Of a stretch of 64,000 nt of DNA, positions 1 through 64,000 are shown one piece after another. A program made the position numbers and the translations under genes. The DNA is from Parcubacteria group bacterium Gr01-1014_8 (GTDB taxonomy: Bacteria; Patescibacteriota; Minisyncoccia; Phycocordibacterales; UBA2100). Positions within the stretch are counted from its first letter, which is position 1. Every line of letters begins with the position of its first letter. The DNA is taken from the NCBI GenBank assembly GCA_007376385.1, contig VMGC01000002.1:32001-96000 (forward strand), in the 5' to 3' direction. The notes under the pieces were generated by a model. The model was not told where the DNA came from. It worked only from the letters and a program-made list of their open reading frames with translations, and made no database searches.

Positions 1-1501
1 CGAAGGCGTTATTTTGCTCGTTGATGCGACGCAGGGGGTGGAAGCTCAAACACTGTCCGTACTTGCTGTCGCGAAGCAGTTGGGGCGCGTTATCATTCCG
101 GTCGTATCGAAGATAGATGCTCCACATGCACGCAGAGCCGACATTACGACGGAGCTCGCCATGCTTCTTGGCATCGAAGAATCGCAGGTACTAGGATGTT
201 CGGGTAAAACGGGGGAGGGCGTTGTAGAGCTTCTCGATGCAGTTGTGGCTCGGATACCTCCACCGCAAACGATAGGTATTGGAGCGCAGGGTTTGATATT
301 TGATTTCGGATATTCAGACCACCGCGGCATTATCGTGTATCTGCGCATCTTTGGAGGACAATTCAAAAAAGGAGATTATTTGCGCTTTGTCGCTGCGGAC
401 GCGGATTTCATAGCGCTTGAGGTCGGTGTATTAACACCTGGCGAGACGCCCCGCGAATCGTTAGGCGAAGGGGAGATAGGCTACATCGTGACAGGAATAA
501 AAAAGCCTGGCATAGCGTCTGTTGGTGACACCATCACGCAAGCAAAACGCCCTGCAGAGGCACTGCATGGCTACCAGGCGCCTACTCCGGTTATATGGGC
601 GAGCGTGTACCCTGAATCGCAAGATGACCTTACCATGCTGCGTCAGTCGCTCGATAAATTGAAGTTGTCGGATTCGTCGCTTTCGTACGAAGAGGAATCA
701 TCCGGCGTGATGGGCCGAGGGTTCCGCTGCGGTTTTTTAGGGATGCTCCATTTGGAGATAATCATCGAGCGCCTTAAACGCGAATTTAATATGGCGCTTG
801 TAGTAACGCAGCCAACGACAGTGTATGAAATAACGAAGATGAACGGGAATGTAGAGGAAATATATGCGCCAGCGAAGTTTCCCGATGATGGGACGACAAA
901 GTTAGTGCGGGAAAAATGGGCGAGCGTGACCATACTCACGCCGCCTTCGTATATCGGAAGCATTTCGCAGCTCCTGTATGACCATGAAGCTTCCGTGGGA
1001 CATACTGAAACGCTGCCGGATGGCAAAGTCGAACTTCATTCGGAAATGCCATTGCGGGAGCTGATGCGGGGTTTTTTTGATAAGTTGAAAAGCGCGTCGT
1101 CAGGATTTGCGTCGCTATCCTACGAAATACTGGGCCTTCGCGAGGCGAATGTTGTCAGACTCGATGTGTTGGTGGCGGAGGAAATGGTCCCTGCTTTCTC
1201 GCGCATTGTATCAAAGCGGCGTATCAATACCGAAGCAGAAACTCTCGTAGATAAGCTTGAAGAGCTTTTGCCCCGACAATTGTTCGAGTTAAAGATCCAA
1301 GCGAAGGCAAAAGGGAGGATCATTGCTTCGCGTCGTAAATCGGCGATGCGAAAAGATGTGACGGGTTATCTGTATGGCGGGGACATCACACGAAAGATGA
1401 AATTGTTGGAAAAACAGAAAAAAGGGAAGAAGAAAATGCTTGCACGCGGTAAGGTGGACATTCCAAACGAGGTCTTTTTAAAGGTCGTAAGAGAAAGCTA
1501 G
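1..1501 (+). CDS. lepA: Elongation factor 4 (LepA), 5-prime partial; C-terminal roughly 495 aa
   Basis: ORF 14..1501 continues off the window edge; translation shows the LepA C-terminal domain. Confidence 0.85.
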   Translation, partial: EGVILLVDATQGVEAQTLSVLAVAKQLGRVIIPVVSKIDAPHARRADITTELAMLLGIEESQVLGCSGKTGEGVVELLDAVVARIPPPQTIGIGAQGLIFDFGYSDHRGIIVYLRIFGGQFKKGDYLRFVAADADFIALEVGVLTPGETPRESLGEGEIGYIVTGIKKPGIASVGDTITQAKRPAEALHGYQAPTPVIWASVYPESQDDLTMLRQSLDKLKLSDSSLSYEEESSGVMGRGFRCGFLGMLHLEIIIERLKREFNMALVVTQPTTVYEITKMNGNVEEIYAPAKFPDDGTTKLVREKWASVTILTPPSYIGSISQLLYDHEASVGHTETLPDGKVELHSEMPLRELMRGFFDKLKSASSGFASLSYEILGLREANVVRLDVLVAEEMVPAFSRIVSKRRINTEAETLVDKLEELLPRQLFELKIQAKAKGRIIASRRKSAMRKDVTGYLYGGDITRKMKLLEKQKKGKKKMLARGKVDIPNEVFLKVVRES

Positions 1502-1506
1502 GTCTT

Positions 1507-1634
1507 TATGCAACGAGCAGGTTGATGACGCCTGGTGCGAAGAAAAATACCATGCCGAGGGCAATGATGACCGCCAATATACCCCAGACGAATTTCATTA
1601 CGCGTCGTGTTTTATGATGGAAAAGAAAGCTCAT
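1507..1634 (-). CDS. Small hydrophobic peptide, 42 aa (MSFLFHHKTRRVMKFVWGILAVIIALGMVFFFAPGVINLLVA)
   Basis: Hand-translated ATG..TAA ORF below the 60-aa cutoff; one predicted TM helix; sits between lepA and the ftsB-like gene. Confidence 0.3.
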
Positions 1635-1676
1635 GTGTTTATTGCCTAAATTTTAAGAATGGTAGGATTATAGCCT

Positions 1677-2051
1677 ATGCGGCCGTTCCTTGAAAGGAAA
1701 GATCCGGTTCGACTTTTGCGGCGGCGGCTCCTCATAGTTTGTCTTCTTCTGCTGATCGCGGTCACGGTGCGAGGTGTCTGGGGAGTCTATAAAAAAGAAC
1801 ACGAATCAAGAGTGCTTCGGGATGAAGCGGAGATACAATTGGCAGACCTTCGAGCACGCGAAGCTTCATTGCGGGGAGATATTTCCAAGCTTAAGAGTGA
1901 TAGAGGAATGGAGGAAGTGCTTAGAGAAGAATATGAACTTGCGAAGCATGGCGAGGGGCTTATCGTCATAGTAGAGCCAAATGCCTCCCTTCCGGATGAG
2001 AAATCTCGAACAATGGAATGGTTGCACAGGGCTCTGCCGTGGTGGTATTGA
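1677..2051 (+). CDS. Septum formation initiator family protein (FtsB/DivIC-like)
   Basis: N-terminal TM helix then a coiled coil (LRDEAEIQLADLRAREASLRGDISKLKSD). Confidence 0.65.
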   Translation: MRPFLERKDPVRLLRRRLLIVCLLLLIAVTVRGVWGVYKKEHESRVLRDEAEIQLADLRAREASLRGDISKLKSDRGMEEVLREEYELAKHGEGLIVIVEPNASLPDEKSRTMEWLHRALPWWY

Positions 2052-2066
2052 GGACGCTCGATGACC

Positions 2067-2149
2067 ATACTTCTTTCGGGCACGTGATTTTCCTGCTAGA
2101 AAATCACTCAAATCCTCGCCCGTCGGCTGCGGGGTCCCTCCAGAAGTAT
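2067..2149 (+). repeat. Conserved structured element downstream of a gene, copy 1 of 3 (outer stem ATACTTCT/AGAAGTAT, CCGGGCAC-like box CGGGCAC, inner hairpin, then CTGCGGGGTCCC box)
   Basis: Alignable with copies at 26511-26626 and 57700-57783; both stems covary between copies. Confidence 0.7.
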
Positions 2150-2306
2150 GGCCACGCTCGCTTAGAGTAGTCAATGCAAAAAAAGTCTTACATTTGGCGG
2201 CAAAACAACTTATAGTTACATCAGTAAGCTCTGGATTAGTATAGAAGTTAAGGAATCCGTTTTGCGGGCGTAGTTTAGTGGCTCTGTTTTGGATTGCGGC
2301 CGGTGT

Positions 2307-2377
2307 GCGGGATTGGTTCAGTGGTAGAACGACTGCTTCCCAAGCAGTAGACACGAGTTCAATTCTCGTATCCCGCA
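2307..2377 (+). tRNA. tRNA-Gly (anticodon CCC)
   Basis: Canonical cloverleaf: GCGGGAT/ATCCCGC acceptor, GTTC..GAAC D-stem, anticodon loop TTCCCAA, T-loop TTCAATT; no encoded CCA. Confidence 0.85.
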
Positions 2378-2394
2378 CAGCGACCGCAAAAAAT

Positions 2395-2418
2395 GAAAAG
2401 CTCCTTAAACCGCTTTTC
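2395..2418 (+). terminator. Hairpin GAAAAGC-N10-GCTTTTC followed by a T-rich tract, directly downstream of tRNA-Gly
   Basis: Perfect 7-bp stem seen in sequence. Confidence 0.35.
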
Positions 2419-2534
2419 ATTCCCTCGCATTAGAAAGGGGTTCGATTCCCCTCGCCCGCACAAAAAATGTCCACAGGGCGCTTAACCAAGGCGTGGTATA
2501 CTGTCTTTCCTTATAAATAATTGTCTGTAACGTT

Positions 2535-2777
2535 ATGGCGGCGCAACCACAGGTAACAATTTATTCGACTCCGACGTGTCATTTTTGCCGTGAAGCAAAG
2601 AATTTTTTCGATGACAACAAGGTCGCCTACACAGACTACAATGTCGCATCGGATATGGTGAAGCGAAAGGAAATGATACAAAAAAGCGGTCAAATGGGAG
2701 TGCCCGTGATCTATATCGGCGACAAACTCGTTGTCGGATACGATCAGGATCAACTTAAGCAATTGCTTAACCTCTAA
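2535..2777 (+). CDS. Glutaredoxin-like protein (NrdH/YruB type), 80 aa
   Basis: CHFC active-site motif in a thioredoxin-fold context (VTIYSTPTCHFCREAK...GVPVIYIGDK). Confidence 0.8.
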   Translation: MAAQPQVTIYSTPTCHFCREAKNFFDDNKVAYTDYNVASDMVKRKEMIQKSGQMGVPVIYIGDKLVVGYDQDQLKQLLNL

Positions 2778-2810
2778 TTCTTTCGTGGAAAGTTTGCTAC
2801 AGTGCGGTCA

Positions 2811-2883
2811 CCCCGCGTAGTTCAATGGATCAGAACGGACCCGTCCTAAGGGCCTGATCTCGGTTCGATTCCGGGCGCGGGGA
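2811..2883 (+). tRNA. tRNA-Arg (anticodon CCT)
   Basis: Cloverleaf with C1:G72 acceptor (CCCCGCG/CGCGGGG), D-stem GTTC/GAAC, anticodon loop GTCCTAA, T-loop TTCGATT. Confidence 0.7.
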
Positions 2884-2968
2884 ATAGTGTGTGGATAATC
2901 GATTCTGTCCGGCCTGAAAGGTACTGTACAATGGCGGGTAGCGATATATTAAATAATTATTCATACCT

Positions 2969-3196
2969 ATGAAAAAGCATCTATTGAAGTGTTGGTTGTG
3001 GAAAGCATTGTGGGCGCTCAGCGTGATTGCGTTCGTGCTTGCGTGGGTGAGCGTGATCCGGCGCGCACCGATAGGTCAGTTTGATCCGCTGTTCTTGTTC
3101 TGGAATGCGCTTATTCTCGGAGTTCTTGCAGTTCCAATAAAGTTAGATTGTCAGACATGTGAGACATGCACGGTGCCCGCTCCTCGGCAGATGTGA
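2969..3196 (+). CDS. Hypothetical small membrane protein
   Basis: ORF with two hydrophobic segments; no recognisable motif. Confidence 0.4.
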   Translation: MKKHLLKCWLWKALWALSVIAFVLAWVSVIRRAPIGQFDPLFLFWNALILGVLAVPIKLDCQTCETCTVPAPRQM

Positions 3197-3199
3197 GCC

Positions 3200-3517
3200 A
3201 TGCAGATAGACGACTTGGATAGAACAGAGCTGGAACAGATATTGAAGCTTACGAAGGAGAATAATCGCATGCTGCATGCGATGAGGCGCAACGCGTGGCT
3301 GGGCGGTATCTTTAAGGTCTTGCTTTGGGCGGGACTTATCATTATCCCGTTCTGGCTGTATATGCAATATCTCGCGCCTGTTATGCAGAGCGCGATGGAC
3401 ACCATGGATCAGCTGCAGGGAACCGGTGCCAAAGCTCAAGCGCAATTCAGTGACCTCAATAACGCGATGCAGAAGCTTCAGGATCTGTACCCGCAATATT
3501 TTCAGAGTAAACAGTGA
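3200..3517 (+). CDS. Hypothetical membrane protein
   Basis: ORF with a central TM hairpin; starts 4 nt after the previous ORF. Confidence 0.45.
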   Translation: MQIDDLDRTELEQILKLTKENNRMLHAMRRNAWLGGIFKVLLWAGLIIIPFWLYMQYLAPVMQSAMDTMDQLQGTGAKAQAQFSDLNNAMQKLQDLYPQYFQSKQ

Positions 3518-3681
3518 AGCGCGAGCTTCACTTTTAAGAACCCACGGTTCTCAACGCTCGCTCTGCTCACTGCTCTCCTCCTCGGGAAAACTACAGTTTT
3601 CCCGACCCCTTTCGAACTCGCTTTACCTTATTCAAGGCTAAGAACATAGATGGCAAGCGAGGTAGATGGTATAGTGCCTCA

Positions 3682-3752
3682 CGCGCCTGGATATATGTGT
3701 ATCCAGTCGTCGCTCGGAGAAAATGCAAAAGCGAGCTTCCGCATTTTGCTCC
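3682..3752 (+). repeat. Two adjacent hairpins (CCTGGATA..TATCCAG; AAAATGC..GCATTTT with CGAGC in the loop) related to the hairpin/CCGAGC-box repeat family
   Basis: Inverted repeats seen in sequence, directly upstream of tRNA-Phe. Confidence 0.4.
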
Positions 3753-3758
3753 TTGTTA

Positions 3759-3832
3759 GCCTGGATAGCTCAGGTAGTCAGAGCATTCCCCTGAAGAGGG
3801 AAGGGTGGTCAGTGCAAGTCTGACTCCAGGCA
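3759..3832 (+). tRNA. tRNA-Phe (anticodon GAA), with a non-canonical T-loop TGCAAGT
   Basis: Acceptor GCCTGGA/TCCAGGC, D-stem GCTC/GAGC, anticodon arm TTCCC-CTGAAGA-GGGAA, T-stem GTCAG/CTGAC; G at position 55 is unusual. Confidence 0.6.
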
Positions 3833-3836
3833 CAAT

Positions 3837-4247
3837 CTACTTCTCTTCTTTTAGGATCTCACTTTCAACGAGAGCTATGGCTGTCGCCATGGGAATGCCA
3901 ATTGCGGTAAAACGTCCTATGAGCCAACCTCTGTGCTGATCCCGAAAAGCCTCGACGATCTCAGGCGCTTCGTTGGAAGATCCATATTTTTCCATAGTTC
4001 GTCGGTGATGTTCCTTTGTTTCCCGTAACGTCGTTTCAAAATCCTCGTTCGCCTTTTCAAGCGCCCTGTCGTCGTCAACTGGGTAACCCATGTTGATAAT
4101 ATCTTGCACGATTTTTGCACGGATCCCCGTAAGAGGTTGGCCAGTACCGTATATGGCGACGTTTTTTAGCTCCTTTGCCCTACGTTCCTCGGGCGCCTCT
4201 GCTTTTTCTGGGGCTTGCGTTCTTGTGGGGGTAAGCTCATCGTCCAT
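3837..4247 (-). CDS. Hypothetical protein, 136 aa
   Basis: ORF only; acidic N-terminus, no recognised domain. Confidence 0.45.
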   Translation of the reverse strand: MDDELTPTRTQAPEKAEAPEERRAKELKNVAIYGTGQPLTGIRAKIVQDIINMGYPVDDDRALEKANEDFETTLRETKEHHRRTMEKYGSSNEAPEIVEAFRDQHRGWLIGRFTAIGIPMATAIALVESEILKEEK

Positions 4248-4251
4248 GTTC

Positions 4252-4746
4252 TTATCTGCTTCTCACTTTCAACTTCGTCTGCCTCTTCTTGTTTATTTTT
4301 GGCAATCGGATCATCAAGATCCCGTGCTTTTCTGATGCCTCAGCAAGCTCTACATCTACCTCCTCTGGCAAGAGAATGGTTCGTGAAAATGAGCCCCAGT
4401 AAAGCTCTCGTTGGAAATAGTTGTCCTCCTCAACCTCACGCTCGTCTTCTCGGGTGCCGCTGATGGTAAGCATCTCGCGGGTTAGGGAGATATCAATGGA
4501 TGTAGGCTGCACTCCGGCAACAAGAGCCTTTACCACTATGGCATCCGGCGTTTGATACACATCTACTGCCAACTCACCCCCTTCCTCCGCCTCTCCTAAG
4601 TCGCCTTGGTCGCCAGTAGTGACGTGGGCGTGGCGCTGAGAGCCGCTGCCAGTGAACTTTACATGTTCTGCCTGCGGGTCATCAAAATAGTCATCGTATT
4701 GGTCACCTGCGCCCGTTAGTCTCGCGAAAAATGAGGGTTTTTTCAT
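4252..4746 (-). CDS. Hsp20/alpha-crystallin family small heat-shock protein
   Basis: Alpha-crystallin domain signature (AVDVYQTPDAIVVKALVAGV...ISL...LTISG...GSFSRTILLP...GILMIRLPK). Confidence 0.8.
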   Translation of the reverse strand: MKKPSFFARLTGAGDQYDDYFDDPQAEHVKFTGSGSQRHAHVTTGDQGDLGEAEEGGELAVDVYQTPDAIVVKALVAGVQPTSIDISLTREMLTISGTREDEREVEEDNYFQRELYWGSFSRTILLPEEVDVELAEASEKHGILMIRLPKINKKRQTKLKVRSR

Positions 4747-4764
4747 GTGTCTCCAAGCTTAATT

Positions 4765-5460
4765 CTAATTTCTTCTCCAGCGAGGTTTGATACGTTTTAC
4801 GAACTCAATGCCTCCCAACACAACAATCACACCTGCCCATACTATAGCAAACGTTTGAAGCAGGGACTCTTCCGGAGCGTTCAGTATAAGAAAATTGAAG
4901 CCGCTGTGCAAAAGAGATGCGAGGATAACTCCGGCGGCTACGTACCATGCATGGATTTTGTGCGGTTTGTAGAACGAGAAGGCAAGGGCGAGCCCGACGA
5001 CGGCAGAAGAGAGCACGTGAAGCAATGTAGCCCCGACAAATCGCAAATTTCCGGTCATGATGGTCTCGATAGGGGTATTCCCCGCGAGCGGACTCATCAG
5101 AAAAAGGGTATTTTCAAGCGCGGCAAAACCGAGCGCGACAGCAACCATATAGATTACAGGGTCAATCGGCTCATCATCTTCGTGCCGCCAGAGGACCGCG
5201 ATACGCGCCGCGACATATTTCATCACTTCTTCGATGACAGACCACGCTGTAAAAATAGCCGTCGTGCTGACGAGAAAGGGTGCAACGAACTTTTGGAGCG
5301 GAATGACGACACCGACTGTTATCATTCCTGCGAAAAAAGCGAGGGCAATGAGCCGGCGAGGTTCTGGATGAGAATCTTCCCGCCGCCAGAACCAGAGCCA
5401 TGCAAGGGCGGGGAAGAGCCCTCCTGCTATCGCCGCGAGAAACGGATAAAACTCTGACAT
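4765..5460 (-). CDS. PrsW-family intramembrane metalloprotease
   Basis: Multi-TM protein with the EEVMKY, FAALEN and HSGFN motifs characteristic of PrsW. Confidence 0.7.
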   Translation of the reverse strand: MSEFYPFLAAIAGGLFPALAWLWFWRREDSHPEPRRLIALAFFAGMITVGVVIPLQKFVAPFLVSTTAIFTAWSVIEEVMKYVAARIAVLWRHEDDEPIDPVIYMVAVALGFAALENTLFLMSPLAGNTPIETIMTGNLRFVGATLLHVLSSAVVGLALAFSFYKPHKIHAWYVAAGVILASLLHSGFNFLILNAPEESLLQTFAIVWAGVIVVLGGIEFVKRIKPRWRRN

Positions 5461-5474
5461 TGCGTTAAATTGTA

Positions 5475-5804
5475 TCAGGCTTCTGGCCCGTCCTTCTTCA
5501 CACCTCTTGCCGCCCGCGAGGCGTTAACTAGGGTTCGCATGTCTAGATTCTCAATCGGAATTATCACACCACCGACTCGTTGTCCTGGATCATGGAACGT
5601 TCCGCGCAGTTTGGCAGATATCGCATCCATATCTTCGCTACCTGCTGTCCACCACAAATATTTACAATTCTGTCTGAGTGCCTGCTCTTTGAGACTTTTT
5701 ACAAGCTTACTATTAATACCAGCCGCCCGCTCCGCCTCCAATACTTCCAGGTCGATAATGAACATCACATTTCCTTTTATTCTTCCAAGGTTGACCTCCA
5801 TCAC
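5475..5804 (-). CDS. GNAT acetyltransferase-like C-terminal segment (motif A-like RAAGINSKLV)
   Basis: ORF; overlaps the upstream ORF by 4 nt (ATGA). Confidence 0.4.
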   Translation of the reverse strand: MMEVNLGRIKGNVMFIIDLEVLEAERAAGINSKLVKSLKEQALRQNCKYLWWTAGSEDMDAISAKLRGTFHDPGQRVGGVIIPIENLDMRTLVNASRAARGVKKDGPEA

Positions 5805-6016
5805 ATCCCAAAAATTACGCCAATTGGCTGGGTGTCTCTACGCAATATCATTCCCGATTCAGGTGTAAGAACCGGAAGCTCCTCCTCTTTTGGGTCAAGC
5901 CCTACAACTCCCGCTTCTATTTCGCGAACGTCTTCTTGGTCTTTGCCGCTTCCCGTGATTACTTCCCAGCGTGAAGGTTGCTTCTCAACTTTGATATCTC
6001 CTTGGTCACTCATATG
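5801..6016 (-). CDS. Short ORF (71 aa) that may be the N-terminal part of the same GNAT gene in another frame
   Basis: ATGA overlap with 5475..5804; combined length fits a GNAT fold of about 180 aa. Confidence 0.3.
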   Translation of the reverse strand, partial: HMSDQGDIKVEKQPSRWEVITGSGKDQEDVREIEAGVVGLDPKEEELPVLTPESGMILRRDTQPIGVIFGM

Positions 6017-8133
6017 GGCCACTTTGCGACCATGAGGAGTGGTTCGTCCTTGTGCGGCATCTTTTGCCAGATAGCTTCCGTCACGAACGGCATGAACGGG
6101 TGGAGCAGTTTGAGAGAAGTTACAAGCAGCTCGTAGAGCAATCGTTGGCGGGACTGCCTCTCTGTGGGGTCTTCGCTTTTGAGAATGGATTTCGATTCTT
6201 CGATGACTTCGCTCGCGAAGCGATTCCAAAGGAAATGATACAGGTTTTCAGCTGCCAAATAGAATCGATATTTATCTATACTCTCTGTCGTGTCTGCTAT
6301 CACGTACGACATTTCATTAATGAGATCTGCGTCGTAGGTCGTGAATTCTGCCTTCAGGAAATCTGCTGATGCATCTGTATTCTCAAGGACAAAGCGCGCA
6401 ACATTCCAGAGTTTATTCGAAAAGAGTTTATACGCCTTTATCTTTTGTTCGGAGAGGGCCATGTCCATGCCCGGTGTGTTGCCGACAAGGAGCGCCATGC
6501 GCAGTGCGTCGGTCCCAAATACTCTTGTAACTTCCAGGGGGTTGATAACGTTGCCTTTGCTCTTGCTCATTTTCTGTTTCTGGGCATCGCGCACAAGTCC
6601 GTGCAAAAAGACATCCCGGAAGGGAACTTCACCGGTTCGATACAGGCCAAGCATTATCATGCGCATCACCCAAAAGAACAGGATGTCATAACCTGTTTCC
6701 ATGACTGACGTCGGATAGTAGGTTTTGAAGTCCGGCGAGTCAGGATAGCCAAGTGTGGCAAACGGCCACTGTCCTGACGAGAACCATGTGTCGAAGGTGT
6801 CGGGATCCTGTACCCATCCTTCGCCTGGGGATTCCGCTTGAATTTTTATCTCGTCGTCTTTGAACCATGCGGGTATTGGTATGCCCCAGACTATCTGCCG
6901 CGAAATATTCCAATCGCGGAGCCCTTCGAGCCAGTGGAAGAATATCTTTCTGTACTGTTCACTGACGAACGTGATGCGGCCGTCTTCAACTGCCTTGCCT
7001 GCCATATCAGCGAGAGGCTTTATCTTTACGAACCACTGCGGCATGACACGAGGCTCGAGGATGTCGTGCTCGCTTTTGTAATTGACAAGGACGTTGTGCG
7101 TGTACTTTTCATCGACTTTCACGAGCATACCTTTCTCTTCAAGGTCGCGAGCAACGGCTGCACGAGCTTCAAGTATTTTCATGCCCGCATATTTTCCGCA
7201 TTTTTCATTGAGACGCCCAAATTTGTCGATGACTTCGACAACAGGCAAACCATGTCGCTGTGCCACCGCGAAGTCATTTGGGTCATGTGCCGGCGTGATC
7301 TTGACAACGCCCGTACCGAATGCTTGGTCGACGTATTCATCCGCGATGACCTTGAGCTTCACGGTGCCCGTGAGACCCTCGAATTCGATCTCCTTGCCGA
7401 CCCATTTTTTATATCGTTCATCATTCGGATTTACTGCGACGGCTGTATCGCCGAATTTTGTCTCTGGTCTCACGGTCGCGAGTACGAAGGGCCCGTATTT
7501 CAGGTAGTACAGCGGGTCATTTCTCTCGACCACCTTAGTTTCGAGATCGGAAAGCGATGTCTGGTATTTGGTGCTCCAATGAACGGGACGCGAGCCCCGC
7601 ACGACGAGTCCGTCGTTGAACATCTTTTTGAATGTGCCGTAGACGGTAGATACAATTTTCGGGTCGAGTGTAAAGGTATTGCGGCTCCAATCGCACGAAG
7701 CGCCAAGCTCACGCAGCTGTCCTTCCATGAATTTTTTGTTCTCAAGCGTGAAGGCAAGCGTTTCTTTGTAGAATTCATCTCGCGGCATTTTGAAACGCGA
7801 ACGGCCCTCTTTTTCAAGTTTTTTCTCGAATACGATCTGGGTCTCGAATCCGGCATGGTCGCCTCCCGGCAGCCAGAGGGTCTTGTATCCCCGCATTCGT
7901 TTGTAGCGTATAAGAAGGTCTTGGAGGGTTACGAAAAGCGCGTGGCCAACATGAAGAGAGCCGTTGGCGTTCGGCGGCGGCATGATAATGCAGAATGGCT
8001 CCTTGTGTTCTTCGGGAAGGTTATCTGGATTAAAGTAGCCGCTTTGTTCCCATAAGGAATAGATGCCCGGCTCAGTGTCCGCCGGATCGTACGGTTTGAG
8101 GAATTCTTCTGGTGCGCTGCCTCGATTCTCCAC
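6010..8133 (-). CDS. valS: Valine--tRNA ligase, compact form (707 aa, no C-terminal coiled coil)
   Basis: PPPNANGSLHVGHA (HIGH), KMSKSKGN (KMSKS), TFDTWFSS; class I editing-type synthetase architecture. Confidence 0.85.
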   Translation of the reverse strand: MENRGSAPEEFLKPYDPADTEPGIYSLWEQSGYFNPDNLPEEHKEPFCIIMPPPNANGSLHVGHALFVTLQDLLIRYKRMRGYKTLWLPGGDHAGFETQIVFEKKLEKEGRSRFKMPRDEFYKETLAFTLENKKFMEGQLRELGASCDWSRNTFTLDPKIVSTVYGTFKKMFNDGLVVRGSRPVHWSTKYQTSLSDLETKVVERNDPLYYLKYGPFVLATVRPETKFGDTAVAVNPNDERYKKWVGKEIEFEGLTGTVKLKVIADEYVDQAFGTGVVKITPAHDPNDFAVAQRHGLPVVEVIDKFGRLNEKCGKYAGMKILEARAAVARDLEEKGMLVKVDEKYTHNVLVNYKSEHDILEPRVMPQWFVKIKPLADMAGKAVEDGRITFVSEQYRKIFFHWLEGLRDWNISRQIVWGIPIPAWFKDDEIKIQAESPGEGWVQDPDTFDTWFSSGQWPFATLGYPDSPDFKTYYPTSVMETGYDILFFWVMRMIMLGLYRTGEVPFRDVFLHGLVRDAQKQKMSKSKGNVINPLEVTRVFGTDALRMALLVGNTPGMDMALSEQKIKAYKLFSNKLWNVARFVLENTDASADFLKAEFTTYDADLINEMSYVIADTTESIDKYRFYLAAENLYHFLWNRFASEVIEESKSILKSEDPTERQSRQRLLYELLVTSLKLLHPFMPFVTEAIWQKMPHKDEPLLMVAKWPI

Positions 8134-8249
8134 AGGGCGATGGTAACAGATTCAGAAGAACCCTGCGAGACGCGTCTTCTATTGTGCTATCGCTTTTCGT
8201 CGGCTACTATGCTTCCGTACCGATCATATAAAGTAGTCACATAGATACT

Positions 8250-17502: not shown

Positions 17503-18690
17503 ATGTCCGAAGCATTAAGAAGAAATGAGAATCTTGTTGACGAAGAGGCTCCGGAAGTGACGGAATATGAAAGACTGGTTGAAATGCTAAGACACGGAGA
17601 CGCGCAACAGCAATCTGAAACCGTCCCAACAGCTGAAGTCAGCCGGAGATCTGTGTTGCGTGGAGGGGCGGCATTGGCGGCAGTAGCCACGGCTCCGATT
17701 CTCGACCTTGTAATATCAGCTACCACTTCTCCTGCCGAAGCCGCAGAAAAGAAAAAAGAAGTTTATGATGCTGCGCGCAAATTGCTTGCAACCACAAGAA
17801 TCCACAATGGTGTACACATGGTTAACGTGTTCCACAATGGTGCGATAGTGCCTTTGGGTGAACTAAACACACAGGCTCCACTACGGGAGCAGCAGGATGA
17901 GATTGAAGATGACAGAATAGATCAAGTATTTGAAGAGTTGGGTTTCAGCGATGCCGTAGCCTTTGCGGAACGCTATAATGCAGATTTTCCACATCGCGCA
18001 GCAAATGACAAGACACGACTTGTCGAAGACGCGAACTTTGTCGCAAGAATGCGCGCTGCGAATGTAGATATTCCAATCCGTAATCCTCAATTCATTAACA
18101 TTCGCTTGGCAGTAATGATCTGGCTCGCGAGTGAACGTTTGACGCAAGATCATTCCAAAACGTTCATGTTGGGAGGAAAAACCTTTAACACGCCTGAAGC
18201 ATTAAAAGTCTTGCCAGGGCTGAAAGGAAATGGCCTTGCGCGTCTTTTGCTTGACCACGAATTGACTCCTCACTTGGAATTGATGATGGAGCTCGCGAAA
18301 AAGAATCTCCGAATCCCAGATTTAACGCGCCCTTCTGTTCCCGCGGTCGCTCAATTTATACGAGCTGTTGCAGGTGTCACCGCAGGAGGACAAATACCGG
18401 AAGGCATTTTTAGTCAGATGACCAGTATTTATCATCGGATGAGTCCCGATTTACACGGAAAAGGAACGGGAAGCGGCCCATCTTTTATTTACGGTCAATT
18501 CATCGCATCCCCCGTTGGAAAGCAATACAATGCTTTTCTCGATTTACTAAATGGTACGAAATTACCTCGTAATCAATGGGGCGATACGGAGGTTACAAAT
18601 TCAGATTTCGCGAGAGCACTTGAGAAGTTGCCGGCGGATGATCCAAATTTCGTCACCATCAACAAATATCTTCCGTGGTGGGGAAATTAA
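17503..18690 (+). CDS. Hypothetical secreted protein with a twin-arginine-like signal (SRRSVLRGGAALAAVATAP)
   Basis: RR motif followed by a hydrophobic h-region about 45 aa into the ORF; the true start may be the internal MLRHG. Confidence 0.5.
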   Translation: MSEALRRNENLVDEEAPEVTEYERLVEMLRHGDAQQQSETVPTAEVSRRSVLRGGAALAAVATAPILDLVISATTSPAEAAEKKKEVYDAARKLLATTRIHNGVHMVNVFHNGAIVPLGELNTQAPLREQQDEIEDDRIDQVFEELGFSDAVAFAERYNADFPHRAANDKTRLVEDANFVARMRAANVDIPIRNPQFINIRLAVMIWLASERLTQDHSKTFMLGGKTFNTPEALKVLPGLKGNGLARLLLDHELTPHLELMMELAKKNLRIPDLTRPSVPAVAQFIRAVAGVTAGGQIPEGIFSQMTSIYHRMSPDLHGKGTGSGPSFIYGQFIASPVGKQYNAFLDLLNGTKLPRNQWGDTEVTNSDFARALEKLPADDPNFVTINKYLPWWGN

Positions 18691-18725
18691 GGGCAATAGC
18701 AGATTAGATAATTCTGTACGATGCA

Positions 18726-18785
18726 CCTCGCCCTTTTCCATTTTTCTACTCGTGGTTTGTTGAGAGTGGAGGGAAAGGGGCGAGG
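18726..18785 (+). other. Long imperfect hairpin CCTCGCCCTTTTCC-N32-GGAAAGGGGCGAGG downstream of the 17503..18690 gene
   Basis: 14-bp complementary arms seen in sequence; no T-tract follows. Confidence 0.35.
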
Positions 18786-18809
18786 CGTAATATATGTTCT
18801 AGCCGGCAA

Positions 18810-19991
18810 ATGCATACAGTAGGAGTTTTATTTCGGATTTGCGATACAATCATTTCTATGAGTAAACTCGACCAGCCAGGCATGAGTCCTGATTTTAATT
18901 CCGACAATTATCTTGCCCGACTCGGCTTGGAGGCTGGCGCAAACAAAAATGATATCCAACAGGCGTTTCGCAGACTCATGAAGGCAAACCATCCTGACTT
19001 ACATCCTGAAGAGCGCGATAAGTTTGTGGAGATAAGTAAATCATTGGGCGAAGCGTACGATGGTCTGAAGAATGGAGTTACTCAAAAACCAAGCGGGCCG
19101 AACATTGCTGCAAGTGGTGTAGGAAACCCATTTGACTCGCCAGAATTCAGGGCAGCTGCTGCTGCGGAGATGCAAATGGAGCAGGCTTGGTATGACGCGG
19201 TTCAATCTCAATACGATGCAGCATACAAAGAGCTGAAACCGCAAGTTGATCTCGTACAAGACGAGTTATGGAAGAAATACGGCATAATAATTTCTACCGT
19301 CCCGCGGAAAGGCGAGAAATATGAAAATCCGAACATACAAGACGTTCTTCGATTGCTGAAAGATGTTGTTGAAAAGGTCGAAAATCTCCATCCGGATGAG
19401 CGTGCGCTTTTGCGAGGTTCTATAATCACGATAGAGACAGAAGAGCATACAAGTCCGTTCAAGTTTAGTACGAATGGCCGTTTTTACAGCGTGTCGAACC
19501 AGGTATATATGTGGGCAAATATTCCTGGCTTTCCATTTTCGGATACCCCATCCTTCGAAATTGCGCAAGACGCAAAACGTCTAAAATGGGCGTCCGGATT
19601 TACGGCGGCGAGTGGAACTTCAAAAATTGACGCGCAGATGATCCGATTGAGCATAACAGGCAAGCGGGAACCGGAGAAAGTAAGCCCGGATCCTTGGATC
19701 AGATTGTTGTCTGCGTTTGCGAGAGATTCCGGGGTTGCTGTCGCGTATGCCCGGGGCGAAAGGTCTCGAGATATTGCCCTGCAAGCAGTTGCAGACCTCC
19801 TATATTTGAAAGAACAGTGCATTGACCTGGGAGTTGATCTCAAGAGTCGCAATTTCAAAATCGAAGGCAAATTTGATACTGAGAAAAAATATTACGTGTA
19901 TACGCTGTTTATAGATGGTCGCAAAGGATACCATCCTGAAGATATGGTCGGAACCGTGTTGCGAATAAAAGATTTAATACGAAATCACTGA
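18810..19991 (+). CDS. J-domain (DnaJ-like) protein with a large unknown C-terminal domain
   Basis: YLARLGLEAGANKNDIQQAFRRLMKANHPDLHPE with the HPD motif; the start could instead be the MSKLD at 18858. Confidence 0.65.
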   Translation: MHTVGVLFRICDTIISMSKLDQPGMSPDFNSDNYLARLGLEAGANKNDIQQAFRRLMKANHPDLHPEERDKFVEISKSLGEAYDGLKNGVTQKPSGPNIAASGVGNPFDSPEFRAAAAAEMQMEQAWYDAVQSQYDAAYKELKPQVDLVQDELWKKYGIIISTVPRKGEKYENPNIQDVLRLLKDVVEKVENLHPDERALLRGSIITIETEEHTSPFKFSTNGRFYSVSNQVYMWANIPGFPFSDTPSFEIAQDAKRLKWASGFTAASGTSKIDAQMIRLSITGKREPEKVSPDPWIRLLSAFARDSGVAVAYARGERSRDIALQAVADLLYLKEQCIDLGVDLKSRNFKIEGKFDTEKKYYVYTLFIDGRKGYHPEDMVGTVLRIKDLIRNH

Positions 19992-20103
19992 AACGAACAG
20001 TATATCTTCAGAACATCGCTCCTGCCGGAAAGGCAGAACCCCGAACGCTAGCTTCGCCGCTCGAAAAGAGTTCGGACAAAGGATATAATTTCACCGCACG
20101 AAA

Positions 20104-20140
20104 GAAAACTGCGTCCCATGGGACGTTTTTTCTTTCAGAG
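20104..20140 (+). terminator. Rho-independent terminator CGTCCCATGGGACG followed by TTTTTTCTTTC
   Basis: Palindromic stem plus T-tract downstream of the J-domain gene. Confidence 0.6.
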
Positions 20141-20230
20141 GAAGGGATCCGAAAGGCGGAGCGAGGAGTGAAGCGACGAGTGAGTCTAGTGCCGAACCGT
20201 GTCTGTAAATGACCTGGTACACTGTTCGCA

Positions 20231-20356
20231 TGTTTGAGGTGGCCGACCTGTTTGGATATGCTGGAACCCTTACCGGGATATCGTTCATGATTCCCCAGGT
20301 ATATCACACGTACAAAACAAAAAGTGTTGAAGACATATCATGGACGCATATGTGAC
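20231..20356 (+). pseudogene. PQ-loop/SemiSWEET-like N-terminal fragment (…GISFMIPQVYHTYKTKSVEDISW…) truncated by a stop after about 41 aa
   Basis: PQ(V)xxxxKxKSxxxIS signature; the frame ends at a TGA that overlaps the next fragment. Confidence 0.45.
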
Positions 20357-20543
20357 GCCTACGTTCCGAGGCAGGGGGATTTTTACGTCATTACATTCCA
20401 GGGCAGAGGAGTATCTTCTCCGTGCCGAGCCCATAAAGCTCATTAGGATCACTGTTCTGTCAAACAATGCAGAGGCTGTGCATGCTTACAAAAAGGCTGG
20501 ATATGAGCCAGAAGAGCTCATCATGGTAAAAAAAGTGGTGTAG
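20340..20543 (+). pseudogene. GNAT acetyltransferase C-terminal fragment (RGRGIFTSL...YKKAGY)
   Basis: 67-aa ORF with GNAT motif A/B only; no N-terminal half in frame. Confidence 0.45.
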
Positions 20544-20633
20544 GCGGCTATCCAAGGGGGGTTGCACACAAAAGGCATAAGGGATGGTACTATAAGGGCA
20601 TAGCAAACAATTAATCAGATAACTAATTCACGT

Positions 20634-20885
20634 ATGGCGAAATCGAATTCAGCATTTATGAAGCCGAAACAGTTGAGTCCAGAGTTGGAAGCTGTGGTTG
20701 GAAAAGGACCAATGCCTCAATCCGAGGTTGTTAAGCAGATGTGGGTATACATCAAGAAGCACGATCTCCAGAACCCAAAGAATAAGAGGAACATCTTGGC
20801 AGACGACAAGCTTAAGGCGATCTTCGGAAAGAACGAAGTCACGATGTTCGAGATGAGCGGGCTCGTCTTCAAACACCTCTCTTAG
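20634..20885 (+). CDS. SWIB/MDM2 domain protein, 83 aa
   Basis: PELEAVVGKGPMPQSEVVKQMWVYIKKHDLQNPKNKRNILADDKLKAIFGK matches the bacterial SWIB signature. Confidence 0.8.
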   Translation: MAKSNSAFMKPKQLSPELEAVVGKGPMPQSEVVKQMWVYIKKHDLQNPKNKRNILADDKLKAIFGKNEVTMFEMSGLVFKHLS

Positions 20886-20933
20886 AAGTCAGTTTTGAAA
20901 AAATGAAAGACACGCTATCATAGCGCCTCAGCT

Positions 20934-22226
20934 ATGAATGCTCTTCTGCGTTACCACAATGCGCTAGCCTATATTGAGGGGCTTGCAAATCTGCCGCACT
21001 CGGACGACTACATGTCGGGTCGTACAAAGCCGGCACTATTCTTAAAAAGAACGCGCGCCTTTCTGGACGCGCTTGGCCGCCCTGAGAAGGGCTTCAAGTA
21101 TGTCCACATCAGCGGTACCGCAGGAAAGGGAACTGTGACGACCATGATCCATGACGCGCTACATGCATCAGGGAAGCGCGTGGGTTCGTTCACGTCGCCG
21201 TACGTTACCGCGGCAATAGAAAAAATACGAGTAGGCCTGCCGGGAGAGGGGAACACATATATCTCTCCTGATGAATTTGCCGATATCGTCGATGAATTGA
21301 AACCACACATTGATTCTGCGCACTTTCGCGGTGCCTATGGGCGCCCTTCATATTTCGAGATCTACTTGGGGATGGCCCTCGTCAACTTCAGACAGAAAAA
21401 ATGCGAGTGGGTTATTCTGGAAGTTGGTGCGGGAGGTACGTATGACGCAACAAATATAATTGAGAAACCAGAGGTTACCGCCATCACCAGCATTGATTAT
21501 GACCACGTACAGATATTGGGGAAAACACTCCGCAGCATTGCCGATAACAAAGCGGGGATCATAAAAAAGGGTTCCACGTTCTTCACGTCAGAAAAAAGAC
21601 CCGGTATCGTAAACATGTTCAAAAGAACATGCGACCGCGTTAATGCCGATCTTACATACATCGCTCCCGAAACGGATCATCAGGAAACGAATAAAAAATT
21701 GGCCCAAGCAATATGTGATCATATCGGTCTCAAATCTCACATTTCAAAGAAAGCCATCGATAGCTCGATGCTCCCGTGCAGATTTGAGGTTATCGGGAAA
21801 CGTCCTCGGATCGTGCTTGATGGCGCACACAATCGGGCGAAAATGCAAAGTACTGCGGCAAACATACAAAAACTCCCATTTTCGCGATTGCATCTGGTAT
21901 TTGCAGCCGGCGCAATAAAAGATACGACCGCACTGTTTCAAGTGATAGCGCCTTTTGCGGACTCGGTGTATCTGACCAGATTTCAACACGCCATGGTGCC
22001 TTGTGCGGATCCAAAGATCCTGGCAAAAGACATCAAAAAATATCTCAAGCGCAGTGCATCAGTAACAATGCACCTGGATCTTAATGATGCCTTTGATGCC
22101 GCGCTTCGGGCTGCGGGTGCAGATGACATCATTCTTGTAACCGGTTCTTTTTATTTGAGCGGAGAGTTACGCAAGCGCTGGTATCCAGAGACGTGGGTCC
22201 TGTCGCATCGAAAAAGTTTTCGTTAA
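20934..22226 (+). CDS. folC: Mur-ligase family protein (FolC-like folylpolyglutamate/dihydrofolate synthase)
   Basis: ISGTAGKGTV (ATP-binding loop), VILEVGAGGTYDATN and the Mur-ligase C-terminal domain. Confidence 0.7.
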   Translation: MNALLRYHNALAYIEGLANLPHSDDYMSGRTKPALFLKRTRAFLDALGRPEKGFKYVHISGTAGKGTVTTMIHDALHASGKRVGSFTSPYVTAAIEKIRVGLPGEGNTYISPDEFADIVDELKPHIDSAHFRGAYGRPSYFEIYLGMALVNFRQKKCEWVILEVGAGGTYDATNIIEKPEVTAITSIDYDHVQILGKTLRSIADNKAGIIKKGSTFFTSEKRPGIVNMFKRTCDRVNADLTYIAPETDHQETNKKLAQAICDHIGLKSHISKKAIDSSMLPCRFEVIGKRPRIVLDGAHNRAKMQSTAANIQKLPFSRLHLVFAAGAIKDTTALFQVIAPFADSVYLTRFQHAMVPCADPKILAKDIKKYLKRSASVTMHLDLNDAFDAALRAAGADDIILVTGSFYLSGELRKRWYPETWVLSHRKSFR

Positions 22227-22288
22227 TTTGGTAGACTTATCGCCATGCACATCAGCGCGAATAGCAGGAGGGCATAGTCACTTCGGAC

Positions 22289-22870
22289 ATGTTCTTTGAT
22301 CACTATGTTGCAGTTGGGATCGTAGCTACGACAATTGGCCTCATAAGCTACATACCGTACTTTCGAGATATTTTTCGTGGTACAACGAAGCCTCATCCCT
22401 TCTCGTGGTTTGCGTGGGGGACAATTACCGCAGTCGCATTTGCAGCGCAGATCGTTAAAGGCGGCGGAGCAGGAACATGGGCGACAGGCATCACTGTCGT
22501 TGCGTGTTATGGAATTGCGGCGCTCGCTCTTGTCAAAGGAGAGAAGACCATCTCAACGTTAGATTGGTTCTGTTTTGCAGGCGCTCTCTTTGGCATAGCG
22601 CTCTGGATAGCAACGTCAAACCCGCTTGCTGCGGTCGTTATTGTTTGCATTGTTGATCTTATAGCGTTCGTTCCGACGTTTGCAAAAGCATACCGCAAGC
22701 CTGATGAAGAAACCGTCAGCACATATTCACTTGGCGTTGCAAAATGGATCCTCAGCATTCTTGCGCTTCGCTCGGTTAATCTCACAACAGCGCTGTTTCC
22801 CGTCGTTGTTACCGTGCTCAATGCGGTCTTTGTAGTGATGGTTCTATTGAAGCGCAGACGCGCAGCCTAA
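22289..22870 (+). CDS. Hypothetical six-TM membrane protein, possibly a degenerate PQ-loop repeat
   Basis: IPYFRDIFRGTTKP and VPTFAKAYRKPDEETVS at equivalent positions in two 3-TM halves. Confidence 0.45.
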   Translation: MFFDHYVAVGIVATTIGLISYIPYFRDIFRGTTKPHPFSWFAWGTITAVAFAAQIVKGGGAGTWATGITVVACYGIAALALVKGEKTISTLDWFCFAGALFGIALWIATSNPLAAVVIVCIVDLIAFVPTFAKAYRKPDEETVSTYSLGVAKWILSILALRSVNLTTALFPVVVTVLNAVFVVMVLLKRRRAA

Positions 22871-22871
22871 A

Positions 22872-23747
22872 ATGGCCGAAGTCGCATGGCAAAATATACG
22901 AAGTCCTGTTACGATACCAACCATGGAGCGCCATTTCGGGAATCTTCTCGAGGCCCAATGGGACAAGGGCCATTTTTTGTGCGTGGGACTGGATCCGGAT
23001 ATTGAAAAAATTCCTACGACAGAAAAAAAGGCGAGTATTCGCGAGACCATCGCAAGCTTTAATCGCGCCATCGTTGATGCTACAAAAGATATTGTATGCG
23101 CATACAAACCCAACCAAGCGTTTTACGAAGCACAAGGTACCGAAGGCTGGGAAGCGCTCAAAGATACGGTCAGTTACATCAGAGAAGTTGCCTCGAATGT
23201 TCCGATTATTTTGGATGCGAAACGCGGAGATATTGGGAACACCAACAACGGGTACGAACGCATGGCGTTTGATTTTTTCGGCGTGGACGCTATCACCGTG
23301 CATGCGTATCAGGGATGTGAGGCGCTTGAACCTTTTTTTGCGAGGAAAGACAAAGGCGTATTCATACTGGCGCGAACGTCTAATCCCGGGGCGGGCGAAT
23401 TTCAAGACCTTGAAGTGGAAGGTGAGCCGCTCTACAAGATAATCGCACGAGCTGCTGTCAGATGGAATACAAATGCAAACGTGGGCGTTGTCGTCGGTAC
23501 GACATATCCAAAGGAACTGGCCCTCGTCCGAGCAGTTGTCGGAGAAATGCCGATATTGATGCCCGGAACGGGAGCACAGGGAGGCGACTTAGAAGCATCT
23601 GTTCGCTTAGGAAAAAATAAAGTTGGAAAGGGGATCATCATCAACGCATCGCGGGCGATACTGTACGTTTCCAAAAATGCGGATTTTGCGCGTCTGGCAA
23701 GAAGCAAAGCAGAAGAACTTCATAGCGCAATTCAAAAGGCACTGTAA
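22872..23747 (+). CDS. pyrF: Orotidine 5-prime-phosphate decarboxylase, long (type 2) form
   Basis: LCVGLDP, DAKRGDIGNT and the C-terminal GxGxQGG region. Confidence 0.85.
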   Translation: MAEVAWQNIRSPVTIPTMERHFGNLLEAQWDKGHFLCVGLDPDIEKIPTTEKKASIRETIASFNRAIVDATKDIVCAYKPNQAFYEAQGTEGWEALKDTVSYIREVASNVPIILDAKRGDIGNTNNGYERMAFDFFGVDAITVHAYQGCEALEPFFARKDKGVFILARTSNPGAGEFQDLEVEGEPLYKIIARAAVRWNTNANVGVVVGTTYPKELALVRAVVGEMPILMPGTGAQGGDLEASVRLGKNKVGKGIIINASRAILYVSKNADFARLARSKAEELHSAIQKAL

Positions 23748-23854
23748 TATGACCCCGTAACGAAATGTGCCTTAGGCTTGAACATCATATGAAAACAAAT
23801 CACCAAAACGGACAAATCAACAAAGTCGAACTTTATCTGTCGAGGATAGCAAGC

Positions 23855-24075
23855 GAAATGCGAAAGCGCAGGTTTCGCATTTCCGAGCGACACAGACAGC
23901 AAAGGTTTAAAACCCCGCGGCTTGCCTGCCTGTGCGATGCACGCAGACAGGCCGCGGAATTTGGGAAACGAGCAGCGCTCGTTTTCCAGAGTCCAGGGCT
24001 TGCCCTGGGGGTTGAAACCTTTCATCCGACCACGCCGCGGCAGCCGGCAGGCGTCTGCCGCAAAGGCACATTTTC
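23855..24075 (+). repeat. Structured intergenic element, copy B of the hairpin/CCGAGC-box family (GAAATGCGAAA..TTTCGCATTTC hairpin, CCGAGCGACACAGACAGCAAAGGTTTAAAACCCCGCGGCTTGCC core, internal palindromes, then GGGTTGAAACCTTTCAT)
   Basis: 50-nt core differs from copy C at 31361-31412 by one mismatch; lies between pyrF and pyrE. Confidence 0.6.
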
Positions 24076-24084
24076 TAACGGAGT

Positions 24085-24726
24085 ATGACGAGCACGATGA
24101 CAGAAGCTGATGTACTGGATCTCTTAGAGCGTGTTGGTGCCTTCCGAAAAGGGCATTTTGTGCTTACTTCCGGAAGACACGGTGATACGTATATAAACAA
24201 AGACGCCATATATCCTTACACCCGCGAAACATCTGCGCTGTGTAGGGCGATGGCAGAAAAATTCAAAGACCTCAATATAGAGGTTGTCGTAGGTCCGGCG
24301 GTCGGTGCGGCCATTCTTTCTCAATGGGTCGCCTACCATTTGTCCGAGATGAACGGCCACGATGTACTGGGCATCTATGCGGATAAGGATGGCCAGGGCG
24401 GATTTATCTTGAAACGAGGCTTTGACAAACTGGCGGAAGGGAAACGAGTGATCGTTGTTGAAGATCTGATGACGACAGGCGGCTCGGTAAAAAAGGTCAT
24501 TGATGTCGTCCGTCAAAAAGGAGCAGAGGTCGTCGGAGTCGGGGTTGTGTGCAATCGAGGCAATGTGCTCCCCGAAGATATCGGGGATCCGCCGAAGTTG
24601 ATATCGCTTGTTGATGTGCAGCTCGATTCGTGGGAGGCAGCGGATTGCGCCTTGTGCGAGAGAAAAATACCCGTAAATCCAGACATCGGTCATGGAAGAG
24701 AATTTCTAGCTACGCATGGAATATAA
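24085..24726 (+). CDS. pyrE: Orotate phosphoribosyltransferase
   Basis: FVLTSGRHGDTYINKD and the PRPP-binding VIVVEDLMTTGGS. Confidence 0.85.
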   Translation: MTSTMTEADVLDLLERVGAFRKGHFVLTSGRHGDTYINKDAIYPYTRETSALCRAMAEKFKDLNIEVVVGPAVGAAILSQWVAYHLSEMNGHDVLGIYADKDGQGGFILKRGFDKLAEGKRVIVVEDLMTTGGSVKKVIDVVRQKGAEVVGVGVVCNRGNVLPEDIGDPPKLISLVDVQLDSWEAADCALCERKIPVNPDIGHGREFLATHGI

Positions 24727-25792
24727 AGTGCTAAGGCGGCGTACATGCGCCACATGTGCAAGTCTCGCTTTTTTATTATTACCTGTTGCCGCCGCAGCGC
24801 ACGAAGTATACGTCCTGACGCCTGAAGAGATCACGGCAGCGATGGCAGGGGAGCGCTCCTCTCACGTAGCGACCATCGCAGAACACCTCGGTCAATTCAT
24901 GTTCTGGGGTCTTGTTACGTCCATCGTTGTGACCACCGTATTTTTCATGTCCATTTCGCATTGGCTTGAGAATCTCAGCGCGCCATTCTTCCGACGGATC
25001 AAAAGCTACGCGCCGTACGTGTTGCAAGTCGGGTTGGGAGTCAGCCTCCTCTGCACAGCATGGTACGGAGCATTCATGGGGCCGGAGCTGCCCTTCAACG
25101 CAATTTTTGGTTCTGTCGCGTGGCTTGCGAGGGTGATACTCGTACTGTGCGGGGCGAGCATCCTCCTTGGTTACAACGCGCGTTCGGCGGCAATAGCCGC
25201 ACTTCTTCTTTTCCTGCCGGTTGCGGCGAAACACGGAACGTACCTGCTTACATACACTGAATACATCGGCGCGCTCCTATTTGTTGCGATAGGGGGCGGT
25301 GGGTATGCAACACGCATGCCTGTGCGACGCACGCAGACAGGCGAGGCGCGCCTTGCAGCGAGGCTTGAGTCGTGGATGCGAGTGCTTCTGCAATACCGAT
25401 ACGCTATCCTTCGTATGTCATTCGGGTTTGCCGTTATGTTCGCCGCGGTCTACGCAAAAATAGTACACAACTCGCTCGCACTGGCGGTTGTTGATACATA
25501 TGATCTCACAAGCTATGCGCTATTCTCCGCCTTCGAGCCGAACTTTCTTGTTCTCGGAGCGGCACTGATAGAATTTTTGGCCGGCCTCCTCTTATTCTTA
25601 GGCATAGAGATACGACACACGGTTGTGTTTCTGGCGTTCTGGCTGACGCTCTCACTTTTATTCTTTGGCGAGGCTGTGTGGCCGCATATCATACTCTTCG
25701 CGATAGCTGGAACGCTCTTTCTCTACGGATACGACGCGTACTCGCTTGAAGGACGATTCTTCAAGAAGGGGGGCAGGGAGCCTGTTTTGTGA
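24716..25792 (+). CDS. Hypothetical polytopic membrane protein with an N-terminal signal peptide
   Basis: Roughly 8 TM helices; overlaps the pyrE stop by 11 nt. Confidence 0.5.
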   Translation: MEYKVLRRRTCATCASLAFLLLPVAAAAHEVYVLTPEEITAAMAGERSSHVATIAEHLGQFMFWGLVTSIVVTTVFFMSISHWLENLSAPFFRRIKSYAPYVLQVGLGVSLLCTAWYGAFMGPELPFNAIFGSVAWLARVILVLCGASILLGYNARSAAIAALLLFLPVAAKHGTYLLTYTEYIGALLFVAIGGGGYATRMPVRRTQTGEARLAARLESWMRVLLQYRYAILRMSFGFAVMFAAVYAKIVHNSLALAVVDTYDLTSYALFSAFEPNFLVLGAALIEFLAGLLLFLGIEIRHTVVFLAFWLTLSLLFFGEAVWPHIILFAIAGTLFLYGYDAYSLEGRFFKKGGREPVL

Positions 25793-25912
25793 TAAAGGTT
25801 CCTCATTGAACCTATGTTGACTCCTCGCTCCGAAGTGAACATGCGTACATGCCCGCTTCCCTCGCAACGCTCGTCAATGAAAGGGTCTTCTTGTCTAGAG
25901 CGAGGGAGTGAT

Positions 25913-26020
25913 ATACCCCGTGAGATATGTATAAAAAAGGCATCTTAACTAGCTGATTATTCATTTGAATTTATAGATTGTGATGAGAAATTTGGAGTGT
26001 ACCTATCTCATGGGGTATAC
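25913..26020 (+). promoter_or_regulatory. Inverted box pair ATACCCCGTGAGATA ... TATCTCATGGGGTATAC around a 76-nt spacer, about 25 nt upstream of the 26045 start
   Basis: Family member; arms pair G:U as RNA. Confidence 0.55.
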
Positions 26021-26044
26021 TTCTCACGACAGGCGCTTGTAACC

Positions 26045-26503
26045 ATGAAGTCGATAATTTCGATCGTAGCAGTGTTGCTGATGGCAGGAGTCGCGTACAT
26101 TATATGGCCGCAGTTCGCGAATGCACCGCAAATAGATGATCCTAGCGCGACAGAACGGGTCTCGGAACAGAAGAATGTACCGGTGGATGAGCAATTTGCA
26201 ACACTTATTACGTACACAGATGGGGGGTATAGCCCGCAAACGGTTTCAATAAAAAAAGGTCAGACAGTCAGGTTCGTTAATAACGCAGAACGCCAGGATA
26301 CATGGCCTGCGTCCGCCATACATCCCACCCATTCGATCTATCCGCAAAAAACGGACAGCGATTGTCTAGGGAGTTCATTCGATCCATGCCACGGATTAAA
26401 GCCGGGAGAGTTCTGGGAGTTTACGTTCAATGAAGTCGGGGAGTGGGGTTTCCATGACCACTTGCATCCGTCGAAGTTCGGGAAGATCCTCGTTACTGAA
26501 TAG
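26045..26503 (+). CDS. Secreted cupredoxin-like small protein (possible copper-binding beta-sandwich)
   Basis: Signal/anchor MKSIISIVAVLLMAGVAYI, then beta-rich region with His/Cys/His/Met-type ligand candidates (HPTHSIYP, CHGLKPGEFWEF, HDHLHP). Confidence 0.4.
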   Translation: MKSIISIVAVLLMAGVAYIIWPQFANAPQIDDPSATERVSEQKNVPVDEQFATLITYTDGGYSPQTVSIKKGQTVRFVNNAERQDTWPASAIHPTHSIYPQKTDSDCLGSSFDPCHGLKPGEFWEFTFNEVGEWGFHDHLHPSKFGKILVTE

Positions 26504-26510
26504 AGAGAGA

Positions 26511-26626
26511 TACTCGGCGGGGGTATGTGTTTTTCCGGGCACCGATCTTTCTTGGAAGAAAGATCCTCGAGTCCTCGGTCGTCACCTGCGGGGTCCCTGC
26601 GAAACACATACCCCCGTGCTCGCCGG
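26511..26626 (+). repeat. Conserved structured element downstream of a gene, copy 2 of 3 (outer stem GGGGGTATGTGTTT/AAACACATACCCCC, CCGGGCAC, inner hairpin GATCTTTCTT/AAGAAAGATC, CTGCGGGGTCCC)
   Basis: See the copies at 2067-2149 and 57700-57783; sits between convergent genes. Confidence 0.7.
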
Positions 26627-26651
26627 AAGCTAGAATGCAAAGATCGAATAC

Positions 26652-27578
26652 CTATTTTTGGGCGTGCAATGTAAGATAGATATCCTCTAGAGCTTTCACG
26701 GCGTCTCCCGCAGCTATGTTATTTTGATGGAAAAGGCCGTCGGTCGAATCGCCAGCTGCCCAAATACCTGGCGTTGAGGTGCGCTGCGTGCGGGGGTCAA
26801 CCTTAATACGCGCCCACTCGTTCAATTCCACAACTCCTTTAGCAAGATCTGTCGACGGCACCATGCCGATCTCCACGAAAATGCCAGCGGCAGGGATCTC
26901 CGATGTTTTTCCCGTTGCCGTGTTCTTAACGACAATGCTTTGCACGAACTGCCCTCCTTTTATTTCAATGGGCGCGGTATTGGTAAGCGCTTTCATATTC
27001 GGATGTTTGAGGACAGCTTCTACCGTCGAGGCATCTGCTTTCGAGAAATCTGGGCCGCGATGCAGCAGCGTGACTGATTTTGCATACGCAAGAAGCTGCG
27101 CTGCCGTCTCGAACCCAGCGTTGCCCCCGCCGACAACGATAGTATCTTGGTCTGCGAAAAGAGGTCCGTCGCATGATGCGCAATACGTGAGCCCTTTATT
27201 CTCGTACTCCTTTGCACCAGGGATCTCGAGTTGTTTTCGAAAGCCGCCTGTTGCGATGAGAATTGCCCGCGTATCGTATGCGCTTTTATTTGTTTTTACT
27301 GAAAAGCCTTTCTCGGTTTTTTCTATTTTTTCAACTCGTTCGCCGATGTGTATATCCAGGCCCTGGCTCGCATACGCCCTCAAGTGGCCTTCGAACGCCT
27401 TCGCGAGGTCTTGCCCTGTTATTTTCTCAGTGCCTATCCAGTTCTGTATCTCATTTGAATCAAAACTCTGTCCTCCTATCTTCTCTGCAACGAGAACTGT
27501 CTTGAGGCGTTTTCTCGCGGCGTATACGCCGGCAGATACTCCTGCTGGCCCGCCTCCGATTATGACTAGATCGTACAT
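26652..27578 (-). CDS. trxB: Thioredoxin-disulfide reductase
   Basis: GGGPAG FAD motif, redox-active CASCDG and the NADPH-binding GGGNAG. Confidence 0.9.
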   Translation of the reverse strand: MYDLVIIGGGPAGVSAGVYAARKRLKTVLVAEKIGGQSFDSNEIQNWIGTEKITGQDLAKAFEGHLRAYASQGLDIHIGERVEKIEKTEKGFSVKTNKSAYDTRAILIATGGFRKQLEIPGAKEYENKGLTYCASCDGPLFADQDTIVVGGGNAGFETAAQLLAYAKSVTLLHRGPDFSKADASTVEAVLKHPNMKALTNTAPIEIKGGQFVQSIVVKNTATGKTSEIPAAGIFVEIGMVPSTDLAKGVVELNEWARIKVDPRTQRTSTPGIWAAGDSTDGLFHQNNIAAGDAVKALEDIYLTLHAQK

Positions 27579-27637
27579 AGTAGGTCAAAGAATAACATGG
27601 CCGTTTGTAGTCCGGCCTCGCTTCGTTCCCACGGTGC

Positions 27638-28804
27638 TTATTTTCGACGAAGGAAGGAAGGAAGTCCACCCCATGCGTCATCGTCGTCGTCAGAAGCCGG
27701 ATCGCTTGCTCGCGGAATTTCCCTTGGAGATGGCGTTTCGCTTGGCTTTTGCGTTTCCACGCTCTTTCTCTCCATTCGCAAAGGCGGCAGCTCGTCAGCC
27801 TTGCGGCCGGCGAGTCTTTGAGGACCAAAAAGCTGTCTCCCTGTTCCTTCTGGAAAGCCTGTCGCGATGACCGTGACTCGTACCTGGCCTTTCTTGAGAT
27901 TGTCGTCCGTAACAGCGCCAAAAATAACCTTTGCCTCCGGGTCGATGGCTTCTGTTATGACATTGGCTGCATCCTGGATCTCCAACATGCCGAGATCCTC
28001 GCCGCCTGCGATGGAGAAGAGGACGCCCTTCGCACCTGTTATAGAAACTTCGAGGAGGGGAGAGTTTATTGCGGCACGAGCAGCGGACTCTGCACGCTTC
28101 TCACCCATAGCCGTTCCGATGCCCATAAGCGCCGAGCCCGCATTTTGCATGATGGTGCGCACGTCCGCGAAGTCTACGTTTATGATACCCGTTGTTGTAA
28201 TGAGGTCGGAAATACCCTCGACCGCCTGTTTTAAGATATCGTCACACATCGCGAAGGCGTTCTTGATGCCAGTATCTCTCGAAACAATAGAGAGAAGTTT
28301 TTCGTTCGGTATGATGATGATGGCGTCAACTGCCTTCCGGAGCTCCGAGATGCCTTGCTCTGCAAGCCTCATTCTCTGCGCTCCTTCAAATGCAAAGGGT
28401 TTCGTGACTACTCCAACCGTGAGGGCGCCAAGCTCGCGCGCTACTTTCGCGATGACGGGAGCCGCACCGGTCCCCGTGCCGCCGCCCATTCCACCGGTAA
28501 TAAACACCATGTCGGAACCTTTGAGGGCATCTTGAATATCTTCCTTCGTCTCTTCCGCCGCTTGTTTGCCAATATCAACATTCATGCCTGCGCCAAGTCC
28601 GCGCGTCAAACTTTTGCCGATATGGATCTTTTTCTTGGCTCTCGATTTATGGAGGTCCTGCGCGTCTGTGTTTATTGAAATGAAATCTACGCCGACGACG
28701 TGGGACGCCACCATGTGATTAACGGCGTTTCCGCCGGAGCCGCCGACGCCAACTACGCGTATCCGAGCAAATGACTCAACGTCGGGCTTGATCTGCTTGG
28801 CCAT
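27638..28804 (-). CDS. ftsZ: Cell division protein FtsZ
   Basis: GGGTGTG tubulin signature with GVGGSGGNAV; start placed at MAKQIKP, internal to ORF 27638..28840. Confidence 0.9.
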   Translation of the reverse strand: MAKQIKPDVESFARIRVVGVGGSGGNAVNHMVASHVVGVDFISINTDAQDLHKSRAKKKIHIGKSLTRGLGAGMNVDIGKQAAEETKEDIQDALKGSDMVFITGGMGGGTGTGAAPVIAKVARELGALTVGVVTKPFAFEGAQRMRLAEQGISELRKAVDAIIIIPNEKLLSIVSRDTGIKNAFAMCDDILKQAVEGISDLITTTGIINVDFADVRTIMQNAGSALMGIGTAMGEKRAESAARAAINSPLLEVSITGAKGVLFSIAGGEDLGMLEIQDAANVITEAIDPEAKVIFGAVTDDNLKKGQVRVTVIATGFPEGTGRQLFGPQRLAGRKADELPPLRMERKSVETQKPSETPSPREIPRASDPASDDDDDAWGGLPSFLRRK

Positions 28805-28988
28805 GGTGAGCCCATGATAGCAGGGTTTTACGAAAGGCAAACCCGCACGCTAATGGTGCCTTGGTTGCGAAGTGTTTTCACAATATTACCAACAAAATTG
28901 CAAGTGTGATATCAGAATATGCGCCGCGGTGACTGACGCTGGAGGGGCAACAAAAACACAAAGGCACCATTTAGTGTGCGGGCAAATC

Positions 28989-29096
28989 GTTGACCCCGTG
29001 AGATAAACATGGTGACGTTCGAGTCGAACATGTGGTTTTGTTGTGGCTCTCAAGCACCGCCTAACAATAAGGAATGGGTTATCTCACGGGGTTGAC
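28989..29096 (+). promoter_or_regulatory. Inverted box pair GTTGACCCCGTGAGATAA ... TTATCTCACGGGGTTGAC (18-nt perfect inverted repeat, 72-nt spacer) in the ftsA-ftsZ intergenic region
   Basis: Family member with extended arms. Confidence 0.55.
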
Positions 29097-29137
29097 TTTA
29101 TCTATCGTTTATTGCGGCTAGCGAGGAATCGAGGCGA

Positions 29138-29290
29138 GAGATTGCTCTCATCTCGTCCGAGCGACGACGCAACATACGGGTCGAATACCCCGCGGCTTGC
29201 CGCGGGTGAGGACGTGCGAAGCGCGTTCCTCATGGTGGGGCTTGCCCCGTGGTATGAATACCCTTTTTATTCCCTGGTGTACGAGAGGGA
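29138..29290 (+). repeat. Hairpin/CCGAGC-box family copy F plus three GC-rich hairpins (CCCGCGGCTTGCCGCGGG; GAGGACGTGCGAAGCGCGTTCCTC; GGGGCTTGCCCC)
   Basis: Shares CCCCGCGGCTTGCC with copies B and C. Confidence 0.5.
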
Positions 29291-29297
29291 GGTGAGG

Positions 29298-30470
29298 TTA
29301 GGGCAAAAGCGTCCTAAAACCAGTGCGAAGCGAGTCGATCGTGCGGGAAAGAATGTCTCCAAACGTATGCATTGGCGCGGCGGCGTCTTCCGTGTACGCC
29401 CAGCGGCACAGCCCGTAGGCGACAGCCCACGTCGCGTCCAGACTACCAAGGCGCGGGATACCTGCTGGGACGCCGATCTGCGAAGGAATGCGAAGCGTTG
29501 TGCGTGCAATATCTGTCGCTTGTGCTACACCAGAACCGCCGCCGGTAATAACGATGCCAGCGGGAAGCAGCCGGTGCCGCCCGATAGTTTTTAAGTGTGC
29601 ATTCATCAGCAGGTACATTTCTTTGAGTTGGCTGGAAACAATGCTTCCCATTTTGCGCGGAGGAATGTCGCTGCCGGTTACCGCCCCTCGTTTCATCTGC
29701 TCTGCTTCCGAAAGCGGGATTTGGAACGAAAGCGCTATCGCGTTAGTGATATCCGATGAGCCGATAGGAAACACTTTCACGGAAATAGGTACATCGTTGT
29801 CATAGACGATGATGGAAAGCGTTTCAGCTCCGATATTCGCAAGAACTACACCGGCTGTCTTTTGCGCTTTGGTAAGTGTGACAAAACTCGCGGCGAGAGG
29901 GGAAGCCATCACGCCTTCTACTTCAATGCCGGCCGATTCGACTGCGTCAATAAGATCATCATGGTGCTGCGTCAGGATAGAAATAATGAGCGTGTCTACG
30001 GAAAGTTTTGTACCCTGAAGACCGTGCGGGCGGCCGCGAACAGGGATGCCGTCTATGCGGTACTCAAGAGGTATGGTATGCAGTATTGTACGATTTATGA
30101 GCCTGGAAATTGCCTTTTTTTCACTCTCGCGCTGTGAGCGCTCGATCTCTCTCTCGGTCGCAATTCCTCCCGATGTCGTTAGCGTGACATCTCCGGTCGA
30201 GCGCATTTCTTCTAAGCTGACTCCTCCCATTGCGATGCGGGCGCTCCGTACAGGCGTTTTTGACGCTTGAGCCGCCCTACCGACTGCCTCGCGGATGCTC
30301 CGTGTTACTTCCTTAGGGTCTACAAGATATCCGTGGCGCATGCCTTTCGAAGAGGCAGAGCCGGTGCCGATGATGGTCATTGGCAGCTCGGGTGAATCCG
30401 GGGGACTCGCAATGACTGCTTTCACATGGTACGTACCGATATCAATTCCTGTATAGATAGTTCGGCGCAT
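29298..30470 (-). CDS. ftsA: Cell division protein FtsA (actin-like ATPase)
   Basis: MRRTIYTGIDIGTYHVKAVIA phosphate-1 motif, 390 aa, directly upstream of ftsZ. Confidence 0.85.
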   Translation of the reverse strand: MRRTIYTGIDIGTYHVKAVIASPPDSPELPMTIIGTGSASSKGMRHGYLVDPKEVTRSIREAVGRAAQASKTPVRSARIAMGGVSLEEMRSTGDVTLTTSGGIATEREIERSQRESEKKAISRLINRTILHTIPLEYRIDGIPVRGRPHGLQGTKLSVDTLIISILTQHHDDLIDAVESAGIEVEGVMASPLAASFVTLTKAQKTAGVVLANIGAETLSIIVYDNDVPISVKVFPIGSSDITNAIALSFQIPLSEAEQMKRGAVTGSDIPPRKMGSIVSSQLKEMYLLMNAHLKTIGRHRLLPAGIVITGGGSGVAQATDIARTTLRIPSQIGVPAGIPRLGSLDATWAVAYGLCRWAYTEDAAAPMHTFGDILSRTIDSLRTGFRTLLP

Positions 30471-30532
30471 ATGCGTAGCGCCTCATTGTAGCGCGCAATA
30501 CCTGGATTCCAAATGCAGATACGTCGTGGATA

Positions 30533-30931
30533 TTAAAATCCCGCTTTTTTCACGTACCGCTGTTCGAGATCGTCCATTTTTTTACCATGCTTAAGACCCT
30601 TGAGATGCAAACAGCCATGAACAAAGAGAAATGCGGTGTGTCTAGCGATCGAAACTCGAAGTGCGCGGGCTTCCCGCTCGGCTTTTCGCATATTCAGGAA
30701 TATCTCGCCCTCGCTCCTACTAATAGGGAATGAAAGTACGTTTGGCGAGTAGTCTTTTTTGCCTGACCGGCCAGGTCGATATTTTTTGTTTATGACGCGT
30801 GAAAGCGCGTCTCCGCAGACCACAAGGGAGAGAGAATAGTTATTTCCGAGAATTGCTCTCGCTATTTTCTCAAACGAAACGCGCGGCAGCGTGCCGCGAA
30901 TGGAGACCGTAGTATCGAACTGAAATGACAT
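30533..30931 (-). CDS. ybeY: rRNA maturation RNase YbeY
   Basis: HGCLHLKGLKHG matches the H-x3-H-L-x-G-x-x-H zinc motif. Confidence 0.8.
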   Translation of the reverse strand: MSFQFDTTVSIRGTLPRVSFEKIARAILGNNYSLSLVVCGDALSRVINKKYRPGRSGKKDYSPNVLSFPISRSEGEIFLNMRKAEREARALRVSIARHTAFLFVHGCLHLKGLKHGKKMDDLEQRYVKKAGF

Positions 30932-31267
30932 CTACCGTGCTATCGGAGTATCCTCGCCGAAACGCGCAGGTGTGGGGGAAGCAGGCGAGCTTTCTCGTGG
31001 AGCAGAGTTTTGCGGCCGGCCGCGGAAACCTCGGCGTGTCGGTGCTTCAGCAATTTTGCCTTCTTTTACGAGACGGCGGAATTCATCGCGACGTTTGATG
31101 CGCTTCAGCGCTTTTTTCTTTGCAACTGCCTTTGATGTGGTACGCACGTAGTACCTGCGTTTTCGAGCATTTTGGATGAGACCGGTGCCCTGTACGCGTC
31201 GGCTGAACTTCCGAATGACCGAGAGCGGGCTTTCGTTTCCGGCCTTATTTACTTCTGCGTTTACCAT
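30932..31267 (-). CDS. rpsU: 30S ribosomal protein bS21 with a C-terminal extension
   Basis: ESPLSVIRKFSRRVQGTGLIQNARKRRYYVRTTSK aligns to the S21 consensus (E-P-FD-ALRRFKR...G.L.E.RRREFYEKP); start at the internal MVNAEV. Confidence 0.75.
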   Translation of the reverse strand: MVNAEVNKAGNESPLSVIRKFSRRVQGTGLIQNARKRRYYVRTTSKAVAKKKALKRIKRRDEFRRLVKEGKIAEAPTRRGFRGRPQNSAPRESSPASPTPARFGEDTPIAR

Positions 31268-31340
31268 TGCGCTGGACAATAGCACGAGATACACACGTAG
31301 GCAAATAGAGGGGCCCTCTTTATTTGCGAGCGTTGCGAGA

Positions 31341-31434
31341 GAAACGCAGAAGAGCACTTTTGCATTTCCGAGCGACGCAGACAGCAAAGGTTTAAAACCC
31401 CGCGGCTTGCCCGTATGGGTTGAAACCTTTCATA
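31341..31434 (+). repeat. Hairpin/CCGAGC-box family copy C, with the same 50-nt core as copy B, directly followed by GGGTTGAAACCTTTCAT
   Basis: GCATTTCCGAGCGACGCAGACAGCAAAGGTTTAAAACCCCGCGGCTTGCC; potential stem AAAGGTTT/AAACCTTT. Confidence 0.6.
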
Positions 31435-32623
31435 CGAGAGATGTCGCCGCGATTGATTTGTAACGGCGCAGATAACCAGGAAGTTCTGTGAGTGCAACGG
31501 CTTCCTGCGAGTTCGTTGCGACCTCTCGCACGAGCACCGTTCCTTCCATTGCTTCTTTGTGCCCCATCAGTAAGAGGTGAGACACGCTTGTCTTCTTTGC
31601 GTGTTCCATTTGTTCGCCTAGGCGCTCATACATAAGGGATTGATGCACCGGAATTCCTGCGTGGCGGAGCGTTTCGAGCACAGAGAGTGCCTTGCGGCGC
31701 GCTTCCATGCCAAGGTGTGCGAAATAAAGGGATGGTGCCATGCGCACGGCAGGTTTAACGCGCGTCTTTCCTCGCAGCTCGCAAGCGATGGATACGACGA
31801 CAGCAGGAGTCTCTCGTGCGGCAAAGCGCGAGGCTAGAGGGTCATAGCGTCCGCCGCTTGCGAAAGGAATTCGCGAGCCCGTTTCTTCATCGACTGACGC
31901 CATTTCAAATAACGTATGCGCCCAAAAATCGCGGCTTCCGAGTACGCTGGGCGAGAGTTCGTATGGAACGCCGAATACTTCGAGATATTCAAGGAGGTCC
32001 CAGAATCTCTTTCGTTCATCCTCGGTCAAATATTCCATACTTTGGGGAGCGCGAGGCGTGGCGGGATGTCCTCTCTCGAAAAGCTGCGTCAGCGTGCCGA
32101 GAGGATCAGTTGCGGCTCGCGGTCGAAGTGTCGGAGAAATGCTGTCGATGTGTTTTCGAAGAAATGTTCCGATATCGCGAACAAATCGGTTCGATGAGTC
32201 TACGGAGCCGATGGAATTTATCGAAAGAACACGGCGGCTTATTCCCGCATCAGCGGCGATCGCATCAGCAACCACGATGAGGAGAGCCTCGGCCATCGCA
32301 TGCGGTGCGCCAACGATATGCAGCTCTATCGTGTGGCACGGAATGTTGGAGCGGTCACGCGCTGCATTTTTATTAAGACGCCAGATGAGGAGAACATCAT
32401 TTTGATTACGGGCGGCAGAGATGCACAATTTAGCAGACAGCATCAAAGAACGTTCGTCCCGCCTCGCAAATGACATCTCGGGCTCTCGTTTTGACGAGGG
32501 AGCTTGAAGACGAACGCGCTGCAATTTGTCGATGGGCGTGAATCCGTAATATTCAGCGATGCGGATGGCGCTTCCGAGAAATCCTGATGTGTTCGGGTGC
32601 CGTGTGTCTTTTAGACGGATCAT
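31430..32623 (-). CDS. hisS: Histidine--tRNA ligase-like class II aminoacyl-tRNA synthetase
   Basis: FASGGRYD motif-3 region and a C-terminal anticodon-binding-like domain; motif 2 is not obvious, so a HisZ-like paralog is possible. Confidence 0.6.
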   Translation of the reverse strand: MIRLKDTRHPNTSGFLGSAIRIAEYYGFTPIDKLQRVRLQAPSSKREPEMSFARRDERSLMLSAKLCISAARNQNDVLLIWRLNKNAARDRSNIPCHTIELHIVGAPHAMAEALLIVVADAIAADAGISRRVLSINSIGSVDSSNRFVRDIGTFLRKHIDSISPTLRPRAATDPLGTLTQLFERGHPATPRAPQSMEYLTEDERKRFWDLLEYLEVFGVPYELSPSVLGSRDFWAHTLFEMASVDEETGSRIPFASGGRYDPLASRFAARETPAVVVSIACELRGKTRVKPAVRMAPSLYFAHLGMEARRKALSVLETLRHAGIPVHQSLMYERLGEQMEHAKKTSVSHLLLMGHKEAMEGTVLVREVATNSQEAVALTELPGYLRRYKSIAATSLV

Positions 32624-32759
32624 ATTAGATTTTGTTAGCGAATAAAATGAGCTTAGAAAATCTTATACCCTGTTAAATACGACCTTTCCAAGGTCGTCCA
32701 GCCTCCGGCGGGATTTAACAGGGTTTAGAAAAATATAGTCGCTCATATTCATTCGCTCG

Positions 32760-33416
32760 TTATATTTCTAAATACCGCGCTTCTGCCGGAAGCACGCCCA
32801 ATTTCGAAATAGGGAACAATCGCAGGAGGACACGTCCGACGATATTTTCGCGCGGGAGAATTCCCCACGTACGAGAGTCTGATGAAACGCGGCGATTGTC
32901 TCCGAGTACAAAAAATTGATCGGACCCGAGCGTAACGGTTGTGCCCATTGGCCCGCCAATATTCTCAAGCGAGAGATATGGCTCATCGAGATAGAACCCC
33001 TCTGTGTTCTCAGCATTTTGGATCCTGACGCCTTGGCTATCTACCTGAACTGTTTCTCCGGGGAGGCCGATAATTCGTTTTATAAGTGTTCGGGAGTATT
33101 CTTGCGGCAAGTGAAAGACAATAACGTCACCACGCTGAGGTTCCTCAAAGCGGTACGATATCCTATCAGTTATCAAATAGTCCCAATTATTGAAGTTGTG
33201 TTCCATCGAACTGCCTGCAACGACGTACGGAGCTGCAATAAAGAAGCGAATGATGAGCGCGAGGATGAGCGCGAACACCGTGTAGCCGAAAAGAGCGCCG
33301 CGACCACTCGACGACTGTACGGGCTCGAGAGAAATCGAAGAAATGTGTCGCAGCGCGGCGTCAGACCCACTATTTTCCTGGTTTCCTTCCCGTCCATTTT
33401 GAAAAAGTTCACTCAT
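32760..33416 (-). CDS. lepB: Signal peptidase I
   Basis: N-terminal TM, GSSMEHNF catalytic Ser region, RIIGLPGETV, VLGDNRRVSSDSR. Confidence 0.85.
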   Translation of the reverse strand: MSELFQNGREGNQENSGSDAALRHISSISLEPVQSSSGRGALFGYTVFALILALIIRFFIAAPYVVAGSSMEHNFNNWDYLITDRISYRFEEPQRGDVIVFHLPQEYSRTLIKRIIGLPGETVQVDSQGVRIQNAENTEGFYLDEPYLSLENIGGPMGTTVTLGSDQFFVLGDNRRVSSDSRTWGILPRENIVGRVLLRLFPISKLGVLPAEARYLEI

Positions 33417-33699
33417 AAAGTGACTTCAGGCGGGTACATCGCGCGCATTCTACTACTTAACAGTAATTGACACCAAGCGGGAGGGGTGTTGTATGTGGAA
33501 AACAATATATTTTTTCTCGCACGGATATTTTTTTGCTAAAAAAGTTCGCTCGGTATTCCTCTCGCTGAACCCGAGCGCATATTTCCGGCGATATGTGCCC
33601 TTATGCTTCAACGCGCAACTCCTCACTTCATTCGGAGACCCAGGCTTGCGCGTTTCCAGAGATTCAGCGAGAGGAATACCCGCTTGAATGAAAAATATT

Positions 33700-33761
33700 T
33701 ATTGGCGAGCGTTGCGAGTGACGCGAAAATGTACTCATTTTCATGTCCGAGCCGGGGAGCC
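33700..33761 (+). repeat. Hairpin/CCGAGC-box family copy D (GCGAGCGTTGCGAG, GAAAATG-N4-CATTTTC, ATGTCCGAGCCGGGGAGCC)
   Basis: Family member between lepB and pth. Confidence 0.5.
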
Positions 33762-33940
33762 AAAACAGGGTCGAGTGCCCTTTATCTGCTATGATGTTTC
33801 GTTATGACCCGGTAGTAGAATTTCGGCTTGTCTTGTCTAAATCGAATAACACAATTAATCTATATATTCAAAGATGACCCTATGACGTTTTTACGACCAC
33901 GACCTGCGCGTCGCGCCAGCCGAAATTCCACTAACCGGGT

Positions 33941-34534
33941 ATGACATGGGTGATCGTTGGCCTCGGAAATCCAGGAGAGGAGTATGAGCATACTCGCCAC
34001 AACACCGGCAGAATGGCTGTCCAGCACTTTGTGCGCTCAAAAAAGATAGGTGAGTGGAAAGAAGATGCAAAAGCGAAGTCGCTTGTCGCGCGAGGCATGG
34101 TTGAACGCTCGCTCGCCGCGTTCGTGTTGCCTGAAACGTTCATGAACAAGTCGGGAGGCGCGCTCACGAAATTCGTAAAGAGCATGAAAGCAGCAGAAAA
34201 TCTCGTTGTGGTCTACGATGAGCTTGATCTGCCTCTTGGAGCGATGAAAATTTCGTATGACCGTGGTAGCGGTGGACACAAAGGCATTGAATCCATCATG
34301 CGTGCAGTCAAAACGAAAAAATTCTGGCGCATTCGCATCGGTGTTTCGCAGTCTACGGCTGGAGGAGAGATAAAAAAACCTCACGGCGGCAAAGCGGTGA
34401 ACGATTTTATACTTGATATATTCAAACCGCACGAACACGCGGTTCTAAAGACCGTATTCAAGCGCGTCGAGAACGCACTCGAAAGTATCATCGTCGACGG
34501 ACCTGAGAGAGCGATGAATCAGTTCAATTCATAA
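33941..34534 (+). CDS. pth: Peptidyl-tRNA hydrolase
   Basis: MTWVIVGLGNPGEEYEHTRHNTG canonical N-terminus. Confidence 0.9.
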   Translation: MTWVIVGLGNPGEEYEHTRHNTGRMAVQHFVRSKKIGEWKEDAKAKSLVARGMVERSLAAFVLPETFMNKSGGALTKFVKSMKAAENLVVVYDELDLPLGAMKISYDRGSGGHKGIESIMRAVKTKKFWRIRIGVSQSTAGGEIKKPHGGKAVNDFILDIFKPHEHAVLKTVFKRVENALESIIVDGPERAMNQFNS

Positions 34535-34539
34535 AGCTC

Positions 34540-34992
34540 ATGAGCGAGCAAAAACGTGGCCGCGATAAAACTCCGCCGTTGTCGTTGAAAACGGTACTTA
34601 AAGAAGGAGACATTCTTCTCGAAACATGGCTGGATGCACATCACAAACAATTTCTCGGAAAGGTTGAAATCGAACCGCACGAGGATTTTCATTATCTTCG
34701 TGATACGGAAAGTTTAGTTACAACGAAAGGAATTGCGGGCGTTATGATCGATACGGTGAATCGTTTCCTTGAATCCGAAAAGAAAATAGGACTCCTTACG
34801 GAAGTAATAAGTCCTGATTCTCAGTACGCAAACGGTATGTATGAGCGGCGCGGTTGGAAACGCGTCCATCCGCACATGGCCGTACTGGTATACGTGCCGA
34901 ATGGTCTTAAAACCCCGTCGGCATCTGAGGCATTCGCAATGCGGCGAACGGTGCGTTATTTTGCTCGCCGTTGGCCCAATGCTTCTGATTGA
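34540..34992 (+). CDS. Hypothetical protein, 150 aa (possibly a GNAT-like fold)
   Basis: ORF; lies inside the putative inserted segment between pth and the pth 3-prime-end duplicate. Confidence 0.4.
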   Translation: MSEQKRGRDKTPPLSLKTVLKEGDILLETWLDAHHKQFLGKVEIEPHEDFHYLRDTESLVTTKGIAGVMIDTVNRFLESEKKIGLLTEVISPDSQYANGMYERRGWKRVHPHMAVLVYVPNGLKTPSASEAFAMRRTVRYFARRWPNASD

Positions 34993-35034
34993 ACGACTTA
35001 AGCAACAGGTTTCAGAGTCATCCGAATGTCCGAG

Positions 35035-35760
35035 GTTCGACCTCGGACATGTTGTGCTTAATCGGTATTAAGCTTGTATGCAAGCCACTCATTTATGTGC
35101 TTTTTGAATTCGGAAGGTGTTGAGAAATATTCCGGCATCGCTTTAGCGTCAATCAGCTTATTTTCAGGACGTTCCACTCCCGAAAAATCGAGATAGCTTG
35201 AATAAGGATACCTTTCTAGAGATTTTAAATTCGCGAGAGCAGACAAAGTCTCCTTTTCAAACGTCTTCGTAAGTGCGACTGGATTCAGATGCACGTACGC
35301 TATGAGGTATTTGAGATACCGATCATCTTTTGCATGAACGGCTTTGAATTTTCCTTGAAGGAGTGCTCCGTTGCGTTCATGTCGTTTGTTGAAATACATC
35401 GTATAGCCTGTTATGACTTTCTGCATGAATTTACTTATCCCGCCCACGCCAATTTCTCGGAGTATCAGGTGAAAATGATTTGGCATGAGGCAATACGCCG
35501 CGACGTCCACAAGTGGAGAGCCACGCGGCAGTTCCAAAGCTTCACGCAGTGAGTATCTACTTAGCCGTTCATCGAGCCGTTCTTCCTGGTTGCAGGAATA
35601 AAGGAGGGTTAGGAACCGCTCATAGTCACCGCGTGAGCTAAAAATCGAGCGCTTCTCGGTTCCCCGATTGTAGACATGATATATCTCATCGCTTGCGAAC
35701 TCTATTTGCCGTGTCACCCGGTGATTATAAAACAAATGTCCGAGGTCGAACCTCGGACAT
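35035..35760. mobile_element. Y1 transposase (IS200/RayT-type) gene flanked by inverted 25-nt palindromic REP-like hairpins ATGTCCGAGGTTCGACCTCGGACAT (35035-35059) and ATGTCCGAGGTCGAACCTCGGACAT (35736-35760)
   Basis: The two hairpins are exact reverse complements of each other and bracket the transposase ORF. Confidence 0.75.
35058..35735 (-). CDS. IS200/IS605-like or REP-associated tyrosine (Y1, HuH) transposase
   Basis: YHVYNRG, YCLMPNHFHLIL (HuH), KYLIAYVHLNPV (catalytic Tyr region). Confidence 0.75.
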   Translation of the reverse strand: MFYNHRVTRQIEFASDEIYHVYNRGTEKRSIFSSRGDYERFLTLLYSCNQEERLDERLSRYSLREALELPRGSPLVDVAAYCLMPNHFHLILREIGVGGISKFMQKVITGYTMYFNKRHERNGALLQGKFKAVHAKDDRYLKYLIAYVHLNPVALTKTFEKETLSALANLKSLERYPYSSYLDFSGVERPENKLIDAKAMPEYFSTPSEFKKHINEWLAYKLNTD

Positions 35761-35767
35761 TGTGGAT

Positions 35768-35852
35768 AAAATAGTTTTCAAGCGCGTCGAGCATGCGCTT
35801 GAGACAATTATCCTCGATGGCGGAATGAAAGCGATGAATCAGTTCAACTAGA
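35768..35852 (+). pseudogene. Diverged duplicate of the pth 3-prime end (encodes ...KIVFKRVEHALETIILDGGMKAMNQFN*)
   Basis: About 75 percent nucleotide identity to 34450-34534 (pth ...TVFKRVENALESIIVDGPERAMNQFNS*). Confidence 0.6.
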
Positions 35853-35871
35853 TATCCAGAGCGGCAAGATC

Positions 35872-36336
35872 ATGTTGTTTCTGTGCAATAATAAACGCAT
35901 GGCGGATCCGTCAGAACAAATGCGACCAAATTATCTGCGTCCAGATCCGGAGCTTGAGATAAAGCAGACTCCTGATGAGTGGGGAGTCTTTTTGGCAACG
36001 AGATCTTTTAATGATATTAAGAGTAGATTCGAATTAGAGATTGGCAACATTGAACGCCGAATTAGTGGTGCAGAGGAAGACATGCGTAATCTCTCAGGAA
36101 AATCAGATGATGTTTCAAGAAAATGGCGTGAATACTCTATGCAAACACTGCAGAGTTGTTTAAACGAAGTAATTCCGGCACGTCTGCCGGGTTTTCAGAG
36201 AGGCGTGGATAGAGTCAATGCACGTCAAGAATTTACCGAACTGCAAAAGGAAGAGATTGCGGCAATCGTCGATAGGCTAAAAATAGCTCGTGGCCAAGCT
36301 GAAAGCGCACTAGCGAAATTTACGCTACCGGCTTGA
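35872..36336 (+). CDS. Hypothetical protein, 154 aa
   Basis: ORF only. Confidence 0.45.
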   Translation: MLFLCNNKRMADPSEQMRPNYLRPDPELEIKQTPDEWGVFLATRSFNDIKSRFELEIGNIERRISGAEEDMRNLSGKSDDVSRKWREYSMQTLQSCLNEVIPARLPGFQRGVDRVNARQEFTELQKEEIAAIVDRLKIARGQAESALAKFTLPA

Positions 36337-37534
36337 GCGTCATCCTTCGCTCCTTGGGTTCGAAGAGCGTGATAGAGAACGGATACACTTTGCCGAGCTC
36401 TAATTTTGCGCGAAGTTCTGCTTCGTCCTTGAATTCAGAGACGTGTACGAGTCCTGCAACGCCTTCTTCGATAGATGCAAGAGCGCCATGCTTGTTGTAT
36501 TTGATGATGACCGCATTCACCGTCTGATCTTTTTTATACTGTGCAGCGGCAGATTTCCACGGGTCGTCGGTGAGCGCCTTTATGGAGAGGGATACTTTAT
36601 CGTCTTTTATCTCGATGACCTTTACATTCACTTTCTCGCCGACTTTGTAGCGAGTTTTAGGATTCTCAACGAGCGCCCAATCCATTTCTGAGATGTGCAC
36701 CAATCCCTCTAAGCCTTCTTCGAGTTTTACGAATACGCCGAAGTCTGTTGCGCCAGTCACGATGCCTTCAAGCGTATCGCCGACGTGATATTTCTCAACA
36801 AGGGAGGAGCGCTCCGTGCTTCCTGCGCCCTTCTCGCTGAAAATAAGTTTTTGTTCTTTCGGATTTGCGGTAATGATGAGAACTTCCAGGCGCTGGCCGA
36901 TAAGTTTTTTCAATTCCACGAATATCTTGTCCTTATCTCCATCCGGCACTCGCGGATAGTGCGCAGGTGCGAGCTGGGAAGCAGGAAGAAATCCCTGCAA
37001 GCCGTTCCAGGCGATGATGAGACCTCCCTTGTTTGCATCAGTGATGGGAAGTTCGAGCACTGTTTTCTTTTGCGATGCTGTTTCCGCCTCGTTCCAGATG
37101 AGCGCTTGGCGCGCTTCGCGGAGAGAGAGCTCAATGTAACCTTCAGTGTTGTCGCTTCCAACGACCTTAGCTGTAACAGTGTCTCCGATGTGAACGTTCT
37201 TGAGAGCCTCTCGTGCAGAGAGGTATTCACGGCCGTAGATAATGCCTGTCCCGAATGGGTGGAGGTCAACGAACACGCGCGCGCGGCCCACCGCAATAAC
37301 GGGTCCTTCGACAACGTCATCATTTGCAGGAGGTTTAGGCGCGCTCTCCATGAGCTCAGCCATCGGGCCCTGCTTTGCTGCCGCTACTGCTTCTTCTTCA
37401 ACGTCTTCGAGCTCTTCCTTTTCCTTAACTTCTTTTATTGCTGTGACCATCGTTGTGTCAGCTGTGGGTACTTCCGCTCCTTCCGTGTCTGTCGCCGAGA
37501 TTTTCTTGACGGCACTCCGTCTTAGAAAATCCAA
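36320..37534 (-). CDS. rpsA: 30S ribosomal protein S1 (four S1 domains, short form)
   Basis: Repeated S1 OB-fold motifs (GxxVxGxVxxI...GLVHISE). Confidence 0.75.
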   Translation of the reverse strand: MDFLRRSAVKKISATDTEGAEVPTADTTMVTAIKEVKEKEELEDVEEEAVAAAKQGPMAELMESAPKPPANDDVVEGPVIAVGRARVFVDLHPFGTGIIYGREYLSAREALKNVHIGDTVTAKVVGSDNTEGYIELSLREARQALIWNEAETASQKKTVLELPITDANKGGLIIAWNGLQGFLPASQLAPAHYPRVPDGDKDKIFVELKKLIGQRLEVLIITANPKEQKLIFSEKGAGSTERSSLVEKYHVGDTLEGIVTGATDFGVFVKLEEGLEGLVHISEMDWALVENPKTRYKVGEKVNVKVIEIKDDKVSLSIKALTDDPWKSAAAQYKKDQTVNAVIIKYNKHGALASIEEGVAGLVHVSEFKDEAELRAKLELGKVYPFSITLFEPKERRMTLKPVA

Positions 37535-37712
37535 GTGTAGTCGCGCAGCGAGCTACTGTGAGGCGGGTGAGTATAAACCCAAGCGTCCTATTAACTAGTA
37601 ATTAAAAATGCCCCTTGGGGCGTCGAGCACTATATATTGTATTAAACTTTGTTGCAAGAGGATGATGCCGCGAGAGTCAACGGATCGCTAAGAAACTGCT
37701 ATAATCCCGACC

Positions 37713-38348
37713 ATGATTCTTACCTACCACGAGGGGGGATGCATCCGAGCGAGTGCGGGCGATACAACTCTTGTTTTCGGGCCGGTCTCGAAGCAATCGA
37801 AAAATTTCAAGCCGACGAGTTTCGGTGCGGATGTTGCGTTCATTTCCGTGAACCATCCCGATATGAATGGCGCAGAAGAAGCCGGCCGCGGCGAGAAGCA
37901 GCCGTTCATCATCGCGGGCCCCGGCGAGTATGAGGTGAACGGCATCATCGCGGCCGGATTTTCGTCGAGATCGAAATATGACCTGTCCGGTCAGGGAGGC
38001 AGAGACCGTATCAATACAATATATGCCGTGGATTTTGATGGACTTTCTGTTCTTTACCTTGGCGCAGAATCAGAATCTGACATGCCGAAGGAGCTTCTTG
38101 AAATGGACGCGCCCGATATCCTCATTACGCCGATAGGAGGGTCAGGCGTTCTTTCTGCCGCCGATGCGCAAAAGCTGGCAGTGAAACTTGAAGCAAAAAT
38201 AGTCATTCCGATCTTCTTTGATGCAAAAACGCTGAAGACATTCCTAAAAGAGGCTGGTTCCGAAGGTGTAAAGCCGGTAGACAAACTGACGCTCAAGTCA
38301 AAGGACGTTGCCGGCAAGGAAAATGAGGTCGTCGTCTTGAGTGCATAA
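37713..38348 (+). CDS. Metallo-beta-lactamase-fold hydrolase
   Basis: MILTYHEGGCIRASAGDTTLVFGP N-terminus typical of the short MBL-fold hydrolases. Confidence 0.6.
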   Translation: MILTYHEGGCIRASAGDTTLVFGPVSKQSKNFKPTSFGADVAFISVNHPDMNGAEEAGRGEKQPFIIAGPGEYEVNGIIAAGFSSRSKYDLSGQGGRDRINTIYAVDFDGLSVLYLGAESESDMPKELLEMDAPDILITPIGGSGVLSAADAQKLAVKLEAKIVIPIFFDAKTLKTFLKEAGSEGVKPVDKLTLKSKDVAGKENEVVVLSA

Positions 38349-38766
38349 ACCGAGCGGTACGTCGCTAAAAGTGTGGCAAAATGGAGATATCCGTTTCTAC
38401 GGCTCGCACTCTATGGTAGTTCAAAAAGCAATCGCTAACTTAAAGGATAAATCGAAGGATGAAAAAAAGGCCGTCGCGAGCGGCATTGCGATCGGCGTTG
38501 TTGCGATCCTTCTAATTGGGTGGGGATTTCTTTTTGTGAAAAAAATCCAGCAGGGCGGAAAGATGAATCTCGGCGGCGGCAGACAGGCAGAGTTCGATTT
38601 TTCGAGTGTTCGTGATGCGCAGGAGCAGTTGAAGCAAGGCATTAATGCTACACAGGATGAGTTGCGGGCGATCCGCGAGTCTGCTGTATCAAATCAAGCG
38701 CCGACCGAACAGCAAGTGGACCCGTATACTCCAGAAGACCAGTTTGGCACGGATGGTTCGTTGTAA
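38341..38766 (+). CDS. Hypothetical membrane-anchored protein
   Basis: ORF; single TM helix (IAIGVVAILLIGWGFLFV). Confidence 0.4.
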   Translation: MHKPSGTSLKVWQNGDIRFYGSHSMVVQKAIANLKDKSKDEKKAVASGIAIGVVAILLIGWGFLFVKKIQQGGKMNLGGGRQAEFDFSSVRDAQEQLKQGINATQDELRAIRESAVSNQAPTEQQVDPYTPEDQFGTDGSL

Positions 38767-38906
38767 GTGCTCGACAAGTGGGTGGAGAGGTATCTAATTA
38801 GACGCGGAGGGAGAACACGCCTTGAGCGTGGGTTCTGGATCGTCTGCTCGTGGATGCGTCTAACGCGCCGACTTGCAGATACATTCAGAAATAATCCCTA
38901 CTGAGG

Positions 38907-38942
38907 GGCTCACGGATCTGGTCTTGCCGTGAGCCTTTCTCC
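38907..38942 (+). terminator. Hairpin GGCTCACGG-N11-CCGTGAGCC followed by TTTCTCCC
   Basis: 9-bp stem downstream of 38341..38766 and upstream of gyrA. Confidence 0.45.
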
Positions 38943-38995
38943 CTATAAAAAAAGCTCCCAAAAAGAGGGATTTTGTGATACAATTTCGCTGATAT

Positions 38996-41509
38996 ATGGC
39001 ACGGGAAAAGAAGGGAATTCCGCCTGGCGGCCTGTCCGGCCAGGGAGACGGCGCCCCGGTGGCGCCGCTTAACGTTGTATCCCGCTCCATCACGACTGAA
39101 ATGCGCGAGTCGTATCTTGACTACGCGATGTCAGTCATTACCGCCAGGGCGCTTCCAGATGTACGCGACGGGCTGAAACCTGTGCACCGCAGGGTCCTTT
39201 TTGCCATGCAAGAACTGGGACTTACCGCTTCCGCGAAGACGCGAAAATCTGCAACTGTTGTTGGTGAGGTGCTGGGTAAATATCATCCCCACGGCGACGC
39301 TAGCGTGTACGATGCGATGGTGCGTTTGGCGCAGGATTTCTCTATGCGGTATCCCTTGATAGTTGGCCAGGGAAATTTCGGTTCCATTGACGGCGATAAT
39401 GCAGCAGCGATGCGATATACGGAGGCAAAAATGTCACGCTTGGCAAGCGAGATGATGAAAGATATTGAGAAGGATACCGTTGATTTTAGACCCAACTACG
39501 ACAACACCAAGCAAGAACCGACTGTTCTTCCTGCGGCGGCTCCGAATCTTCTCATCAATGGGACACTCGGCATTGCGGTCGGTATGGCATCGAACATTCC
39601 GCCGCACAATATTCGAGAAGCATGTCAGGCCTCTGTTCATCTCGTTGAAAATCCCGATGCGACAACGGACGACCTTTTAAAATTTGTGCAGGGTCCTGAT
39701 TTTCCGACTGGCTGCATCGCATTCAACCAGAAAGACCTCGCGCATGCATATTCGACTGGTCGCGGGGGCGTTGTTGTTCGCGGCGATGCGGAGATCGTCG
39801 AGGGGAAAAAGGAGGACTACACCATCATCATCACATCCATCCCATATCGCGTGAACAAAGCGGACCTTTTGCAGAGGATTGCGGATCTTGTACACGAAAA
39901 AAAACTGGAAGGCATCAGAGACGTCCGAGATGAGTCAACCAAGGATATCCGTGTCGTCGTTGAGCTGAAAAATAATGCAAATGCTCAGACTGTTCTCAAT
40001 TATTTATACAAACACACGCAACTCGAAGAAACGTTCCACTACAATGTCGTCGCGCTGGTGGACGGCGTGCCTCAAACACTGTCCCTGAAGGCCGTTCTTG
40101 AATCGTTCATATCTCACAGAAAAGAGGTTGTAACAAGAAGGACGACATTTGATCTGGATCGTGCGAAGGAGCGAGAGCACATTCTCCTGGGTCTAAAGAA
40201 AGCGCTCGATCACATAGACGAGATAATCAAACTCATAAAAAAGAGCAAAGACGTTAACGACGCGCGAGCGAGCTTGATGGCGAAATTCAAATTCTCGGAA
40301 ATTCAGGCGAACGCAATTCTCGACATGCGTCTGCAGAAGCTGGCCGGACTGGAGAGAAAGAAGATAGAAGATGAATTAAAGGAAGTGCAGGCGCTCATTG
40401 AGGAGCTGACGATACTTCTCAAAAGCGAAAAGAAACTCATGGACCTCATCAAGAAAGAGATCATCGAGATAGGCGAGAAATATGGCGACGAGCGACGTAC
40501 GAAGATCGTGAAGCGCGCGGCGCAAATGCTTTCGGCGGAAGATCTTGTTGCAGACGAGGACAGCGTGCTTGTTCTCACACAGGGCGGCTACATCAAGCGA
40601 ACGAATCCAAACGAATATCGCAGACAGAAACGCGGGGGAGTCGGTGTTGTGGACCTCGATACGAAGGAAGAGGATTTTGTCACGCAATTTCTTACCACGA
40701 GCGCGCACAGCGACCTTCTTTTCTTCTCCGATCGCGGCAAAGTGTATCAGCTGAAAATGTATGAATTGCCGGAAGGGAAGCGCGCAACCAAAGGTAAATC
40801 AATAATGAATTTCATATCTCTCGAGCAAGACGAGTCCATCACGTCAATTTTAGCGATGCCGAAGAATATGAAGGGAAGCGAAGGCTTGTCTCTTTTGATG
40901 GCGACAAAAGATGGAACGGTCAAGAAAACAGCCGCCGACAAATTCAAAGAAGTGAGGAGGAGCGGGCTTCTTGCGATATCGCTTGATAAAGGTGACTCGC
41001 TCATTTCGGCGCAATTCGTGCGAAAAGGGGATTCGGTCGTGCTCACTACCTCGAAGGGGCAATCTATCCGTTTTAAGGAATCGGATGTGCGTGAGATGGG
41101 GAGACAAGCCGCAGGCGTCCGCGGCATGAAACTCGGCGGAAGCGATGTTATTGTCGGCGCCGGAGTCGCGTCTGGCGCTGTTAACGATGGTGAACTTCTC
41201 GTCATATCTTCAACCGGATACGGAAAGAAGACCAAGCTCTCTGAATACAAGATACAAGGCAGGGGTGGAAGCGGCATCAAAACAATGTCAATAACACCGA
41301 AAACAAAACAACTTATCGGTGCGGCGGTCATTGCAAAGAAAGGCGGCGAACTAGTGGCGATGTCGAAAAAAAGCCAGACCATCCGAACGGGTCTCGATGA
41401 GATACCAACTCTTTCCCGGGCAACACAGGGCGTGCGCGTGATGAAAATGCGCGAGGGCGACCAGGTAGCGTCATTTGTTGTGTTCGAAGGAGCTGAAGAG
41501 GAGGCGTAG
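38996..41509 (+). CDS. gyrA: DNA gyrase subunit A
   Basis: [10 protein letters not shown] active-site Tyr region, [10 protein letters not shown]-terminal beta-pinwheel repeats. Confidence 0.9.
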
Positions 41510-41523
41510 TTTACGCGCGTTCC

Positions 41524-42141
41524 ATGGATCTCTTGCTGCAGGGATTTGTTCTTGGGGCCGTAGGGGGCATTGTTCCTGGCGCCGTTCTGACTATCTTGCT
41601 GGTGAGCGCTTTGCAGGGCGGTTTGTACTTGGGGCTTCGAACCTTTTTCTGGGCAATGCTTTCAGAGATCGCGGTCGCTGGCGCGCTGCTTCTTCTCGCT
41701 ACTCAAATACCTCTCAATGAACGTCTGTTTATGGGCATGGGTCTCGTCGGGGGTTTTGTTCTCGTATATTTTGCCTTTAAGGTTTTCACATTGAAGTCGG
41801 TCGGTATACCCGAGCATGAACGAACAGTATTTACTCCCCTCAGAATTCTTATTTTATCTGCGACAAATGCTCCGCTCTACATCTTTTGGATATCAATATG
41901 TTTTCCGCTCATATGGCAGCTGGCTGCAAGCTGGGGTCTTTCTGCAGCAGCAGTGTCGTATTTTGTTGCATTTGAACTTGGGTGGGGAATCAGCACATTC
42001 ATGATGCTTATGCTCTTTATCTTTTCACGCTCCGTGCTGATGGATGAACGGATAATGCGCAAGGTATTTGTCGCACTCTCGATAATTCTTGCGGGGTTCG
42101 GTATCAAGATGTTCATAACGTCAGTTCAGTTATTTCAGTGA
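41524..42141 (+). CDS. LysE/RhtB-type translocator family membrane protein
   Basis: Six TM helices, N-terminal GAVGGIVPGAV motif. Confidence 0.55.
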   Translation: MDLLLQGFVLGAVGGIVPGAVLTILLVSALQGGLYLGLRTFFWAMLSEIAVAGALLLLATQIPLNERLFMGMGLVGGFVLVYFAFKVFTLKSVGIPEHERTVFTPLRILILSATNAPLYIFWISICFPLIWQLAASWGLSAAAVSYFVAFELGWGISTFMMLMLFIFSRSVLMDERIMRKVFVALSIILAGFGIKMFITSVQLFQ

Positions 42142-42156
42142 GGTATACTGATTGCA

Positions 42157-42729
42157 ATGGATCCTGTTGATGCAGGAGTTGCTTCGCATGAGAGTTTTGC
42201 GCATCCGCACCGCAACGTTGCGGTTCTTGGGGTGCAACCGGGCATGAAGGTTGCCGACTTTGGGGCCGGAAGCGGGGCATATGTACATGCAATAACGGAC
42301 GCGCTCTCTGGCACGGGTACCGTATATGCCATCGACGTTCAAAAGGACCTTCTGCGGCGGATCAAGAATGATGCAACAAAGCGCGGTTTTCATAACGTGG
42401 AAGTGGTGTGGGCCGACCTTGAAAAACTAGGCGCATCAAAGATAAAAGAACAGGTGCTCGATCTTGTTCTCATCTCTAATGTGCTGTTTCAATTGCATGA
42501 CAAACACGTCATATTTGAGGAGGCAAAGCGCATATTGAAAAAGGGAGGGCGGCTCGCTGTCATCGATTGGAGCGATTCGTACGGGGGCATTGGTCCTACC
42601 AAATCAGACGTAATGAAGAAGGAAGATGCCATCAAGCTTGCGAGGAGATCCGGATTCGAACTCCCGCGAGAATTTCAGGCGGGAGCGCACCACTACGGAT
42701 TAATTTTCAGAGTAAAGATGGGATCGTAG
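42157..42729 (+). CDS. Class I SAM-dependent methyltransferase
   Basis: VADFGAGSGAYV motif I and the acidic motif II region. Confidence 0.75.
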   Translation: MDPVDAGVASHESFAHPHRNVAVLGVQPGMKVADFGAGSGAYVHAITDALSGTGTVYAIDVQKDLLRRIKNDATKRGFHNVEVVWADLEKLGASKIKEQVLDLVLISNVLFQLHDKHVIFEEAKRILKKGGRLAVIDWSDSYGGIGPTKSDVMKKEDAIKLARRSGFELPREFQAGAHHYGLIFRVKMGS

Positions 42730-42743
42730 TATCATAAAAAATC

Positions 42744-44042
42744 ATGACCAAACTTTCATTTTTTCAGATAGTCGTACTCTCATCCTTCGGTGCTCTCGCG
42801 ATCGCGGGCGTAATGATATTTGCGTTCGTGGTCGGCGGCTCCGGAGGCGAGGGCATAGGAGAAGTGAAAATTTGGGGCACGCTGGACGCTGGCGCATTTG
42901 CAACGATACTCCGTCAGCTTGCGGAAGAGGACACTCGCATGAAAGCTGTAACGTATACCCAGAAAGATCAATCAACCTTCGATCGGGATGTGACCAATGC
43001 GCTCGCGTCCGGTGCGGGGCCTGACCTGTTCGTTCTCCGCAGTGATTTCGCAGAAAAGGAGGCAGCGAAGGTGTCGGCAATACCGTATGCGCTATTTTCG
43101 GAAGAACAATTTCAAAATACGTTCATCGAAGCGGCGAACGTATACATGGGTCCGGAAGGAGTGCGCGCCGTTCCGCTTGTTGTGGACCCGCTCGTACTCT
43201 ACTGGAATCGCGACATGCTGGCCTCATCGGGCTTTGCGAAACCGCCCGTGTTTTGGGACGAGTTGTTCGACATGGCGACAAAAATGACCAAAAAAGACGA
43301 TACGAATTCCATCATAAAGAGTACCATCGCGCTCGGTGAACATCAGAACGTGGATCATGCGAAAGAGATACTCTCGCTTCTCATCATGCAAGCTCAAGGC
43401 CGCATCACGCAAAGAGATGGTACGGGGAAATTGCAGACGGCGCTTGTGGCGCGCGCAGGAGATGTACAGCAGCCGACAGAATCGGCGCTCCGGTACTACA
43501 CTGAATTTGCGAACCCTATCAAAGCGCACTACACATGGAATCGCGCACTTCGAGAGAGCCGTTCAGCGTTCGCATCGGGAGATCTCGCACTTTATATAGG
43601 CCTCGCAAGCGAGGAGCCGTTGGTACGCCGCATCAATCCGAATTTGAACTTCGCTATTGCGCCAGTGCCGCAGATACGGGGCGGTGCTCGGAGCTTGAAT
43701 GTGGGACACGTATACGCATTTGCCGTACCAAAAGCGGCCAAGAATCTGCAAGGCGCTCTCACGGTTGCCTATACTCTTGCATCAATGGATACGTCAAAAC
43801 TATTCTCTAAGGCTCTTGGCATGCCTTCTGCAAGGAGAGATGTTCTTGCGGAGCCTGCGACGGGCAATGATGATCTTTTCAACAAGCAAGCCATCCTTGC
43901 GAGAGCGTGGGTAGACCCGGACCCGGAAAAAACTGATGTTATATTTAGAGACATGATACAGAGTGTCACCAGCGGCTCTGCGCGTCTCGGCGAAGCGATA
44001 CAGAGGGCGGATAAGACGATGAGCGACCTTCTCAGCATATGA
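42744..44042 (+). CDS. Membrane-anchored extracellular solute-binding protein (ABC substrate-binding, family 1-like)
   Basis: N-terminal TM helix then a periplasmic binding fold of about 400 aa. Confidence 0.55.
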   Translation: MTKLSFFQIVVLSSFGALAIAGVMIFAFVVGGSGGEGIGEVKIWGTLDAGAFATILRQLAEEDTRMKAVTYTQKDQSTFDRDVTNALASGAGPDLFVLRSDFAEKEAAKVSAIPYALFSEEQFQNTFIEAANVYMGPEGVRAVPLVVDPLVLYWNRDMLASSGFAKPPVFWDELFDMATKMTKKDDTNSIIKSTIALGEHQNVDHAKEILSLLIMQAQGRITQRDGTGKLQTALVARAGDVQQPTESALRYYTEFANPIKAHYTWNRALRESRSAFASGDLALYIGLASEEPLVRRINPNLNFAIAPVPQIRGGARSLNVGHVYAFAVPKAAKNLQGALTVAYTLASMDTSKLFSKALGMPSARRDVLAEPATGNDDLFNKQAILARAWVDPDPEKTDVIFRDMIQSVTSGSARLGEAIQRADKTMSDLLSI

Positions 44043-44144
44043 CCCCATGAGAGAAATACTTTCGATATACCTATGAACATGATTGAACAGATCTACATGT
44101 GGGAGACAACAAAACATTCAAGCAGTCTCTCTCACGGGGTATGA
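44043..44144 (+). promoter_or_regulatory. Variant box pair TATGACCCCATGAGAGAAAT ... TCTCTCACGGGGTATG. The 5-prime box overlaps the TGA stop of 42744..44042 and the 3-prime box abuts the ATG of 44141..44488
   Basis: Same arrangement as between infB and rbfA (50709-50814). Confidence 0.55.
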
Positions 44145-44488
44145 CGAACATCAGACGAGTACTGAGGATCGCACACTGGACATTTTTCTTCGTGCTGCTG
44201 CCGTCCTTGGTTATGGCGCAAACGCTGCAAAATCCGACGCAGTTTCCGACCATTCAGCGTTTTATTGAAGGCGTACTGAAGGCGGTCGTATACATTGCGA
44301 TGCCTATCATTGCGCTTTTTATGGTGTATGCCGGGTTCCTTTTTGTTAAGGCGCGCGGAAATTCTGGAGAACTCGAGAATGCCAAGAAAAATTTTGTGTA
44401 CGTCATTATTGGCGCAATTCTCATCCTCGGCGCATGGGTATTTGCAACGCTTATCGGCGGAACCGTCAGTCAGCTCGTCGGCTCATAG
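44141..44488 (+). CDS. Small secreted two-helix membrane protein, pilin-like paralog 1
   Basis: Signal peptide ...LPSLVMA|QT, then two hydrophobic helices (YAGFLFV; ILILGAWVFATLIGG). Confidence 0.55.
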   Translation: MTNIRRVLRIAHWTFFFVLLPSLVMAQTLQNPTQFPTIQRFIEGVLKAVVYIAMPIIALFMVYAGFLFVKARGNSGELENAKKNFVYVIIGAILILGAWVFATLIGGTVSQLVGS

Positions 44489-44489
44489 C

Positions 44490-44795
44490 ATGACTACATT
44501 TAGACGCATTGGATATCTGATTCTCATCCTCGGCGCGCCGCTCGTCGTCGCGGCAGCGCCTCGCACCTATAGGGAACTTGTCGAATACCTCATTAAAATA
44601 ATGAATTACACGATAGGTACGTTGATAGTTCTTGGGCTGGTGACGTATTTTTACGGCGTTGCGCACAATATAATAAGATCTAAAGAAGGCGATTCAGGCC
44701 AGCAGAGGAGTTTTATTTTGATGGGTGTCGTCGTGATATTCGTCATGGTGTCGGTGTGGGGAATACTTCGTCTCCTTAGAACGACGTTCTTCTAG
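44490..44795 (+). CDS. Pilin-like paralog 2
   Basis: MTTFRRIGYLILILGAPLVVAAAP signal, then helices ending IFVMVSVWGILRLL; ATG 2 nt after the upstream TAG. Confidence 0.55.
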   Translation: MTTFRRIGYLILILGAPLVVAAAPRTYRELVEYLIKIMNYTIGTLIVLGLVTYFYGVAHNIIRSKEGDSGQQRSFILMGVVVIFVMVSVWGILRLLRTTFF

Positions 44796-44803
44796 TTTGA
44801 AAT

Positions 44804-45118
44804 ATGCGCGCGATCCGGGAACAGAGGAGACAATGCTTTGCCGGGGCTTCCGCCGTCATTTTCGGGATGGTCTCGCTTCCTTTTTTAGCGAACGCCCTCA
44901 CGCTCGCAGAAATGCGCGATGCGGCCGTACCCTTTCTGTATGGGATCATTGGTTTTTTCGGGGCGCTTGCATTCGGCATTTTTGGGGCAGGTCTTGTTGT
45001 TTATCTGGTTCGTATGAGTTTGGATAATCGTATGTATGGTATCGATATCATGATATGGGGGGTTACCATCCTTTTTGTCGTTGTCCTTCTCATCGGGCTT
45101 CTGGTGTGGATACAATAA
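44804..45118 (+). CDS. Pilin-like paralog 3
   Basis: Signal-like N-terminus, helices ...MIWGVTILFVVVLLIGLLVW. Confidence 0.5.
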   Translation: MRAIREQRRQCFAGASAVIFGMVSLPFLANALTLAEMRDAAVPFLYGIIGFFGALAFGIFGAGLVVYLVRMSLDNRMYGIDIMIWGVTILFVVVLLIGLLVWIQ

Positions 45119-45217
45119 GTGATTAGAAGGGGGGTTATTATGGCTGGAGGGCGAAATCGCGCGGGCCGCAGGCTTGCATGATCCACGAGCGAAGACGCAA
45201 AATCACGTATTCGTGCA

Positions 45218-45380
45218 CGCCCATGAACCAATTTTGGTTTTTGACAACCAGATCTAGCGCGTAAGAAATGTAAAGGTGTATGCCATGTCAGCGAACCCGA
45301 GGCGTATTCGAAACGATCGGCCGAACCAAAATTTGGTGCTGGGTTATCCACACAGAACCGACCTTGGCGCCTTTTTGCGC
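45218..45380 (+). repeat. Leader-type repeat, copy R1 (orphan; no gene follows)
   Basis: Shares CGCCCATGAACCAATTTTGG, TATGCCATGTCAGCG and CCAAAATTTGGTGCTGGGTTATC blocks with R2 and R3. Confidence 0.6.
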
Positions 45381-45427
45381 TATCAGGGGGATACAATAAG
45401 ACTACTTACTGGCGACGTAAGGCGAGA

Positions 45428-45470
45428 GAAACGACAGTGTAACTCACTTTCGTTTCCGAGCCGAGGAGCC
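45428..45470 (+). repeat. Hairpin/CCGAGC-box family copy E (GAAACGA-N15-TCGTTTC then CGAGCCGAGGAGCC)
   Basis: Family member between R1 and R2. Confidence 0.5.
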
Positions 45471-45524
45471 AGCAAAAATATTTTTTTACCAAGTCAACTT
45501 ATTGATATTTACTATGAGCGCACG

Positions 45525-45680
45525 ACCTGCCCATGAACCAACTTTGGCCTCCAACAACGGTCATCGTGTAGGGAAAGAAAGTTTGAAATATGCCTTGTCA
45601 GCGTACGCTGGGGTGTCGCGAAATTTCTTGGCTAGGCCAAAGTTTGGTGCGGGGTTATCGACTATGTGGGTGCTGATAGC
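45525..45680 (+). repeat. Leader-type repeat, copy R2, running into the start of pilin-like paralog 4
   Basis: Contains the identical 24-mer ACCTGCCCATGAACCAACTTTGGC found at 9818. Confidence 0.6.
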
Positions 45681-46011
45681 GGGCACTTTTCTTTTGCCTG
45701 CACTCGTCTCTGCCCAGACTCTCCTGAACACGCTCGCGCTCGTCAATACGTTCCTCAACGCGCTCATCGGTCTTTTCATTACCCTTGCCATCGTCGCGTT
45801 CTTCTGGGGACTCATCAAGTACTTGGTCAATATGGGTTCCGAGAATGCGAAAGAAGGCATTCAGATAATGCTCTGGGGCATCATCGCAATTTTCGTCATG
45901 GTCTCCATTTGGGGAATCATCCGGTTGCTCCAAGCTACGTTCCGTGTCACATCAACTGACCCGGTCATTCCAAAAGGTATTCAGATCAACACTGGAGGGG
46001 GAAACTTTTAA
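45664..46011 (+). CDS. Pilin-like paralog 4
   Basis: MWVLIAGTFLLPALVSA|QT signal, helices ...FFWGLIKY...IFVMVSIWGIIRLL. Confidence 0.55.
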   Translation: MWVLIAGTFLLPALVSAQTLLNTLALVNTFLNALIGLFITLAIVAFFWGLIKYLVNMGSENAKEGIQIMLWGIIAIFVMVSIWGIIRLLQATFRVTSTDPVIPKGIQINTGGGNF

Positions 46012-46074
46012 ACGTGGCCATTTTGATTCGAACCTGCGGGATTCTGGATTGGGGTTCCTAGGTCTGGGATAGCT

Positions 46075-46377
46075 ATGGAAGCTGGAATGATGGTGCTGCA
46101 GAGGTTCAAGGAATATATCCTTGACCCGACTATTTATCTTATCCTGACAGCAGGACTCCTTTTGTTTATTTACGGTCTTGTGCTCTTTATCTACAAGATG
46201 CGAGAGGGCAGCGACTATAAGGAGGGCCTGTCGCACATGCTCTGGGGCATAATCGGCATGTTTATTATGGTATCCGTGTACGGCATTATCGCGCTCATCA
46301 TAAACACGATCGGCGCTGACCCGACTCAACCTGATCTAAGCAGGATACCTGAAGCAAATCCCGGATTCTTTAAGTAA
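46075..46377 (+). CDS. Pilin-like paralog 5 (no cleavable signal; two TM helices)
   Basis: LFIYGLVLFIYKMREG...MLWGIIGMFIMVSVYGII, related to paralogs 2 and 4. Confidence 0.5.
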   Translation: MEAGMMVLQRFKEYILDPTIYLILTAGLLLFIYGLVLFIYKMREGSDYKEGLSHMLWGIIGMFIMVSVYGIIALIINTIGADPTQPDLSRIPEANPGFFK

Positions 46378-46852
46378 TTGTCGAAATGACAGTCGGCCAT
46401 CGCCGCCTGTACTCCAGATAAACGAGTACTATTATCGCGCAGTCATATGCGGAAAGTGCGATAAGCCATAGTGAATGCGTCTGTGTGTACAGATACAGCT
46501 GAAATAGTGCAAAAAGAGCGAGGAGTACTGACGCGATGGGGAACATTATTTTTTTGTGCATTAAGAGCCCCGATGCGAGAATCAGATTTATCAGTGCACT
46601 AATGAATAAATACAGAGCGGCAAATTCTTTTCCCGCTTGCGTGACATGCGACACGTTTGAAAGCAGCACGTTGGCTAATACATCATTCGGGTCCTCTACT
46701 AACTCCTTTGAGACGACGCTTATTGCGAGGGCAGAAAGGGTTGCGCCGCTTGTGAAAAAGATGATTACCGCGCCGATCAATTCGGCAATTGCGTGAAGTC
46801 CTTTGAGGATGACAGCAACCTCGAAGAAGCGATGCAGAAATGACCGTTGCAT
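46370..46852 (-). CDS. Hypothetical four-TM membrane protein
   Basis: Start at the internal MQRSFLH; the upstream ORF extension would overlap tRNA-Leu. Confidence 0.45.
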   Translation of the reverse strand: MQRSFLHRFFEVAVILKGLHAIAELIGAVIIFFTSGATLSALAISVVSKELVEDPNDVLANVLLSNVSHVTQAGKEFAALYLFISALINLILASGLLMHKKIMFPIASVLLALFALFQLYLYTQTHSLWLIALSAYDCAIIVLVYLEYRRRWPTVISTIT

Positions 46853-46854
46853 AG

Positions 46855-46936
46855 TGGGCAGGGGGAGATTCGAACTCCCATGCCTTGCGGCGCCGCGTCC
46901 TAAGCGCGGTACGTCTACCAGTTTCGCCACCTGCCC
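46855..46936 (-). tRNA. tRNA-Leu (anticodon TAG), type II
   Basis: GGGCAGG...anticodon loop CTTAGGA, long variable arm, T-loop TTCGAAT, CCTGCCCA. Confidence 0.85.
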
Positions 46937-47062
46937 GACAGGACGAATATACCATGACAAGGTACTATTTCGTGCTATATTTTTCGAACCGCCCACTCAC
47001 GAAATTCGTGTGGACGGGCAAACGGAGGCTAAGCAAATGAAAATGCCTTTCGCTCCGCATCA

Positions 47063-47135
47063 CCGCCCGTAGCTCAGTTGGTAGAGCAGCTCGCTCTTAA
47101 CGAGACGGTCGTAGGTTCGATTCCTACCGGGCGGA
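47063..47135 (+). tRNA. tRNA-Lys (anticodon CTT)
   Basis: C1:G72 acceptor CCGCCCG/CGGGCGG, D-arm GCTCAGTTGGTAGAGC, anticodon loop CTCTTAA, T-loop TTCGATT. Confidence 0.75.
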
Positions 47136-47825
47136 CTGGATCGTGTCCTCTGCAACATCGTGTTTCTTTTTGCGCACAAGAATGAGTAGAACCCAAACGG
47201 CAATGAACGCCAGTACGAATTTCGGACCTATCGCCGCTATCGCTTTATCACCAAGAAAATATGCGAGCGTGGTCCACATCGTATTCCAAAGCAAGGTGGC
47301 AGCGATCGAATAGAGTGCGACCGTGCGAAATGGCATTGAAAGAATTCCTGCTGCGGTGGATGTGAGTGCGCCGAGGTTCGGGTGCCAATAGGTGAGGAAG
47401 ATGGCACGCGGACCGTATCGTATTAGTTGTGACTTTGCTTTTTCGAGGGCTTCTCGAAATCCCAGTGCAACAAGGAGCCGATACCAACCGTATTTGCCGA
47501 TGTAAAAATTAAACGTGTGAGCGACCAAAAAACCGAGAGATGTGATAAATAAGACCTCACCCAATTGTACGAGGTCGGAGCCCGCGAATATTGCACCGAG
47601 TACGATCACAAGACTGCCCGGATAATACCAGCCAACCATCAGCGCGGCTTCTAAAATTGCGCTCACAAATACCGTAAGCAGTCCGTAGTTGTCAAAATAC
47701 TCTCGTGCGAGCGAAATGATTTCCTCTTGCGGTGGCAGGTCGAGCAAAGTCCATACAAGATAGAACGAGACGAACGCCGCGAGCGAAAACAAAGGCAACC
47801 AAATGGCAGCTAAAATATCCTTCAT
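47124..47825 (-). CDS. DedA/VTT-domain family membrane protein
   Basis: Characteristic DedA core (GWYYPGSLVIVLGAIFAG...FREALEKAKSQLIRYGPRAIFLTYWHPNL). Confidence 0.75.
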   Translation of the reverse strand: MKDILAAIWLPLFSLAAFVSFYLVWTLLDLPPQEEIISLAREYFDNYGLLTVFVSAILEAALMVGWYYPGSLVIVLGAIFAGSDLVQLGEVLFITSLGFLVAHTFNFYIGKYGWYRLLVALGFREALEKAKSQLIRYGPRAIFLTYWHPNLGALTSTAAGILSMPFRTVALYSIAATLLWNTMWTTLAYFLGDKAIAAIGPKFVLAFIAVWVLLILVRKKKHDVAEDTIQSAR

Positions 47826-47830
47826 AAGGC

Positions 47831-48934
47831 TTACGTCGTATCAATTATTCGCGGAAGTTGTTCAGGAATATGCGCCAGAACTTCATAGGGAATAGTACCT
47901 ATCATTTTCGCTATGGATTCGACTGAGTTCTTATCATCGGGGTTGCGGCTCATAAGGATCACGTCGTCGCCGATCGCTGTCTCGGGAGCATCTGTTATAT
48001 CAACGCCGATCATATTCATGCTTACTCGCCCGACAATGGGGCAGGTCTTATCTTTGGTAGTTACGAATCCTGTATTCGAAAGCCTGCGGTCGATCCCTTC
48101 GAAATATCCGCCGGGGATGGTGGCGATGACCATAGGGTGTTCTGCTGTAAAGGTAGCGTTGTAGCCGACTGATTCGCCCGCGTTAATTCGCCGAATTGAA
48201 GCCACGACCGAGCGCATCTCAAGAACTGGTTTCAGATCCATCCTTTTATTATTTGACACATCGAATCCATACAGACCGATTCCGAGCCGAGCCATATTTG
48301 TGTTTGCTGCTGTTATAGATGCAAAGCCAGTCGTAGCGGCTACATGGCGGTATCGAATGCTTGAGAACGCGCGGTCAAAGAAATCCGATGCATCACTCCA
48401 ATTTTTCAATTGTGTATTGGTAAACGAAGGGTTTTCGCCGTCTGCATCGGCAATGTGCGTGCAGATACCTTCAACTGTAAGAAGCGGCTGAATTTTTATG
48501 AGCGCGATCGCTTCATTAAAATCGCTCTCGGCGATTCCTTGCCGATGCATGCCTGTATCGATCTTTATATGAACTCTGAGCGGAGTTTTGATGATTTTGG
48601 AGAGCTGTCTCAGCTCCTCAATGTCTGTTATAGCGAGCGTAGTATCAGAAGGGATACTGGATACGACGTCCGATGGCCTCACATACCCTACTATCAATAT
48701 ATTTTTCTTGCTGCGTGCTTTTCGCAATGCGACAGCCTCCGAAAGGGAATTTACGACCAGAAAAGGAATTGTTTCTGATTCTAAAATGTTCGAGACTTCG
48801 GGAAGTCCGTGTCCGTAGGCATTGCTTTTGACAACAGGAGCGATGTCGATGTTCGGATATACACGCTGGTATTCTTGCAGATTGTGCAGAAGATTCTCCT
48901 TTGAAATGCCGATTTGTATTAAGGAAGTATCCAT
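47831..48934 (-). CDS. alr: Alanine racemase
   Basis: PVVKSNAYGHG PLP-lysine motif; start at the internal MDTSLIQ. Confidence 0.8.
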   Translation of the reverse strand: MDTSLIQIGISKENLLHNLQEYQRVYPNIDIAPVVKSNAYGHGLPEVSNILESETIPFLVVNSLSEAVALRKARSKKNILIVGYVRPSDVVSSIPSDTTLAITDIEELRQLSKIIKTPLRVHIKIDTGMHRQGIAESDFNEAIALIKIQPLLTVEGICTHIADADGENPSFTNTQLKNWSDASDFFDRAFSSIRYRHVAATTGFASITAANTNMARLGIGLYGFDVSNNKRMDLKPVLEMRSVVASIRRINAGESVGYNATFTAEHPMVIATIPGGYFEGIDRRLSNTGFVTTKDKTCPIVGRVSMNMIGVDITDAPETAIGDDVILMSRNPDDKNSVESIAKMIGTIPYEVLAHIPEQLPRIIDTT

Positions 48935-48936
48935 TG

Positions 48937-49019
48937 TGCCGGGAGTGGGACTCGAACCCACACGCCCTTGCGGGCATTCGATCTTAAGTCGAACGCGTAA
49001 ACCATTCCGCCATCCCGGC
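48937..49019 (-). tRNA. tRNA-Leu (anticodon TAA), type II
   Basis: GCCGGGA...anticodon loop CTTAAGA, long variable arm, T-loop TTCGAGT. Confidence 0.85.
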
Positions 49020-49074
49020 ATTGTCTCGCCTTAGCTTTAGCGTCGGCGGACGTACTATTTCTACCACGCCGCTG

Positions 49075-49503
49075 CTATTTTTGCCCTTCGCGTTTTGCTT
49101 TTTCTTGCTCGTATACGCGCCTGCGTAATTCGCTTGTGGAAAAGCCGTGGTCTCGGGTGTTGAAATGCACGGGGATAGGGAGGTCGTGTCCGGTAAATTC
49201 CTTTCCCTTCCAGTCTGCGCCGACTATTCGGATATCAATACCGAGTTTGTTTTCTTTCAGCAAATTGTATAAATCTGCCTCTCTATCATATACGACGACC
49301 TCGTCCACGTATTTGACGCTTTCAAGGATTATTTTTCGCTCTTCAAGCGACATGACCGGCTTATTTTTTTCCGGCCGGTCGAGTGAAGGGTCGCTCTGGA
49401 GCCCAACGATGAGGTAGTCGCACACTTTTTTGCACTCCTGGAATACGAGCATGTGCCCGGCGTGACAGAGGTCGAATGCTCCAGCGGTGAATCCTTTCTT
49501 CAT
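49075..49503 (-). CDS. Cytidylyltransferase-like nucleotidyltransferase (HxGH family)
   Basis: GAFDLCHAGH motif near the N-terminus. Confidence 0.7.
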   Translation of the reverse strand: MKKGFTAGAFDLCHAGHMLVFQECKKVCDYLIVGLQSDPSLDRPEKNKPVMSLEERKIILESVKYVDEVVVYDREADLYNLLKENKLGIDIRIVGADWKGKEFTGHDLPIPVHFNTRDHGFSTSELRRRVYEQEKAKREGQK

Positions 49504-49602
49504 ACGTGCATCCTGCAACAATGGGATGGCGCAGTCAATTTCAACGTGTGGGCAGGCAGCCGTCTGGATAATTTCTTAAAACGGCGTTACCATCCGCGGA
49601 TG

Positions 49603-50142
49603 CACATAACATTCATCCAGACAGGGGGAACCATTGATAAAGATTATCCGCGTGGAGAAACGAATCATGGATACGAGTTTGCCATTACGGATGCTGCGGT
49701 AAAGTCTATACTGCCGTTTAGCCACGCGATGTTTACCTACGATATTGTTGAAGTCGCGAAGAAAGACAGTCTCGATCTCACCGATAGCGATAGGCAAAAT
49801 ATTTTGGAAGCAGTTCAAAAGGCTGGATCTAATCACGTTGTCATTACTCATGGCACAGATACCATGGTAAATACAGCAGAGGTACTGTCAGGAAACGTTG
49901 AAGGGAAAACAGTAGTCATGACTGGGGCCATGCTGCCAGAGAAATTTATTAATTCAGATGCACGGTTCAATGTAGGTATGGCCGTCGCGGCCGTGCAAAG
50001 CTTAGGCTCCGGTGTTTATATTGCACTTTATGGATGCGTCGTTCCCTGGAAGGAGTTCAAAGCGTTGAACAACGAATACGAATTGCGCTCGAGATCTGTT
50101 CTGACGCACGGCAAGGACTTCGATGATCCCGTTCGTTTTTGA
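49603..50142 (+). CDS. Short L-asparaginase/glutaminase-like protein (N-terminal domain only)
   Basis: FIQTGGTID and ITHGTDTM motifs; start at the internal MHITF. Confidence 0.65.
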   Translation, partial: HITFIQTGGTIDKDYPRGETNHGYEFAITDAAVKSILPFSHAMFTYDIVEVAKKDSLDLTDSDRQNILEAVQKAGSNHVVITHGTDTMVNTAEVLSGNVEGKTVVMTGAMLPEKFINSDARFNVGMAVAAVQSLGSGVYIALYGCVVPWKEFKALNNEYELRSRSVLTHGKDFDDPVRF

Positions 50143-50145
50143 GTG

Positions 50146-50218
50146 AGGCCTGGGCGGGAATTGAACCCGCGAATAGCGGTTTTGCAGACCGCCGTGTTAG
50201 CCACTTCACCACCAGGCC
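50146..50218 (-). tRNA. tRNA-Cys (anticodon GCA)
   Basis: GGCCTGG...anticodon loop CTGCAAA, T-loop TTCAATT, discriminator U. Confidence 0.85.
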
Positions 50219-50380
50219 GATGTGGGCAAATATAGCAGAGATTATTTGTTTTTGCGCGTCTGCCCGGTGAGTGAATTTCGGCTTGCGCGAAGCGCGTCGC
50301 GGTCGGCAGAACTGAATATTTACCTCGTTGAGGGGACAGGTTAATTATGTTGTGCAGTCTGAACAAGACAAGTCGAAATT

Positions 50381-50710
50381 CTACTTCCGGGTCAGTTCAT
50401 CTATTCGCTGTCGATTTTCTTCCCCAATATCAAGCACAAAATCGACGGTGGGAACGTTCATTAAAACCGTCTTTGCTTTCAAAAAATCGTGAAAGTCGGT
50501 TCGCACGCGCTTAAGGAACGCGATGGCATCTCCTTGCTGCTCCTTCGGAAGCACCGAAACGAATATCGACACATTTTTTAGGTTGGGGGAAATGTCTGCA
50601 CGGGTCACAGTGATGAGAGATTTGCGGTTTGATTCTCGAGCGATGAAGTCAGCTGCGTGGTGCGCCATCGCTTCGGCAACTTTAATTTGTCGGCGGGACG
50701 GAGCGTTCAT
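50381..50710 (-). CDS. rbfA: Ribosome-binding factor A
   Basis: N-terminal SRRQIKVAEAM aligns to the RbfA consensus (RxxRVAxxM); lies downstream of infB. Confidence 0.8.
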   Translation of the reverse strand: MNAPSRRQIKVAEAMAHHAADFIARESNRKSLITVTRADISPNLKNVSIFVSVLPKEQQGDAIAFLKRVRTDFHDFLKAKTVLMNVPTVDFVLDIGEENRQRIDELTRK

Positions 50711-50814
50711 ACCCCGTGAGAGAAACTATCTAAAGCTACTAAGCTTGGTCGCATGCTGTTGGAAAGGATTGATTTCATATATATTTTAAAGAATATTCTC
50801 TCATGGGGTCATAC
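50709..50814 (-). promoter_or_regulatory. Variant box pair bridging the infB stop and the rbfA start (on the minus strand: TGACCCCATGAGAGAATAT ... TTTCTCTCACGGGGT-ATG)
   Basis: One arm overlaps the infB TGA, the other abuts the rbfA ATG; 14-bp potential RNA stem. Confidence 0.55.
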
Positions 50815-52317
50815 TGTTTTTGTTACGAAACATTCAAGCATGTCGCCCTGTGCGACCTCAAATTGCGAAGTTATCTCTGCGCCGAATTCGCCGCCTGTTT
50901 CGACTCTATCCACATTTTGCTTATGCGATTGCAAGTTTGTTATTTTTCCCAAGCCTACTTCTACTTTCCGCCTCGTTACTCGAACGGAGCACCCGCGCTC
51001 GATCTTCCCTTCGCTTACGGAGCCGCCAATGACGTGGATATTTTTTCGTGAGCCAAATTGTTTCAACACTTTTGCTCGGCCTAGCTGCTCTTCGATGTGC
51101 CTCTTAGGTGCTGCTTCCTTCAATAATTCCTCAAGTCGCTCCGTCAACTTATAGATGATGTCGAACGTCTCGATGTGAATACCGTGCTGTCTCGCTCGCT
51201 CGCGGGCCGTTGCGTCTACGGTTACGTTGAATCCGACAACGGTTGCGGGAGTTGCCGAAGACGCGATAGCCGATTTCACATCGTTCTCGGAAATGTTGCC
51301 GATTTCCGACTGCACGATGCGCACCGCCGCGTGCTCGTCTTTGATGCGCGATACTTCGTGAACAATGGCTTCAAGCGAACCCGATGCGTCCGCCCGAACG
51401 ATAATGGGCAAGATAAATTGTCCCTCTGGCGTTTCTCCTGAAAGGGAATCACTCTCGCGTTTTTGATGCGAGAACTCTTTTGACCGTGCTTCTTCCGCGT
51501 CGCGCTTGTTCTTAAATGTCTGAAATCCGATCCCGACAGTAGGCAATTCGTCGAAACCAACGAGAAGAACAGGGGTTGAGAAGCTGGCCTCTCGGATGCT
51601 TTTTCCCTTATGGTCTTCCATAATTCGTACCGGCGCGATTGCCCGCCCTGCTTGAATTGCCATGCCGCTTTTTAACGTTCCATCCGTTATCACCAGCGTT
51701 GCTGCAATGCCGCGTTTTTGGTCTCGGTGCGCTTCTATCACATATCCCGTCGCGGGTTTCGAGGCGTCTCCCTTATATTCCTGCAATTCAGCAACAAGGA
51801 GGACGAGGTCTAGAAGTTCTGTTACGCCGGTGCCTGTCTTTGCGGAGATAGCCGTCCACGGCACATCGCCGCCGAGCTTTTCAAGGAAGACGCCTCTTTC
51901 GAGCAAACTTCCTTGCGTTCGTGCTATGTCGGCATTCGGCTTGTCTATTTTATTTATCGCGACAACGAGAGGAATGGCGCTCTCCCGAATACTCGCAAGA
52001 GCTTCGACCGTTTGGGCCTTGACGCCATCATCTGCTGCAACTACAAGGATCGCGATATCAGCTATGTTCGCACCGCGTGAACGTATCGCTTGAAATGCAG
52101 CGTGTCCTGGTGTGTCGATGAACGTGATGCGCTTTTTAACGCCGTCTTTTTCGTGCTCGACTTCGTATGCCGCGACGTGCTGCGTGATGCCGCCTGCTTC
52201 TCCTGCGACGACGTTGGATTTGCGGATGAAATCTAAGAGCGTCGATTTACCGTGATCGACGTGTCCCATTACAACAACGATAGGGGGCCTCTCCGTGTTG
52301 TTGGTTGTTGGTGTCAT
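50809..52317 (-). CDS. infB: Translation initiation factor IF-2 (compact form, 502 aa)
   Basis: G-domain GHVDHGKSTLLD, DTPGH, NKID; C-terminal beta-barrel domains. Confidence 0.9.
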   Translation of the reverse strand: MTPTTNNTERPPIVVVMGHVDHGKSTLLDFIRKSNVVAGEAGGITQHVAAYEVEHEKDGVKKRITFIDTPGHAAFQAIRSRGANIADIAILVVAADDGVKAQTVEALASIRESAIPLVVAINKIDKPNADIARTQGSLLERGVFLEKLGGDVPWTAISAKTGTGVTELLDLVLLVAELQEYKGDASKPATGYVIEAHRDQKRGIAATLVITDGTLKSGMAIQAGRAIAPVRIMEDHKGKSIREASFSTPVLLVGFDELPTVGIGFQTFKNKRDAEEARSKEFSHQKRESDSLSGETPEGQFILPIIVRADASGSLEAIVHEVSRIKDEHAAVRIVQSEIGNISENDVKSAIASSATPATVVGFNVTVDATARERARQHGIHIETFDIIYKLTERLEELLKEAAPKRHIEEQLGRAKVLKQFGSRKNIHVIGGSVSEGKIERGCSVRVTRRKVEVGLGKITNLQSHKQNVDRVETGGEFGAEITSQFEVAQGDMLECFVTKTV

Positions 52318-52351
52318 AGGGAGTTCGTGATGCCATACGAATTGGGCGAGT

Positions 52352-52455
52352 ATACCCCATGAGATAAAAAACTCATAGCCCAGTGATATAGGGTATTTGT
52401 CAAATCAAAATTCGTCGCGCAAAAAGTGTCAAGCGATCTATCTCACGGGGTATAC
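52352..52455 (+). promoter_or_regulatory. Inverted box pair ATACCCCATGAGATA ... TATCTCACGGGGTATAC (72-nt spacer) between divergent infB and the cysteine desulfurase gene
   Basis: Family member. Confidence 0.55.
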
Positions 52456-52533
52456 GCCCAAAAGTCAAAATTTGAAAGTCAGCGGCGCGTGCAGTCACTT
52501 CCGAAATTAAGTATTTAAGCCTAGAATCACGGC

Positions 52534-53715
52534 ATGCTTGGTTTTTTTAAAAAGAAGCGGATTTACTTTGACTACGCAAGCGCGACTCCGGAGAGAGGGG
52601 AATCAGCGCGAGCAGTCGAAAAGGCACGTGCAACTTTTGGGAATCCCGGGGCAATACATGCTGAAGGGGTAGAAGCTAAGGCAGTCTTGGAGAATGCGAG
52701 AGAGCGTATCGCGCTCCAACTTGCATGCAAGGCGCGGGAGATCATTTTTGTCTCCGGCGGTACGGAAGCGAACAACCTCGCTATCCTGGGTTTTGCCCGC
52801 AAAATCGAAATGAAAGGCGATGAACTGATGCGTACACACTGGGTAACAAGTTCTATTGAACATCCGTCGGTTTTGGAATGTTTTGCAGATATAGAACGCA
52901 GGGGCGCTGTTGTGACTCATGTCGAACCGGACAGCCGGGGAATCATCCGACCCGAAGCCCTGAAGCATGCGCTTCGGCCAGAGACTGTTTTCGTTTCTAT
53001 CCAAAGCGCGAATCATGAGATAGGAACTATCCAGCCGATCCGCGACATCAGTGCTGTATTGAAAAAACACGAAGAAAAGTTCAAGGGCATTGTCATCTTC
53101 CACTCTGACATGGGGCAGACGCCTCTGTATCGCTCGCCGCGGGTGCATGGTTTCGGCGTCGACATCGCCTCCTTTGATTCGGGAAAATTGTACGGACCGC
53201 GAGGCGTAGGGTGCGTGTATTTGAATAATCGAACAGAACTCGCGCAAGTAATATTGGGCGGTGGACAAGAACGAGGACTCCGCGCAGGCACGGAAAATGT
53301 TGCGCTCGCGGCAGGTTTTGCGGAAGCCCTCGAGTGCATCTCGCGAGAAAGAGAGTCTGAATCAGCGCGAATTCATATTCTCCGCGATACACTTTGGTCG
53401 CACATAGAAAAAGGTATCGAGGGAGTCGAGTTGAACGGAAGCCTGAAGCACTCGCTGCCGCATATACTGAATATTTCTGTGCCGAATATTTCAAGCGAAT
53501 ACGTCACGCTCGTTTTGGATAATGCCGGCATCGCAATTTCCACAAAAAGCGCGTGCAAAGAAGGCGAAGAACGCCGTTCGCATGTCGTTGAAGCTCTCGG
53601 GGGAGAAAAGTGGAGAGCGGCGAACACACTGCGTTTCTCTTTGGGGCTCGCGACGACGGAAAAAGATGTCGCAGCCGCCGCGCGTGAACTTACCGCAGCC
53701 GTTGCCCGCCACTGA
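52534..53715 (+). CDS. Cysteine desulfurase (class V aminotransferase, NifS/IscS/SufS-like)
   Basis: FDYASATP, SGGTEANN, SANHEIGTIQPIRDIS, HSDMGQTP. Confidence 0.8.
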   Translation: MLGFFKKKRIYFDYASATPERGESARAVEKARATFGNPGAIHAEGVEAKAVLENARERIALQLACKAREIIFVSGGTEANNLAILGFARKIEMKGDELMRTHWVTSSIEHPSVLECFADIERRGAVVTHVEPDSRGIIRPEALKHALRPETVFVSIQSANHEIGTIQPIRDISAVLKKHEEKFKGIVIFHSDMGQTPLYRSPRVHGFGVDIASFDSGKLYGPRGVGCVYLNNRTELAQVILGGGQERGLRAGTENVALAAGFAEALECISRERESESARIHILRDTLWSHIEKGIEGVELNGSLKHSLPHILNISVPNISSEYVTLVLDNAGIAISTKSACKEGEERRSHVVEALGGEKWRAANTLRFSLGLATTEKDVAAAARELTAAVARH

Positions 53716-53860
53716 ACTTGTGTCTGGTTTCGCGGGAGCAATTTTAAGTGATGTTTCAGCGTGCGCTTAAAGAGCAATTGATGTATGAATGAAGCACAAA
53801 GGCGAAACGAAAAATGCCAAAGTTAGTGCTCGGACGTTGCAAAATCTCGTCCATGATACT

Positions 53861-54069
53861 CTACCCCGTGAGATAAAGTCATTCGGTGTATGTGGAGGTG
53901 ATGTTGCTTGGTGACTAATATCGAACGCGGCTCATAACTTTTCGCCATATCTCATGGGGTCTACCCCGTGAGATAACTGTTCGTCTTTTGTTTCGAATTG
54001 TAGTTCATGTATCCATAGTACAATGTCGGTAATGAGACATCTATACACCTCCTATCTCATGGGGTATAT
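53861..54069 (+). promoter_or_regulatory. Two tandem inverted box pairs: CTACCCCGTGAGATAA ... ATATCTCATGGGGT|CTACCCCGTGAGATAAC ... TATCTCATGGGGTATAT, ending 13 nt before the 54083 start
   Basis: The central 29-nt near-perfect palindrome is formed by abutting boxes. Confidence 0.55.
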
Positions 54070-54082
54070 ATAGAAGAAAGCT

Positions 54083-54943
54083 ATGGATATAGAAAGACTC
54101 AACAAATCTCAAATAGTTCTCCTGACGCTTTTGGTGAGCTTTGTTACCTCCATCGCAACGGGCATTGTCACCGTTTCCCTGATGGACCAGGCGCCTCCTT
54201 CCATCGCACAGACGGTGAATAGGGTTGTCGAAAGGACAGTCGAAAAAATGGTCCCATCCGGCCAGGCGGCAAGCGCGGCGGTTACTACAGAGAAAACGGT
54301 GGTAGTGAAGGAGTCTGATCTCATCGTAAGGGCGGTTGAATCCATATCACCATCTGTCGTTCGCCTCTATGCGACTGGGTTGGATGCCCCGGGCGACAAT
54401 GATAAAGAGGTCTTTCTGGGGCTTGGCGTCATTATTGCTGAAAGTGGGACCATCGTGACAGACGCTGCAGTGTTGCCCGCAAGCGGCTCTGTGGAGATCG
54501 CGCTCAGCACAGGGACGCGTATCCCAGTCTCCTTCGTATCAAGTGACGCTCTGAGCGGCATCGCGCTTCTTCAAGGTGCGACGTCAACCGCAGAGGGACC
54601 TGTATCCTGGAAGGCGGCTACGCTCTCGGCAGACAAGCCTGCTCTTGGGACGTCTGTTATCGCTATTTCCGGGCGCGGGGCAACGCGAATTGCCGACGGC
54701 ATTATAACGGCTCTTCCTGCCGCCGAGGCCAAAGACGAAGAGGCGATACTCGAAACCAGCATACCGTCCTCATCTATCGCATACGGAAGCCCGCTGGTGA
54801 ATTCGAGCGGAGAGATAGAGGGAATAAGTACGGGAGCGAGCCGCCTTGTGTCTGAGGGTTCGTTTCTGGCATCACTTTCTGTCATAATGTATACTACAAA
54901 AACAAAAGCGGCAGACGAAGACGAGAAAGCCGAACAGCAGTAA
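54083..54943 (+). CDS. Membrane-anchored trypsin-like (S1/HtrA-like) peptidase-domain protein with an atypical Ser motif (AYGSPLVN)
   Basis: N-terminal TM, GLGVIIAESGTIVTDA and C-terminal GSPLVNSSGEIEGI; catalytic His and Asp not confidently placed. Confidence 0.5.
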   Translation: MDIERLNKSQIVLLTLLVSFVTSIATGIVTVSLMDQAPPSIAQTVNRVVERTVEKMVPSGQAASAAVTTEKTVVVKESDLIVRAVESISPSVVRLYATGLDAPGDNDKEVFLGLGVIIAESGTIVTDAAVLPASGSVEIALSTGTRIPVSFVSSDALSGIALLQGATSTAEGPVSWKAATLSADKPALGTSVIAISGRGATRIADGIITALPAAEAKDEEAILETSIPSSSIAYGSPLVNSSGEIEGISTGASRLVSEGSFLASLSVIMYTTKTKAADEDEKAEQQ

Positions 54944-54992
54944 TAAGTTGCCGCACGATCCGTCACTACCAGGCGGTACATAAGAAAAATCT

Positions 54993-57680
54993 ATGACACC
55001 ATTCAACAATTTCACCACCAAAGCAAAGGAGGCCATTCAAAGAGCTCACCAGCTTGCCGTCGAACGCGGCCACAACCAGGTTTCGACCCTTCATCTTCTG
55101 GCCGCTCTCATGATGCAAGAGGAAAGCATGGTTATCCCGATGCTGGACCAGCTTGATATTGATACGGCGCATCTTACCGACTCTATACTGGAACAGATAG
55201 AAGGAGGGACCGGGACGACCGTCTCGCCATCGTTCCAGCTGTATCTCACACCGGAGTTGGTGCGAGTGTTCGAAGGCGCGCCGCGCATCGCTGCAAGTTT
55301 CAACGACCAATTCGTTTCTCCTGAGCATTTGCTTCTTGGCGTTGCCGAGCATCCGGGCCCTGCTGTAGACCTTCTCCAGCGATTTCGTATCGATAGAGCC
55401 GCACTGGCTCGCATTCTTGCAGATATCAAAGAAGGCAAGATACGCGACGCAGAAGAGCCGAAGAAGCCGCGCGCGCTCACTCGCTTCGCTCGTTCGCTCA
55501 CCGAGCGCGCACGCGAAAACAAACTTGACCCTGTCATCGGGCGCGATACTGAAATAATCCGCGTCATTCAAATTCTTTCCCGCCGCACAAAGAACAATCC
55601 AATCCTCATAGGCGAAGCTGGAGTCGGAAAAACCGCCGTCGCAGAAGGTCTTGCCCAGCGCATGGCCTCCGGCGACGTGCCGGAATCGCTTCGCGGGAAG
55701 GAGCTCGTCCAGCTCGACCTCGGGCTTCTCGTTGCAGGTACGAAATACCGCGGAGAATTCGAGGAACGATTGAAGGCTGTCATGAAGGAAGTTGAGAAGG
55801 CGGAAGGGAAGATAATTCTATTTGTTGACGAGCTGCATACGCTGATAGGTGCAGGGGCAGCGGACGGCGCACTTGATGCGTCGAATATGCTCAAGCCGGC
55901 TCTCGCTCGTGGCGAGATACGCGTTGTCGGCGCAACTACTCTCAAGGAATACCAGCGCCACATCGAACACGATGCAGCGTTCACTCGCCGCTTTCAGCCT
56001 GTCTATGTGAACGAGCCCTCGCTCGACGATACAGTCGCAATTTTACGCGGTCTCAAGGAACGTTATGAGCTTTTTCACGGTGTCCACATTACAGACGATG
56101 CCATCATTTCTGCGGCACAACTTTCCAGCCGCTATATCACAGAGAGATTTCTGCCGGACAAAGCCATAGACCTCATAGACGAAGCCGCTTCCGCGCTCCG
56201 ACTCTCGCTTGAGAACAAGCCGCCAGCCCTCGAAGAGGCGCATCGCAAAGTAACCCGTCTCGAGATTGAAAAAGAGGCGCTCAAGAAAGAATCCGACGCA
56301 AGCGAAGGCAAAGCTCGCACGCGCGTCAAATCCATCGAGAAAGAGATAGCAGACCTTCGCGACGGAACGCGCGAGCTCGAAATGAAATGGAAGAACGAGA
56401 AAGAAACGTTGACCGAAATTGGTCGCCTCAAGAAAGAATTGGAAGCGGCTCGGCTTGAAGCAGAAGGTGCCGAAGCCAGAAGCGACCTTACGAAAACCGC
56501 TGAAATACGGTACGGTCGCATTCCGAATCTCGAAAGGGACCTCGACACAGCGTCGAAAAAACTTCGCAAATTGCAATCCACCAGGCGCGTACTCCGCGAA
56601 GACATCACGTCAGAAGATATTGCGGCAGTAGTCTCGCGCTGGACGGGCGTGCCGGTCTCTCGAATGCTCGAGGAAGAAGCAGAAAAACTCTCTCGCATGG
56701 AAGCCGACATAAAGAAACGCATCATCGGTCAAGACGAGGCAGTCCAGAAAGTTGCGGATGCCATCAAGCGAAGCCGCGCAGGGATTGCAGACCCGAACAG
56801 ACCAGTTGGCTCGTTTCTATTCCTTGGTCCAACCGGAGTTGGAAAAACAGAGCTCACCAAAGCGCTTGCAGAATTTCTTTTCAACAGCGAAAAGGCGCTT
56901 ATACGCGTAGACATGTCCGAGTACATGGAAAAGCACTCTGTCTCCAAAATGATTGGTTCGCCTCCAGGATATGTCGGACACGACGAAGGTGGGGGACTCA
57001 CGGAATTGGTTCGTCATCGTCCGTACTCTGTCATTCTCTTCGACGAGATCGAAAAAGCGCATCCGGAAGTATTCAACGTGCTTCTGCAGGTCTTGGACAA
57101 CGGCAGGCTCACAGATTCAAAGGGGCGCACCGTGAACTTCAAGAATACTGTCATCATCATGACGTCGAACATCGGCAGCGAGCACATAGACAAAATGTCG
57201 AATCTTGGCTTCAACCAGGGTCCGGCGGGTTCGGCACACGAACAGTACGAGCAGGTGAAAGTAAAAGTAATGAGCGCGCTCAAGGATTTCTTCCGACCGG
57301 AATTCTTGAACCGTCTCGATGAGATAGTGCTCTTCAACATCCTCTCGCCTGAATCGGTGCAGACAATAGTGCGCATTCAGGTAGACCAAGTCGTAAAGAG
57401 GCTCGAAGAAAAACACATCAAGCTCACGTTCTCGGATGCAGTTATCGAACACCTCGCAAAGGAGGGCTACAACCCGCAATACGGTGCGCGTCCGCTGAAA
57501 CGACTTATCCAGAGCAAAGTTCTAACCGCGGTTGCAAACATGATGGTCGCGAGGGGAGTCCTCGAAGGCGGCTCCGTCCATGTTGATATGAAAGATGGCG
57601 AATTCTCGTTCGATGTACGAAAGAGCGCTGAACGTGTACGAGGAGCAAGAGCGAGGGCGAAATCGGCGAGTGCTGCATAA
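54993..57680 (+). CDS. clpB: ATP-dependent chaperone ClpB
   Basis: Two AAA+ modules (GEAGVGKT; GPTGVGKT) separated by a long coiled-coil M-domain. Confidence 0.9.
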
Positions 57681-57699
57681 AAAGGGTCGCTCGAAGGTA

Positions 57700-57783
57700 G
57701 TGCTTCCTCCGGGCACGGATTTTTCTTACTAGAAAAATCCTCAAAATCCTCGGTCGTCACCTGCGGGGTCCCCCCAGAAGCAC
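57700..57783 (+). repeat. Conserved structured element downstream of a gene, copy 3 of 3 (outer stem GTGCTTC/GAAGCAC, CCGGGCAC, inner hairpin GGATTTTTCTT/AAGAAAAATCC, CTGCGGGGTCCC)
   Basis: See the copies at 2067-2149 and 26511-26626; sits between convergent clpB and 57816..58667. Confidence 0.7.
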
Positions 57784-57815
57784 AACCTCACTCGCTGGAG
57801 ACGGGGGAGCGTTCG

Positions 57816-58667
57816 CTACTTGTCTGTAGCCTTAGGTTTTTTCATCTTGAGTAAAATTTCTTCCACAGTATCCTTAAATTTGGCAGGCAGTTGATCCAAT
57901 ACTTCTCGAACTTCAGCCATAGTTTCTGCCTTCATTCCAGGGAACACCTCCTCTTTCAAGGTTTCGAGGCATCTTGGAATTCTCCACTCACCCGGGGTCC
58001 CCATTGTTTCCTTTATGGTCCGTAAAGGAATTAATATTGCGCCCATTCGTCCTTCCTTAGAATACATATATGTTTCCAGTTCACGAATTCGCATTTCAAG
58101 ATCGGTAATTGTGAGTTGTTGTCGATTTTGAGTCGCGCCTTGCGAGGCAACATCCTTCTGTTGTGATACAGAAGCGGTGGTTAACTTGGAAATTTTCTCA
58201 TCCACTGCACGTATTTCTTCAATCATTTCACCTTTTTCTTTTGACAATGCCAATGCAGTAGTTGCGGACGATTTAGCCAAAATATCCTCTTCCGATTTCT
58301 TTATTAGAAGCTTTGTGTCTTCGCGAATTTCGTTGGATAGAGCTCCAATCTCTGCCCTCAATGCGGTCACGGAAGACGTTACTTGGGATTCAAGTGCTTG
58401 GCGTGCATCTACGATACTTGACGACTGTTTTTCCAATTCTTTCTCTATGGGTCGTAAACTCATCAAATAAAATATCCCACCAAGAGCCAATACAACGGTA
58501 ATTGCAAATCCAATATGCTCAAGGGACGCTGTGTTTAATTGGTGAATCAAATCAAGCTGCCATCTTACAAGGTCAGATCCGGAAATTGGTGTAACTGCAG
58601 ATATTGTCGTTGTTGCCATACGGAATGACACTACGCCTGCCGTCAGTTCCTTGCAAGCGACTAGCAT
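57816..58667 (-). CDS. Hypothetical membrane-anchored coiled-coil protein
   Basis: One TM helix followed by heptad-rich sequence. Confidence 0.45.
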   Translation of the reverse strand: MLVACKELTAGVVSFRMATTTISAVTPISGSDLVRWQLDLIHQLNTASLEHIGFAITVVLALGGIFYLMSLRPIEKELEKQSSSIVDARQALESQVTSSVTALRAEIGALSNEIREDTKLLIKKSEEDILAKSSATTALALSKEKGEMIEEIRAVDEKISKLTTASVSQQKDVASQGATQNRQQLTITDLEMRIRELETYMYSKEGRMGAILIPLRTIKETMGTPGEWRIPRCLETLKEEVFPGMKAETMAEVREVLDQLPAKFKDTVEEILLKMKKPKATDK

Positions 58668-58899
58668 TATTTATCGATGGGGGTTTAGATGCTTACGTAC
58701 ACCGCCCACTTTCCCGTCGTCCCGATCTGCTGTAAAGAGGGTCAGTAATTTAGGAGGGCAATAAATTGGCTTGATTACAGTGTTTTTATTGGTTACTATA
58801 GGTTAACCAATGAAATATGAGCAAAGAGAAAGGTGAGCCACTAGTATTTTTAACAACTCCGCAGATCACTCAGTTAGAGCAAAATTTCACATTTCGGTC

Positions 58900-59427
58900 T
58901 TGCCAAGAAGACGTACAGAAGCGTACAGTGCCGCTATGCAGACAGGCGAAGCTCTGAAGTGGTTTTTTCAAAACCTTTGGGTTGAGATACTATTTGGAGT
59001 TGTTCTGATACCTCTCACTGGCTGGGTGTTTATGTGGCTTTATCATCGTTTTTATAAAGCCCACATGATAACTCGTGTTCTTCGCGTGCATAATAATCCA
59101 ACTCGCACATGGCGGAAGGGTGTTTATGCGGCTGATCGGTTCATGGATATATTTGAAGCAGGCAGACCCGTTCGTTCCGAGGCAATATTGATGTATGGAG
59201 GTGGCGATGGAGGTGGTGCTTGGCACAATTCGTACCTCGATAAAGGGATACTGGAAAAATATGGGTTAGTTGAAACTTTTGAGGAGGGCGGACAAAGAAT
59301 GGTAAAGGCGACTCAGACTTCTCTCACAAAGGCGGTATATAAGATACTGTTCAGTCAAGACGAGCGAGAGAAGTTGAAAACAAACTCATTTTCGAGAGGC
59401 GATGGACGTCGTAATCTTACTCCCTGA
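58900..59427 (+). CDS. Hypothetical membrane protein
   Basis: ORF; one TM helix. Confidence 0.4.
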   Translation: MPRRRTEAYSAAMQTGEALKWFFQNLWVEILFGVVLIPLTGWVFMWLYHRFYKAHMITRVLRVHNNPTRTWRKGVYAADRFMDIFEAGRPVRSEAILMYGGGDGGGAWHNSYLDKGILEKYGLVETFEEGGQRMVKATQTSLTKAVYKILFSQDEREKLKTNSFSRGDGRRNLTP

Positions 59428-59887
59428 CATACACCACCCCAGCTCCTGTCTTCCCGATTTGTTTGATCTTGCCTTCCCTTTTGAGGATGGTGAGGTACCG
59501 CGTGGCGGTGGCATCGGAAACATGCAGGAGTTTCTCTACCTCGTCGTTCGTTATCTTTCCGCTCGCAGTCAGTGTTTCCAATATCATGTCTAGTTTCTTT
59601 CGTTTCCGGATCTGCGTTTTTTCGTGTGCTTTCTTCAACAATTCCGGCTTCGGGTCTGCGGGGGCAACAATCGGCTCATTTGTAGGGGTAAACGGCTCAA
59701 CGACCGGTCGTTGAGCCGTTTGGGCTTCAGCTGGAATTGCATCTACTGGCTCTGGAATCGTGATTTCCGGCGCAGGCGGCGCAGGTTCTGGCACTGCAGC
59801 TGCAGTAGGAATTTCTGGAGCGGATTGCGGTTCCACCGGCGGCGCAGGCGGTTCAGGCACTGAGGGAGGCGGCGTATCATCTGCCAT
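59417..59887 (-). CDS. Pro-rich protein with a C-terminal winged-helix DNA-binding domain
   Basis: N-terminal PEPPAPPVEP repeats; C-terminal ITNDEVEKLLHVSDATATRYLTILKREGKIKQ helix-turn-helix. Confidence 0.5.
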   Translation of the reverse strand: MADDTPPPSVPEPPAPPVEPQSAPEIPTAAAVPEPAPPAPEITIPEPVDAIPAEAQTAQRPVVEPFTPTNEPIVAPADPKPELLKKAHEKTQIRKRKKLDMILETLTASGKITNDEVEKLLHVSDATATRYLTILKREGKIKQIGKTGAGVVYVRE

Positions 59888-59940
59888 AAAGCAATTTTAA
59901 CTCATCTGCGCCCGAGGCGGACAAAATTGGGACGACTCTG

Positions 59941-61164
59941 TCAGACTGACTCAAAAATAGTGGCGGTTCCAAAACCTCTGACTTTGCCCGCTGACCTCAG
60001 CCACTCCTGTTTCTCAAATAATTGTTCAATTGGACCTAGGCAGACGATCTTTATGTGCTTATTGCTTGCGACTCTTTTTAACTTTGTTACCGTACCTGCT
60101 GCGGTTTTAGGTGTAAAAGGACTGAATAAATAAAATACATCGCCGTCGGAAATATCTTGGTCGAGAACATTTCCCGCTCGAAATTCAACGTTCGGAAGAC
60201 CCAATTTTTCTTTTGCTTTATTGCAGGCTTCAACACGTTCTCGTACCAATTCGATACCAACGAATTTCGCCTCGGTTATCAATGCCCCATATAGAGGGAT
60301 TCTTCCATGTCCCGAACCCAAGTCGTAGAATACTTGCCCTTTTTCGGGCTTCAATGTTCGCAAGAGATTTCGTATCATCTCGTAGTCCGTTCCTTGGTAC
60401 GGCCATCTTTCACCCTTGTGTTTTATTGCTACGTCAGAGCCAACGAGGTTGATGTCGTCCAGATATCCCGTAACTCCAAGCAATGCATCCATTTTTCGTT
60501 CGTCAATTTTTGCATTCCCCGCATGTATGGCGGCGATGTCGCCCTTGATAAATGCTCTTTCTCTATCTGGGGTAATTTTGTTAGAGGGCTGGTCCCTATT
60601 AGCGTCGCTTTTATTTGAAGTGTTAGAAGGCGTATCTTCGTCGAGAAGTATTCTGAAATGCCGCTGTTCGCCGTACGGGGATACGAAATCGTGCTTTTCC
60701 AAAATCCTGCTTCCATAATGCCTTTCAATGCTATCGGCATATCCGTTGGCTTTTAAGGCATCTCTCGAAAGAAATATGCAGCCGCACTTACGCAATCCGC
60801 TCTCAAGTTTTTCCATAAGCGGACCGATGAGTCCTTTCCCTTGATGCTTGGGTTTTATCATCGTCGTTGTGACGTATGCAGTCTTCTGCGTTTCATCTAC
60901 ATCAGCCCATGAAAAGCCGACGACTATTCCTCGTGCATCATAGAGAAGGGCGGTGACGACATTATCCTCTTTCATTTCTATGACGTTATTGCTTGAGAGG
61001 GGAAGTGTCTTTTGGTTTAGCTGTTCAATTTCAGCTAACTGAATGGCAAGTTCAGCCCAATTTGCGGTGCGTTTGTCTAAAATTTTGCTTGAGAATCCCG
61101 CAATTGCTTCCGAATTTCTTTCTGGCTTGGCGCGGGGCGTCTTGTTTGATCCCAGGTCGGTCAT
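59941..61164 (-). CDS. Fusion protein: N-terminal GNAT acetyltransferase plus C-terminal class I SAM-dependent methyltransferase
   Basis: HQGKGLIGPLMEKLE (GNAT motif A) and VFYDLGSGHGRIPLYGAL (methyltransferase motif I); start at the internal MTDLG. Confidence 0.6.
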   Translation of the reverse strand: MTDLGSNKTPRAKPERNSEAIAGFSSKILDKRTANWAELAIQLAEIEQLNQKTLPLSSNNVIEMKEDNVVTALLYDARGIVVGFSWADVDETQKTAYVTTTMIKPKHQGKGLIGPLMEKLESGLRKCGCIFLSRDALKANGYADSIERHYGSRILEKHDFVSPYGEQRHFRILLDEDTPSNTSNKSDANRDQPSNKITPDRERAFIKGDIAAIHAGNAKIDERKMDALLGVTGYLDDINLVGSDVAIKHKGERWPYQGTDYEMIRNLLRTLKPEKGQVFYDLGSGHGRIPLYGALITEAKFVGIELVRERVEACNKAKEKLGLPNVEFRAGNVLDQDISDGDVFYLFSPFTPKTAAGTVTKLKRVASNKHIKIVCLGPIEQLFEKQEWLRSAGKVRGFGTATIFESV

Positions 61165-61269
61165 GTGTTGAATTATACGCGATGGCGCGCGCCAGAGGTG
61201 GCCGGAAAGCAATACGTTACCGGAACGCTGATCGAAAACACCCTTGACGGGTGTTTTTCAAACTATCTG

Positions 61270-61294
61270 TGCGCCGGACTGGATTCGAACCAGC
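61270..61294 (-). pseudogene. Inverted partial copy of the tRNA-Tyr 3-prime end (GGTTCGAATCCAGTCCGGCGCA)
   Basis: 20 of 22 nt identical to the 3-prime end of tRNA-Tyr at 62043-62064; no 5-prime half present. Confidence 0.55.
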
Positions 61295-61364
61295 GAAGAC
61301 CGAAGCCAACGCGTCTGTGCACAAGTCGCCTTGACCATAACCAGGCGTTATTTATTCTTTATGT

Positions 61365-62012
61365 ATGGTACGCATCCTAGCAATACCGAGAACGAAATGG
61401 AACGGAATAATAGGTCAGTACAAATCAGGGCTTTCGATGCAACAAGTTGCCGACAAGAATGGCGTATCGATTGATGTTATTACTTACATACTTCGTAAGT
61501 CTAAAGTGCCGCGGCGTTCATTTATTGACGCAAATAGAATTGCGTTTGAATCAAAGAAACCCTCTTTTGCGCTACGCAATCAGAACTCGGATTCATCAAA
61601 GGAGTTAGATTTGATTGGAGCGATGCTCTATTGGGCAGAGGGATATAAGAGAAATACGGCTAGCGGAATAGATTTTGCGAATAGCGATCCTGATATGGCC
61701 TTATTATTCTGGCGATTCCTGAAACATCGTTACAAACTCGACCTCAAGAGGCTCTATTTCTCTGTTTATCACTATGACGATCAACACTTATCCGCTCTTG
61801 TGAAGTTTTGGAAGCATAAGTTGGGTATCTCTGAGGAACTATTTCGACACTCATATATGAAGGGAAATTCGAATCCGAATGCGCGCAAGTTGCCATACGG
61901 TGTTTTACACATTCGCTATATGGATAAAAAGCTTTTGAGAGACGTGCTAACTTTGATAGAATCGTATAAACTACGGTTCTGCGTCGGTGGCGGAGTGGTC
62001 AATCGCAATTGA
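61365..62012 (+). CDS. HTH protein with a C-terminal LAGLIDADG-like (homing-endonuclease-like) domain
   Basis: N-terminal LSMQQVADKNGVSIDVITYIL helix-turn-helix; LIGAMLYWAEGYK resembles a single LAGLIDADG motif; the 3-prime end overlaps the tRNA-Tyr 5-prime end. Confidence 0.45.
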   Translation: MVRILAIPRTKWNGIIGQYKSGLSMQQVADKNGVSIDVITYILRKSKVPRRSFIDANRIAFESKKPSFALRNQNSDSSKELDLIGAMLYWAEGYKRNTASGIDFANSDPDMALLFWRFLKHRYKLDLKRLYFSVYHYDDQHLSALVKFWKHKLGISEELFRHSYMKGNSNPNARKLPYGVLHIRYMDKKLLRDVLTLIESYKLRFCVGGGVVNRN

Positions 62013-62064
62013 CTGTAGATCAATCGCCCTTTGGGCTACGCAGGTTCGAATCCTGCCCGGCGCA
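61981..62064 (+). tRNA. tRNA-Tyr (anticodon GTA), type II
   Basis: GCGTCGG/CCGGCGC acceptor, anticodon arm ATTGA-CTGTAGA-TCAAT, long variable arm, T-loop TTCGAAT. Confidence 0.8.
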
Positions 62065-62115
62065 CAAGTAAGATGGTCAAATTGGGGAGCTTTTTCGCGT
62101 GCTACAATATTCCAG

Positions 62116-62499
62116 ATGAGAGCAGTGCGTTTTGCGCTCGCGTACCTAACTCCCGTTTCTTTAGCGCTTCTGCCGCTCGTTTCAAACGCTGCTTTGCCGG
62201 ATTCCATCGTTCCGTGTAAGGGGCTCGACTGCACAGTGTGCAGCTTGGCGACACTTGCTCAAAACTTGCTGAATGCGGGGATTTTCATGGCTATCTTCAT
62301 ATCCGCGCTTCTCTTTGCCTATGCAGGGTGGCTGTATCTCACCAACGAAGCTATCGGTCAGCAGCAGAAGGCAAAAGGCATGTTTCTGAATGTGGTAGTT
62401 GGACTCGTTCTCATTCTCGGCGCATGGCTCATCGTTGATACTTTGATGAAGGTTATGCTCGGAGGCAGCTACATGCCGTGGAATAGCGTTTGTTCATAG
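62116..62499 (+). CDS. Pilin-like paralog 6 (homolog of 44141..44488)
   Basis: Signal LPLVSNA|AL, helices FAYAGWLYLT and VVGLVLILGAWLIVD; parallels VYAGFLFV and ILILGAWVF in paralog 1. Confidence 0.55.
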   Translation: MRAVRFALAYLTPVSLALLPLVSNAALPDSIVPCKGLDCTVCSLATLAQNLLNAGIFMAIFISALLFAYAGWLYLTNEAIGQQQKAKGMFLNVVVGLVLILGAWLIVDTLMKVMLGGSYMPWNSVCS

Positions 62500-62521
62500 G
62501 CCCTGCACGTCTTCGTATTGA

Positions 62522-62608
62522 CCCCATTAGAGAAGGATCATTTCCTTCCAGCTTGTTCTGCGTATTCGCTCTTCAAAAATTGATCGAAATAGGACCAAAG
62601 CATTCTCT
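62522..62608 (+). promoter_or_regulatory. Inverted box pair variant ATTGACCCCATTAGAGAA ... CTCTAACGGGGTTGAC, about 50 nt upstream of rpmG
   Basis: Diverged family member. Confidence 0.45.
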
Positions 62609-62658
62609 AACGGGGTTGACCTAGAGCCGCTATTTGGCTATAGTGCGCCCGAATCGAT

Positions 62659-62817
62659 ATGTCACAAGATCAACTCATAAAACTCGCGTGTTCGAAGTGC
62701 GCACGCATCAACTACTGGTCCCGCAAGAACAGAAAGCTTGTTACGCGCAAGATAGAAATGAAGAAGTACTGCAAGTGGTGTAAGGCGCACACCATGCATA
62801 AGGAATCTAAAAAGTAA
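62659..62817 (+). CDS. rpmG: 50S ribosomal protein L33 (52 aa, zinc-ribbon type)
   Basis: Hand-translated MSQDQLIKLACSKCARINYWSRKNRKLVTRKIEMKKYCKWCKAHTMHKESKK with CxxC...CxxC. Confidence 0.8.
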   Translation: MSQDQLIKLACSKCARINYWSRKNRKLVTRKIEMKKYCKWCKAHTMHKESKK

Positions 62818-62820
62818 GCC

Positions 62821-63142
62821 TTGCCCACTTGCAGTGAGAAGGGGCCGGGAAGCGGGAGCGACCAATCATTCTTAGCGGTACTCCGCTTTAGAATGATGAA
62901 GTACTCCTGTGGTGTTTCCCGTGGAGGAAGGCAGCGTGTGAGTTTTGGACGAGCATTGGAAAACCGTGGGCGACCAATTTTTCTTGCCGGTACTCCGGCT
63001 TAGAAAAATGGAGGTACCCTTGAGGTGTGACCAAGAAAATAACGAGGAACGAGTATATTTTCTGAAGTACTCTTGCGGTGTTTCCAAAGTTTTCTTGTGT
63101 TGCCGCAAGCATACGCCGCACAAAGAAGCGAAGAAATAGAAG
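62821..63142 (+). repeat. Two to three degenerate tandem repeats derived from the rpmG 3-prime half (GAAGTACTCCTGTGGTGTTTCC / GGAGGTACCCTTGAGGTGTGACC / GAAGTACTCTTGCGGTGTTTCC ... TGCCGCAAGCATACGCCGCACAAAGAAGCGAAGAAATAG)
   Basis: Nucleotide and peptide similarity to the rpmG tail (KKYCKWCKAHTMHKESKK versus KYSCGVS...CRKHTPHKEAKK). Confidence 0.55.
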
Positions 63143-63161
63143 CGCTTGATATACTGCGTGC

Positions 63162-63764
63162 ATGGTAGAGGAGCTCGGACGAGTGCGCTTGTCATACAAC
63201 AATGAGTTGGACAAGCTTCGTGCCGAACCGGAGAAATTGAGCGATTTACGCAAATTCATCGGCCTTGCCGCTCGCACTGCATATGGTGAATTATTGTTGA
63301 TTCAGGTCCGTGCGGGTATCCCAATCGTGAATGCCGCCCCGGGTCTGCTCAAACTGTTGGACCAGTCTGCGGACAAGGCCGAAGAGTATGAGAAATTAAT
63401 AAGCGGAATCGCATCGAAAGACGAACTCGAGGATAGGGAACGCGGTTTCTGCGTCCTCTTTGTGATACGACCGTTCTTAAATTACATAGCGGAGGTGCAT
63501 GCACACACGCCAGAGAACAACCATAATGCGCGGGCGGCACTCTTATCAATGATGAATGATTTTGTAGAGATAGCCGGACACATGGCCGGAAAAATCAAAG
63601 ATGAAACTGAACGGGATAGAGCCCAAAAAACGGTCGCTGAGTTGAAAGGCATGATAAAGAACAATGTGGTAGGGGAAGCACAATACATTGAGAGAGTAGA
63701 GATTTGTCGTGGCGCTGTTGGGCGTTTTTTCAACATCCTAGACGAGAGATGCATCGTTTGCTGA
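63162..63764 (+). CDS. Hypothetical protein, 200 aa
   Basis: ORF only. Confidence 0.45.
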   Translation: MVEELGRVRLSYNNELDKLRAEPEKLSDLRKFIGLAARTAYGELLLIQVRAGIPIVNAAPGLLKLLDQSADKAEEYEKLISGIASKDELEDRERGFCVLFVIRPFLNYIAEVHAHTPENNHNARAALLSMMNDFVEIAGHMAGKIKDETERDRAQKTVAELKGMIKNNVVGEAQYIERVEICRGAVGRFFNILDERCIVC

Positions 63765-63809
63765 TATTATATAACAGAAGTCTTACAACCATCAATTATA
63801 GTCTGATTA

Positions 63810-64000
63810 TGAAGTTAGTTGAGCATGAGCGCGCAATTTCGTTGCGCAAGCAAGGGCGTTCAATGAAGGAAATAGCAAACACTTTGTTTGTTGCAAAGAG
63901 TACAGTTTCGCTTTGGGTTCGAGATATTTCGTTGAGTAGACCTGCACGAAAACGCATACGTTTACTCTATACAAATGGACAGATCGCATCGCAAAAAGCC
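63810..64000 (+). CDS. HTH-domain protein, 3-prime partial (continues beyond the window); N-terminus paralogous to 61365..62012
   Basis: MKLVEHERAISLRKQGRSMKEIANTLFVAKSTVSLWVRD helix-turn-helix. Confidence 0.45.

Follow-up and report, generated by a model that had tools for sequence, protein, structure and literature searches.

REP, BIME, and REPIN elements of Proteobacteria are mobilised by RAYT, a Y1 HUH transposase. These repeats are multi-copy and strictly extragenic, often lie in convergent gaps, fold into hairpins as single strands, carry a conserved tetranucleotide (GTAG) at the base of the stem, recur in related species at the same intergenic positions with a sequence peculiar to each species, and can secondarily stabilise mRNA 3' ends. 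In these points they resemble a family of dispersed elements, with CGAG at the stem foot, found in a genome fragment of Parcubacteria group bacterium Gr01-1014_8 (the window, meaning the whole stretch of 64,000 nucleotides analysed here). However, REPs are simple palindromes of 20–40 nt and REPINs are inverted pairs of REPs, whereas the present element forms a three-way junction with two inner hairpins that are unrelated to each other, its flanking tetranucleotides are direct and not inverted, the sequence of its outer stem is not conserved, and it occurs in a CPR bacterium of tiny genome size. No RAYT gene was found among the about 40 open reading frames of the window or in the gene tables of the loci fetched from relatives.

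Bacterial MITEs with folded transcripts (Correia/NEMIS, ERIC/IRU, RUP, and BOX) are likewise non-coding dispersed repeats of about 100 nt with long terminal complementarity. They are patchy among strains and co-transcribed with their neighbours, and some are processed by RNase III. Their terminal inverted repeats are conserved in sequence, whereas here the outer stem P1 varies and the inner core is conserved, and their target duplications are site-specific, whereas here constant CGAG(Y)(R) flanks and one 21-nt repeat were observed. The IS200/IS605-derived PATE have separate subterminal hairpins at their left and right ends, are inserted 3' of a specific tetranucleotide, and go with a TnpA/TnpB relative in the genome. 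The present element has a constant tetranucleotide (CGAG) next to both ends and one nested fold, and a Pfam search of the about 40 window open reading frames gave no TnpA.

Integron attC sites conserve structure over sequence, lie just behind open reading frames, and work as one folded DNA strand, in which an outer stem, an unpaired spacer, an inner stem with an extrahelical base, and a variable, sometimes branched tip loosely recall the layout found here. The attC boxes RYYYAAC/GTTRRRY were absent when the outer stems were read directly (GTGGCCATAC, CGGGGGTAT, and AGGTTGTGC in window copies 1–3 and GGCCGTATCC in L002, a copy from a related genome), and the neighbours (divIC, tRNA, trxB, ftsZ, clpB, lepB, and ybeY) form no cassette array and include no integrase. 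Integrative elements that target tRNA genes resemble one copy in the relative L110, which is bounded by a 21-nt repeat reaching from the T-loop to the 3' end of a tRNA-Leu, but the segment between the repeats has 92 nt, is non-coding, and holds no integrase. Rho-independent terminators also form stable hairpins with site-specific stems at gene ends and sometimes in convergent gaps, whereas the present element has no U tract, has a complex conserved interior, and co-exists with a canonical terminator in L110. We rate the element as nearest in kind to REP/BIME and structured MITEs, and as set apart from them by its three-way junction, its sequence-free outer stem, its direct tetranucleotides, and its CPR host.

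The genomes of CPR/Patescibacteria are among the most compact known and, to our knowledge, few non-coding elements have been described in them. In such compact genomes, a multi-copy structure supported by covariation is unexpected baggage. Its elucidation might reveal a dedicated protein partner and a route of DNA shuffling in these organisms or, with the other outcome, an RNA device at gene boundaries that is specific to the clade. The family, which is small, well defined, and easily modelled, could be entered in RNA or repeat libraries to curb spurious annotation of open reading frames, and groundwater data sets could be used to test it by metatranscriptomes and strain polymorphism.

Window copies and their conserved fold

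Three copies had been recognised in a sequence-only reading of the window, together with the genes next to them, and both the places and the genes (DivIC/FtsB-like, Cupredoxin_1, and ClpB) proved right, with small corrections to the boundaries (a span of 26511–26626 given for copy 2 includes flank). The copies share one orientation and score 97–105 bits against their own covariance model (E about 1e-26 to 1e-28), and a scan of the 64 kb with this model found no full copy beyond these three. The conserved boxes that had been described are present as well (CGGGCAC, TCCTCG-NN-CGTC-NN-CTGCGGGGTCCC, and the inner hairpin).

Copy 1, taken as the whole element with its full closing stem P1, extends over 2061–2155 on the minus strand (95–103 bits; P1 GUGGCCAUACUUCU / AGAAGUAUGGUCAU in the minus-strand reading). 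It begins 9 nt past the stop of the DivIC/FtsB-like gene (1677–2051, plus strand) and lies about 30 nt upstream of the -35 box of a tRNA promoter (2187–2216). All its parts are given for the minus strand. The 3' strand of P2 is found at 2078–2083, where GUGCCC pairs with GGGAC at 2134–2138 and leaves one G bulged; this type of P2 is invariant among the window-type copies and is exchanged for AAC/GUU by covariation in L097b, a copy of a related genome. P4 (2084–2107) is an A/U-rich hairpin of 10 bp with the loop AGCA and, as its top pair, U.G (C.A when read on the plus strand). P3 (2114–2132, CC-GCA-GCC-GACG-GGC-GA-GG) consists of two closing pairs, a purine-rich 3x2 internal loop, a covarying 3-bp stem, and the loop GACG. 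The flanking CGAG at the 3' foot (2057–2060) is matched by a CGAG at the 5' foot (2157–2160), and the direct repeat at the feet reaches 7 nt (CGAGCGU).

Copies 2 and 3 sit between convergent genes, in agreement with what had been proposed for two of the three. Copy 2 (26518–26616, minus strand; P1 of 15 bp, CGGGGGUAUGUGUUU / AAACACAUACCCCCG; CGAG flanks at 26513–26516 and 26619–26622) is enclosed by the Cupredoxin_1 gene (25997–26503, plus strand, stop at 26503) and its convergent partner, a gene for a TrxB-like reductase (26652–27578, minus strand, stop at 26652). Copy 3 (57695–57788, minus strand; P1 AGGUUGUGCUUC / GAAGCACUACCU with one U.U mismatch; CGAG flanks at 57690–57693 and 57791–57794) is enclosed by clpB (54993–57680, plus strand, stop at 57680) and an open reading frame of 283 aa (57816–58667, minus strand, stop at 57816). 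These two gaps measure 148 and 135 nt and are almost wholly filled by the element, while most other convergent gaps are below 20 nt on a crude map of open reading frames. The locus of copy 2 is also occupied in the relative L097, by a diverged copy, and in L110 a diverged counterpart of copy 3 lies directly behind clpB.

A decayed remnant was located at 33505–33582 (minus strand) in the 524-nt gap between pth and lepB. Its score of 11.7–16.3 bits is below significance alone, and it was accepted because of synteny and because a 12-nt string, UAUCCGUGCGA, is common to the remnant and the intact L097 copy at the same locus. Besides this string, it retains a P4-like hairpin, UUUUUU-AGCA-AAAAAA.

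The unit has a length of about 85–115 nt and a fold of four helices (P1–P4) with a three-way junction. Read on the minus strand from its 5' side, it starts with CGAG(Y)(R), P1 (8–23 bp), and a purine-rich internal loop (GGA/GAA or similar), followed by P2 (GGGAC with GU-G-CCC, a single bulged G) and the three-way junction that bears P3 and P4. P3 has the general form CC-GCA-[3 bp]-GACG-[3 bp]-GA-GG and is joined by a linker, A(U/C)U(U/C)GAG, to P4, which is A/U-rich, has 9–10 bp, and ends in a loop AGCA, AGUA, or UCCA; on the 3' side, the returning strands of P2 and P1 are closed by a second CGAG(Y)(R). The outer part of P1 varies in sequence and length (8–23 bp), and its inner 5–7 bp are common within subfamilies only.

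Several lines of evidence support this conserved secondary structure, which had been proposed to be kept by compensatory change. In a plain alignment of the window copies, invariant blocks are separated by a hairpin with arms that differ and yet remain complementary, and folding of each copy on both strands gave z values of -3.6 to -5.4 against dinucleotide shuffles. The compensatory changes go beyond the two stems for which they had been noted, as the 3-bp hairpin of P3 covaries too (GCC-GACG-GGC versus GGT-GACG-ACC), and every helix of the fold showed covariation. In the four closest copies, 97% of cells pair and double changes are found at 14 of 29 pairs, which was matched by 0 of 500 shuffles. 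When the set is widened to nine copies from five genomes, pairing is seen in 93% of cells, double changes occur at 26 of 29 pairs, and the covariation score is 0.78, compared to 0.24 in shuffles and at most 0.2 in slid controls; the nine-copy alignment behind these values was fitted to the covariance model, which favours the structure. An independent run of MAFFT and RNAalifold recovered only P4, in which compensation was seen at 9 of 10 pairs, and lost P1 because the length of P1 varies. In intact copies the stems are nearly perfect. We regard the conserved fold as established, and since 26 of 29 pairs are compensated, the fold is under selection.

Folding energy, purine loops, and CGAG motifs make it probable that the structured strand is the minus strand and not the plus strand that had been assumed earlier. 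The minus-sense strand was more stable in eight of nine copies (summed MFE -423 versus -383 kcal/mol), with copy 1 reaching -44.9 compared to -36.0 on the plus strand. The internal loops of the minus sense are rich in purines, a feature more typical of structured RNA; the loop in P3 is of the tandem G.A type, GA/GA in L097a and GCA/GA in window-type copies. A hand count of G.U pairs on the shared structure gave about eight in the minus sense and two in the plus sense, which is only suggestive (examples are P1 and P4 of copy 1, P1 of L002 twice, and P3 of L002, with L097c as an exception); G.U counts in free MFE folds (9 versus 8) did not tell the strands apart. For the active form, be it RNA or single-stranded DNA, the window minus strand is thus favoured.

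In the minus sense, CGAG occurs 27 times in the 1117 nt made up of the elements and 10-nt flanks, compared to 6.2 expected occurrences (Poisson P about 6e-10, which overstates independence as the copies are related), and its complement CTCG occurs six times in the same 1117 nt. Each unit has four to five CGAG sites, at the 5' foot, the 3' side of P3, the linker, and the 3' foot. Nearly all copies carry the same CGAG(Y)(R) in their flanks; this constancy marks the flanking CGAG as a motif, as opposed to a random duplication of the target site.

Distribution in related genomes

The family appears to be undescribed. At gathering thresholds, Rfam 15 returned ten tRNAs and nothing else from the whole window, and permissive scans of copies 1, 3, and L097a gave chance matches of at most 17 bits where the thresholds are at least 37; the families covered include twister, hammerhead, HDV-like, pistol, and hatchet ribozymes, Y RNA, HEARO, and IS605-associated RNAs. 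The Rfam search that the sequence-only reading had called for therefore matched no family, and a search of the literature on repeats or structured RNAs of CPR/Patescibacteria found nothing relevant. The covariance-model search, which had been suggested as a further check, did turn up more copies in related genomes, so the refuting condition named beforehand, a lack of additional copies, does not hold.

For this search, covariance models (R1 to R3) were built and run on loci fetched around TrxB and ClpB homologues. Seven further copies or remnants were found in four related Parcubacteria MAGs, mostly Kaiserbacteria-like, giving a tally of three copies in the window, one in L002/L063, three in L097, two in L110, and one plus a remnant in L099. 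In all, about 11 copies were seen in the window, the pattern scans, and the fetched loci. All are extragenic, at a density of 3–4 per 64 kb in the window and three per 21 kb in L097. Some are diverged copies at loci that the genomes have in common, behind trxB, behind clpB, and in the pth-lepB gap.

Public sequence collections added little to this number. An exact-pattern scan of 185,579 species genomes gave 27 matches, one of which was true (L002) and 26 of which were chance matches on contigs mostly of about 70% GC (61–74%). A pattern scan of JGI metagenomes gave 67 matches, of which 66 were false and one was true (L063, on the Hainich contig that carries L002); neither collection contains the source genome. 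Two scans of the IMG/VR viral collection found no true copy. The TrxB-like protein has a match of 100% identity from Gr01-1014_8, and its best other matches are at most 75% identical and belong to Kaiserbacteria/Paceibacteria. An identical TrxB gene product (100%) is encoded on two public contigs, which also agree fully with the window over copy 2.

L002 and L063 denote one copy, from a Patescibacteria MAG of Hainich groundwater. Its core shares about 90% identity (hand count) with copy 1, its P1 has 23 bp of new sequence, and its contig has a GC content of 59% compared to 49.5% in the window. L097 is a Kaiserbacteria genome (GCA_016217965.1) with a TrxB of 75% identity and three copies. One lies directly behind trxB, in the same place and orientation as window copy 2. 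A second (4401–4493) is in the divergent pth-lepB gap, where a conserved promoter of lepB (TTGGTG-17-TATACT) follows after about 45 nt. The third (7319–7411) starts at the stop codon of ybeY, ahead of ftsA, in a sense opposite, with respect to ybeY, to the rule in the window; this ybeY copy has a GC-rich P4 (CUGGCGU-AGCA-ACGCCAG) and a P3 of 5 bp in which the GACG loop is retained. Compared to window copy 2, the trxB copy (L097b) has AAC/GUU in place of GGG/CCC in P2, and its P4 differs by six double compensatory changes.

L110 (GCA_021413775.1) has a ClpB of 85% identity and two copies. The first begins at the first base past the clpB stop, in the orientation of window copy 3, and the second (8282–8360) lies 22 nt past a tRNA-Leu(CAA). 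In L099, a weaker copy (33–109) occupies the pth-lepB site, and only the 3' part of a copy is left at the trxB locus, where it adjoins a ParE toxin-antitoxin cassette. The copies fall into at least four subfamilies: the window type (copies 1–3 and L002), a subfamily with a bulged A in P4 (L097a, both L110 copies, and the window remnant), a subfamily b (L097b, L099a, and the L099 remnant), and L097c as a subfamily of its own.

Signs of turnover at the DNA level

The presence of the element at corresponding gene ends is patchy. Among six relatives read after clpB, a copy was found only in L110, and none was found in relatives with ClpB identities of 93, 88, 86, 85 (L111), and 84%. After trxB, a copy or remnant is present at 75 and 74% identity and none at 72 or 71%. 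L111 represents an empty site compared to L110, with which it shares the arrangement of clpB, terminator, and tRNA-Tyr. In addition, one and the same locus holds different subfamilies in different genomes, whereas copies within a genome share their core. This subfamily pattern at fixed loci requires turnover, gene conversion, or repeated targeted insertion.

A duplication of a tRNA end was found at L110 copy 2, which is bracketed by a perfect 21-nt direct repeat, CGAGTCCCTCTCCCGGCACAA (8241–8261 and 8354–8374). The repeat corresponds to the tRNA-Leu(CAA) (8177–8259) from the T-loop through the 3' end plus two bases, and the 3' strand of P1 of this copy is the duplicated tRNA piece. A direct repeat from the T-loop to the 3' end is the identity block of integration at tRNA genes. 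An example of such tRNA-end identity blocks is reportedly given by Williams 2002. The duplication is present in one of about 11 copies and at none of the others. The T-arm of the tRNA-Tyr next to L110 copy 1 has its reverse complement in that copy, as the 5' strand of P1 (GGAUUCGAA). Patchy presence, subfamily turnover, remnants, and the tRNA-end duplication together point to dynamics at the DNA level.

We tentatively put first the reading that the family is a REP-like, structure-defined dispersed intergenic repeat, the fold and CGAG motifs of which are recognised by a protein, and which is spread or homogenised at the DNA level. The unit would fold as a single strand, with a variable P1, a short P2, and the hairpins P3 and P4 with their conserved loops GACG and AGCA, and the fold together with the CGAG motifs may serve as the recognition surface for a putative trans-acting protein. 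As with REP/BIME or MITE-type repeats, DNA-level processes might then spread, replace, or homogenise the family, with copies settling where the compact genome tolerates them, at gene ends and in convergent gaps. Effects on neighbouring transcripts, for example by a stable 3' hairpin, would be secondary. Neither a transposase nor an integrase, HUH nuclease, or reverse transcriptase was found in the window (Pfam, about 40 open reading frames) or beside the copies; the partner, if any, would thus be encoded elsewhere.

Some observations count against such a dispersed repeat. A pair of filled and empty sites with identical flanks was not found among the loci compared, the outer P1 differs among copies, unlike the terminal repeats of ordinary MITEs, and the differences between the window copies, almost all of them compensatory, and the orientation kept across genomes at trxB and clpB would be expected from purifying selection at the host level too.

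Two further ideas on the origin and placement of copies were rejected. GC skew is positive over the whole window, which suggests one replichore, and all four window copies (remnant included) share their chromosomal orientation, as do all three L097 copies. A replication-strand rule would fit these, but it is broken by the two L110 copies, which are opposed at a distance of 3.3 kb. An insertion of the conserved core into older terminator hairpins was dismissed since the outer stems are interrelated and no T runs lie behind them; kinship of outer stems is seen between GGCCATAC of copy 1 and GGCCGTATCC of L002, and GTGTTTC occurs in copy 2, L002, and L097b.

Transcript ends and other explanations

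The chief alternative, somewhat unlikely, is a host-selected cis-acting RNA element in the 3' untranslated tail of the neighbouring gene. Between convergent genes, it could be transcribed from either side; P1 would block 3'-to-5' exonucleases or mark the transcript for processing, for example by RNase III, and the conserved three-way junction would bind a putative specific protein. In the plus sense, six of about 11 copies begin 0–16 nt past a co-directional stop codon, and in the other sense four copies follow a co-directional protein gene (trxB twice, the 283-aa open reading frame, and ybeY) and one follows tRNA-Leu; most copies lie at the end of a transcription unit in one or the other sense. 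The orientation kept across genomes at the trxB and clpB loci, the six double changes in P4 between copy 2 and L097b, and the near-perfect stems of intact copies speak for such a function, as does the position of L110 copy 1 within the clpB transcription unit, upstream of the terminator.

However, the orientation to the upstream gene is not fixed. The sequence-only reading had placed all copies immediately after plus-strand genes; this holds in the window, but it is no rule of the family, as the pth-lepB, ybeY, and tRNA-Leu copies elsewhere do not follow it. The pth-lepB copies lie behind no gene in either sense, and at two or three loci the element sits in a divergent gap upstream of the lepB promoter, where no transcript end is due. 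In L110, a canonical terminator follows about 40 nt beyond copy 1, with another hairpin between them, and a stabiliser would be redundant there; L110 copy 1 lies inside the clpB unit and is needed neither for termination nor for 3' protection. A selected transcript end also has to account for the closest relatives, which are without the element at the same gene ends, and it leaves the 21-nt tRNA-end duplication and the replacement of subfamilies unexplained. As there is no fixed sense, no T run, and a set of copies in divergent gaps, the context fits no single transcript-level role.

Going beyond the dispersed repeat preferred here, the element might serve a new mobilisation or recombination system of CPR bacteria as its recognition unit, which we consider unlikely. 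It would be a miniature non-coding element defined by its folded three-way junction and not by terminal sequence, and a structure-specific nuclease or recombinase would cut or join one strand by the CGAG motifs, those in the T-loops of tRNAs included. If this were true, the element would move between co-resident Parcubacteria, and its sites would mark where cassettes or islands enter minimal genomes.

Small stand-alone RNAs from the window minus strand, for example protein-sequestering RNAs with CGAG/GGA motifs, are improbable. The better folding of the minus sense, its four to five CGAG motifs per unit, and its purine-rich internal loops with the tandem G.A type in P3 would suit such RNAs. 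A promoter scan, however, found no conserved promoter before the copies in either sense and no -35/-10 pair at a fixed distance; the lone minus-sense match has its -10 box within P1. This also tells against the small RNA that had been offered as one option by the sequence-only reading. No terminator lies behind any copy, and at L110 copy 1 a bidirectional terminator stops read-in from the minus sense.

It is very unlikely that the copies are structured recombination sites of the attC or att kind, by which a site-specific recombinase would exchange cassettes or islands on one folded DNA strand. Besides the loosely attC-like layout and the positions right behind open reading frames, the ParE toxin-antitoxin cassette lies exactly between trxB and the L099 remnant, the duplication at the L110 tRNA-Leu is att-like, and clpB is followed by differing genes in all cases where the element is present. 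The missing attC boxes, the core housekeeping genes in place of cassette arrays, the lack of an integrase nearby, and flanking CGAG motifs that are direct and not inverted stand against this.

Least probable of all, an ordinary, possibly bidirectional Rho-independent terminator or an unrecognised self-cleaving ribozyme would suit the stable GC-containing hairpin at gene ends and in convergent gaps and the multi-copy compact junction fold that is also typical of small ribozymes, but flanks read directly and terminator scans gave no T/U run past P1 on either strand of any copy, canonical hairpin-plus-T-run terminators exist in the clade (L110, L111, and L108), and no Rfam ribozyme family was matched even at E up to 10. 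The terminator that had been proposed as an option from the sequence alone is therefore not supported; the few matches of the terminator scans at copies 2 and 3 were short internal stem fragments or an unrelated hairpin. A resemblance to HDV-like or twister ribozymes was given no support by the models, and a K-turn in P3 was rejected as the bulged strand is without the required GA after the 3-nt bulge. Two open reading frames of the window, 26338–26640 and 57467–57760, run across copies of the element.

Gene ends and neighbours of the element

In L110 (GCA_021413775.1), a genome with family copies after clpB and after tRNA-Leu(CAA), both ends of this tRNA gene are duplicated within positions 8106–8374. 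The first 22 nt of the gene are repeated 69 nt upstream together with 2 upstream bases (8106–8129 and 8175–8198), and the last 19 nt plus 2 are repeated beyond the element (8241–8261 and 8354–8374). This double-end duplication looks like the result of repeated integration or excision at that tRNA.

At the clpB locus, window positions 57688–57706, comprising the flank and the 5' strand of the closing stem P1 of copy 3 (GCTCGAAGGTAGTGC), closely resemble L110 4925–4943 (GTGCGAAGGTAGTTGC), which are the final codons of clpB. The sequence TCGAAGG is also found at the flank of the copy after trxB in Kaiserbacteria GCA_016217965.1 (L097). The likeness between the copy 3 flank and the clpB end may be due to chance, may represent a family motif, or may be a trace of joining between element and gene end. 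Gene content downstream of clpB differs in nearly every genome fetched. A tyrosine integrase (Phage_integrase) and an HTH_17 excisionase-like gene lie 1.6 kb downstream of clpB in L105 (14305–15657), a relative without the element.

In L099, another relative, a cassette of a ParE toxin and a small antitoxin (7201–7709) separates trxB from what is left of the element, its 3' part; the same place in L097 and in the window is filled by the intact element.

The gap between pth and lepB

The pth–lepB gap of the window is unusually long (524 nt). Beside the decayed family copy, it contains a second structure on the minus strand (33490–33700), in which a perfect stem of ~20 bp (GGUAUUCCUCUCGCUGAA.../...UUCAGCGAGAGGAAUACC) encloses two hairpins (MFE −71 kcal/mol, z −4.0). 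This structure shares its general plan, a closing stem plus junction, with the element family, but a sequence relation was not detectable, and it had no Rfam match.

Just downstream of the element site, a promoter-like site of lepB (TTGGTG, 17 nt, TATACT or TAGAAT) is conserved in three genomes, as is its leader sequence (L097 4525–4556; L099 146–177; L095 4103–4134, corresponding to window about 33445–33476).

Weak matches and other features of the window

The search pattern also matched two metagenome contigs of low GC content (0.37–0.43), L083 (1801–1869) and L091 (1222–1277), which scored weakly with the covariance model (11.8–13.9 bits) and have a GC-rich stretch in common (CGGGCACTCCCTTTCCGCGGGGAG...CTGCGGGGTC). 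Both matches are probably unrelated to the family.

A crude ORF map of the window left five non-coding gaps of 525–1111 nt (47826–48936, 61213–61980, 62065–62871, 20308–20933, and 46330–46854), which are large given the compactness of the Gr01-1014_8 genome. None of the five had an Rfam match, and small ORFs or other unannotated elements may be hidden there. Ten tRNA genes were found in the 64-kb window by Rfam (48–75 bits), several of which are paired with protein genes in divergent or convergent orientation, with almost no spacer between them.

Follow-up and report, generated by a model that had tools for sequence, protein, structure and literature searches.

How does a complete tRNA gene come to lie between the two ends of another tRNA gene, and which parts of such an arrangement still yield a functional product? 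The question is raised by a locus of Parcubacteria group bacterium Gr01-1014_8 (assembly GCA_007376385.1), which was analysed within a 64,000-nt stretch of contig VMGC01000002.1 (positions 32,001-96,000, forward strand). This whole stretch is referred to here as the window, and positions given without a further label are those of the window; loci from other sequences are designated by L numbers. LepA relatives place the host among the Paceibacteria (Parcubacteria, CPR), and the genes neighbouring the locus encode LepA, DivIC, glutaredoxin, HSP20, PrsW and ValRS.

The outer parts of the locus are homologous to an intact tRNA, and the arrangement recurs in relatives, where it is layered and decays. 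The most satisfactory explanation is that the resident tRNA-Gly(CCC) has probably, though by no means certainly, been replaced repeatedly through the insertion of a promoter-less tRNA cassette, which left a tRNA-like shell behind.

A complete tRNA gene between the ends of another

The outer pieces, GCGGGCGTAGTTTAGTGG at 2264-2281 and AGGGGTTCGATTCCCCTCGCCCGCA at 2436-2460, lie where a preliminary description of this DNA had placed them, and their acceptor strands GCGGGCG and CGCCCGC form the perfect complement that it had reported, pairing at 7/7 positions. Each piece occurs once in the 64-kb window with up to three mismatches allowed, while shuffled sequences lead one to expect 0.05 and 0.00 occurrences, respectively. 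An assembly artefact is excluded, since two further assemblies, ERZ27284378 and SRR8863434, which come from different samples, match 2200-2540 at 100% identity.

The complete tRNA-Gly(CCC) said to lie between the two pieces was also recovered, by ARAGORN at 2307-2378 and by the Rfam tRNA model at 2307-2377 on the forward strand. It belongs to RF00005, which it matches at full length (model positions 1-71) with 74.5 bits against a threshold of 29. Its acceptor strands read GCGGGAT...ATCCCGC (hereafter the A type), the discriminator is A and the CCA end is not encoded.

The damaged outer gene

The outer gene is a second tRNA-Gly(CCC), of a type that begins with GCGGGCG (C type) and stands intact at the same promoter in some relatives. 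Both of the pieces named in the preliminary description are indeed tRNA ends, but the gene can be traced well beyond them, nearly in full, in three segments on the forward strand. The first (2264-2281) covers tRNA positions 1-19, is identical at 17/18 nt to the intact C-type tRNA of L005, L007, L091 and L095, and comprises the acceptor strand GCGGGCG, TA, GTTT as the D-stem 5' strand, and AGTGG, with which the D-loop starts. The second, which is degenerate (2390-2401, positions ~21-31 when aligned to the intact C-type tRNA), reads AAAATGAAAAGC where the intact gene has (A)GAATGAATGC, and represents the D-stem 3' strand, G26 and the anticodon-stem 5' strand. The third (2420-2460, positions 32-73) matches the intact C-type tRNA of L005 and L007 at all but 1 of 34 nt, and is composed of TTCCCTC (anticodon CCC, T37, C38), GCATT, AGAA, AGGGG-TTCGATT-CCCCT, CGCCCGC and the discriminator A. 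The outer molecule had been taken for a TCC type, but its anticodon-loop remnant, TTCCCTC at 2420-2426, is that of a CCC type. The same correction applies to the intact tRNA-Gly(TCC) for which a comparison with relatives had been proposed: an intact tRNA-Gly does stand alone at the locus in L007 and L095, where its 5' end GCGGGCGTAGTTCAGTGG and 3' end GCATTAGATAGGGGTTCGATTCCCCTCGCCCGCA each show one difference from the outer pieces of the window, but the isoacceptor is again CCC and not TCC.

Within the outer anticodon arm, 18-19 inserted nt (2402-2419) separate the second segment from the third and create a hairpin at 2392-2421 on the forward strand with a 10-bp stem (AATGAAAAGC / GCTTTTCATT) and a 10-nt loop (TCCTTAAACC). 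The fold is present in all 8 related modules discussed below. A hairpin had been described at 2395-2418 and called terminator-like; it exists within slightly wider limits, but the terminator reading was abandoned, as the forward strand carries no T run and the terminator scan is silent, and the T run on the reverse strand follows no gene of that strand. Two further ideas concerning the loop were also set aside. Its pairing with the outer D stem (UAAAC/GUUUA) or with an upstream TTAAGGA is possible in one or two loci only and is not conserved, and an anti-Shine-Dalgarno-like CUCCUUA in the loop, seen in 5/8 loci, was taken as a coincidence.

The outer molecule (2264-2460) fails the tests for a functional tRNA, since it forms no cloverleaf even when an intron is allowed and offers no exons that can be joined into a valid tRNA. 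In the native sequence, ARAGORN in intron mode (-i) and at low thresholds reports the inner tRNA only, and an Rfam search of 2150-2560 with E values up to 10 gives no tRNA match for the outer parts and, besides the inner tRNA, only noise. Neither Intron_gpI nor any other ribozyme family was detected in 2150-2560 at E values up to 10 or in the whole window at the gathering threshold. When only the tRNA-bearing insert is removed in silico, ARAGORN at its default threshold calls nothing; a second removal of 18 nt is needed. Once 2282-2388 and 2402-2419 are both taken out, a tRNA-Gly(CCC) of 71-72 nt is called, and the product of joining 2264-2281, 2390-2401 and 2420-2460 is likewise called as a tRNA-Gly(CCC); its positions 37-38 are T and C, with no purine at 37. 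Some odd ARAGORN calls on the in silico constructs (a tRNA-Phe with a 3-nt intron, and a 4-base anticodon TTAA in the hairpin loop) were disregarded, as they depended on intron mode or on lowered thresholds. Covariance models thus reject both halves in their native sequence, an outcome that the preliminary description had regarded as evidence against a tRNA derivation, but the comparative data still show that both halves originate from a tRNA.

Because of the interrupting cassette, the 18-19-nt insert in the anticodon arm and the pyrimidines at 37-38, the outer gene makes no tRNA. It cannot be spliced into a working molecule and represents a gene that has been damaged rather than a functional one with an interruption. 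In the window, its acceptor and T arm carry zero damaging changes. Among the origins that had been suggested, an intron-bearing, permuted or split tRNA finds no support, the intron mode of ARAGORN returning nothing beyond the inner gene, and only an ancestral tRNA-Gly broken by the insertion of a second tRNA gene agrees with the data, the broken gene being of the CCC type.

The inserted cassette and the promoter

The main insert of the window is 108 nt long and consists of a leader, the inner tRNA and a trailer. Single-sequence and consensus folds together with covariation delimit the left arm CTCTGTTTTGGATTGCGGCCGGTGT at 2282-2306 and the trailer CAGCGACCGCAA at 2378-2389, both on the forward strand. 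Bases 2294-2305 of the left arm (TTGCGGCCGGTG) pair with the trailer, which forms the 3' strand of a leader-trailer helix that lengthens the inner acceptor stem. According to an early idea, the left junction might lie in the anticodon loop: the left arm of L085 (GGAATGATGTCC) resembles positions 21-35, yet positions 22-31 are also present in the 3' module.

A promoter scan points to a putative promoter at 2187-2221 on the forward strand, with a -35 element CTTACA (2187-2192), a -10 element TATAGT (2211-2216) and an overlapping GTTACAT (2215-2221), the latter of which aligns with a TGnTAnAnT extended -10 motif of relatives. This motif lies ~13 nt upstream of the outer 5' piece in L085, L012, L093 and L091, and it also precedes the single tRNA of the non-nested loci L007 and L011. 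Because the motif precedes the outer 5' piece or the lone tRNA, the outer gene is taken as the original occupant and the inner gene as one without a promoter of its own.

Recurrence in related Paceibacteria

Both shell ends and the same 3' module are found in five other Paceibacteria loci, L085, L093, L091, L005 and L012, and the acceptor types exchange inner and outer roles between loci. In L085, a C-type shell surrounds an A-type tRNA and the outer T arm has been deleted between two CCCTCG repeats, while L093 has a CA type (GCGGGCA/TGCCCGC) outside an A type. L091 shows the reverse of the window arrangement, with A outside C. A TA type (GTGGGTA/TACCCGC) lies outside a C type in L005, and in L012 a C type lies outside a TA type (GCGGGTA), the 5' piece being down to 9 nt and accompanied by an extra element. 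Two additional loci retain the module and a 3' piece: L096 combines it with a chimeric outer 3' piece and has no clean 5' piece, and L099 carries the module and a 3' piece with a broken outer T stem, whereas the 5' piece is absent and the promoter directly precedes the inner tRNA. L096 also contains a GC-rich palindromic stretch, GCCCGCCGAAGCCCGCTATGGGCGGGCGAAGGCGG, at 60-110, upstream of the inner tRNA and at the site expected for the outer 5' piece, and its inner tRNA has an A5.C68 mismatch.

The same 19-nt insert and the TC of positions 37-38 recur in all 8 outer 3' modules (those of the window, the five both-ended loci, L096 and L099), so the 3' module has a single origin. The T-arm and acceptor type differs among the modules, and it always matches the 5' piece where one survives (6 loci). 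The upstream flank GGAATCCGTTTT is common to the window, L005 and L091. In L090, the whole tRNA locus is inverted (2872-3066), with an intact C-type tRNA-Gly(CCC) on the reverse strand and a decayed A-type 3' remnant alongside, and the P0004 contig has 122 nt between the flanking genes, which leaves room for one tRNA at most. L092 ends within the tRNA and L098 ends ahead of it, so neither adds DNA for the region.

Searches beyond these relatives returned little. A first, overly strict metagenome pattern gave 0 matches, and a second one found one real locus (L096) and one chance match in a coding region (L097). The nested layout was absent from viral contigs in three scans, and blastn comparison with phage and plasmid records matched the inner tRNA only, the architecture being absent.

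Layers and decay

Aligned with its relatives, the window shows three layers: a decayed A type, then a C type, then the intact A type. The oldest is represented by a decayed 5' piece of an A-type tRNA-Gly(CCC) at 2229-2247 on the forward strand, recognized by alignment to the outer 5' piece of L091, in which CTCTGGATTAGTATAGAAG corresponds to GCGGGATTCGTTCAAGAA of L091. It is followed at 2248-2263, on the same strand, by the leader TTAAGGAATCCGTTTT, which goes with a C-type tRNA in nested relatives: the leader is found unchanged in L091 and almost unchanged in L005, immediately 5' of the intact C-type inner tRNA in both. The whole of 2229-2263 aligns with the outer A-type 5' piece plus leader of L091. 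The 3' partner of this third layer is absent from the window, and a decayed A-type 3' end survives downstream in L085 and L090.

Loss of the shell takes several forms. L085 has lost the T arm, L099 has a broken T stem and no 5' piece, L096 has no clean 5' piece, and partial or decayed shells occur in L086-L089, where only a decayed 5' piece is left behind the promoter, in L090 and in the third layer of the window itself. Since the shell has been lost or damaged in all these ways, it is evidently dispensable.

Fold, conservation and age

The 197-nt stretch from the outer acceptor strand to the outer 3' end is predicted to fold into an outer acceptor stem, a long helix with the inner cloverleaf at its tip, the 10-bp hairpin and an outer T arm. 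The fold has a free energy of -81.9 kcal/mol (z = -5.6), and the consensus fold of five loci agrees with it. In an alignment of the five both-ended loci, 7/11 pairs of the leader-trailer helix are changed on both sides; the covariation score exceeds that of 499/500 shuffles and slid controls score lower, with 5 sequences only contributing to this result. The hairpin is 97.7% paired across the 8 modules and shows compensatory changes as well as paired indels. Furthermore, the outer acceptor is 7/7 paired in six loci, and the sole two stem changes of L005 preserve wobble pairing.

LepA identity offers a measure of the distance between these genomes. The window, L085, L091 and L090 are mutually 91-93% identical, L093 and L099 share 93%, and the rest range from 71 to 87%, and every pair is 20-44% identical at four-fold degenerate sites, which are thus saturated even within the closest clade. 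Vertically inherited neutral relics should be scrambled because of this saturation. Even so, the window and L085 differ at only 2/18 nt of the outer 5' piece, and the hairpin and the CATTCCYTCG junction show hardly any variation. Either the cassettes were passed between lineages recently or the shell is under selection.

Origin of the nested locus

If the replacement reading is correct, an older C-type gene (GCGGGCG...CGCCCGC) sat directly behind the promoter of the locus until a promoter-less cassette, made up of leader, complete A-type tRNA-Gly(CCC) and trailer, interrupted it. The cassette would have entered by recombination with the DNA of relatives at conserved blocks in the D-loop and the anticodon loop. 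Outer and inner genes would then be co-transcribed as one RNA from the old promoter, and the normal tRNA-processing enzymes would cut out the inner tRNA as the only functional product, while the old ends, the leader-trailer helix and the hairpin would fold into a tRNA-like shell, a by-product and relic that decays. Within this family of Paceibacteria the process would be a recurrent one: the same module is present around varied combinations of acceptor types, layers build up and old ones decay. Against this reading count the near invariance of parts of the shell in spite of saturated sites, the covariation of the leader-trailer helix and the undamaged outer acceptor and T arm of the window. 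Moreover, no insertion mechanism, enzyme, target duplication or donor was identified for the cassette; GAATGA-like motifs on either side of the insert were considered as a target-site duplication and rejected as inconsistent.

Several other explanations have to be weighed. The outer molecule might be a genuine interrupted tRNA (intron-bearing, split or permuted) that yields a second working tRNA-Gly, as its perfect 7-bp acceptor, its canonical T arm and the closing helix that joins the ends of the insert could suggest. The host is a bacterium, however, ARAGORN in intron mode and Rfam find neither such a tRNA nor a group I core, removal of the insert leaves the second insert, T37, C38 and an imperfect anticodon stem with no cloverleaf, and the shell decays in relatives, all of which makes a second working tRNA extremely improbable. 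The matching ends could alternatively be leftovers of flanking copies, produced by a local tandem duplication of the tRNA gene and two subsequent deletions. Partial copies of tRNA ends are in fact common in these genomes (the tRNA-Val 5' end of the window, the repeats of L011 and L031 and the tandem tRNA-Leu genes described below), but at least six loci would each have had to undergo two matching deletions, the types of the inner and outer genes differ and their combinations vary by locus, the insert is surrounded by an outer gene that is collinear and nearly whole, the promoter adjoins the outer 5' piece, and an intact three-gene tandem array was not seen among 99 loci. Such a history is very unlikely.

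The possible mobility of the cassette and a possible function of the shell call for more attention. The insert could be an active non-autonomous mobile element, namely a selfish tRNA cassette with inverted-repeat ends that is moved by a recombinase or transposase acting in trans, targets tRNA-Gly(CCC) site-specifically and compensates for the broken gene with its own tRNA copy. Consistent with this, one and the same module occurs in several types of resident tRNA, its right junction falling at a single point of the anticodon loop, and L093 and L099 have the same inner tRNA and almost the same trailer, while their outer 3' pieces are very different. The leader/trailer inverted repeats, several of them with a TTGCGG...CCGCAA core, also fit the idea, as do other small inserts in relatives that bring replacement tRNA ends (element E and the L011 repeat, see below). 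It nevertheless seems improbable, as target-site duplications were not found, the left junction and the sequence of the inverted repeats vary by locus and covary, unlike a fixed transposase binding site, no recombinase is present among the neighbouring genes of the locus, the 64-kb window holds one copy, and viral contigs, phages and plasmids gave no matches. Rather unlikely, but deserving of consideration, is a maintained functional RNA, in which the shell would serve as a tRNA-like scaffold around the inner tRNA for its processing or stability, for instance through RNase P, RNase Z or RNase III entry, 3'-end definition or stabilization of the transcript, or would constitute a two-piece tRNA-like molecule. 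The low z-score of the fold and its agreement across five loci, the covarying leader-trailer helix, the compensatory changes and paired indels of the hairpin stem, the 7/7 outer acceptor of six loci with the wobble-preserving changes of L005, and the near invariance of CATTCCYTCG despite saturated synonymous sites all speak for such a role. On the other hand, the shell is dispensable in L085, L099, L096 and the decayed older layer of the window, a single plain tRNA suffices in the close relatives L090, L086-L089 and L095 and in the P0004 contig, the helix covariation comes from five sequences only, and the covariation of acceptor and T arm is inherited from real tRNA types and hence not independent evidence. 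A combination of the two ideas is conceivable, if doubtful: a selfish, self-propagating tRNA cassette would home into the tRNA-Gly(CCC) genes of relatives, by recombination after DNA uptake or with a recombinase in trans, the resident would be destroyed and the cassette would become indispensable, with the leftovers kept as a processing scaffold. Compared with these, the reading as a layered fossil of tRNA gene replacement is the best one, and there is a credible chance of a residual function at the RNA level.

Comparison with known systems

Genomic islands and prophages integrate into tRNA genes and supply a replacement of the displaced segment, which results in a duplication of the att site. 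The present locus resembles such integrations in that a tRNA gene is the target, the incoming DNA keeps the tRNA working, and a fragment of the original gene, its 3' part from the anticodon loop onwards, stays behind downstream. It differs from them in the size and content of the insert, which measures ~110-140 nt and brings a whole tRNA rather than a 3' segment, without an integrase or cargo. In addition, the inner and outer 3' parts differ in type, which sets the locus apart from this class; the original 5' part also remains, so that the arrangement is nested and not an attL/attR pair, and the working tRNA is wholly new, not a chimera.

Group I introns have been described at position 35/36 in the anticodon loops of Patescibacteria tRNAs (PMC13011429). 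These share with the present case the phylum, the involvement of the anticodon arm and the failure of standard finders to report the interrupted gene, but the present locus lacks a group I core, its main insert is itself a tRNA and its exons give no valid tRNA; tRNA-Gly and nested tRNAs are not mentioned in that work. Disrupted tRNA genes of archaea and algae, which may be split, tri-split, permuted or interrupted by multiple introns (reviewed in PMC4033280 and PMC4390854), likewise have halves that lie apart in the DNA and a helix that draws the ends of the intervening sequence together. They are functional, however, and are processed at bulge-helix-bulge motifs by a splicing endonuclease, whereas the present host is bacterial, the outer gene is damaged and the intervening sequence is itself the functional tRNA, which places the locus outside this group.

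The succession of layers, of which the older are more decayed, is reminiscent of nested ('Russian doll') insertions of transposable elements and of tRNA pseudogene relics. Unlike in those, the inserted unit is a tRNA gene that enters its own functional homologue, and no recognisable transposase, terminal repeats of conserved sequence or target duplication are seen here. The insert does not behave as a MITE or DNA transposon either, as its inverted repeat differs and covaries between loci, no duplication is consistent and the window holds one copy. A tmRNA or two-piece tmRNA is also not supported, since ARAGORN finds none, the T-arm matches score 14-16 bits against thresholds of 47-70, and the acceptor has G3-C70 where a tmRNA would carry G3:U70. 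None of these known systems puts a whole tRNA gene inside its own homologue, and full-text literature searches on nested or split bacterial tRNAs returned no description of this layout.

Other elements attached to tRNA genes

Relatives carry a further non-coding unit of 130-170 nt, termed here element E, directly 3' of genes for tRNA-Gly, tRNA-Arg and tRNA-Leu; it does not occur in the window. Copies are located at L006:6121-6291, L012:6767-6913, L020:6326-6478, L073:6562-6711, L013:about 3476-3627 and L031:737-875, and variants at L066:about 9160-9290 and L093:about 3270-3420. The element has a 5' hairpin, an invariant GAAUCGAA preceded by the T-stem 5' strand of the neighbouring tRNA, and a GGGUCG...GACC helix, and the segment with the T-stem strand pairs with a terminal copy of the last 15-20 nt of that tRNA. 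In the consensus structure, 20/32 pairs are changed on both sides. The element has no Rfam match, and a hammerhead assignment (CUGANGA...GAAA) was rejected on account of a misfitting core in L006 and L012. Element E may be an undescribed tRNA-attached RNA or a mini-element, and it suggests a wider, undescribed class of tRNA-attached elements in these bacteria.

Partial copies of tRNA genes were observed at several other places. In the window, the real tRNA-Val at 11954-11882 is preceded, 62 nt upstream, by a 16-nt copy of its 5' end and the bases before it (tATGCGCGGTTAGCTC; 11955-12036, reverse strand), which resembles the footprint of a further small insertion or duplication at a tRNA gene. 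In L011 (6243-6370), the last 6 nt of tRNA-Gly(CCC) and a 12-nt trailer (CCCGCACTAAGAACGAGC) recur ~95 nt downstream, around a hairpin, representing another type of small insert at this tRNA. Downstream of tRNA-Leu(CAA), L029 (261-347) and L031 (607-693) have a second tRNA-Leu-like gene, with the same acceptor and T arm but an enlarged D region (87 nt); ARAGORN makes no call for it. In L031, the tRNA 3' end and its ~40-nt terminator are also duplicated around the E element. Orphan copies of acceptor 5' strands are present at L021:7676, L060:6570 and L054:7417, 50-360 nt upstream of complete genes, and those of L021 and L060 include the next few nt of the tRNA (GCCGAGGTAGCTG for tRNA-Phe and GCGGGATTAGTT for tRNA-Gly).

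A DnaA-box-like motif lies at 2470-2477 of the window and at about 7590 in L005, 6295 in L006, 2460 in L095 and 1575 in L085. It shortly precedes the -10 element of the gene that follows, which encodes glutaredoxin in all of these except L005. The relatives have TGTGGATAA at this site (reverse complement TTATCCACA), and the window and L085 have TGTCCACA.

Implications

At present, tRNA finders report the inner gene only, and shells of the kind described here could pass for introns, split tRNAs or terminators. If the replacement reading is true, the tRNA genes of these reduced genomes would turn over through invasion and replacement by their own copies, leaving datable layers, which would represent a new mode of tRNA gene evolution, and perhaps also of horizontal exchange, in the Candidate Phyla Radiation. 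The conservation of the shell and helix beyond that of neutral DNA points to a possible tRNA-like scaffold that a bacterial pre-tRNA would provide for its own processing. Should the combined view of a selfish cassette and a retained scaffold prove true, these bacteria would possess a tRNA-within-tRNA system with its own evolutionary dynamics.

Follow-up and report, generated by a model that had tools for sequence, protein, structure and literature searches.

A family of two-domain structured intergenic repeats in Kaiserbacteria/Paceibacteria-type CPR genomes

Interspersed structured repeats are, as a kind of element, already known. A GTAG head is typical of REPs (PMC2817692), and the predicted transcripts of bacterial MITEs fold stably (PMC10969869). 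The repeat unit reported here, of ~90-190 nt and with two domains, the 5′ one ~62 nt long, has likenesses to three such systems. As with REP/BIME (REPIN) sequences, it is extragenic, multi-copy and non-coding, a single strand folds into an imperfect palindrome, several sequence subtypes occur in one genome and there are no terminal inverted repeats. As with MITEs (Correia/NEMIS, RUP, BOX and the Coxiella QMITEs), it is small, has no ORF, lies in A/T-rich intergenic sites, is present in multiple copies whose number varies between relatives, and has internal-deletion variants. As with palindrome elements derived from IS200/IS605, it has no inverted ends, carries hairpins near both ends, folds through a specific strand and lies directly 3′ of a TTAC/TTAT-like motif, a left flank which we take to resemble the target sites of IS608-type elements.

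New with respect to Rfam and the searchable literature are the repeat family itself, its build of two domains containing non-Watson-Crick modules, and its presence in the CPR. A search of the window and 20 loci against Rfam 15 at gathering thresholds returned tRNA and RNase P alone, and a search of copy B and one canonical copy in E-value mode gave nothing below E = 0.78, the matches being unrelated hairpins. Literature searches found nothing on such repeats in CPR.

The window, by which we mean the whole stretch of 64,000 nucleotides that was analysed, is core chromosome of a CPR bacterium, with 49.5% G+C and 11 dispersed tRNA genes. Its housekeeping genes include a leuS-type synthetase, gyrA, clpB, infB, ftsA, ftsZ, pyrF, a pyrE-like gene, rpsU, ybeY, lepB, pth, tsaD, alr and S1; there is in addition a CPR-typical family of type IV secretion pilins. 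Its FtsZ shares 86% identity with the protein of a Candidatus Kaiserbacteria MAG, and the relatives used for comparison were 80 FtsZ-centred loci of ~20 kb each, labelled Kaiserbacteria, Paceibacterota or Parcubacteria. The closest of these, L002, is syntenic with the window over 13.6-41 kb.

The first-pass annotation had listed at least seven loci at which a hairpin is followed by a box containing CCGAGC, and all seven are present in the window, at the coordinates given and with the features that it described. The CCGAGC hexamer alone is not enriched (41 found in the window versus 39.6 expected) and was rejected as a stand-alone motif, its frequency being at chance. The composite of hairpin and box, on the other hand, is far above chance, and six of the seven loci reached E = 4e-24 to 9e-5 with a covariance model of the 5′ domain, which was trained on five window copies and four copies from other genomes and run over the whole window with filters off. 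A loose hairpin-plus-box descriptor was discarded, since it gave 8 false matches per shuffle; a tighter descriptor worked. With one further copy, missed earlier, the count rises to eight copies in 64 kb. Automatic delimitation of the 3′ domain was unreliable, and the ends were therefore taken by eye and from related pairs. The copies and their parts are as follows.

3687-3764, minus strand: copy A, decayed; model match 3700-3769 (minus), 23.4 bits, E = 9e-5; 12-bp hairpin, CCGAGCGAC box and P1 CCAG/CUGG kept, 5′ box lost; next hairpin at 3687-3706
14267-14365, plus strand: copy c2, complete short form; match 14264-14336, 80.5 bits; 5′ domain 14270-14332 with P1 CUGAC/GUUAG, then a hairpin and UUUAC
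23754-24083, plus strand: 330-bp insertion carrying copy B in the pyrF-pyrE spacer, absent from the L002 and L003 spacers
23837-23899, plus strand: copy B, 5′ domain; match 23830-23903, 61.3 bits, E = 2.5e-17; P1 CUGUC/GACAG, GC-AAG...CGA-GC with G.A/A.G, 11-bp P3 at 23855-23883; preceded by TTTAT at 23832-23836
23900-24025, plus strand: copy B, 3′ domain, four-way junction; closing stem AAAGGUUUAAAACCC/GGGUUGAAACCUUU; hairpins Ha 23915-23957, Hb 23963-23987 and Hc 23993-24008 (CUUG loop); 3′ end UUUCAU
25792-25877, minus strand: eighth copy; match 25813-25883, 39.4 bits, E = 4.5e-10; 5′ domain 25817-25877 with P1 UUGAC/GUCAA; GGUUC-AAUGAG-GAACC hairpin and UUUAU at 25792-25815
29112-29172, plus strand: copy c4, 5′ domain, divergent, in the ftsA-ftsZ spacer; match 29108-29174; P1 UUGCG/CGCAA
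29177-29270, plus strand: copy c4, full 3′ domain; closing stem GGGU..UACC/GGUA..UACCC; two hairpins of G(CUUG)C type and one GCGAAGC hairpin before UUUUUAU
31323-31388, plus strand: copy C, 5′ domain; match 31317-31388, 72.8 bits; P1 UUUGC/GCAAA; P3 with one C.A mismatch
31385-31433, plus strand: copy C, truncated 3′ domain; closing stem alone left after a 77-nt deletion relative to B
33702-33785, plus strand: copy c6; match 33696-33767, 76.6 bits; 5′ domain 33702-33763 with P1 UUGGC/GCCAA; GGG-UCGAGUG-CCC hairpin and UUUAU at 33764-33785
45409-45489, plus strand: copy c7; match 45403-45476, 81.7 bits; 5′ domain 45409-45472 with P1 CUGGC/GCCAG; A/U palindrome and UUUAC at 45473-45489

The window copies thus grade from intact (~82 bits) to decayed (copy A, and c4 at 11 bits). 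The score of c4 is marginal (11.4 bits, E = 0.84); we nevertheless count it as a family member because its positional counterpart in a relative (L016:8326-8392) was matched by the model at E = 0.025, and because its 3′ domain aligns closely with that of canonical copy L089 over ~90 nt. Copy c2 fills the 98-nt spacer between two minus-strand genes. The last bases of copy C provide the TGA stop of a hisS-like minus-strand gene (ORF 31430-32623), and the 5′ strand of P1 in copy A overlaps the start of tRNA-Phe on the opposite strand.

When the copies are aligned on the box, conservation reaches ~45 nt upstream of it, and it is clear that hairpin and box, proposed earlier as the element, form a real core that makes up just the central part of a longer unit of two domains, with P1 as its covarying closing helix. 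Going inward, the layers of the 5′ domain are the 5-bp P1, a purine-rich internal loop, a GC helix, a tandem-G.A block and the variable hairpin P3. The tandem-G.A block (5′-GCGAG/5′-CGAGC, two G-C pairs around G.A/A.G) contains the box noted before. The sequence of P1 differs from copy to copy with its complementarity kept, and the arms of the hairpin, as the first-pass annotation had observed, likewise vary and stay complementary; the similarity is not that of low-complexity sequence.

The internal loop occurs in several subtypes, among them GACGUAGRG with CGAGGA, GAGGAUAG with GACRCA, and UAGCGAGG with GAGCGC, and both strands change together between subtypes. These loops are nearly invariant across elements of 28-59% G+C. 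In type 1 the two strands read 5′-GA-C-G-UA-G and 5′-C-GA-G-GA, which places 5′-CGUAG/5′-CGAG beside tandem G.A pairs. By its sequence this loop would fit tandem sheared G.A pairs, a C-G pair and a bulged-G S-turn; we presume a sarcin-ricin/bulged-G S-turn on the strength of the sequence pattern and the signature 5′-(N)GUA(N)/5′-(N)GA(N).

Behind P1, a short A-rich linker leads into a second structure that ends in UUUAY. In the short form this 3′ domain is a simple hairpin (for example AAACCGGUGCACCGGUUUAC), and in the full form it is a four-way junction with the closing stem GGUUC...GAACC or a variant, enclosing an AAUAC(C) joiner, hairpins Ha and Hb, a second AAUAC(C) joiner and hairpin Hc. 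Ha often has a G(CUUG)C loop, and Hb repeats a CGAGC-GRA-GCGAG tandem-G.A block. Compensatory change is seen at 9 of the 12 predicted pairs of Ha and Hc. Within the window, copies B (23900-24025) and c4 (29177-29270) have the full form.

Copies B and C share a core of 54 nt with 96% identity (23873-23926 versus 31358-31411), in agreement with the common core first reported, and in both the downstream GGGTTGAAACCTTTCAT pairs back to AAAGGTTT, again as claimed. The segment of ~80 nt with its own palindromes that separates these blocks in B is real and corresponds to the three hairpins of the four-way junction, but it is ancestral and not an addition. The 3′ domain of B is homologous to those of canonical copies; in the B/C alignment, C differs from B by a 77-nt internal deletion between two GGCTTGCC repeats; and two metagenome copies, L092 and L124, differ from L090 by the same type of deletion, between two AAUACC repeats. 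It is from these deletion forms that the segment in B is read as the ancestral state.

Covariation is strong in P1, P3, Ha and Hc. In the metagenome alignment, which was fitted to the covariance model, 97.1% of 1335 cells are canonical pairs and 11 of 15 pairs show changes on both sides (198 cells); the covariation score is 0.419, compared with 0.139 for shuffles (none of 500 reaches it) and ⩽0.06 for slid registers. The loci of this set were found by an exact match to both type-1 boxes, and box conservation within it is therefore circular; variation in P1 and P3 is not. Single-sequence folding, which uses no alignment, gives the same two domains at z = -5.4, the value found for the minimum-free-energy fold of copy B, whose inverted repeats match the 3′-domain stems. 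Copies within one contig (two on L146, and those of the window) differ by compensatory changes. G.U pairs outnumber A.C mismatches by 40 to 10, and the sense strand is the more stable in 84 of 85 copies, from which it follows that one strand folds, either as RNA or as single-stranded DNA. Of its loops, the G(CUUG)C tetraloops are of a kind usual in RNA, whereas GCGAAGC mini-hairpins are well known for their stability in DNA, and the loops are therefore no guide as to which of the two it is.

The short CGAG-type boxes conserved in intergenic DNA could also be taken for double-stranded binding sites of a regulator, such as operators or nucleoid sites. We consider this highly improbable, because compensatory changes, the G.U/A.C asymmetry and the strand-specific stability point to a folded single strand, and because the neighbouring genes form no common set.

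It is possible, though we lean against it, that the copies are expressed structured RNAs with a host function, either small RNAs or untranslated-region modules, whose rod and four-way junction would bind a conserved CPR protein, for example of ribosomal or RNase type. The many copies would then be paralogous genes or modules and not selfish DNA. Such RNAs would account for the covariation, the excess of G.U over A.C, the purine-rich non-Watson-Crick loops kept over a wide G+C range, the RNA-typical tetraloops, and a fold kept in copies that have diverged by compensatory change in one genome. The 3′ domain ends in a stem and U-tract, as a terminator does, and in one case the RNase P RNA gene is followed immediately by a copy on its own strand. 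Against a host RNA, no conserved promoter is found upstream, synteny is not conserved, most relatives have no copies at the same sites, copy number is highly variable, and some copies are decayed or carry internal deletions. Further evidence against it comes from copies that are identical at different loci and from arrays in which the 5′ domain alone is repeated in tandem, and the box conservation that might favour it is partly circular in the metagenome set, where the scan required the boxes.

Comparison of syntenic spacers shows sites without the element. L002 lacks copies B, c4 and c6, and L003 lacks B: the pyrF-pyrE spacer measures 13 nt in L002, ~20 nt in L003 and 337 nt in the window (with B), the ftsA-ftsZ spacer 80 nt in L002 and 457 nt in the window (with c4), and the lepB-pth spacer ~120-150 nt in L002 and 524 nt in the window (with c6). 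The insertion that carries B is unique among all loci compared from other genomes. The direct repeat TATGAC stands on either side of it (23748-23753 and 24084-24089), as does an imperfect inverted repeat of 22 nt (23752-23773 and 24063-24084). In one metagenome the 5′ domains of three separate loci (L085, L090 and L106) are identical. A search among the compared loci for empty sites in very close relatives gave distant relatives or identical duplicates only. At one apparently orthologous pair of sites (L137 and L088, flanks ~83% identical) both copies keep the fold.

The covariance model found 26 full-length matches in the window and the 80 FtsZ-centred loci together; 16 of the 80 relatives have full-length copies, and 64 have none within ~20 kb. 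By the exact-box scan, at least 120 metagenome contigs carry type-1 boxes, and the first 80 of these loci hold 87 full-length copies with an element G+C of 28% to 59%. Additional copies therefore exist in relatives and metagenomes as well as in the window, and the lineage specificity suggested at first holds in so far as the family is limited to Kaiserbacteria/Paceibacteria-type CPR genomes, but it extends over many related metagenomic genomes rather than one genome. No exact-box match was found in viral contigs, and no similarity to the element in phage and plasmid collections. Most copies in the metagenome loci are single, with an inverted pair in L116 only, and in L083 the 5′ domain is repeated three times in direct tandem ahead of a single 3′ domain.

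The ends of the unit are sharp. The left boundary is abrupt at T-T-A (frequencies 0.80, 0.94 and 0.94), followed by Y as the first base of P1, and upstream of it nothing is conserved, a promoter included. Related copies in different contexts have the common ends TTTAY|...UUUAY|. TTTAY is thus present at both ends, the right copy pairing within the closing stem, and the similarity between the ends stops at 4-5 nt. In about 17% of copies the TTTA belongs to the T-tract of an adjoining terminator-like hairpin; for random TTTAY sites the figure is 9%.

The metagenome copies are oriented 20 on the same strand as co-directional neighbours, 13 on the opposite strand to co-directional neighbours, 10 in divergent and 8 in convergent spacers; an early impression of an antisense or upstream placement relative to genes disappeared in this unbiased set. 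The neighbours, found in both orientations, include pyrE, ftsZ, rpsU, hisS, lepB, pth, an endonuclease III-like gene, a glyoxalase gene and a pilin-like gene, together with nusG and rpsL, identified by eye. Among 429 flanking ORFs within 1.5 kb there is no recurring protein family and no transposase-like neighbour; neither the window genes nor the neighbours of copies include a transposase, RAYT or reverse transcriptase gene; and by eye none of the ORFs between oppositely oriented pairs in L143 and L150 is transposase-like.

Composite intrinsic terminators or insulators between genes would explain the G+C-rich 3′ stem followed by UUUAY, the resemblance of the short forms to bidirectional terminators made of an A-tract, a hairpin and a T-tract, and the copies that abut a separate terminator-like hairpin. 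This explanation is improbable all the same: 16 copies lie in divergent spacers, where no terminator is needed, co-directional spacers hold both orientations, the conserved 5′ rod is without a U-tract, those that occur are just 3-4 nt long, and relatives do without the element at the same spacers.

The claim that these are a family of structured non-coding elements is borne out as to both family and structure, and of the two identities that had been offered for it, small RNA or REP-like repeat, we prefer the latter. Our reading, to which we give a probability of about one half, is that the repeats are copies of a small REP/MITE-like element, non-coding and non-autonomous, which is moved in trans by way of a folded single strand. 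It is favoured by the orientation-independent scatter, the sharp ends, the lineage expansion, the empty syntenic sites, the identical copies and the deletion derivatives. One strand of the unit would fold, as RNA or single-stranded DNA, into the rod domain and the hairpin or four-way-junction domain; an enzyme acting in trans and encoded elsewhere in the genome would recognise this folded strand and copy the unit into new T-rich intergenic sites, about a fifth of them terminator T-tracts. A guess at the enzyme would be a single-strand transposase of HUH/Y1 type, such as a RAYT or one of IS200/IS605. Once inserted, a copy would degenerate, or recombination between its short internal repeats would remove part of its interior. 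We infer both that the units move and which enzyme would move them. As a by-product, such insertions would probably put strong structures with terminator-like 3′ ends into gene spacers; pyrF and pyrE, formerly adjacent, would be one pair separated in this way. The mobile-element and host-RNA readings are not exclusive, as the element could have been domesticated.

Several observations weigh against a mobile element. There is no transposase, RAYT or reverse transcriptase in the window or beside copies, the element has neither terminal inverted repeats nor a clear target-site duplication, the right UUUAY lies within the closing stem, the hairpins at the two ends are unlike and there is no significant replication-strand bias: the sense strand is on the G-rich strand at 48 of 81 loci (48:33, p = 0.12), and for six of the eight window copies. 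Near-invariant loops and compensatory change within one contig would also fit selection on an RNA at each locus, and the two copies at apparently orthologous sites both retain the fold; the compensatory changes and this retained fold speak against pure decay.

These points also set the unit apart from each of the described systems. With REPs, type-1 copies share GAC-GUAG-RGCGAG followed by a palindrome, comparable to the GTAG head; types 2 and 3 (B, C and c4) carry GAUAG, GCGUUG or UAGCG in its place, and the REP-like head is therefore limited to the main subtype. The unit is three to eight times longer than REP units (~20-40 nt), and unlike them it is closed by an additional helix (P1), keeps its loops conserved on both strands and continues into a second domain. 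Its copies are mostly single, whereas REPs often form inverted pairs (BIME), and its conserved loops recur in many genera, in contrast to the species-specific REPs; no RAYT gene was seen in the compared loci.

Unlike MITEs, which are long hairpins formed from inverted ends, the element has no terminal inverted repeats, its left end (YURGCGACGUAG...) and right end (...GAACCUUUAU) not being inverted copies, and its fold is asymmetric, strand-specific and furnished with non-Watson-Crick modules; nor is there a demonstrable target-site duplication, or a related parent insertion sequence in the searched loci. It differs from IS200/IS605-derived elements in that P3 (GAAAUG...CAUUUC) is unrelated to its own G+C-rich, CUUG-loop 3′ hairpins, in having no strong lagging-strand bias and in having no tnpA or tnpB nearby. 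In having a strand-specific fold, ends that are not inverted, a GUAG head and a TTAC/TTAT-like left flank, the unit resembles REP/RAYT and IS200/IS605 elements more closely than it does classical MITEs.

More speculatively, and in our view doubtfully, the family may be no decaying junk but a structured nucleic-acid element of a new class, namely a protein-binding two-domain RNA or the substrate of an undescribed mobilisation system. As an RNA, a rod with an S-turn and tandem G.A pairs, together with a four-way junction, would be expressed from many loci and bind a conserved CPR protein; as a mobile element, units with no terminal inverted repeats, folded strand-specifically, would be copied beside TTTA sites and terminator T-tracts.

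CPR/Patescibacteria genomes are tiny and their spacers short. This lineage tolerates or uses a structured repeat that can fill most of several spacers, and the family is a test case for how repeats spread in CPR genomes and whether they become domesticated as RNA. Its covariation is unusually clean, and its modules are recognisably of RNA type. In practice, the repeat breaks short-read assemblies, inflates the number of spurious ORFs and alters operon structure (pyrF-pyrE).

A number of other identities were considered and rejected. A riboswitch or cis-regulatory leader does not agree with the lack of a constant position or orientation and the functionally incoherent neighbour genes. A sigma-70 promoter scan gave promoter-like sites at chance and none inside elements, -35/-10-like strings reaching 8/12. 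Rejected by eye, on grounds of spacing, missing core features, missing neighbour genes or no Rfam match, were a sigma-54 promoter, a K-turn, hammerhead and hairpin ribozymes, group II domain 5, a T-box, a 5S rRNA-like or tRNA-like origin, integron attC, the IS110 bridge RNA and a TnpB/IscB guide RNA.

Likely element fragments were also seen on the minus strand at 3540-3650, and a Logan short-read contig of the source genome ends inside copy B and near copy C.

The entire pyrF-pyrE spacer, which carries copy B of the main family of two-domain structured repeats, is a 330-bp insertion (window 23748-24089). Two sets of repeats flank it: TATGAC in direct orientation, and an imperfect inverted repeat of 22 nt. 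This insertion is not present in L002, the closest syntenic relative, or in L003, and its 22-nt inverted repeat has no second occurrence in any locus that we fetched from other genomes. The true start of the pyrE-like gene is probably the ATG at 24097, rather than 24085.

The only public contig with a match to the exact pyrE-like protein is a 7.4-kb Logan contig of the same genome, L001, corresponding to window ~23944-31347. One of its ends lies within copy B and the other near copy C, another main-family member, indicating that the main repeat fragments short-read assemblies.

The spacer beside copy A, a decayed main-family member on the minus strand, contains pieces resembling further decayed copies of the same family, to which the covariance model of the main family's 5′ domain gave no significant score.

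Pieces beside copy A resembling decayed main-family copies
within 3540-3650, minus strand, piece 1: GUAAAGCGAG..GGGAAAAC-UGUA-GUUUUCCC-GAGGAGGAG
within 3540-3650, minus strand, piece 2: GAGCGUUGAGAAC..GUUCUU

The 5′ strand of the closing helix P1 of copy A overlaps the first bases of tRNA-Phe, which is encoded on the opposite strand (window 3759-3769). Other arrangements of the main repeat were found in loci from elsewhere: three 5′ domains stand in tandem with a period of 81 nt, followed by one 3′ domain, at L083:2051-2288, and at L110:1623-2072 the RNase P RNA gene is followed, after 24 nt, by the start of an element on that gene's strand.

The window also holds a second repeat family, with eight copies of ~100 nt each. 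Every copy has terminal inverted repeats of 13-16 bp (TACCCCRTGAGAKAAA ... TWTCTCAYGGGGTA), which enclose an interior of ~70 nt without conservation, and the copies are flanked by TA.

Copies of the second repeat family
9987-10084, copy 1
25915-26017, copy 2
28993-29093, copy 3
44042-44141, copy 4
50711-50810, copy 5
52354-52452, copy 6
53863-53961, copy 7
53963-54066, copy 8

Start codons (10095, 54083) are found just downstream of the ends of several copies, and the family has the appearance of either a classical MITE or a paired operator. One copy adjoins c4, the main-family member between ftsA and ftsZ.

Further repeats are scattered through the window, including a ~65-nt repeat (...CCTGCGGGGTCCCT...; families D7 and D8) with 71-76% identity among its three copies.

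Copies of the ~65-nt repeat
2071-2162
26530-26598
57734-57796

Within the enlarged lepB-pth spacer, a perfect 18-bp inverted repeat, GGTATTCCTCTCGCTGAA / TTCAGCGAGAGGAATACC (~33552-33570 and 33665-33683), encloses ~95 nt, with main-family copy c6 downstream. Two ATGTCCGAGGT-TCGA-CCTCGGACAT hairpins spaced 710 nt apart (35025-35073 and 35735-35783) are adjoined by a 74-nt direct repeat (34454-34527 and 35774-35847; families D13 and D5), and together these pairs bracket a small minus-strand ORF. Around main-family copy c7, three paralogous coding segments with 67-74% identity (44715-44768, 45868-45921 and 46237-46290) form parts of small, pilin-like membrane ORFs, one of which weakly matches T4SS_pilin (PF18895).

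Follow-up and report, generated by a model that had tools for sequence, protein, structure and literature searches.

The 148-nt gap separating a cupredoxin-like gene from a convergent trxB gene in the window (the whole 64-kb stretch of DNA analysed) is occupied by a structured element, copy 2 at 26513-26622. With a probability of roughly 45%, this element is read here as a member of a lineage-restricted family of structure-maintaining intergenic repeats of the REP, ERIC and hairpin-MITE kind. Three close copies, one diverged copy and one remnant are present in these 64 kb, and relatives of the host carry further, diverged ones. The copies fold alike, covary, are patchily distributed and share flanking motifs, a combination which points to an element that would be mobile, may be recognised by a trans-acting factor and could influence the RNA in which it lies.

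The genomes of Patescibacteria (CPR) are very small, their intergenic regions are short, and descriptions of non-coding elements in them are few. A structured repeat family whose fold is kept by compensatory change offers a handle on how transcripts end and are processed in this group, canonical terminators not being enriched in the genome under study. It also bears on the persistence of mobile non-coding DNA in reduced episymbiont genomes and on the identity of a protein that would recognise the conserved junction. The family, described here as new, has no counterpart in Rfam and would therefore add an entry to the annotation of RNAs and repeats.

Architecture of the element and its copies in the window

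The sequences quoted in a preliminary description of this region were located in the window where that description had placed them. Over 26510-26630 the layout reads ATACTCGG-CGGGGGTATGTGTTTTT-CCGGGCAC-[hairpin]-CTCGAGT-CCTCGGTCGTCACCTGCGGGG-TCCCTGCG-AAACACATACCCCCG-TGCTCGCCGG, and the parts of copy 2 and its neighbouring genes are as follows.

25997-26503, plus strand: upstream cupredoxin-like gene (PF13473, 27.9 bits), stop at 26503
26513-26516, plus strand: CTCG motif of the 5' flank, repeated directly at 26619-26622
26517-26533, plus strand: 5' strand of the outer helix P1, pairing with 26601-26617 (MFE and consensus structure)
26537-26542, plus strand: 5' strand of P2, GGG(C)AC, pairing with GU-CCC at 26593-26597 (consensus fold)
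26544-26565, plus strand: P3 hairpin, a 9-bp A/U-rich stem with the 4-nt loop UGGA (UGCU in most copies)
26566-26572, plus strand: J3/4 junction CUCGAGU, with an internal CUCG inside
26573-26592, plus strand: P4 hairpin CCU-C-GGU[CGUC]ACC-UGC-GGG (consensus fold)
26593-26597, plus strand: 3' strand of P2 (consensus fold)
26601-26617, plus strand: 3' strand of P1 (MFE and consensus fold)
26619-26622, plus strand: 3' flanking CTCG motif, read from the sequence
26652-27578, minus strand: convergent gene for a TrxB-like FAD oxidoreductase (PF07992, 158.6 bits), stop at 26652

The position between the convergent cupredoxin-like gene (plus strand) and trxB (minus strand), as originally reported, is thus correct. 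Gene callers on the source contigs put the start of the cupredoxin-like gene later, giving a product of 140-152 aa. In the MFE structure, P1 of copy 2 comprises 15 contiguous Watson-Crick pairs with a G-U wobble at each end (G26517-U26533 with G26601-U26617), and can optionally be lengthened by CGG/CCG (26515-26517 with 26623-26625), which requires a bulge of 5-6 nt. An outer helix of about 18 bp, as first proposed, is therefore a fair account of these 17 pairs and the optional extension beyond the bulge, and the outer stem is indeed longer than that of copy 1. Folded as RNA, copy 2 is more stable than its shuffled counterparts on both strands (z = -3.3 for the plus and -3.8 for the minus strand), none of 200 shuffles being as stable, while folding as DNA yields z = -4.3 and -4.5 for the two strands.

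The other members of the family in the window are listed below. One of them is the positional equivalent of a site in L042, a related genome described in the following section.

2064-2151, plus strand: copy 1, 12 nt past the stop codon of a DivIC-like gene and upstream of a tRNA-Gly
33509-33548, plus strand: remnant of an older copy, consisting of a TTTTTTCTCG-CAC-P3 hairpin with a TGCT loop; positional equivalent of L042 4402-4492
33552-33680, plus strand: diverged fourth copy with an 18-bp perfect outer helix, a three-way junction as in the others and CGCTCG / CGCTTG flanks
57696-57787, plus strand: copy 3, 15 nt past the clpB stop codon and convergent with a 283-aa gene

Copy 3, like the diverged copy and the remnant, is absent from the preliminary description; it was found by a simple motif search. 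That copy 2 is the same element as the one at 2064-2151 is borne out by the alignment, by the consensus structure and by a covariance model, in which the two score 100.7 and 99.8 bits (E about 1e-25). Built from copies 1-3, the covariance model recovers precisely those three in the window, with E about 1e-25, and no others. A broadened model adds the diverged copy at 33552-33680, for which E = 0.0017 in model R2 and E = 4.9e-8 in model R3, the training alignment of the latter containing this very copy. Neither the window nor the more distant relatives yielded additional copies with the broader model R3.

According to the consensus folds, copies 1-3 share the same order of parts, namely a variable P1, P2 (GGG(C)AC/GU-CCC), P3, a junction and P4. 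P3 is an A/U-rich hairpin of 9-10 bp with a 4-nt loop, the junction reads CUC(G/A)A(A/G)U, and P4 follows the pattern CCU-GGY[CGUC]RCC-UGC-GGG. The CUC directly behind P3 is invariant, and the CGUC motif and CUGC bulge of P4 are conserved in the window copies, in the copy of a Hainich groundwater genome (L001) and in L042c, a copy from L042. Across the family the element measures 90-130 nt, and the window copies are spaced 24-31 kb apart among housekeeping genes.

No Rfam 15 family reaches its gathering threshold in the window as a whole, where only tRNAs are detected. With the limit relaxed to E <= 10 on 26450-26700, L042 4340-4560 and window positions 2000-2300, there was nothing, or chance matches far below gathering. 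The sequence was compared by eye with the cores of HDV-like, twister, pistol and hammerhead ribozymes; none of the conserved core motifs considered is present, in agreement with Rfam. In a full-text search of the literature, no element of this kind was found described for CPR or Parcubacteria.

Covariation, distribution and conservation across genomes

The preliminary description had called the element covarying, and this holds once relatives are included. A nine-sequence alignment contains compensatory, two-sided changes in 28 of 32 pairs. Paired cells amount to 91.8%, against 41-53% when the partners are slid, and none of 500 shuffles equals the observed values; the alignment is fitted to the model, which inflates these figures somewhat, but the effect is large nonetheless. 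All 11 modelled pairs of P1 and nine of the 10 pairs of P3 have changed in this manner, and P2 covaries across relatives through GGG/CCC, AACC/GGUU, CG.CGC/GCG.CG and GCCGUC/GACGGC. One-sided changes are almost absent. Mismatches on the model strand comprise nine G-U and 12 A-C. An RNA under selection on one strand normally has a G-U excess, and the balance seen here is what would be expected if both strands, or the DNA itself, were constrained. An attempt to assign the strand from G-U pairs was abandoned, the counts being balanced and the differences in MFE between strands small and inconsistent.

Relatives were reached through homologues of TrxB and ClpB, by which the syntenic DNA was retrieved; TrxB itself is 100% identical to a protein of Parcubacteria group bacterium Gr01-1014_8, and its nearest relatives are annotated as Kaiserbacteria. 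The Kaiserbacteria-like MAG L042 (GCA_016217965.1, 75% TrxB identity) carries three diverged copies in 21 kb, a second such MAG (L051) carries one, and a third (L044) contains one or two weak, partly decayed matches (E 0.013-0.039). The diverged copies in relatives all fold to the same three-way junction, while about 87 kb of DNA from more distant relatives contained no copy. A scan of GTDB representative genomes with a strict core pattern gave one true match, in a Patescibacteria MAG from Hainich groundwater (L001), and seven chance matches in high-GC genomes. In JGI metagenomes the same pattern gave one true match (L025), identical in sequence to L001, and 30 chance matches, and in viral contigs it gave none. 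Because scans for an exact pattern overlook copies that have diverged, these counts under-sample the true distribution. As so far found, the family is lineage-restricted, confined to Kaiserbacteria-like and a few groundwater Parcubacteria. In the DNA compared, the Hainich MAG (L001/L025) and the window genome have no genes in common.

Occupancy of equivalent sites is patchy. Copies are present at the cupredoxin/trxB site in the window, L042 and L044, and between these genomes they have undergone compensatory changes. The site between the divergent pth and S26-peptidase genes holds copies at L042 4402-4492, at L044 36-105 and at 33.5 kb in the window. An antisense copy between the co-directional ybeY and ftsA (L042 7320-7411) is found in L042 only, and another, confined to L051, lies between DoxX-like and cupredoxin genes, i.e. 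upstream and not downstream of the cupredoxin gene. The copy 3' of clpB is missing from four relatives with 86-93% ClpB identity. In one of these, L052 (93% ClpB identity), synteny stops directly at the clpB stop codon, which renders a comparison of empty and filled sites uninformative.

The distribution of sequence identity within the element differs between its interior and its ends. Among window copies 1-3 the core (P2-P4) is 70-84% identical, copies 2 and 3 forming the best paralogous pair (84%), and the core of copy 1 is 91% identical to that of the Hainich MAG (genome GC contents of 58% against 49.5%). The core of copy 2 is only 39% identical to its positional counterpart L042a, yet their outer helices are 77% identical, compared with 27-55% for the outer helices among window copies. 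On this pattern the ends look locus-specific and inherited, and the interior looks homogenised within the genome. Judged from these sequences, such apparently reversed conservation is the opposite of that in a classical MITE and is also unlike orthologous cis-regulatory RNAs. It would fit gene conversion limited to the core, re-insertion of the core into existing hairpins, or joint evolution of all the copies with a single trans-acting factor, for which the co-evolution of REPs with RAYT provides a model. Variable ends around a conserved interior are unlike textbook MITEs and REPs, and, should the pattern extend genome-wide, would imply an unusual way of spreading or homogenising.

Flanking repeats, strand bias and the weighing of explanations

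A CTCG or TTCG motif is found within a few nt of both P1 ends in eight of nine copies. Copies 1 and 3 and the 33.5-kb copy have (CG)CTCG on the 5' side of the outer helix, at a distance of 0-4 nt. The flank pairs of the window genome are CGCTCG/CGCTCG (an exact pair, copy 1), CGCTCG/CACTCG (copy 3), TACTCG/TGCTCG and CGCTCG/CGCTTG (33.5-kb copy). In L042 and L051 the 5' flanking motif is TTTCTCG or TCTTCG, and L051 offers an exact CTTCG/CTTCG pair. L042, L044 and L051 share the 11-mer ACTCTTTCTCG, nearly exact, as 5' flank and CYTCGRCGAGT as 3' flank; the outermost portions of these two flanks pair with each other, forming an additional helix, P0, which covaries. The CTCG repeats may represent target-site duplications at a preferred CTCG target or else a part of the element itself, the latter being suggested by the recurrence of the motif at all loci, with an identical 5' CGCTCG at three loci of the window.

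Several sites carry what appear to be products of loss, decay or repeated insertion. The 48-nt cupredoxin/trxB gap of L051 (3106-3153) reads AAACTCTTT[CTCG]GCGAGTGTTT and constitutes a "solo" site, having the family flanks and a single CTCG but no core; it could equally result from a deletion between repeats. At the corresponding site in L042 a full copy is present, and at the cupredoxin site of L044 (7710-7808) only the 5' half, recognised by eye, is left, beside an inserted ParE toxin-antitoxin cassette. The 33.5-kb locus of the window is nested, a remnant and a complete diverged copy lying beside an internal CTCG. In addition, nine of 10 copies place the same element strand on the G-rich replication strand regardless of gene orientation, the exception being the weak L044 match at 15382-15470 on the other strand; these orientation statistics represent 7-8 independent sites. 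Among the window's genes, Pfam identifies no transposase, HUH/RAYT protein, integrase or reverse transcriptase, although several small ORFs have no Pfam match.

Under the repeat interpretation, each copy would fold, as RNA or as single-stranded DNA of either strand, into a long P1 (sometimes with an outer P0), P2, a three-way junction, P3 and P4. The element would be non-autonomous; intergenic sites containing CTCG would gain and lose copies and would also carry truncated and nested ones, and the similarity of copies within a genome would be kept by re-insertion, by gene conversion or by co-evolution with a trans-acting partner. Transcription would place copy 2 at the 3' end of the cupredoxin-like mRNA and, in antisense, at that of the trxB mRNA, and its GC-rich stem of 17 pairs could there block 3' exonucleases, be cut by RNase III or stall RNA polymerase. 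By analogy with the behaviour of REP and Correia elements, an effect of copy 2 on the mRNA 3' end is probable, as a by-product and not as that of a canonical terminator. This interpretation is favoured by the multi-copy and lineage-restricted occurrence, the conservation of the fold by compensatory change, the lack of a strand signature, the patchy occupancy at clpB, ybeY-ftsA and DoxX-like/cupredoxin, and the existence of solo, truncated and nested products. The CTCG/TTCG flanks, the greater similarity of cores within a genome than between positional counterparts, the bias towards the G-rich strand and the absence of any Rfam family even at E <= 10 point the same way. Against it, no near-identical pair of copies exists, hence there is no sign of recent transposition, and the outer inverted repeat (the "TIR") is the least conserved part, opposite to classical MITEs. 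Nor is a mobility gene of the types named above recognised in the window. Moreover, the identical 5' flank could be part of the element in place of a target-site duplication, the solo site could equally stem from a deletion, and the orientation counts come from few independent sites. The long retention at cupredoxin/trxB with compensatory changes and the preference for sense positions shortly after stop codons would also suit a host-selected RNA function.

Such a function is kept as the main rival, possible if rather unlikely. It would consist of a cis-acting RNA module of a 3' UTR or leader, in which a protein or RNase binds the junction (UGCU, CGUC, CUGC) and so governs the stability or processing of mRNA 3' ends, or labels a small post-transcriptional regulon (clpB, the cupredoxin gene/trxB, pth and the DivIC-like gene). 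It retains this place on account of the sense orientation to a flanking gene at six of seven independent sites, the start 0-17 nt past a stop codon in copies 1-3, L001, L042a and L051, the retained cupredoxin/trxB site and a conserved TTGACA-containing stretch upstream of the pth-leader copy in three genomes. The conserved loop and junction nucleotides amid covarying helices are likewise reminiscent of functional RNAs. The TTGACA-containing stretch near the pth-region copy may equally be the promoter of the divergent S26-peptidase gene. The rival accounts less well for the copy at L042 7320-7411, which is antisense to both neighbours, for a sense strand without an excess of G-U over A-C, and for a core identity of 39% between copy 2 and L042a while paralogues reach 70-84%. 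Truncated, solo and nested copies, and absence in relatives of 86-93% ClpB identity, also speak against it. A more doubtful proposal describes a modular repeat in which hairpins lying downstream of genes, specific to their locus and inherited vertically, would each house a genome-specific core (P2-P4, about 65 nt) that is installed or homogenised there. This would proceed by a structure-guided process templated by ssDNA or RNA, or by co-evolution with one trans-acting protein. It is left open on account of the reversed conservation (77% for the helix against 39% for the core, with cores of 70-91% elsewhere in the family), the CTCG junctions and the strand bias, and, if true, would mean that the mRNAs of clpB, the cupredoxin gene/trxB, pth and a division gene are tagged with a common recognition module in reduced CPR genomes.

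Movement as single-stranded DNA by an HUH/Y1 transposase, in the manner of an IS200/IS605-derived PATE or of REP-RAYT, appears improbable. Insertion would take place 3' of a CTCG in the lagging-strand template, a second CTCG would close the element, and P3 and P4 would serve as transposase-binding hairpins. The CTCG that abuts the element on its 5' side and recurs at the 3' end, the single CTCG of the solo site and the position of nine of 10 copies with the same strand on the G-rich strand, i.e. the lagging-strand template, are consistent with this. So are the stability as ssDNA on both strands and the conservation of structure rather than sequence, with no strand asymmetry of the RNA type. 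Yet neither about 64 kb of this genome nor the annotated loci of relatives contain a Y1/HUH gene (TnpA is absent from the data examined). The ends of IS200/IS605 elements do not mutually pair into a long outer helix, as the ends do here, and an outer helix wholly different between copies is unexpected for a unit transposing whole. The L044 match at 15382-15470 is also on the opposite strand.

The preliminary description had further placed copy 2 as a terminator of transcription in both directions, a claim that the sequence features do not support. That copy 2 serves the cupredoxin-like gene and trxB as a canonical intrinsic (Rho-independent) terminator acting in both directions is very unlikely, even with a strong GC-rich stem filling a convergent 148-nt gap and with U5-6 runs following two copies in relatives, L042b and L051. 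No U tract follows the stem of copy 2 on the plus strand (GUGCUCGCCGGAAGC) or the minus strand (CGCCGAGUAUCUCUC), and the same is true of both strands of copies 1-3. The stem of copy 2 closes a branched three-way junction of 65 nt and not a loop of 3-8 nt. A terminator scan, suggested in the same description, yields at copy 2 merely a weak alternative 7-bp hairpin on the minus strand. In three regions of this genome, terminator-like sites number 5, 23 and 25 against 3.0, 22.1 and 21.5 after shuffling, which is chance level. An alternative terminator hairpin in copy 3 (57700-57716 with the U run of P3) was considered and set aside for want of conservation in copies 1 and 2. Copies 1-3, L001, L042a and L051 stand at the 3' ends of transcription units, but L042b, L044b and the 33.5-kb window copy lie between divergent genes and L042c is antisense to its neighbours. 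Convergent placement holds for copy 2, copy 3 and L042a yet not for others, and is thus not a property of the family. Termination independent of a U tract, or a roadblock to RNA polymerase, may nevertheless occur at the element.

Least probable of all are independently transcribed small RNA genes, or a riboswitch or ribozyme of the ligand-sensing or self-cleaving type. The compact three-way junction with some invariant nucleotides, the promoter-like conserved stretch before the pth-region copy and the U6 in which L042b ends would suit these. The junction and P4 region nevertheless vary strongly between genomes, unlike catalytic or ligand-binding cores, Rfam is without a match at E <= 10, promoter-like sites are at chance level, and most copies abut stop codons, leaving a promoter no room.

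Comparison with known intergenic elements

Several established systems resemble the family in part. Rho-independent terminators have a GC-rich stem at gene 3' ends in common with it, but the element lacks a U tract, has a branched "loop" of 65 nt and also occurs in 5' regions and in antisense. With regard to IS200/IS605 PATEs, the CTCG flanks and the bias of nine in 10 copies towards the G-rich strand fit, while the end-to-end pairing and the lack of TnpA do not. Integron attC sites are likewise defined by folded structure over sequence, vary in length, may have a branched tip, lie directly 3' of ORFs and display a replication strand bias. The element differs in being scattered among housekeeping genes, without the R''/R' consensus (RYYYAAC / GTTRRRY), a cassette array or a nearby integrase, and its ends read ACTC.../...GAGT or CTCG/CTCG, not attC boxes.

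Hairpin MITEs, such as Correia/NEMIS of Neisseria and RUP and BOX of Streptococcus, are similarly non-coding and about 100-150 nt in length, with inverted-repeat ends that form a long RNA stem. They also share short flanking direct repeats, a position adjacent to genes and co-transcription with these; the stems of Correia elements are substrates of RNase III. MITEs have conserved TIRs and near-identical copies, whereas the TIR of the element is 27-55% identical between loci and its interior 70-91%. Concerning target-site duplication, repeats of the CTCG type are present at both ends and the solo site has a single CTCG, with the motif recurring at all loci. As to near-identical copies and an autonomous partner, the best paralogous core reaches 84%, and no transposase was found in the window or the annotated loci.

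REP, BIME and REPIN sequences are short palindromic intergenic repeats, often located just past stop codons or between convergent genes and occurring in genome-specific variants, all of which recalls the present family. REP hairpins at 3' ends stabilise the upstream mRNA, and their variants are attributed to co-evolution with a protein acting in trans. Being simple hairpins of 20-40 nt with a conserved 5' GTAG and tens to hundreds of copies, REPs stand in contrast to a branched element of 90-130 nt seen in few copies. There is no GTAG in the element and no Y1 transposase among the window's proteins.

The ERIC (IRU) sequences of enterobacteria are intergenic imperfect palindromes of 127 bp, present in several copies and in either orientation within transcribed regions, with size variants due to indels and a preserved structure. 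The two have no sequence relationship, and the host of the present family belongs to the phylum Patescibacteria. Furthermore, the element is capped by a conserved three-way junction and its outer arms are least conserved, in contrast to the conserved ends of ERIC. In other respects the two are alike, the element being an intergenic imperfect palindrome of about 100-130 nt, multi-copy, found in either orientation and in size variants, and preserving its secondary structure.

Relative L044 and the breadth of the hairpin family

In one relative, L044 (syntenic DNA from a Kaiserbacteria-like MAG), trxB and the cupredoxin gene are separated by an inserted ParE-toxin/antitoxin cassette (L044 7201-7709), which adjoins the spot where the 3' half of the branched hairpin element is missing. 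The same DNA carries a further structure with the architecture of the element family:

L044 15382-15470, + strand: three-way-junction hairpin, 89 nt

It is composed of a P1 of 9 bp and a P2 of CCCCC/GGGGG, followed by 'AC'-P3-'UC'-P4, but differs from the family in sequence and lies on the opposite strand. As this hairpin matches the covariance model of the family only weakly (E 0.025-0.039), the family may extend beyond what that model picks up.

A second inverted-repeat family

Besides the branched hairpin element, the window harbors a separate family of inverted repeats, with arms TATACCCCRTGAGATA / TATCTCAYGGGGTATA of 16-28 nt spaced 68-72 nt apart.

9984-10086: copy
25912-26019: copy
28993-29092: copy
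52339-52466: copy
32664-32727: possible further copy

A gene start lies directly downstream of every copy, and the cupredoxin-like gene adjoining the hairpin element at 26513-26622 is itself preceded by one. Its members could be MITEs, or alternatively structured 5' regions.

The S26-peptidase/pth gap

Between the S26-peptidase and pth genes, which are divergent, lies an unusually long gap of 524 nt (window 33417-33940) that houses both the element remnant and the diverged element copy. Its initial ca. 90 nt are ca. 79% conserved with L044 and a second relative, L042 (GCA_016217965.1), running from TTGACACCAAG to GGTGTTGT. Another repeat is located just before pth:

33801-33828 / 33918-33945: imperfect inverted repeat, 28 nt

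A small motif is common to window 33727-33765 and L042 17686-17725, consisting of a hairpin, GA(A/G)AA(T/A)G-TACT-C(A/T)TTTC, and then TCCGAGCCG(G/A)GGAG; its intergenic positions are unrelated between the two genomes.

The tRNA-Gly region and strand composition

A tRNA gene within window 2265-2470 is enclosed by a 20-bp inverted repeat (2294-2313 / 2370-2389):

2307-2378: tRNA-Gly(CCC)

On either side of it are the apparent two halves of another tRNA, the 5' half beginning GCGGGCGTAGTTTAGTGG and the other ending GGGGTTCGATTCCCCTCGCCCGCA, the latter with the T arm intact and the acceptor strand matching. One possibility is that an insertion of ca. 150 nt, itself carrying a tRNA, has split a tRNA gene here; ARAGORN, run with intron search, made no call for the putative split tRNA.

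GC skew is positive in nearly all 4-kb bins across the window, which therefore lies on one replichore, and despite this one-sided skew the genes are divided approximately evenly between strands.

What the first reader, a model, noticed from the sequence alone, without database searches (positions are those of the whole stretch)
28841..29297. Unusually long, repeat-dense ftsA-ftsZ intergenic region
ftsA and ftsZ are normally close neighbours. Here they are 457 nt apart. The gap holds an 18-nt perfect inverted box pair (28989-29096), a hairpin/CCGAGC-box copy (29138-29170) and three further GC-rich hairpins (CCCGCGGCTTGCCGCGGG, GAGGACGTGCGAAGCGCGTTCCTC, GGGGCTTGCCCC). That suggests ftsZ is transcribed from its own regulated promoter through a highly structured leader.
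Basis: partly seen in the sequence, partly recalled or inferred. Interest (0 to 1): 0.5.

Follow-up and report, generated by a model that had tools for sequence, protein, structure and literature searches.

The report
Mobile hairpin repeats fill ftsA-ftsZ gap
The long, hairpin-rich spacer between the cell-division genes ftsA and ftsZ of this small-genome (Kaiserbacteria-like) bacterium is not a regulatory leader: it is a pile-up of small inserted hairpin repeats lying just upstream of a conserved ftsZ promoter, and one of them belongs to a widespread repeat family built around a tiny GIY-YIG nuclease gene.

Summary
Both genes are on the minus strand. The gap is 493 nt (28805-29297), the second longest of 66 intergenic gaps in the window. 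It folds far better than shuffles.

ftsZ has its own promoter, but it sits directly against the start codon. A -35-like TTTGCC and an extended -10 TGCTATCAT lie 9 nt before the ATG, and this layout is conserved in about 20 relatives. The structured DNA lies upstream of the promoter, so it is not a leader.

Relatives have gaps of 62-1314 nt that share only this promoter. The extra 450 nt is a mosaic:
- A unique 141-bp inverted-repeat element flanked by CAAA duplications.
- A copy of a second repeat, a conserved hairpin with tandem G.A pairs.
- Three GC hairpins.

Removing the first two elements restores the ancestral promoter-upstream sequence. Elsewhere the same arms flank an approximately 87-aa GIY-YIG nuclease gene. 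That architecture resembles the Ssn nuclease and its repeats, and an IS with its MITE derivatives. Mobilisation by this nuclease is inferred, not shown.

The parts
29298..30470 (-). ftsA (390 aa)
   Evidence: ORF. Gene call with SHS2_FTSA/FtsA Pfam hits on three assemblies.
27638..28804 (-). ftsZ (388 aa, start ATG at 28804)
   Evidence: Gene calls give 388 aa with Tubulin/FtsZ_C. Relatives align from residue 1.
28814..28822 (-). Extended -10 of the ftsZ promoter: TGC TATCAT, followed by 9 nt (GGGCTCACC) and the ATG
   Evidence: TGcTATnAT is invariant or nearly so in 22 aligned sequences (raw listing). No Shine-Dalgarno sequence lies between it and the ATG.
28836..28841 (-). -35-like TTTGCC of the ftsZ promoter
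   Evidence: Conserved TTTGCS block in relatives. Its distal 4 nt (TTTG on the minus strand, CAAA on the plus strand, 28838-28841) are duplicated at 28983-28986.
28842..28982 (.). Element (a): 141-bp insertion with 24-bp imperfect terminal inverted repeats (CCCGCACGCTAATGGTGCCTTGGT / ACAAAGGCACCATTTAGTGTGCGGG), a 92-nt interior, and 4-nt direct repeats CAAA on both flanks (28838-28841, 28983-28986)
   Evidence: Inverted repeats I3 and I6. Sequence. Deleting it plus one CAAA restores GTCAACGATTTGCC, as in relatives. No other copy in about 2 Mb of related DNA.
28990..29095 (.). Family-1 element c3. The element proper is 28994-29091, with arms CCCCGTGAGATAA (28994-29006) and TTATCTCACGGGG (29079-29091) and a 72-nt interior between the 13-nt arms. 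It is flanked by direct repeats TTGA at 28990-28993 and 29092-29095.
   Evidence: The duplicated TTGA lies inside the conserved GTCAAC block of the ancestral promoter-upstream region. Stem pairing is complete only on the plus strand.
29096..29206 (+). Family-2 repeat ('CCGAGC box'). Conserved 5' CTTTATCT. Hairpin 29112-29172: P1 TTGCG/CGCAA, then GC-GA-GG opposite CC-GA-GC (tandem G.A), then P2 with loop ATTG. The 3' hairpin CCCGCGGCTTGCCGCGGG (29189-29206) has its 5' half shared with the other copies.
   Evidence: nhmmer finds copies at 23840-23928, 31326-31414 and 29112-29203, plus a partial copy at 3703-3751(-). Alignments. All 12 family members fold to the same architecture with different stem sequences, and the plus strand is usually the more stable.
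29208..29248 (.). Two further GC-rich hairpins: GAGGACGTGCGAAGCGCGTTCCTC (29208-29231) and GGGGCTTGCCCC (29237-29248)
   Evidence: Sequence, fold. No other copies found.
29251..29268 (+). Weak terminator-like hairpin on the plus strand: GGTATGAATACC, then C TTTTT
   Evidence: Sequence. Below the tool's G+C threshold, so not listed. Inference only.

Best explanation
The ftsA-ftsZ spacer is an ancestral intergenic region of about 65-100 nt that held little more than the ftsZ promoter. At least three or four insertions of small hairpin-forming repeat elements, just upstream of that promoter, have expanded it.

Shown by comparison:
- ftsZ is served by a conserved extended -10 promoter 9 nt from its ATG, giving a nearly leaderless mRNA.
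- Everything structured lies upstream of that promoter.
- Element (a) and element c3 each carry terminal inverted repeats and 4-nt flanking duplications. Removing them restores the sequence seen in relatives.
- c3 belongs to a family with arms CCCCGTGAGATA/TATCTCACGGGG. Its ORF-less members of about 100 bp are scattered through intergenic DNA, often splitting the TATA of -10 boxes. Its long members carry an approximately 87-aa single-domain GIY-YIG nuclease gene whose last codons (YLTG plus the stop) are the right arm.

Inferred:
- The short elements are internal-deletion derivatives of the nuclease cassette, in the way MITEs derive from an IS.
- They are moved or maintained in trans by that nuclease, which recognises the arm hairpin, probably as single-stranded DNA by analogy with Ssn nucleases.
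- In this spacer they are passengers. At most they act as a structural buffer between ftsA read-through and the ftsZ promoter.

The 'CCGAGC box' is a second, REP-like hairpin repeat of unknown partner.
For: Promoter:
- Searches show the conserved GTCAAS-TTTGCS-N13-TGCTATNAT-N9-ATG block.
- In the window, 21 of 67 ORFs have TANNNT 5-9 nt before the ATG, and only 4 of 67 have a Shine-Dalgarno-like motif.

Variable spacer:
- Relatives' gaps run from 62 to 1314 nt, median about 126.
- Only the promoter-proximal part is shared.
- Long gaps in relatives are also structured (z -1.9 to -6.0) but unrelated in sequence. Some hold other inverted-repeat elements: L023 has a 19-nt IR with 68 nt between the arms, L010 a 15-nt IR with 88 nt.

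Insertion signatures:
- CAAA and TTGA duplications and the empty-site reconstruction.
- A second reconstruction at copy c2: TGA|TATA|[element]|TATA|CT gives TGATATACT, matching relatives' TGGTATACT promoter of the same gene.
- Copies c4, c5 and L098 carry TATGA on both sides, preserving a stop and a start codon. c5 lies between infB and rbfA.
- Family-wide, 18 of 99 non-palindromic flanks are 4-nt direct repeats against 1.4 expected by permutation, with a maximum of 6 in 2000 permutations.

Family size:
- 9 copies in 64 kb.
- Interior length has its mode at 71 nt.

Nuclease link:
- The same arms flank GIY-YIG ORFs.
- They do so also in Ignavibacteria and Gammaproteobacteria contigs.
- Deletion intermediates exist. 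L089 and L190 keep the C-terminal codons. In the same contig as the window, the element at about L213:2720-2826 keeps MYYVYVL fused to WGKGYLKLRIKHRE.

Precedent: the Ssn nucleases are single-domain GIY-YIG enzymes flanked by their own hairpin repeats, an IS-like layout (PMC11893778).
Against: - No transcription data. Upstream promoters or ftsA read-through could still send RNA through the hairpins.
- No GIY-YIG gene lies in the window or in the further 20 kb of its contig that I could read.
- Interiors of the short elements are unrelated between loci. Only 4 of 148 show nuclease-gene remnants. Recent copy-and-paste spread is therefore not demonstrated, and conservation of the arms needs an explanation of its own.
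- The metagenome sample was selected for intact arms, which biases it.
- Two nuclease-bearing copies inside integrase genes restore the reading frame without removing any duplication. A target duplication is therefore not universal.
- Element (a) is single-copy.
- No presence/absence polymorphism was found. Three assemblies are identical.
Confidence: 0.7

Rival explanations
1. One reading: the spacer is a long structured 5' leader, such as a riboswitch, thermosensor or protein-binding leader, through which ftsZ is transcribed from a distal regulated promoter.
For: - Strong folding: z about -5.
- A possible extended -10-like TGGTAATAT at 28883-28891(-) inside element (a), pointing toward ftsZ (inference).
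- ftsA read-through is not excluded.
Against: - A conserved promoter abuts the ATG.
- The structured part is absent or replaced by unrelated sequence in relatives.
- No Rfam family matches.
- The modules are dispersed repeats found beside unrelated genes in both orientations.
- No sigma-70 consensus promoter in 28700-29400.
Confidence: 0.08
2. The spacer encodes one or more independent small RNAs on the plus strand, antisense or convergent to ftsA. The family-2 hairpin would be the core of a trans- or cis-acting RNA tied to the fts genes.
For: - Family 2 has two covarying helices around a conserved tandem-G.A internal loop, and it is more stable on the window's plus strand.
- Several relatives have hairpin-plus-T-run terminators after it (L008, L024, L004).
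- A weak terminator-like site lies at 29251-29268 on the plus strand.
- In ftsZ-centred loci it recurs next to ftsA or ftsZ, always antisense (L004, L008, L053, L058 twice).
Against: - No Rfam match and no consensus promoter.
- Other window copies sit beside pyrF, rpsU and tRNA-Phe, one of them in sense orientation.
- In L197 the flanking terminator is bidirectional, and the unit is carried inside family-1 arms.
- The loci were chosen around ftsZ, so proximity to the fts genes is partly an effect of sampling.
Confidence: 0.15
3. The inverted repeats are recombination sites of invertible promoter switches (invertons), or attC-like integron sites that control ftsZ.
For: Inverted repeats bracket AT-rich interiors of about 70-90 nt. 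Nuclease-bearing copies lie in or next to tyrosine-recombinase genes in other phyla.
Against: - The orientation is identical in three independent assemblies.
- No recombinase among the gene calls around the locus.
- The arm polarity (GTGAGA...TCTCAC) is opposite to attC R''/R'. This comparison rests on knowledge of integrons.
- The interiors lack any shared promoter.
Confidence: 0.03
4. The repeats are host-maintained functional hairpins rather than mobile DNA. Each copy would be kept by selection as, for example, an mRNA 3'-end protector, a terminator, an RNase III site, or a device coupling a stop codon to the next start.
For: - Arms are conserved and co-vary while interiors drift: c4 and c5 have GAGAGA/TCTCTC, c9 has GTTAGAGA/TCTCTAAC.
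- Orthologous copies persist across genera (L009 and L010).
- Copies sit exactly between a stop and a start codon (c4, c5).
- One copy sits between positions matched by the RNase P RNA model, upstream of the conserved GGAAAGTCCGGGC block. Its placement at helix P3 is my inference.
Against: - Flanking duplications and empty-site reconstructions indicate insertion.
- The same arms bound a nuclease gene across phyla.
- There is no orientation bias relative to transcription: 19 sense, 14 antisense.
- This view complements the insertion model rather than excluding it, as domestication after insertion.
Confidence: 0.2

Closest known systems
Ssn nucleases and their SRM/NTS hairpin repeats (Chenal et al. 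2025, PMC11893778)
   Same: - A single-domain GIY-YIG protein of about 90 aa.
- The gene is bracketed on both sides by copies of a repeat that is also dispersed through intergenic DNA.
- The repeat-gene-repeat layout is IS-like.
- Strand-asymmetric pairing (G.T on one strand only) fits recognition of single-stranded DNA.
   Different: - Here each repeat unit is not itself a 20-50 nt hairpin. The two arms pair with each other across the gene or across about 71 nt.
- The arms do not fit the published SRM consensus HGTCWY...RNCYNB.
- The right arm is the 3' end of the ORF.
- The nearest solved relatives are UPF0213 proteins. Membership of cd10448 was not tested.
- The paper does not mention Patescibacteria.
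- Flanking 4-nt duplications and insertion into -10 boxes are not described for NTS.
MITEs and Correia elements of Neisseria (own knowledge)
   Same: - Elements of about 100-150 bp with terminal inverted repeats and short target duplications.
- Many intergenic copies, often at promoters and between co-transcribed genes.
- The hairpin forms in transcripts.
   Different: - Copies of a classical MITE share their internal sequence. Here the interiors are unrelated.
- The putative autonomous partner encodes a GIY-YIG nuclease, not a DDE transposase.
REP/BIME repeats with RAYT (IS200/IS605-like Y1) transposases (own knowledge; discussed in PMC11893778)
   Same: Dispersed extragenic palindromic units associated with a small nuclease or transposase gene that they flank. 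Probable single-strand hairpin recognition.
   Different: No Y1 transposase. The units are not 20-40 nt imperfect palindromes with a GTAG head. Flanking duplications are present in a subset.
Internal ftsZ promoters of the dcw cluster (E. coli, B. subtilis; own knowledge), and extended -10 or leaderless promoters
   Same: ftsZ has a promoter of its own in addition to possible read-through. It has a TGnTATNAT extended -10.
   Different: Here the promoter lies in the intergenic DNA 9 nt from the ATG, with no Shine-Dalgarno sequence. That seems to be the norm in this genome.

Membership tests
Structured cis-regulatory 5' leader / riboswitch of ftsZ | Lies between the transcription start and the start codon | tested here: not met
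   The conserved promoter is 9 nt from the ATG. The hairpins are upstream of it. The TSS itself was not measured.
Structured cis-regulatory 5' leader / riboswitch of ftsZ | Sequence and structure conserved upstream of the orthologous gene | tested here: not met
   Gaps of 62-1314 nt share only the promoter. No Rfam match.
Sigma-70 extended -10 promoter | TGn + TANNNT, with or without a -35, conserved at a fixed distance from the gene | tested here: met
   TGcTATnAT is invariant or nearly so in 22 sequences, and TTTGCS lies upstream. Activity is not testable here.
MITE (non-autonomous inverted-repeat transposon) | Terminal inverted repeats | tested here: met
   Arms of 13-18 bp in all 9 window copies and 142 metagenome copies. 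Element (a) has a 24-bp imperfect TIR.
MITE (non-autonomous inverted-repeat transposon) | Target-site duplication / recoverable empty site | tested here: met
   - 4-nt direct repeats in 18 of 99 non-palindromic flanks against 1.4 expected.
- Empty-site reconstructions for (a), c3 and c2 match relatives.
- Not seen for two nuclease-bearing copies.
MITE (non-autonomous inverted-repeat transposon) | Copies share internal sequence (recent amplification) | tested here: not met
   Interiors are similar only at orthologous or tandem loci.
MITE (non-autonomous inverted-repeat transposon) | Autonomous partner with the same ends; deletion intermediates | tested here: inconclusive
   The same arms flank a GIY-YIG ORF. 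Intermediates are L089, L190 and the element at about L213:2720-2826. GIY-YIG is not a proven transposase, and no copy was found in 84 kb of this genome.
Ssn / SRM system | Single-domain GIY-YIG protein of about 90-100 aa flanked on both sides by its repeat | tested here: met
   PF01541 only, 84-92 aa. Arms lie on both sides.
Ssn / SRM system | The repeat is a local hairpin of 20-50 nt fitting the SRM consensus | tested here: not met
   A single arm is not self-complementary, and pairing is arm-to-arm across at least 56 nt. The consensus is quoted.
Ssn / SRM system | Protein in the CDD cd10448 clade; site-specific ssDNA cleavage | not testable with these tools
   No CDD search or SsnA sequence was available. 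The nearest PDB entries are UPF0213 proteins 1YWL and 1ZG2.
REP/BIME-RAYT | Short imperfect palindromes associated with a Y1 (IS200/IS605-like) transposase | tested here: not met
   The associated ORF is GIY-YIG. The units are not self-palindromic.
Inverton (invertible promoter) | Both orientations present; invertase nearby | tested here: not met
   Three assemblies are identical in orientation. No recombinase among neighbouring gene calls. Read-level data were not available.

The most novel reading that the evidence does not exclude
The CCCCGTGAGATA/TATCTCACGGGG elements would be a so far undescribed kind of mobile element. An approximately 87-aa GIY-YIG nuclease gene, whose own 3' end forms one terminal repeat, spreads across bacterial phyla. 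In Patescibacteria it would have spawned large populations of ORF-less hairpin derivatives. These insert with a 4-bp duplication into the GTATAC core of -10 boxes, into stop/start junctions and even into RNase P RNA, and survive there because they fold out of the way.
Probability: 0.35. Interest if true: 0.7.

Novelty: new variant of a known kind. Interest (0 to 1): 0.5.

Why it matters
For this locus, the analysis removes a tempting but wrong reading. There is no evidence for an elaborate ftsZ leader in this organism. The control region is a compact, conserved, nearly leaderless promoter.

More broadly, it shows that streamlined genomes of the candidate phyla radiation (CPR) still carry dense populations of small hairpin repeats. 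Family 1 has about one copy per 7 kb here.

It also ties one such family to a tiny GIY-YIG nuclease gene. This extends the recently described Ssn nuclease/repeat association to a different repeat geometry and to CPR bacteria.

The preference for the TATA of -10 boxes, and for stop/start junctions, gives testable cases of how an insertion can be tolerated inside essential operons such as infB-rbfA and ftsA-ftsZ.

Tried and rejected
- Rfam at gathering and at E <= 10 thresholds: nothing in the gap except a chance miRNA hit.
- Sigma-70 two-hexamer scan of 28700-29400: 0 promoters, and 1 weak terminator inside c3. This was uninformative, because this lineage uses extended -10 promoters.
- Perfect-match inverted-repeat clustering missed family 1, because of its G.T position. 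A k-mer recurrence scan worked instead.
- The first nhmmer run gave an empty table and was redone with hmmbuild.
- RNAalifold on the MAFFT alignment of family 2 gave no structure, because the stems were misaligned. I used single-sequence folds instead.
- Search for a classical IS with these ends: none. Only the GIY-YIG cassettes of about 255-274 nt turned up.
- Promoter motif inside family-1 interiors: no position-specific signal.
- Coding remnants in interiors: only 2-4 of about 140.
- ORF-fusion test for duplication length: informative only modulo 3, hence ambiguous.
- Presence/absence polymorphism between the ENA and Logan assemblies: the sequences are identical.
- GIY-YIG gene in the window plus 20 kb of flanks: none.
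- Literature search for CPR repeats or MITEs: nothing specific.
- Inverton and attC readings were considered and rejected. The reasons are given under the rival explanations.

Full report
**What is at the coordinates**

Both genes lie on the minus strand: ftsA at 29298-30470 and ftsZ at 27638-28804. Gene calls on three independent assemblies carrying identical sequence give a 388-aa FtsZ that starts at the ATG at 28804. The true gap is therefore 28805-29297, or 493 nt.

The source is a Candidatus Kaiserbacteria-like member of the Parcubacteria (CPR): the closest FtsZ loci, at 72-80% identity, come from such MAGs. The gap is the second longest of 66 intergenic gaps in the window, whose median is 65.5 nt. 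It folds much better than dinucleotide shuffles, with z = -5.3 and -4.9 on the two strands. No Rfam family matches it.

However, the "18-nt perfect" pair is 14 nt perfect and 16/18 overall. The largest hairpin, with 24-bp arms at 28842-28865 and 28958-28982, was overlooked.

**The ftsZ promoter**

I lined up the 70 nt upstream of ftsZ in 26 relatives. About 20 of them share the block (A/G)GTCAA(G/C) - TTTGC(C/G) - about 13 nt - TGCTAT(G/T/C)AT - 9 nt - ATG. In a formal alignment of 22 sequences, the TG, TA, T and ATG columns are invariant. This is a textbook extended -10 promoter.

The window has TTTGCC at 28836-28841, TGCTATCAT at 28814-28822, then GGGCTCACC and the ATG. No Shine-Dalgarno sequence is present. 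That fits the genome as a whole: 21 of 67 window ORFs have TANNNT 5-9 nt before the ATG, and only 4 have a Shine-Dalgarno-like motif.

ftsZ therefore does have its own promoter, but its transcript is nearly leaderless. Everything repeat-dense lies upstream of the promoter.

**Relatives**

The ftsA-ftsZ gap in 25 close relatives ranges over 62, 70, 73, 74, 76, 87, 99, 105 ... 553, 588, 590, 659 and 1314 nt.
- The short gaps contain essentially only the promoter.
- The window's spacer has no similarity to any of them except through one repeat unit.
- The gaps share only the promoter-proximal 45 nt or so among themselves.
- Long gaps in relatives are also structured (z -1.9 to -6.0). They contain other inverted-repeat elements of the same geometry: L023 has a 19-nt perfect IR with 68 nt between the arms, and L010 a 15-nt IR with 88 nt.

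The spacer is thus a recurrent landing site, not a conserved regulatory region.

**Element (a) and element c3 are insertions**

Element (a), 28842-28982, is flanked by CAAA at 28838-28841 and at 28983-28986. Element c3, 28994-29091, is flanked by TTGA at 28990-28993 and at 29092-29095.

Deleting each element together with one copy of its duplication gives, on the minus strand, AAAGTCAACGATTTGCCTTTCGTAAAACCCTGCTATCATGGGCTCACCATG. This reproduces the relatives' GTCAAC-TTTGCC-...-TGCTATNAT arrangement. Compare L011: GAGTCAACGTTGCCCTTTCCCCCAAAATGCTATGATGTGCCCACTATG. Element (a) has no other copy in about 2 Mb of related DNA.

The arm motif occurs 20 times in the window against 1.55 expected. These occurrences form nine inverted pairs:
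- 9987-10083
- 25915-26016
- 28993-29092
- 44042-44140
- 50711-50809
- 52354-52451
- 53863-53960
- 53963-54065
- 62521-62616

All nine are intergenic. Their arms are invariant, while the interiors are unrelated, AT-rich (GC 0.29-0.47) and unstructured (z about 0). The arms co-vary within this one genome: GAGAGA/TCTCTC in c4 and c5, and GTTAGAGA/TCTCTAAC in c9. Eight of the nine copies have a G.T position that pairs on only one strand.

These yielded 142 non-redundant elements, with a modal interior length of 71 nt.
- Interiors are similar only between orthologous or tandem copies.
- The flanking 4-mers are dominated by TATA.
- Among 99 non-palindromic flanks, 18 are direct repeats against 1.4 expected by permutation.
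- The elements lie in co-directional, divergent and convergent gene contexts, with no strand bias.
- Of 70 element ends that face an ATG-ORF of at least 100 codons within 60 nt, 28 have the ATG 11-14 nt after the terminal GGGG. In 24 of those 28, TANNNT follows the GGGG directly.

The reason is visible at copy c2. Its flanks read GAGTGA|TATA|[element]|TATA|CTTCTCAC. The pre-insertion site was therefore TGATATACT, the extended -10 box that relatives have upstream of the same gene (L009: TGGTATACTTCTACC). The family thus prefers the (G)TATA(C) core of -10 boxes.

Copies c4, c5 and L098 carry TATGA on both sides, so a stop codon and a start codon are both preserved. c5 sits exactly between infB and rbfA.

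**The nuclease link**

The same arms also bracket interiors of about 254-274 nt that encode an 84-92-aa protein with only a GIY-YIG domain (PF01541). The nearest solved structures are the UPF0213 proteins 1YWL and 1ZG2. The right arm encodes the C-terminus ...YLTG plus the stop codon.

The protein family is very large, with at least 2610 clusters, and it spans phyla. All members inspected have the near-invariant tail REKYLKTAWGKRYIKNRIKNYLTG or a close variant of it. In Ignavibacteria and Gammaproteobacteria contigs the cassette has the same arms and interrupts tyrosine-recombinase genes. One of these is like an integron integrase. Removing CCCC...GGGG restores the reading frame.

Deletion intermediates exist. 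L089 and L190 keep the last 24 or so codons. In the same contig as the window, about 7 kb beyond its start, the element at about L213:2720-2826 encodes MYYVYVL fused to WGKGYLKLRIKHRE. These are the two ends of the nuclease gene. Only 4 of 148 short elements show such remnants, against 0 in a reversed-sequence control, so most copies are old.

The closest published system is Ssn: single-domain GIY-YIG nucleases specific for single-stranded DNA, whose genes are flanked by their own dispersed hairpin repeats. The authors themselves call this layout IS-like (PMC11893778). The present family differs in three ways. Its repeat geometry is arm-to-arm pairing rather than a local hairpin. It does not fit the SRM consensus. 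And one arm is part of the ORF.

Mobilisation by the nuclease is my inference. I found no nuclease gene in the 84 kb of this genome that I could read.

**Family 2, the "CCGAGC box"**

Copies lie at 23840-23928, 29112-29203 and 31326-31414, with a partial copy at 3703-3751(-). Further copies occur in other Parcubacteria: L004, L008, L024, L053, L058 (twice), L140 and L197.

All 12 examined fold into the same hairpin. It has an outer helix P1, then GC-GA-GG opposite CC-GA-GC (tandem G.A on the window's plus strand), then a 10-12-bp helix P2. Both helices differ in sequence between copies.

In ftsZ-centred loci, family 2 recurs beside ftsA or ftsZ in antisense orientation. Elsewhere it sits beside unrelated genes. 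In L197 it is carried inside family-1 arms. I regard it as a second REP-like repeat of unknown partner. A small plus-strand RNA remains possible.

**Verdict**

The spacer is a mosaic of inserted hairpin repeats upstream of a compact conserved promoter.

The locus itself is ordinary in kind, comparable to REP/BIME, Correia or MITE clutter. The family it exposes, a GIY-YIG cassette with numerous ORF-less derivatives that target -10 boxes in CPR genomes, appears to be undescribed. It is worth a dedicated study.

Noticed in passing
window 9987-10083, 25915-26016, 44042-44140, 50711-50809, 52354-52451, 53863-53960, 53963-54065, 62521-62616: Eight further copies of the family-1 element, all intergenic. 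The pair at 53863-54065 is in tandem and shares its 4-nt junction TCTA. Lone half-sites lie at 15581(-) and 35628(+).
   Followed up: yes
window 50711-50809 and 44042-44140: c5 fills the whole space between the infB stop and the rbfA start. c4 lies between a solute-binding-protein gene and a T4SS-pilin-like gene. Both have TATGA on each side, so the duplication supplies a stop for the upstream gene and an ATG for the downstream gene.
   Followed up: partly
window 25907-26050: c2 splits an extended -10 box: TGA|TATA|...|TATA|CT. Relatives have TGGTATACT intact upstream of the same cupredoxin-like gene.
   Followed up: yes
whole window: The genome appears to use mostly leaderless or Shine-Dalgarno-less starts. 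21 of 67 ORFs have TANNNT 5-9 nt before the ATG (peak at 6 nt), and only 4 of 67 have GGAG, GAGG or AGGA at -5 to -16.
   Followed up: partly
window 23840-23928, 31326-31414, 3703-3751(-): Other copies of the family-2 hairpin (tandem G.A internal loop). The two full copies share a 3' extension ...AAAACCCCGCGGCTTGCC. One lies between a hisS-like gene and rpsU, one after pyrF, and one abuts tRNA-Phe.
   Followed up: partly
L213:2705-3168 (same contig as the window, about 5-6 kb before window position 1): The Rfam RNase P class A match (115.8 bits) spans a family-1 short element at about 2720-2826. The element lies just before the conserved GGAAAGTCCGGGC, which I take to be the position of helix P3. 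It still encodes a collapsed GIY-YIG mini-ORF (MYYVYVLWGKGYLKLRIKHRE). Downstream (about 3200-3560) lies a cluster of family-2-like hairpins.
   Followed up: partly
L204:2985-3261; L208/L209/L210:2975-3258: In Ignavibacteria and Gammaproteobacteria contigs, the GIY-YIG cassette with the same arms interrupts tyrosine-recombinase genes. One has the integron-integrase motif ALERKYPNASKEWGW. Precise removal of CCCC...GGGG restores the frame, with no flanking duplication.
   Followed up: partly
L197:5321-5496 and 6936-7111: Two inverted copies, 1.4 kb apart, of a 152-nt-interior element. Family-1 arms enclose a family-2 hairpin plus a bidirectional terminator.
   Followed up: no
L093:7032-7525; L141:1232-1524: Arrays of family-1 elements joined head to tail by 4 nt. 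L093 has short-long-short. L141 has three tandem copies, at least two of them near-identical.
   Followed up: no
L010:2525-2675 and 7377-7530; L010/L023/L009/L029 (arms TCCCGTTAGAAGT): Sister inverted-repeat families in relatives.
- One (arms GCCCGGCAGGACAATTTCGAAT) sits between the displaced ftsZ promoter and the ftsZ ATG in L010.
- The CCCGTTAGAAG family has a conserved inner hairpin and a TTGAC-N17-TGAATATA promoter-like motif. Read in frame, its arms would encode LLTG, like the YLTG of the window's family.
   Followed up: partly
window 28883-28891 (-): TGGTAATAT, an extended -10-like motif inside element (a), pointing toward ftsZ. It could be a second, element-borne promoter.
   Followed up: no
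window 28989-28994 and 29091-29096; relatives' loci: A strongly conserved GTCAA(G/C) block lies immediately upstream of the ftsZ -35 in relatives. On the opposite strand it reads as a perfect TTGAC. Its function is unknown. In the window it is duplicated by c3 and moved 145 nt away from the -35 by element (a).
   Followed up: no
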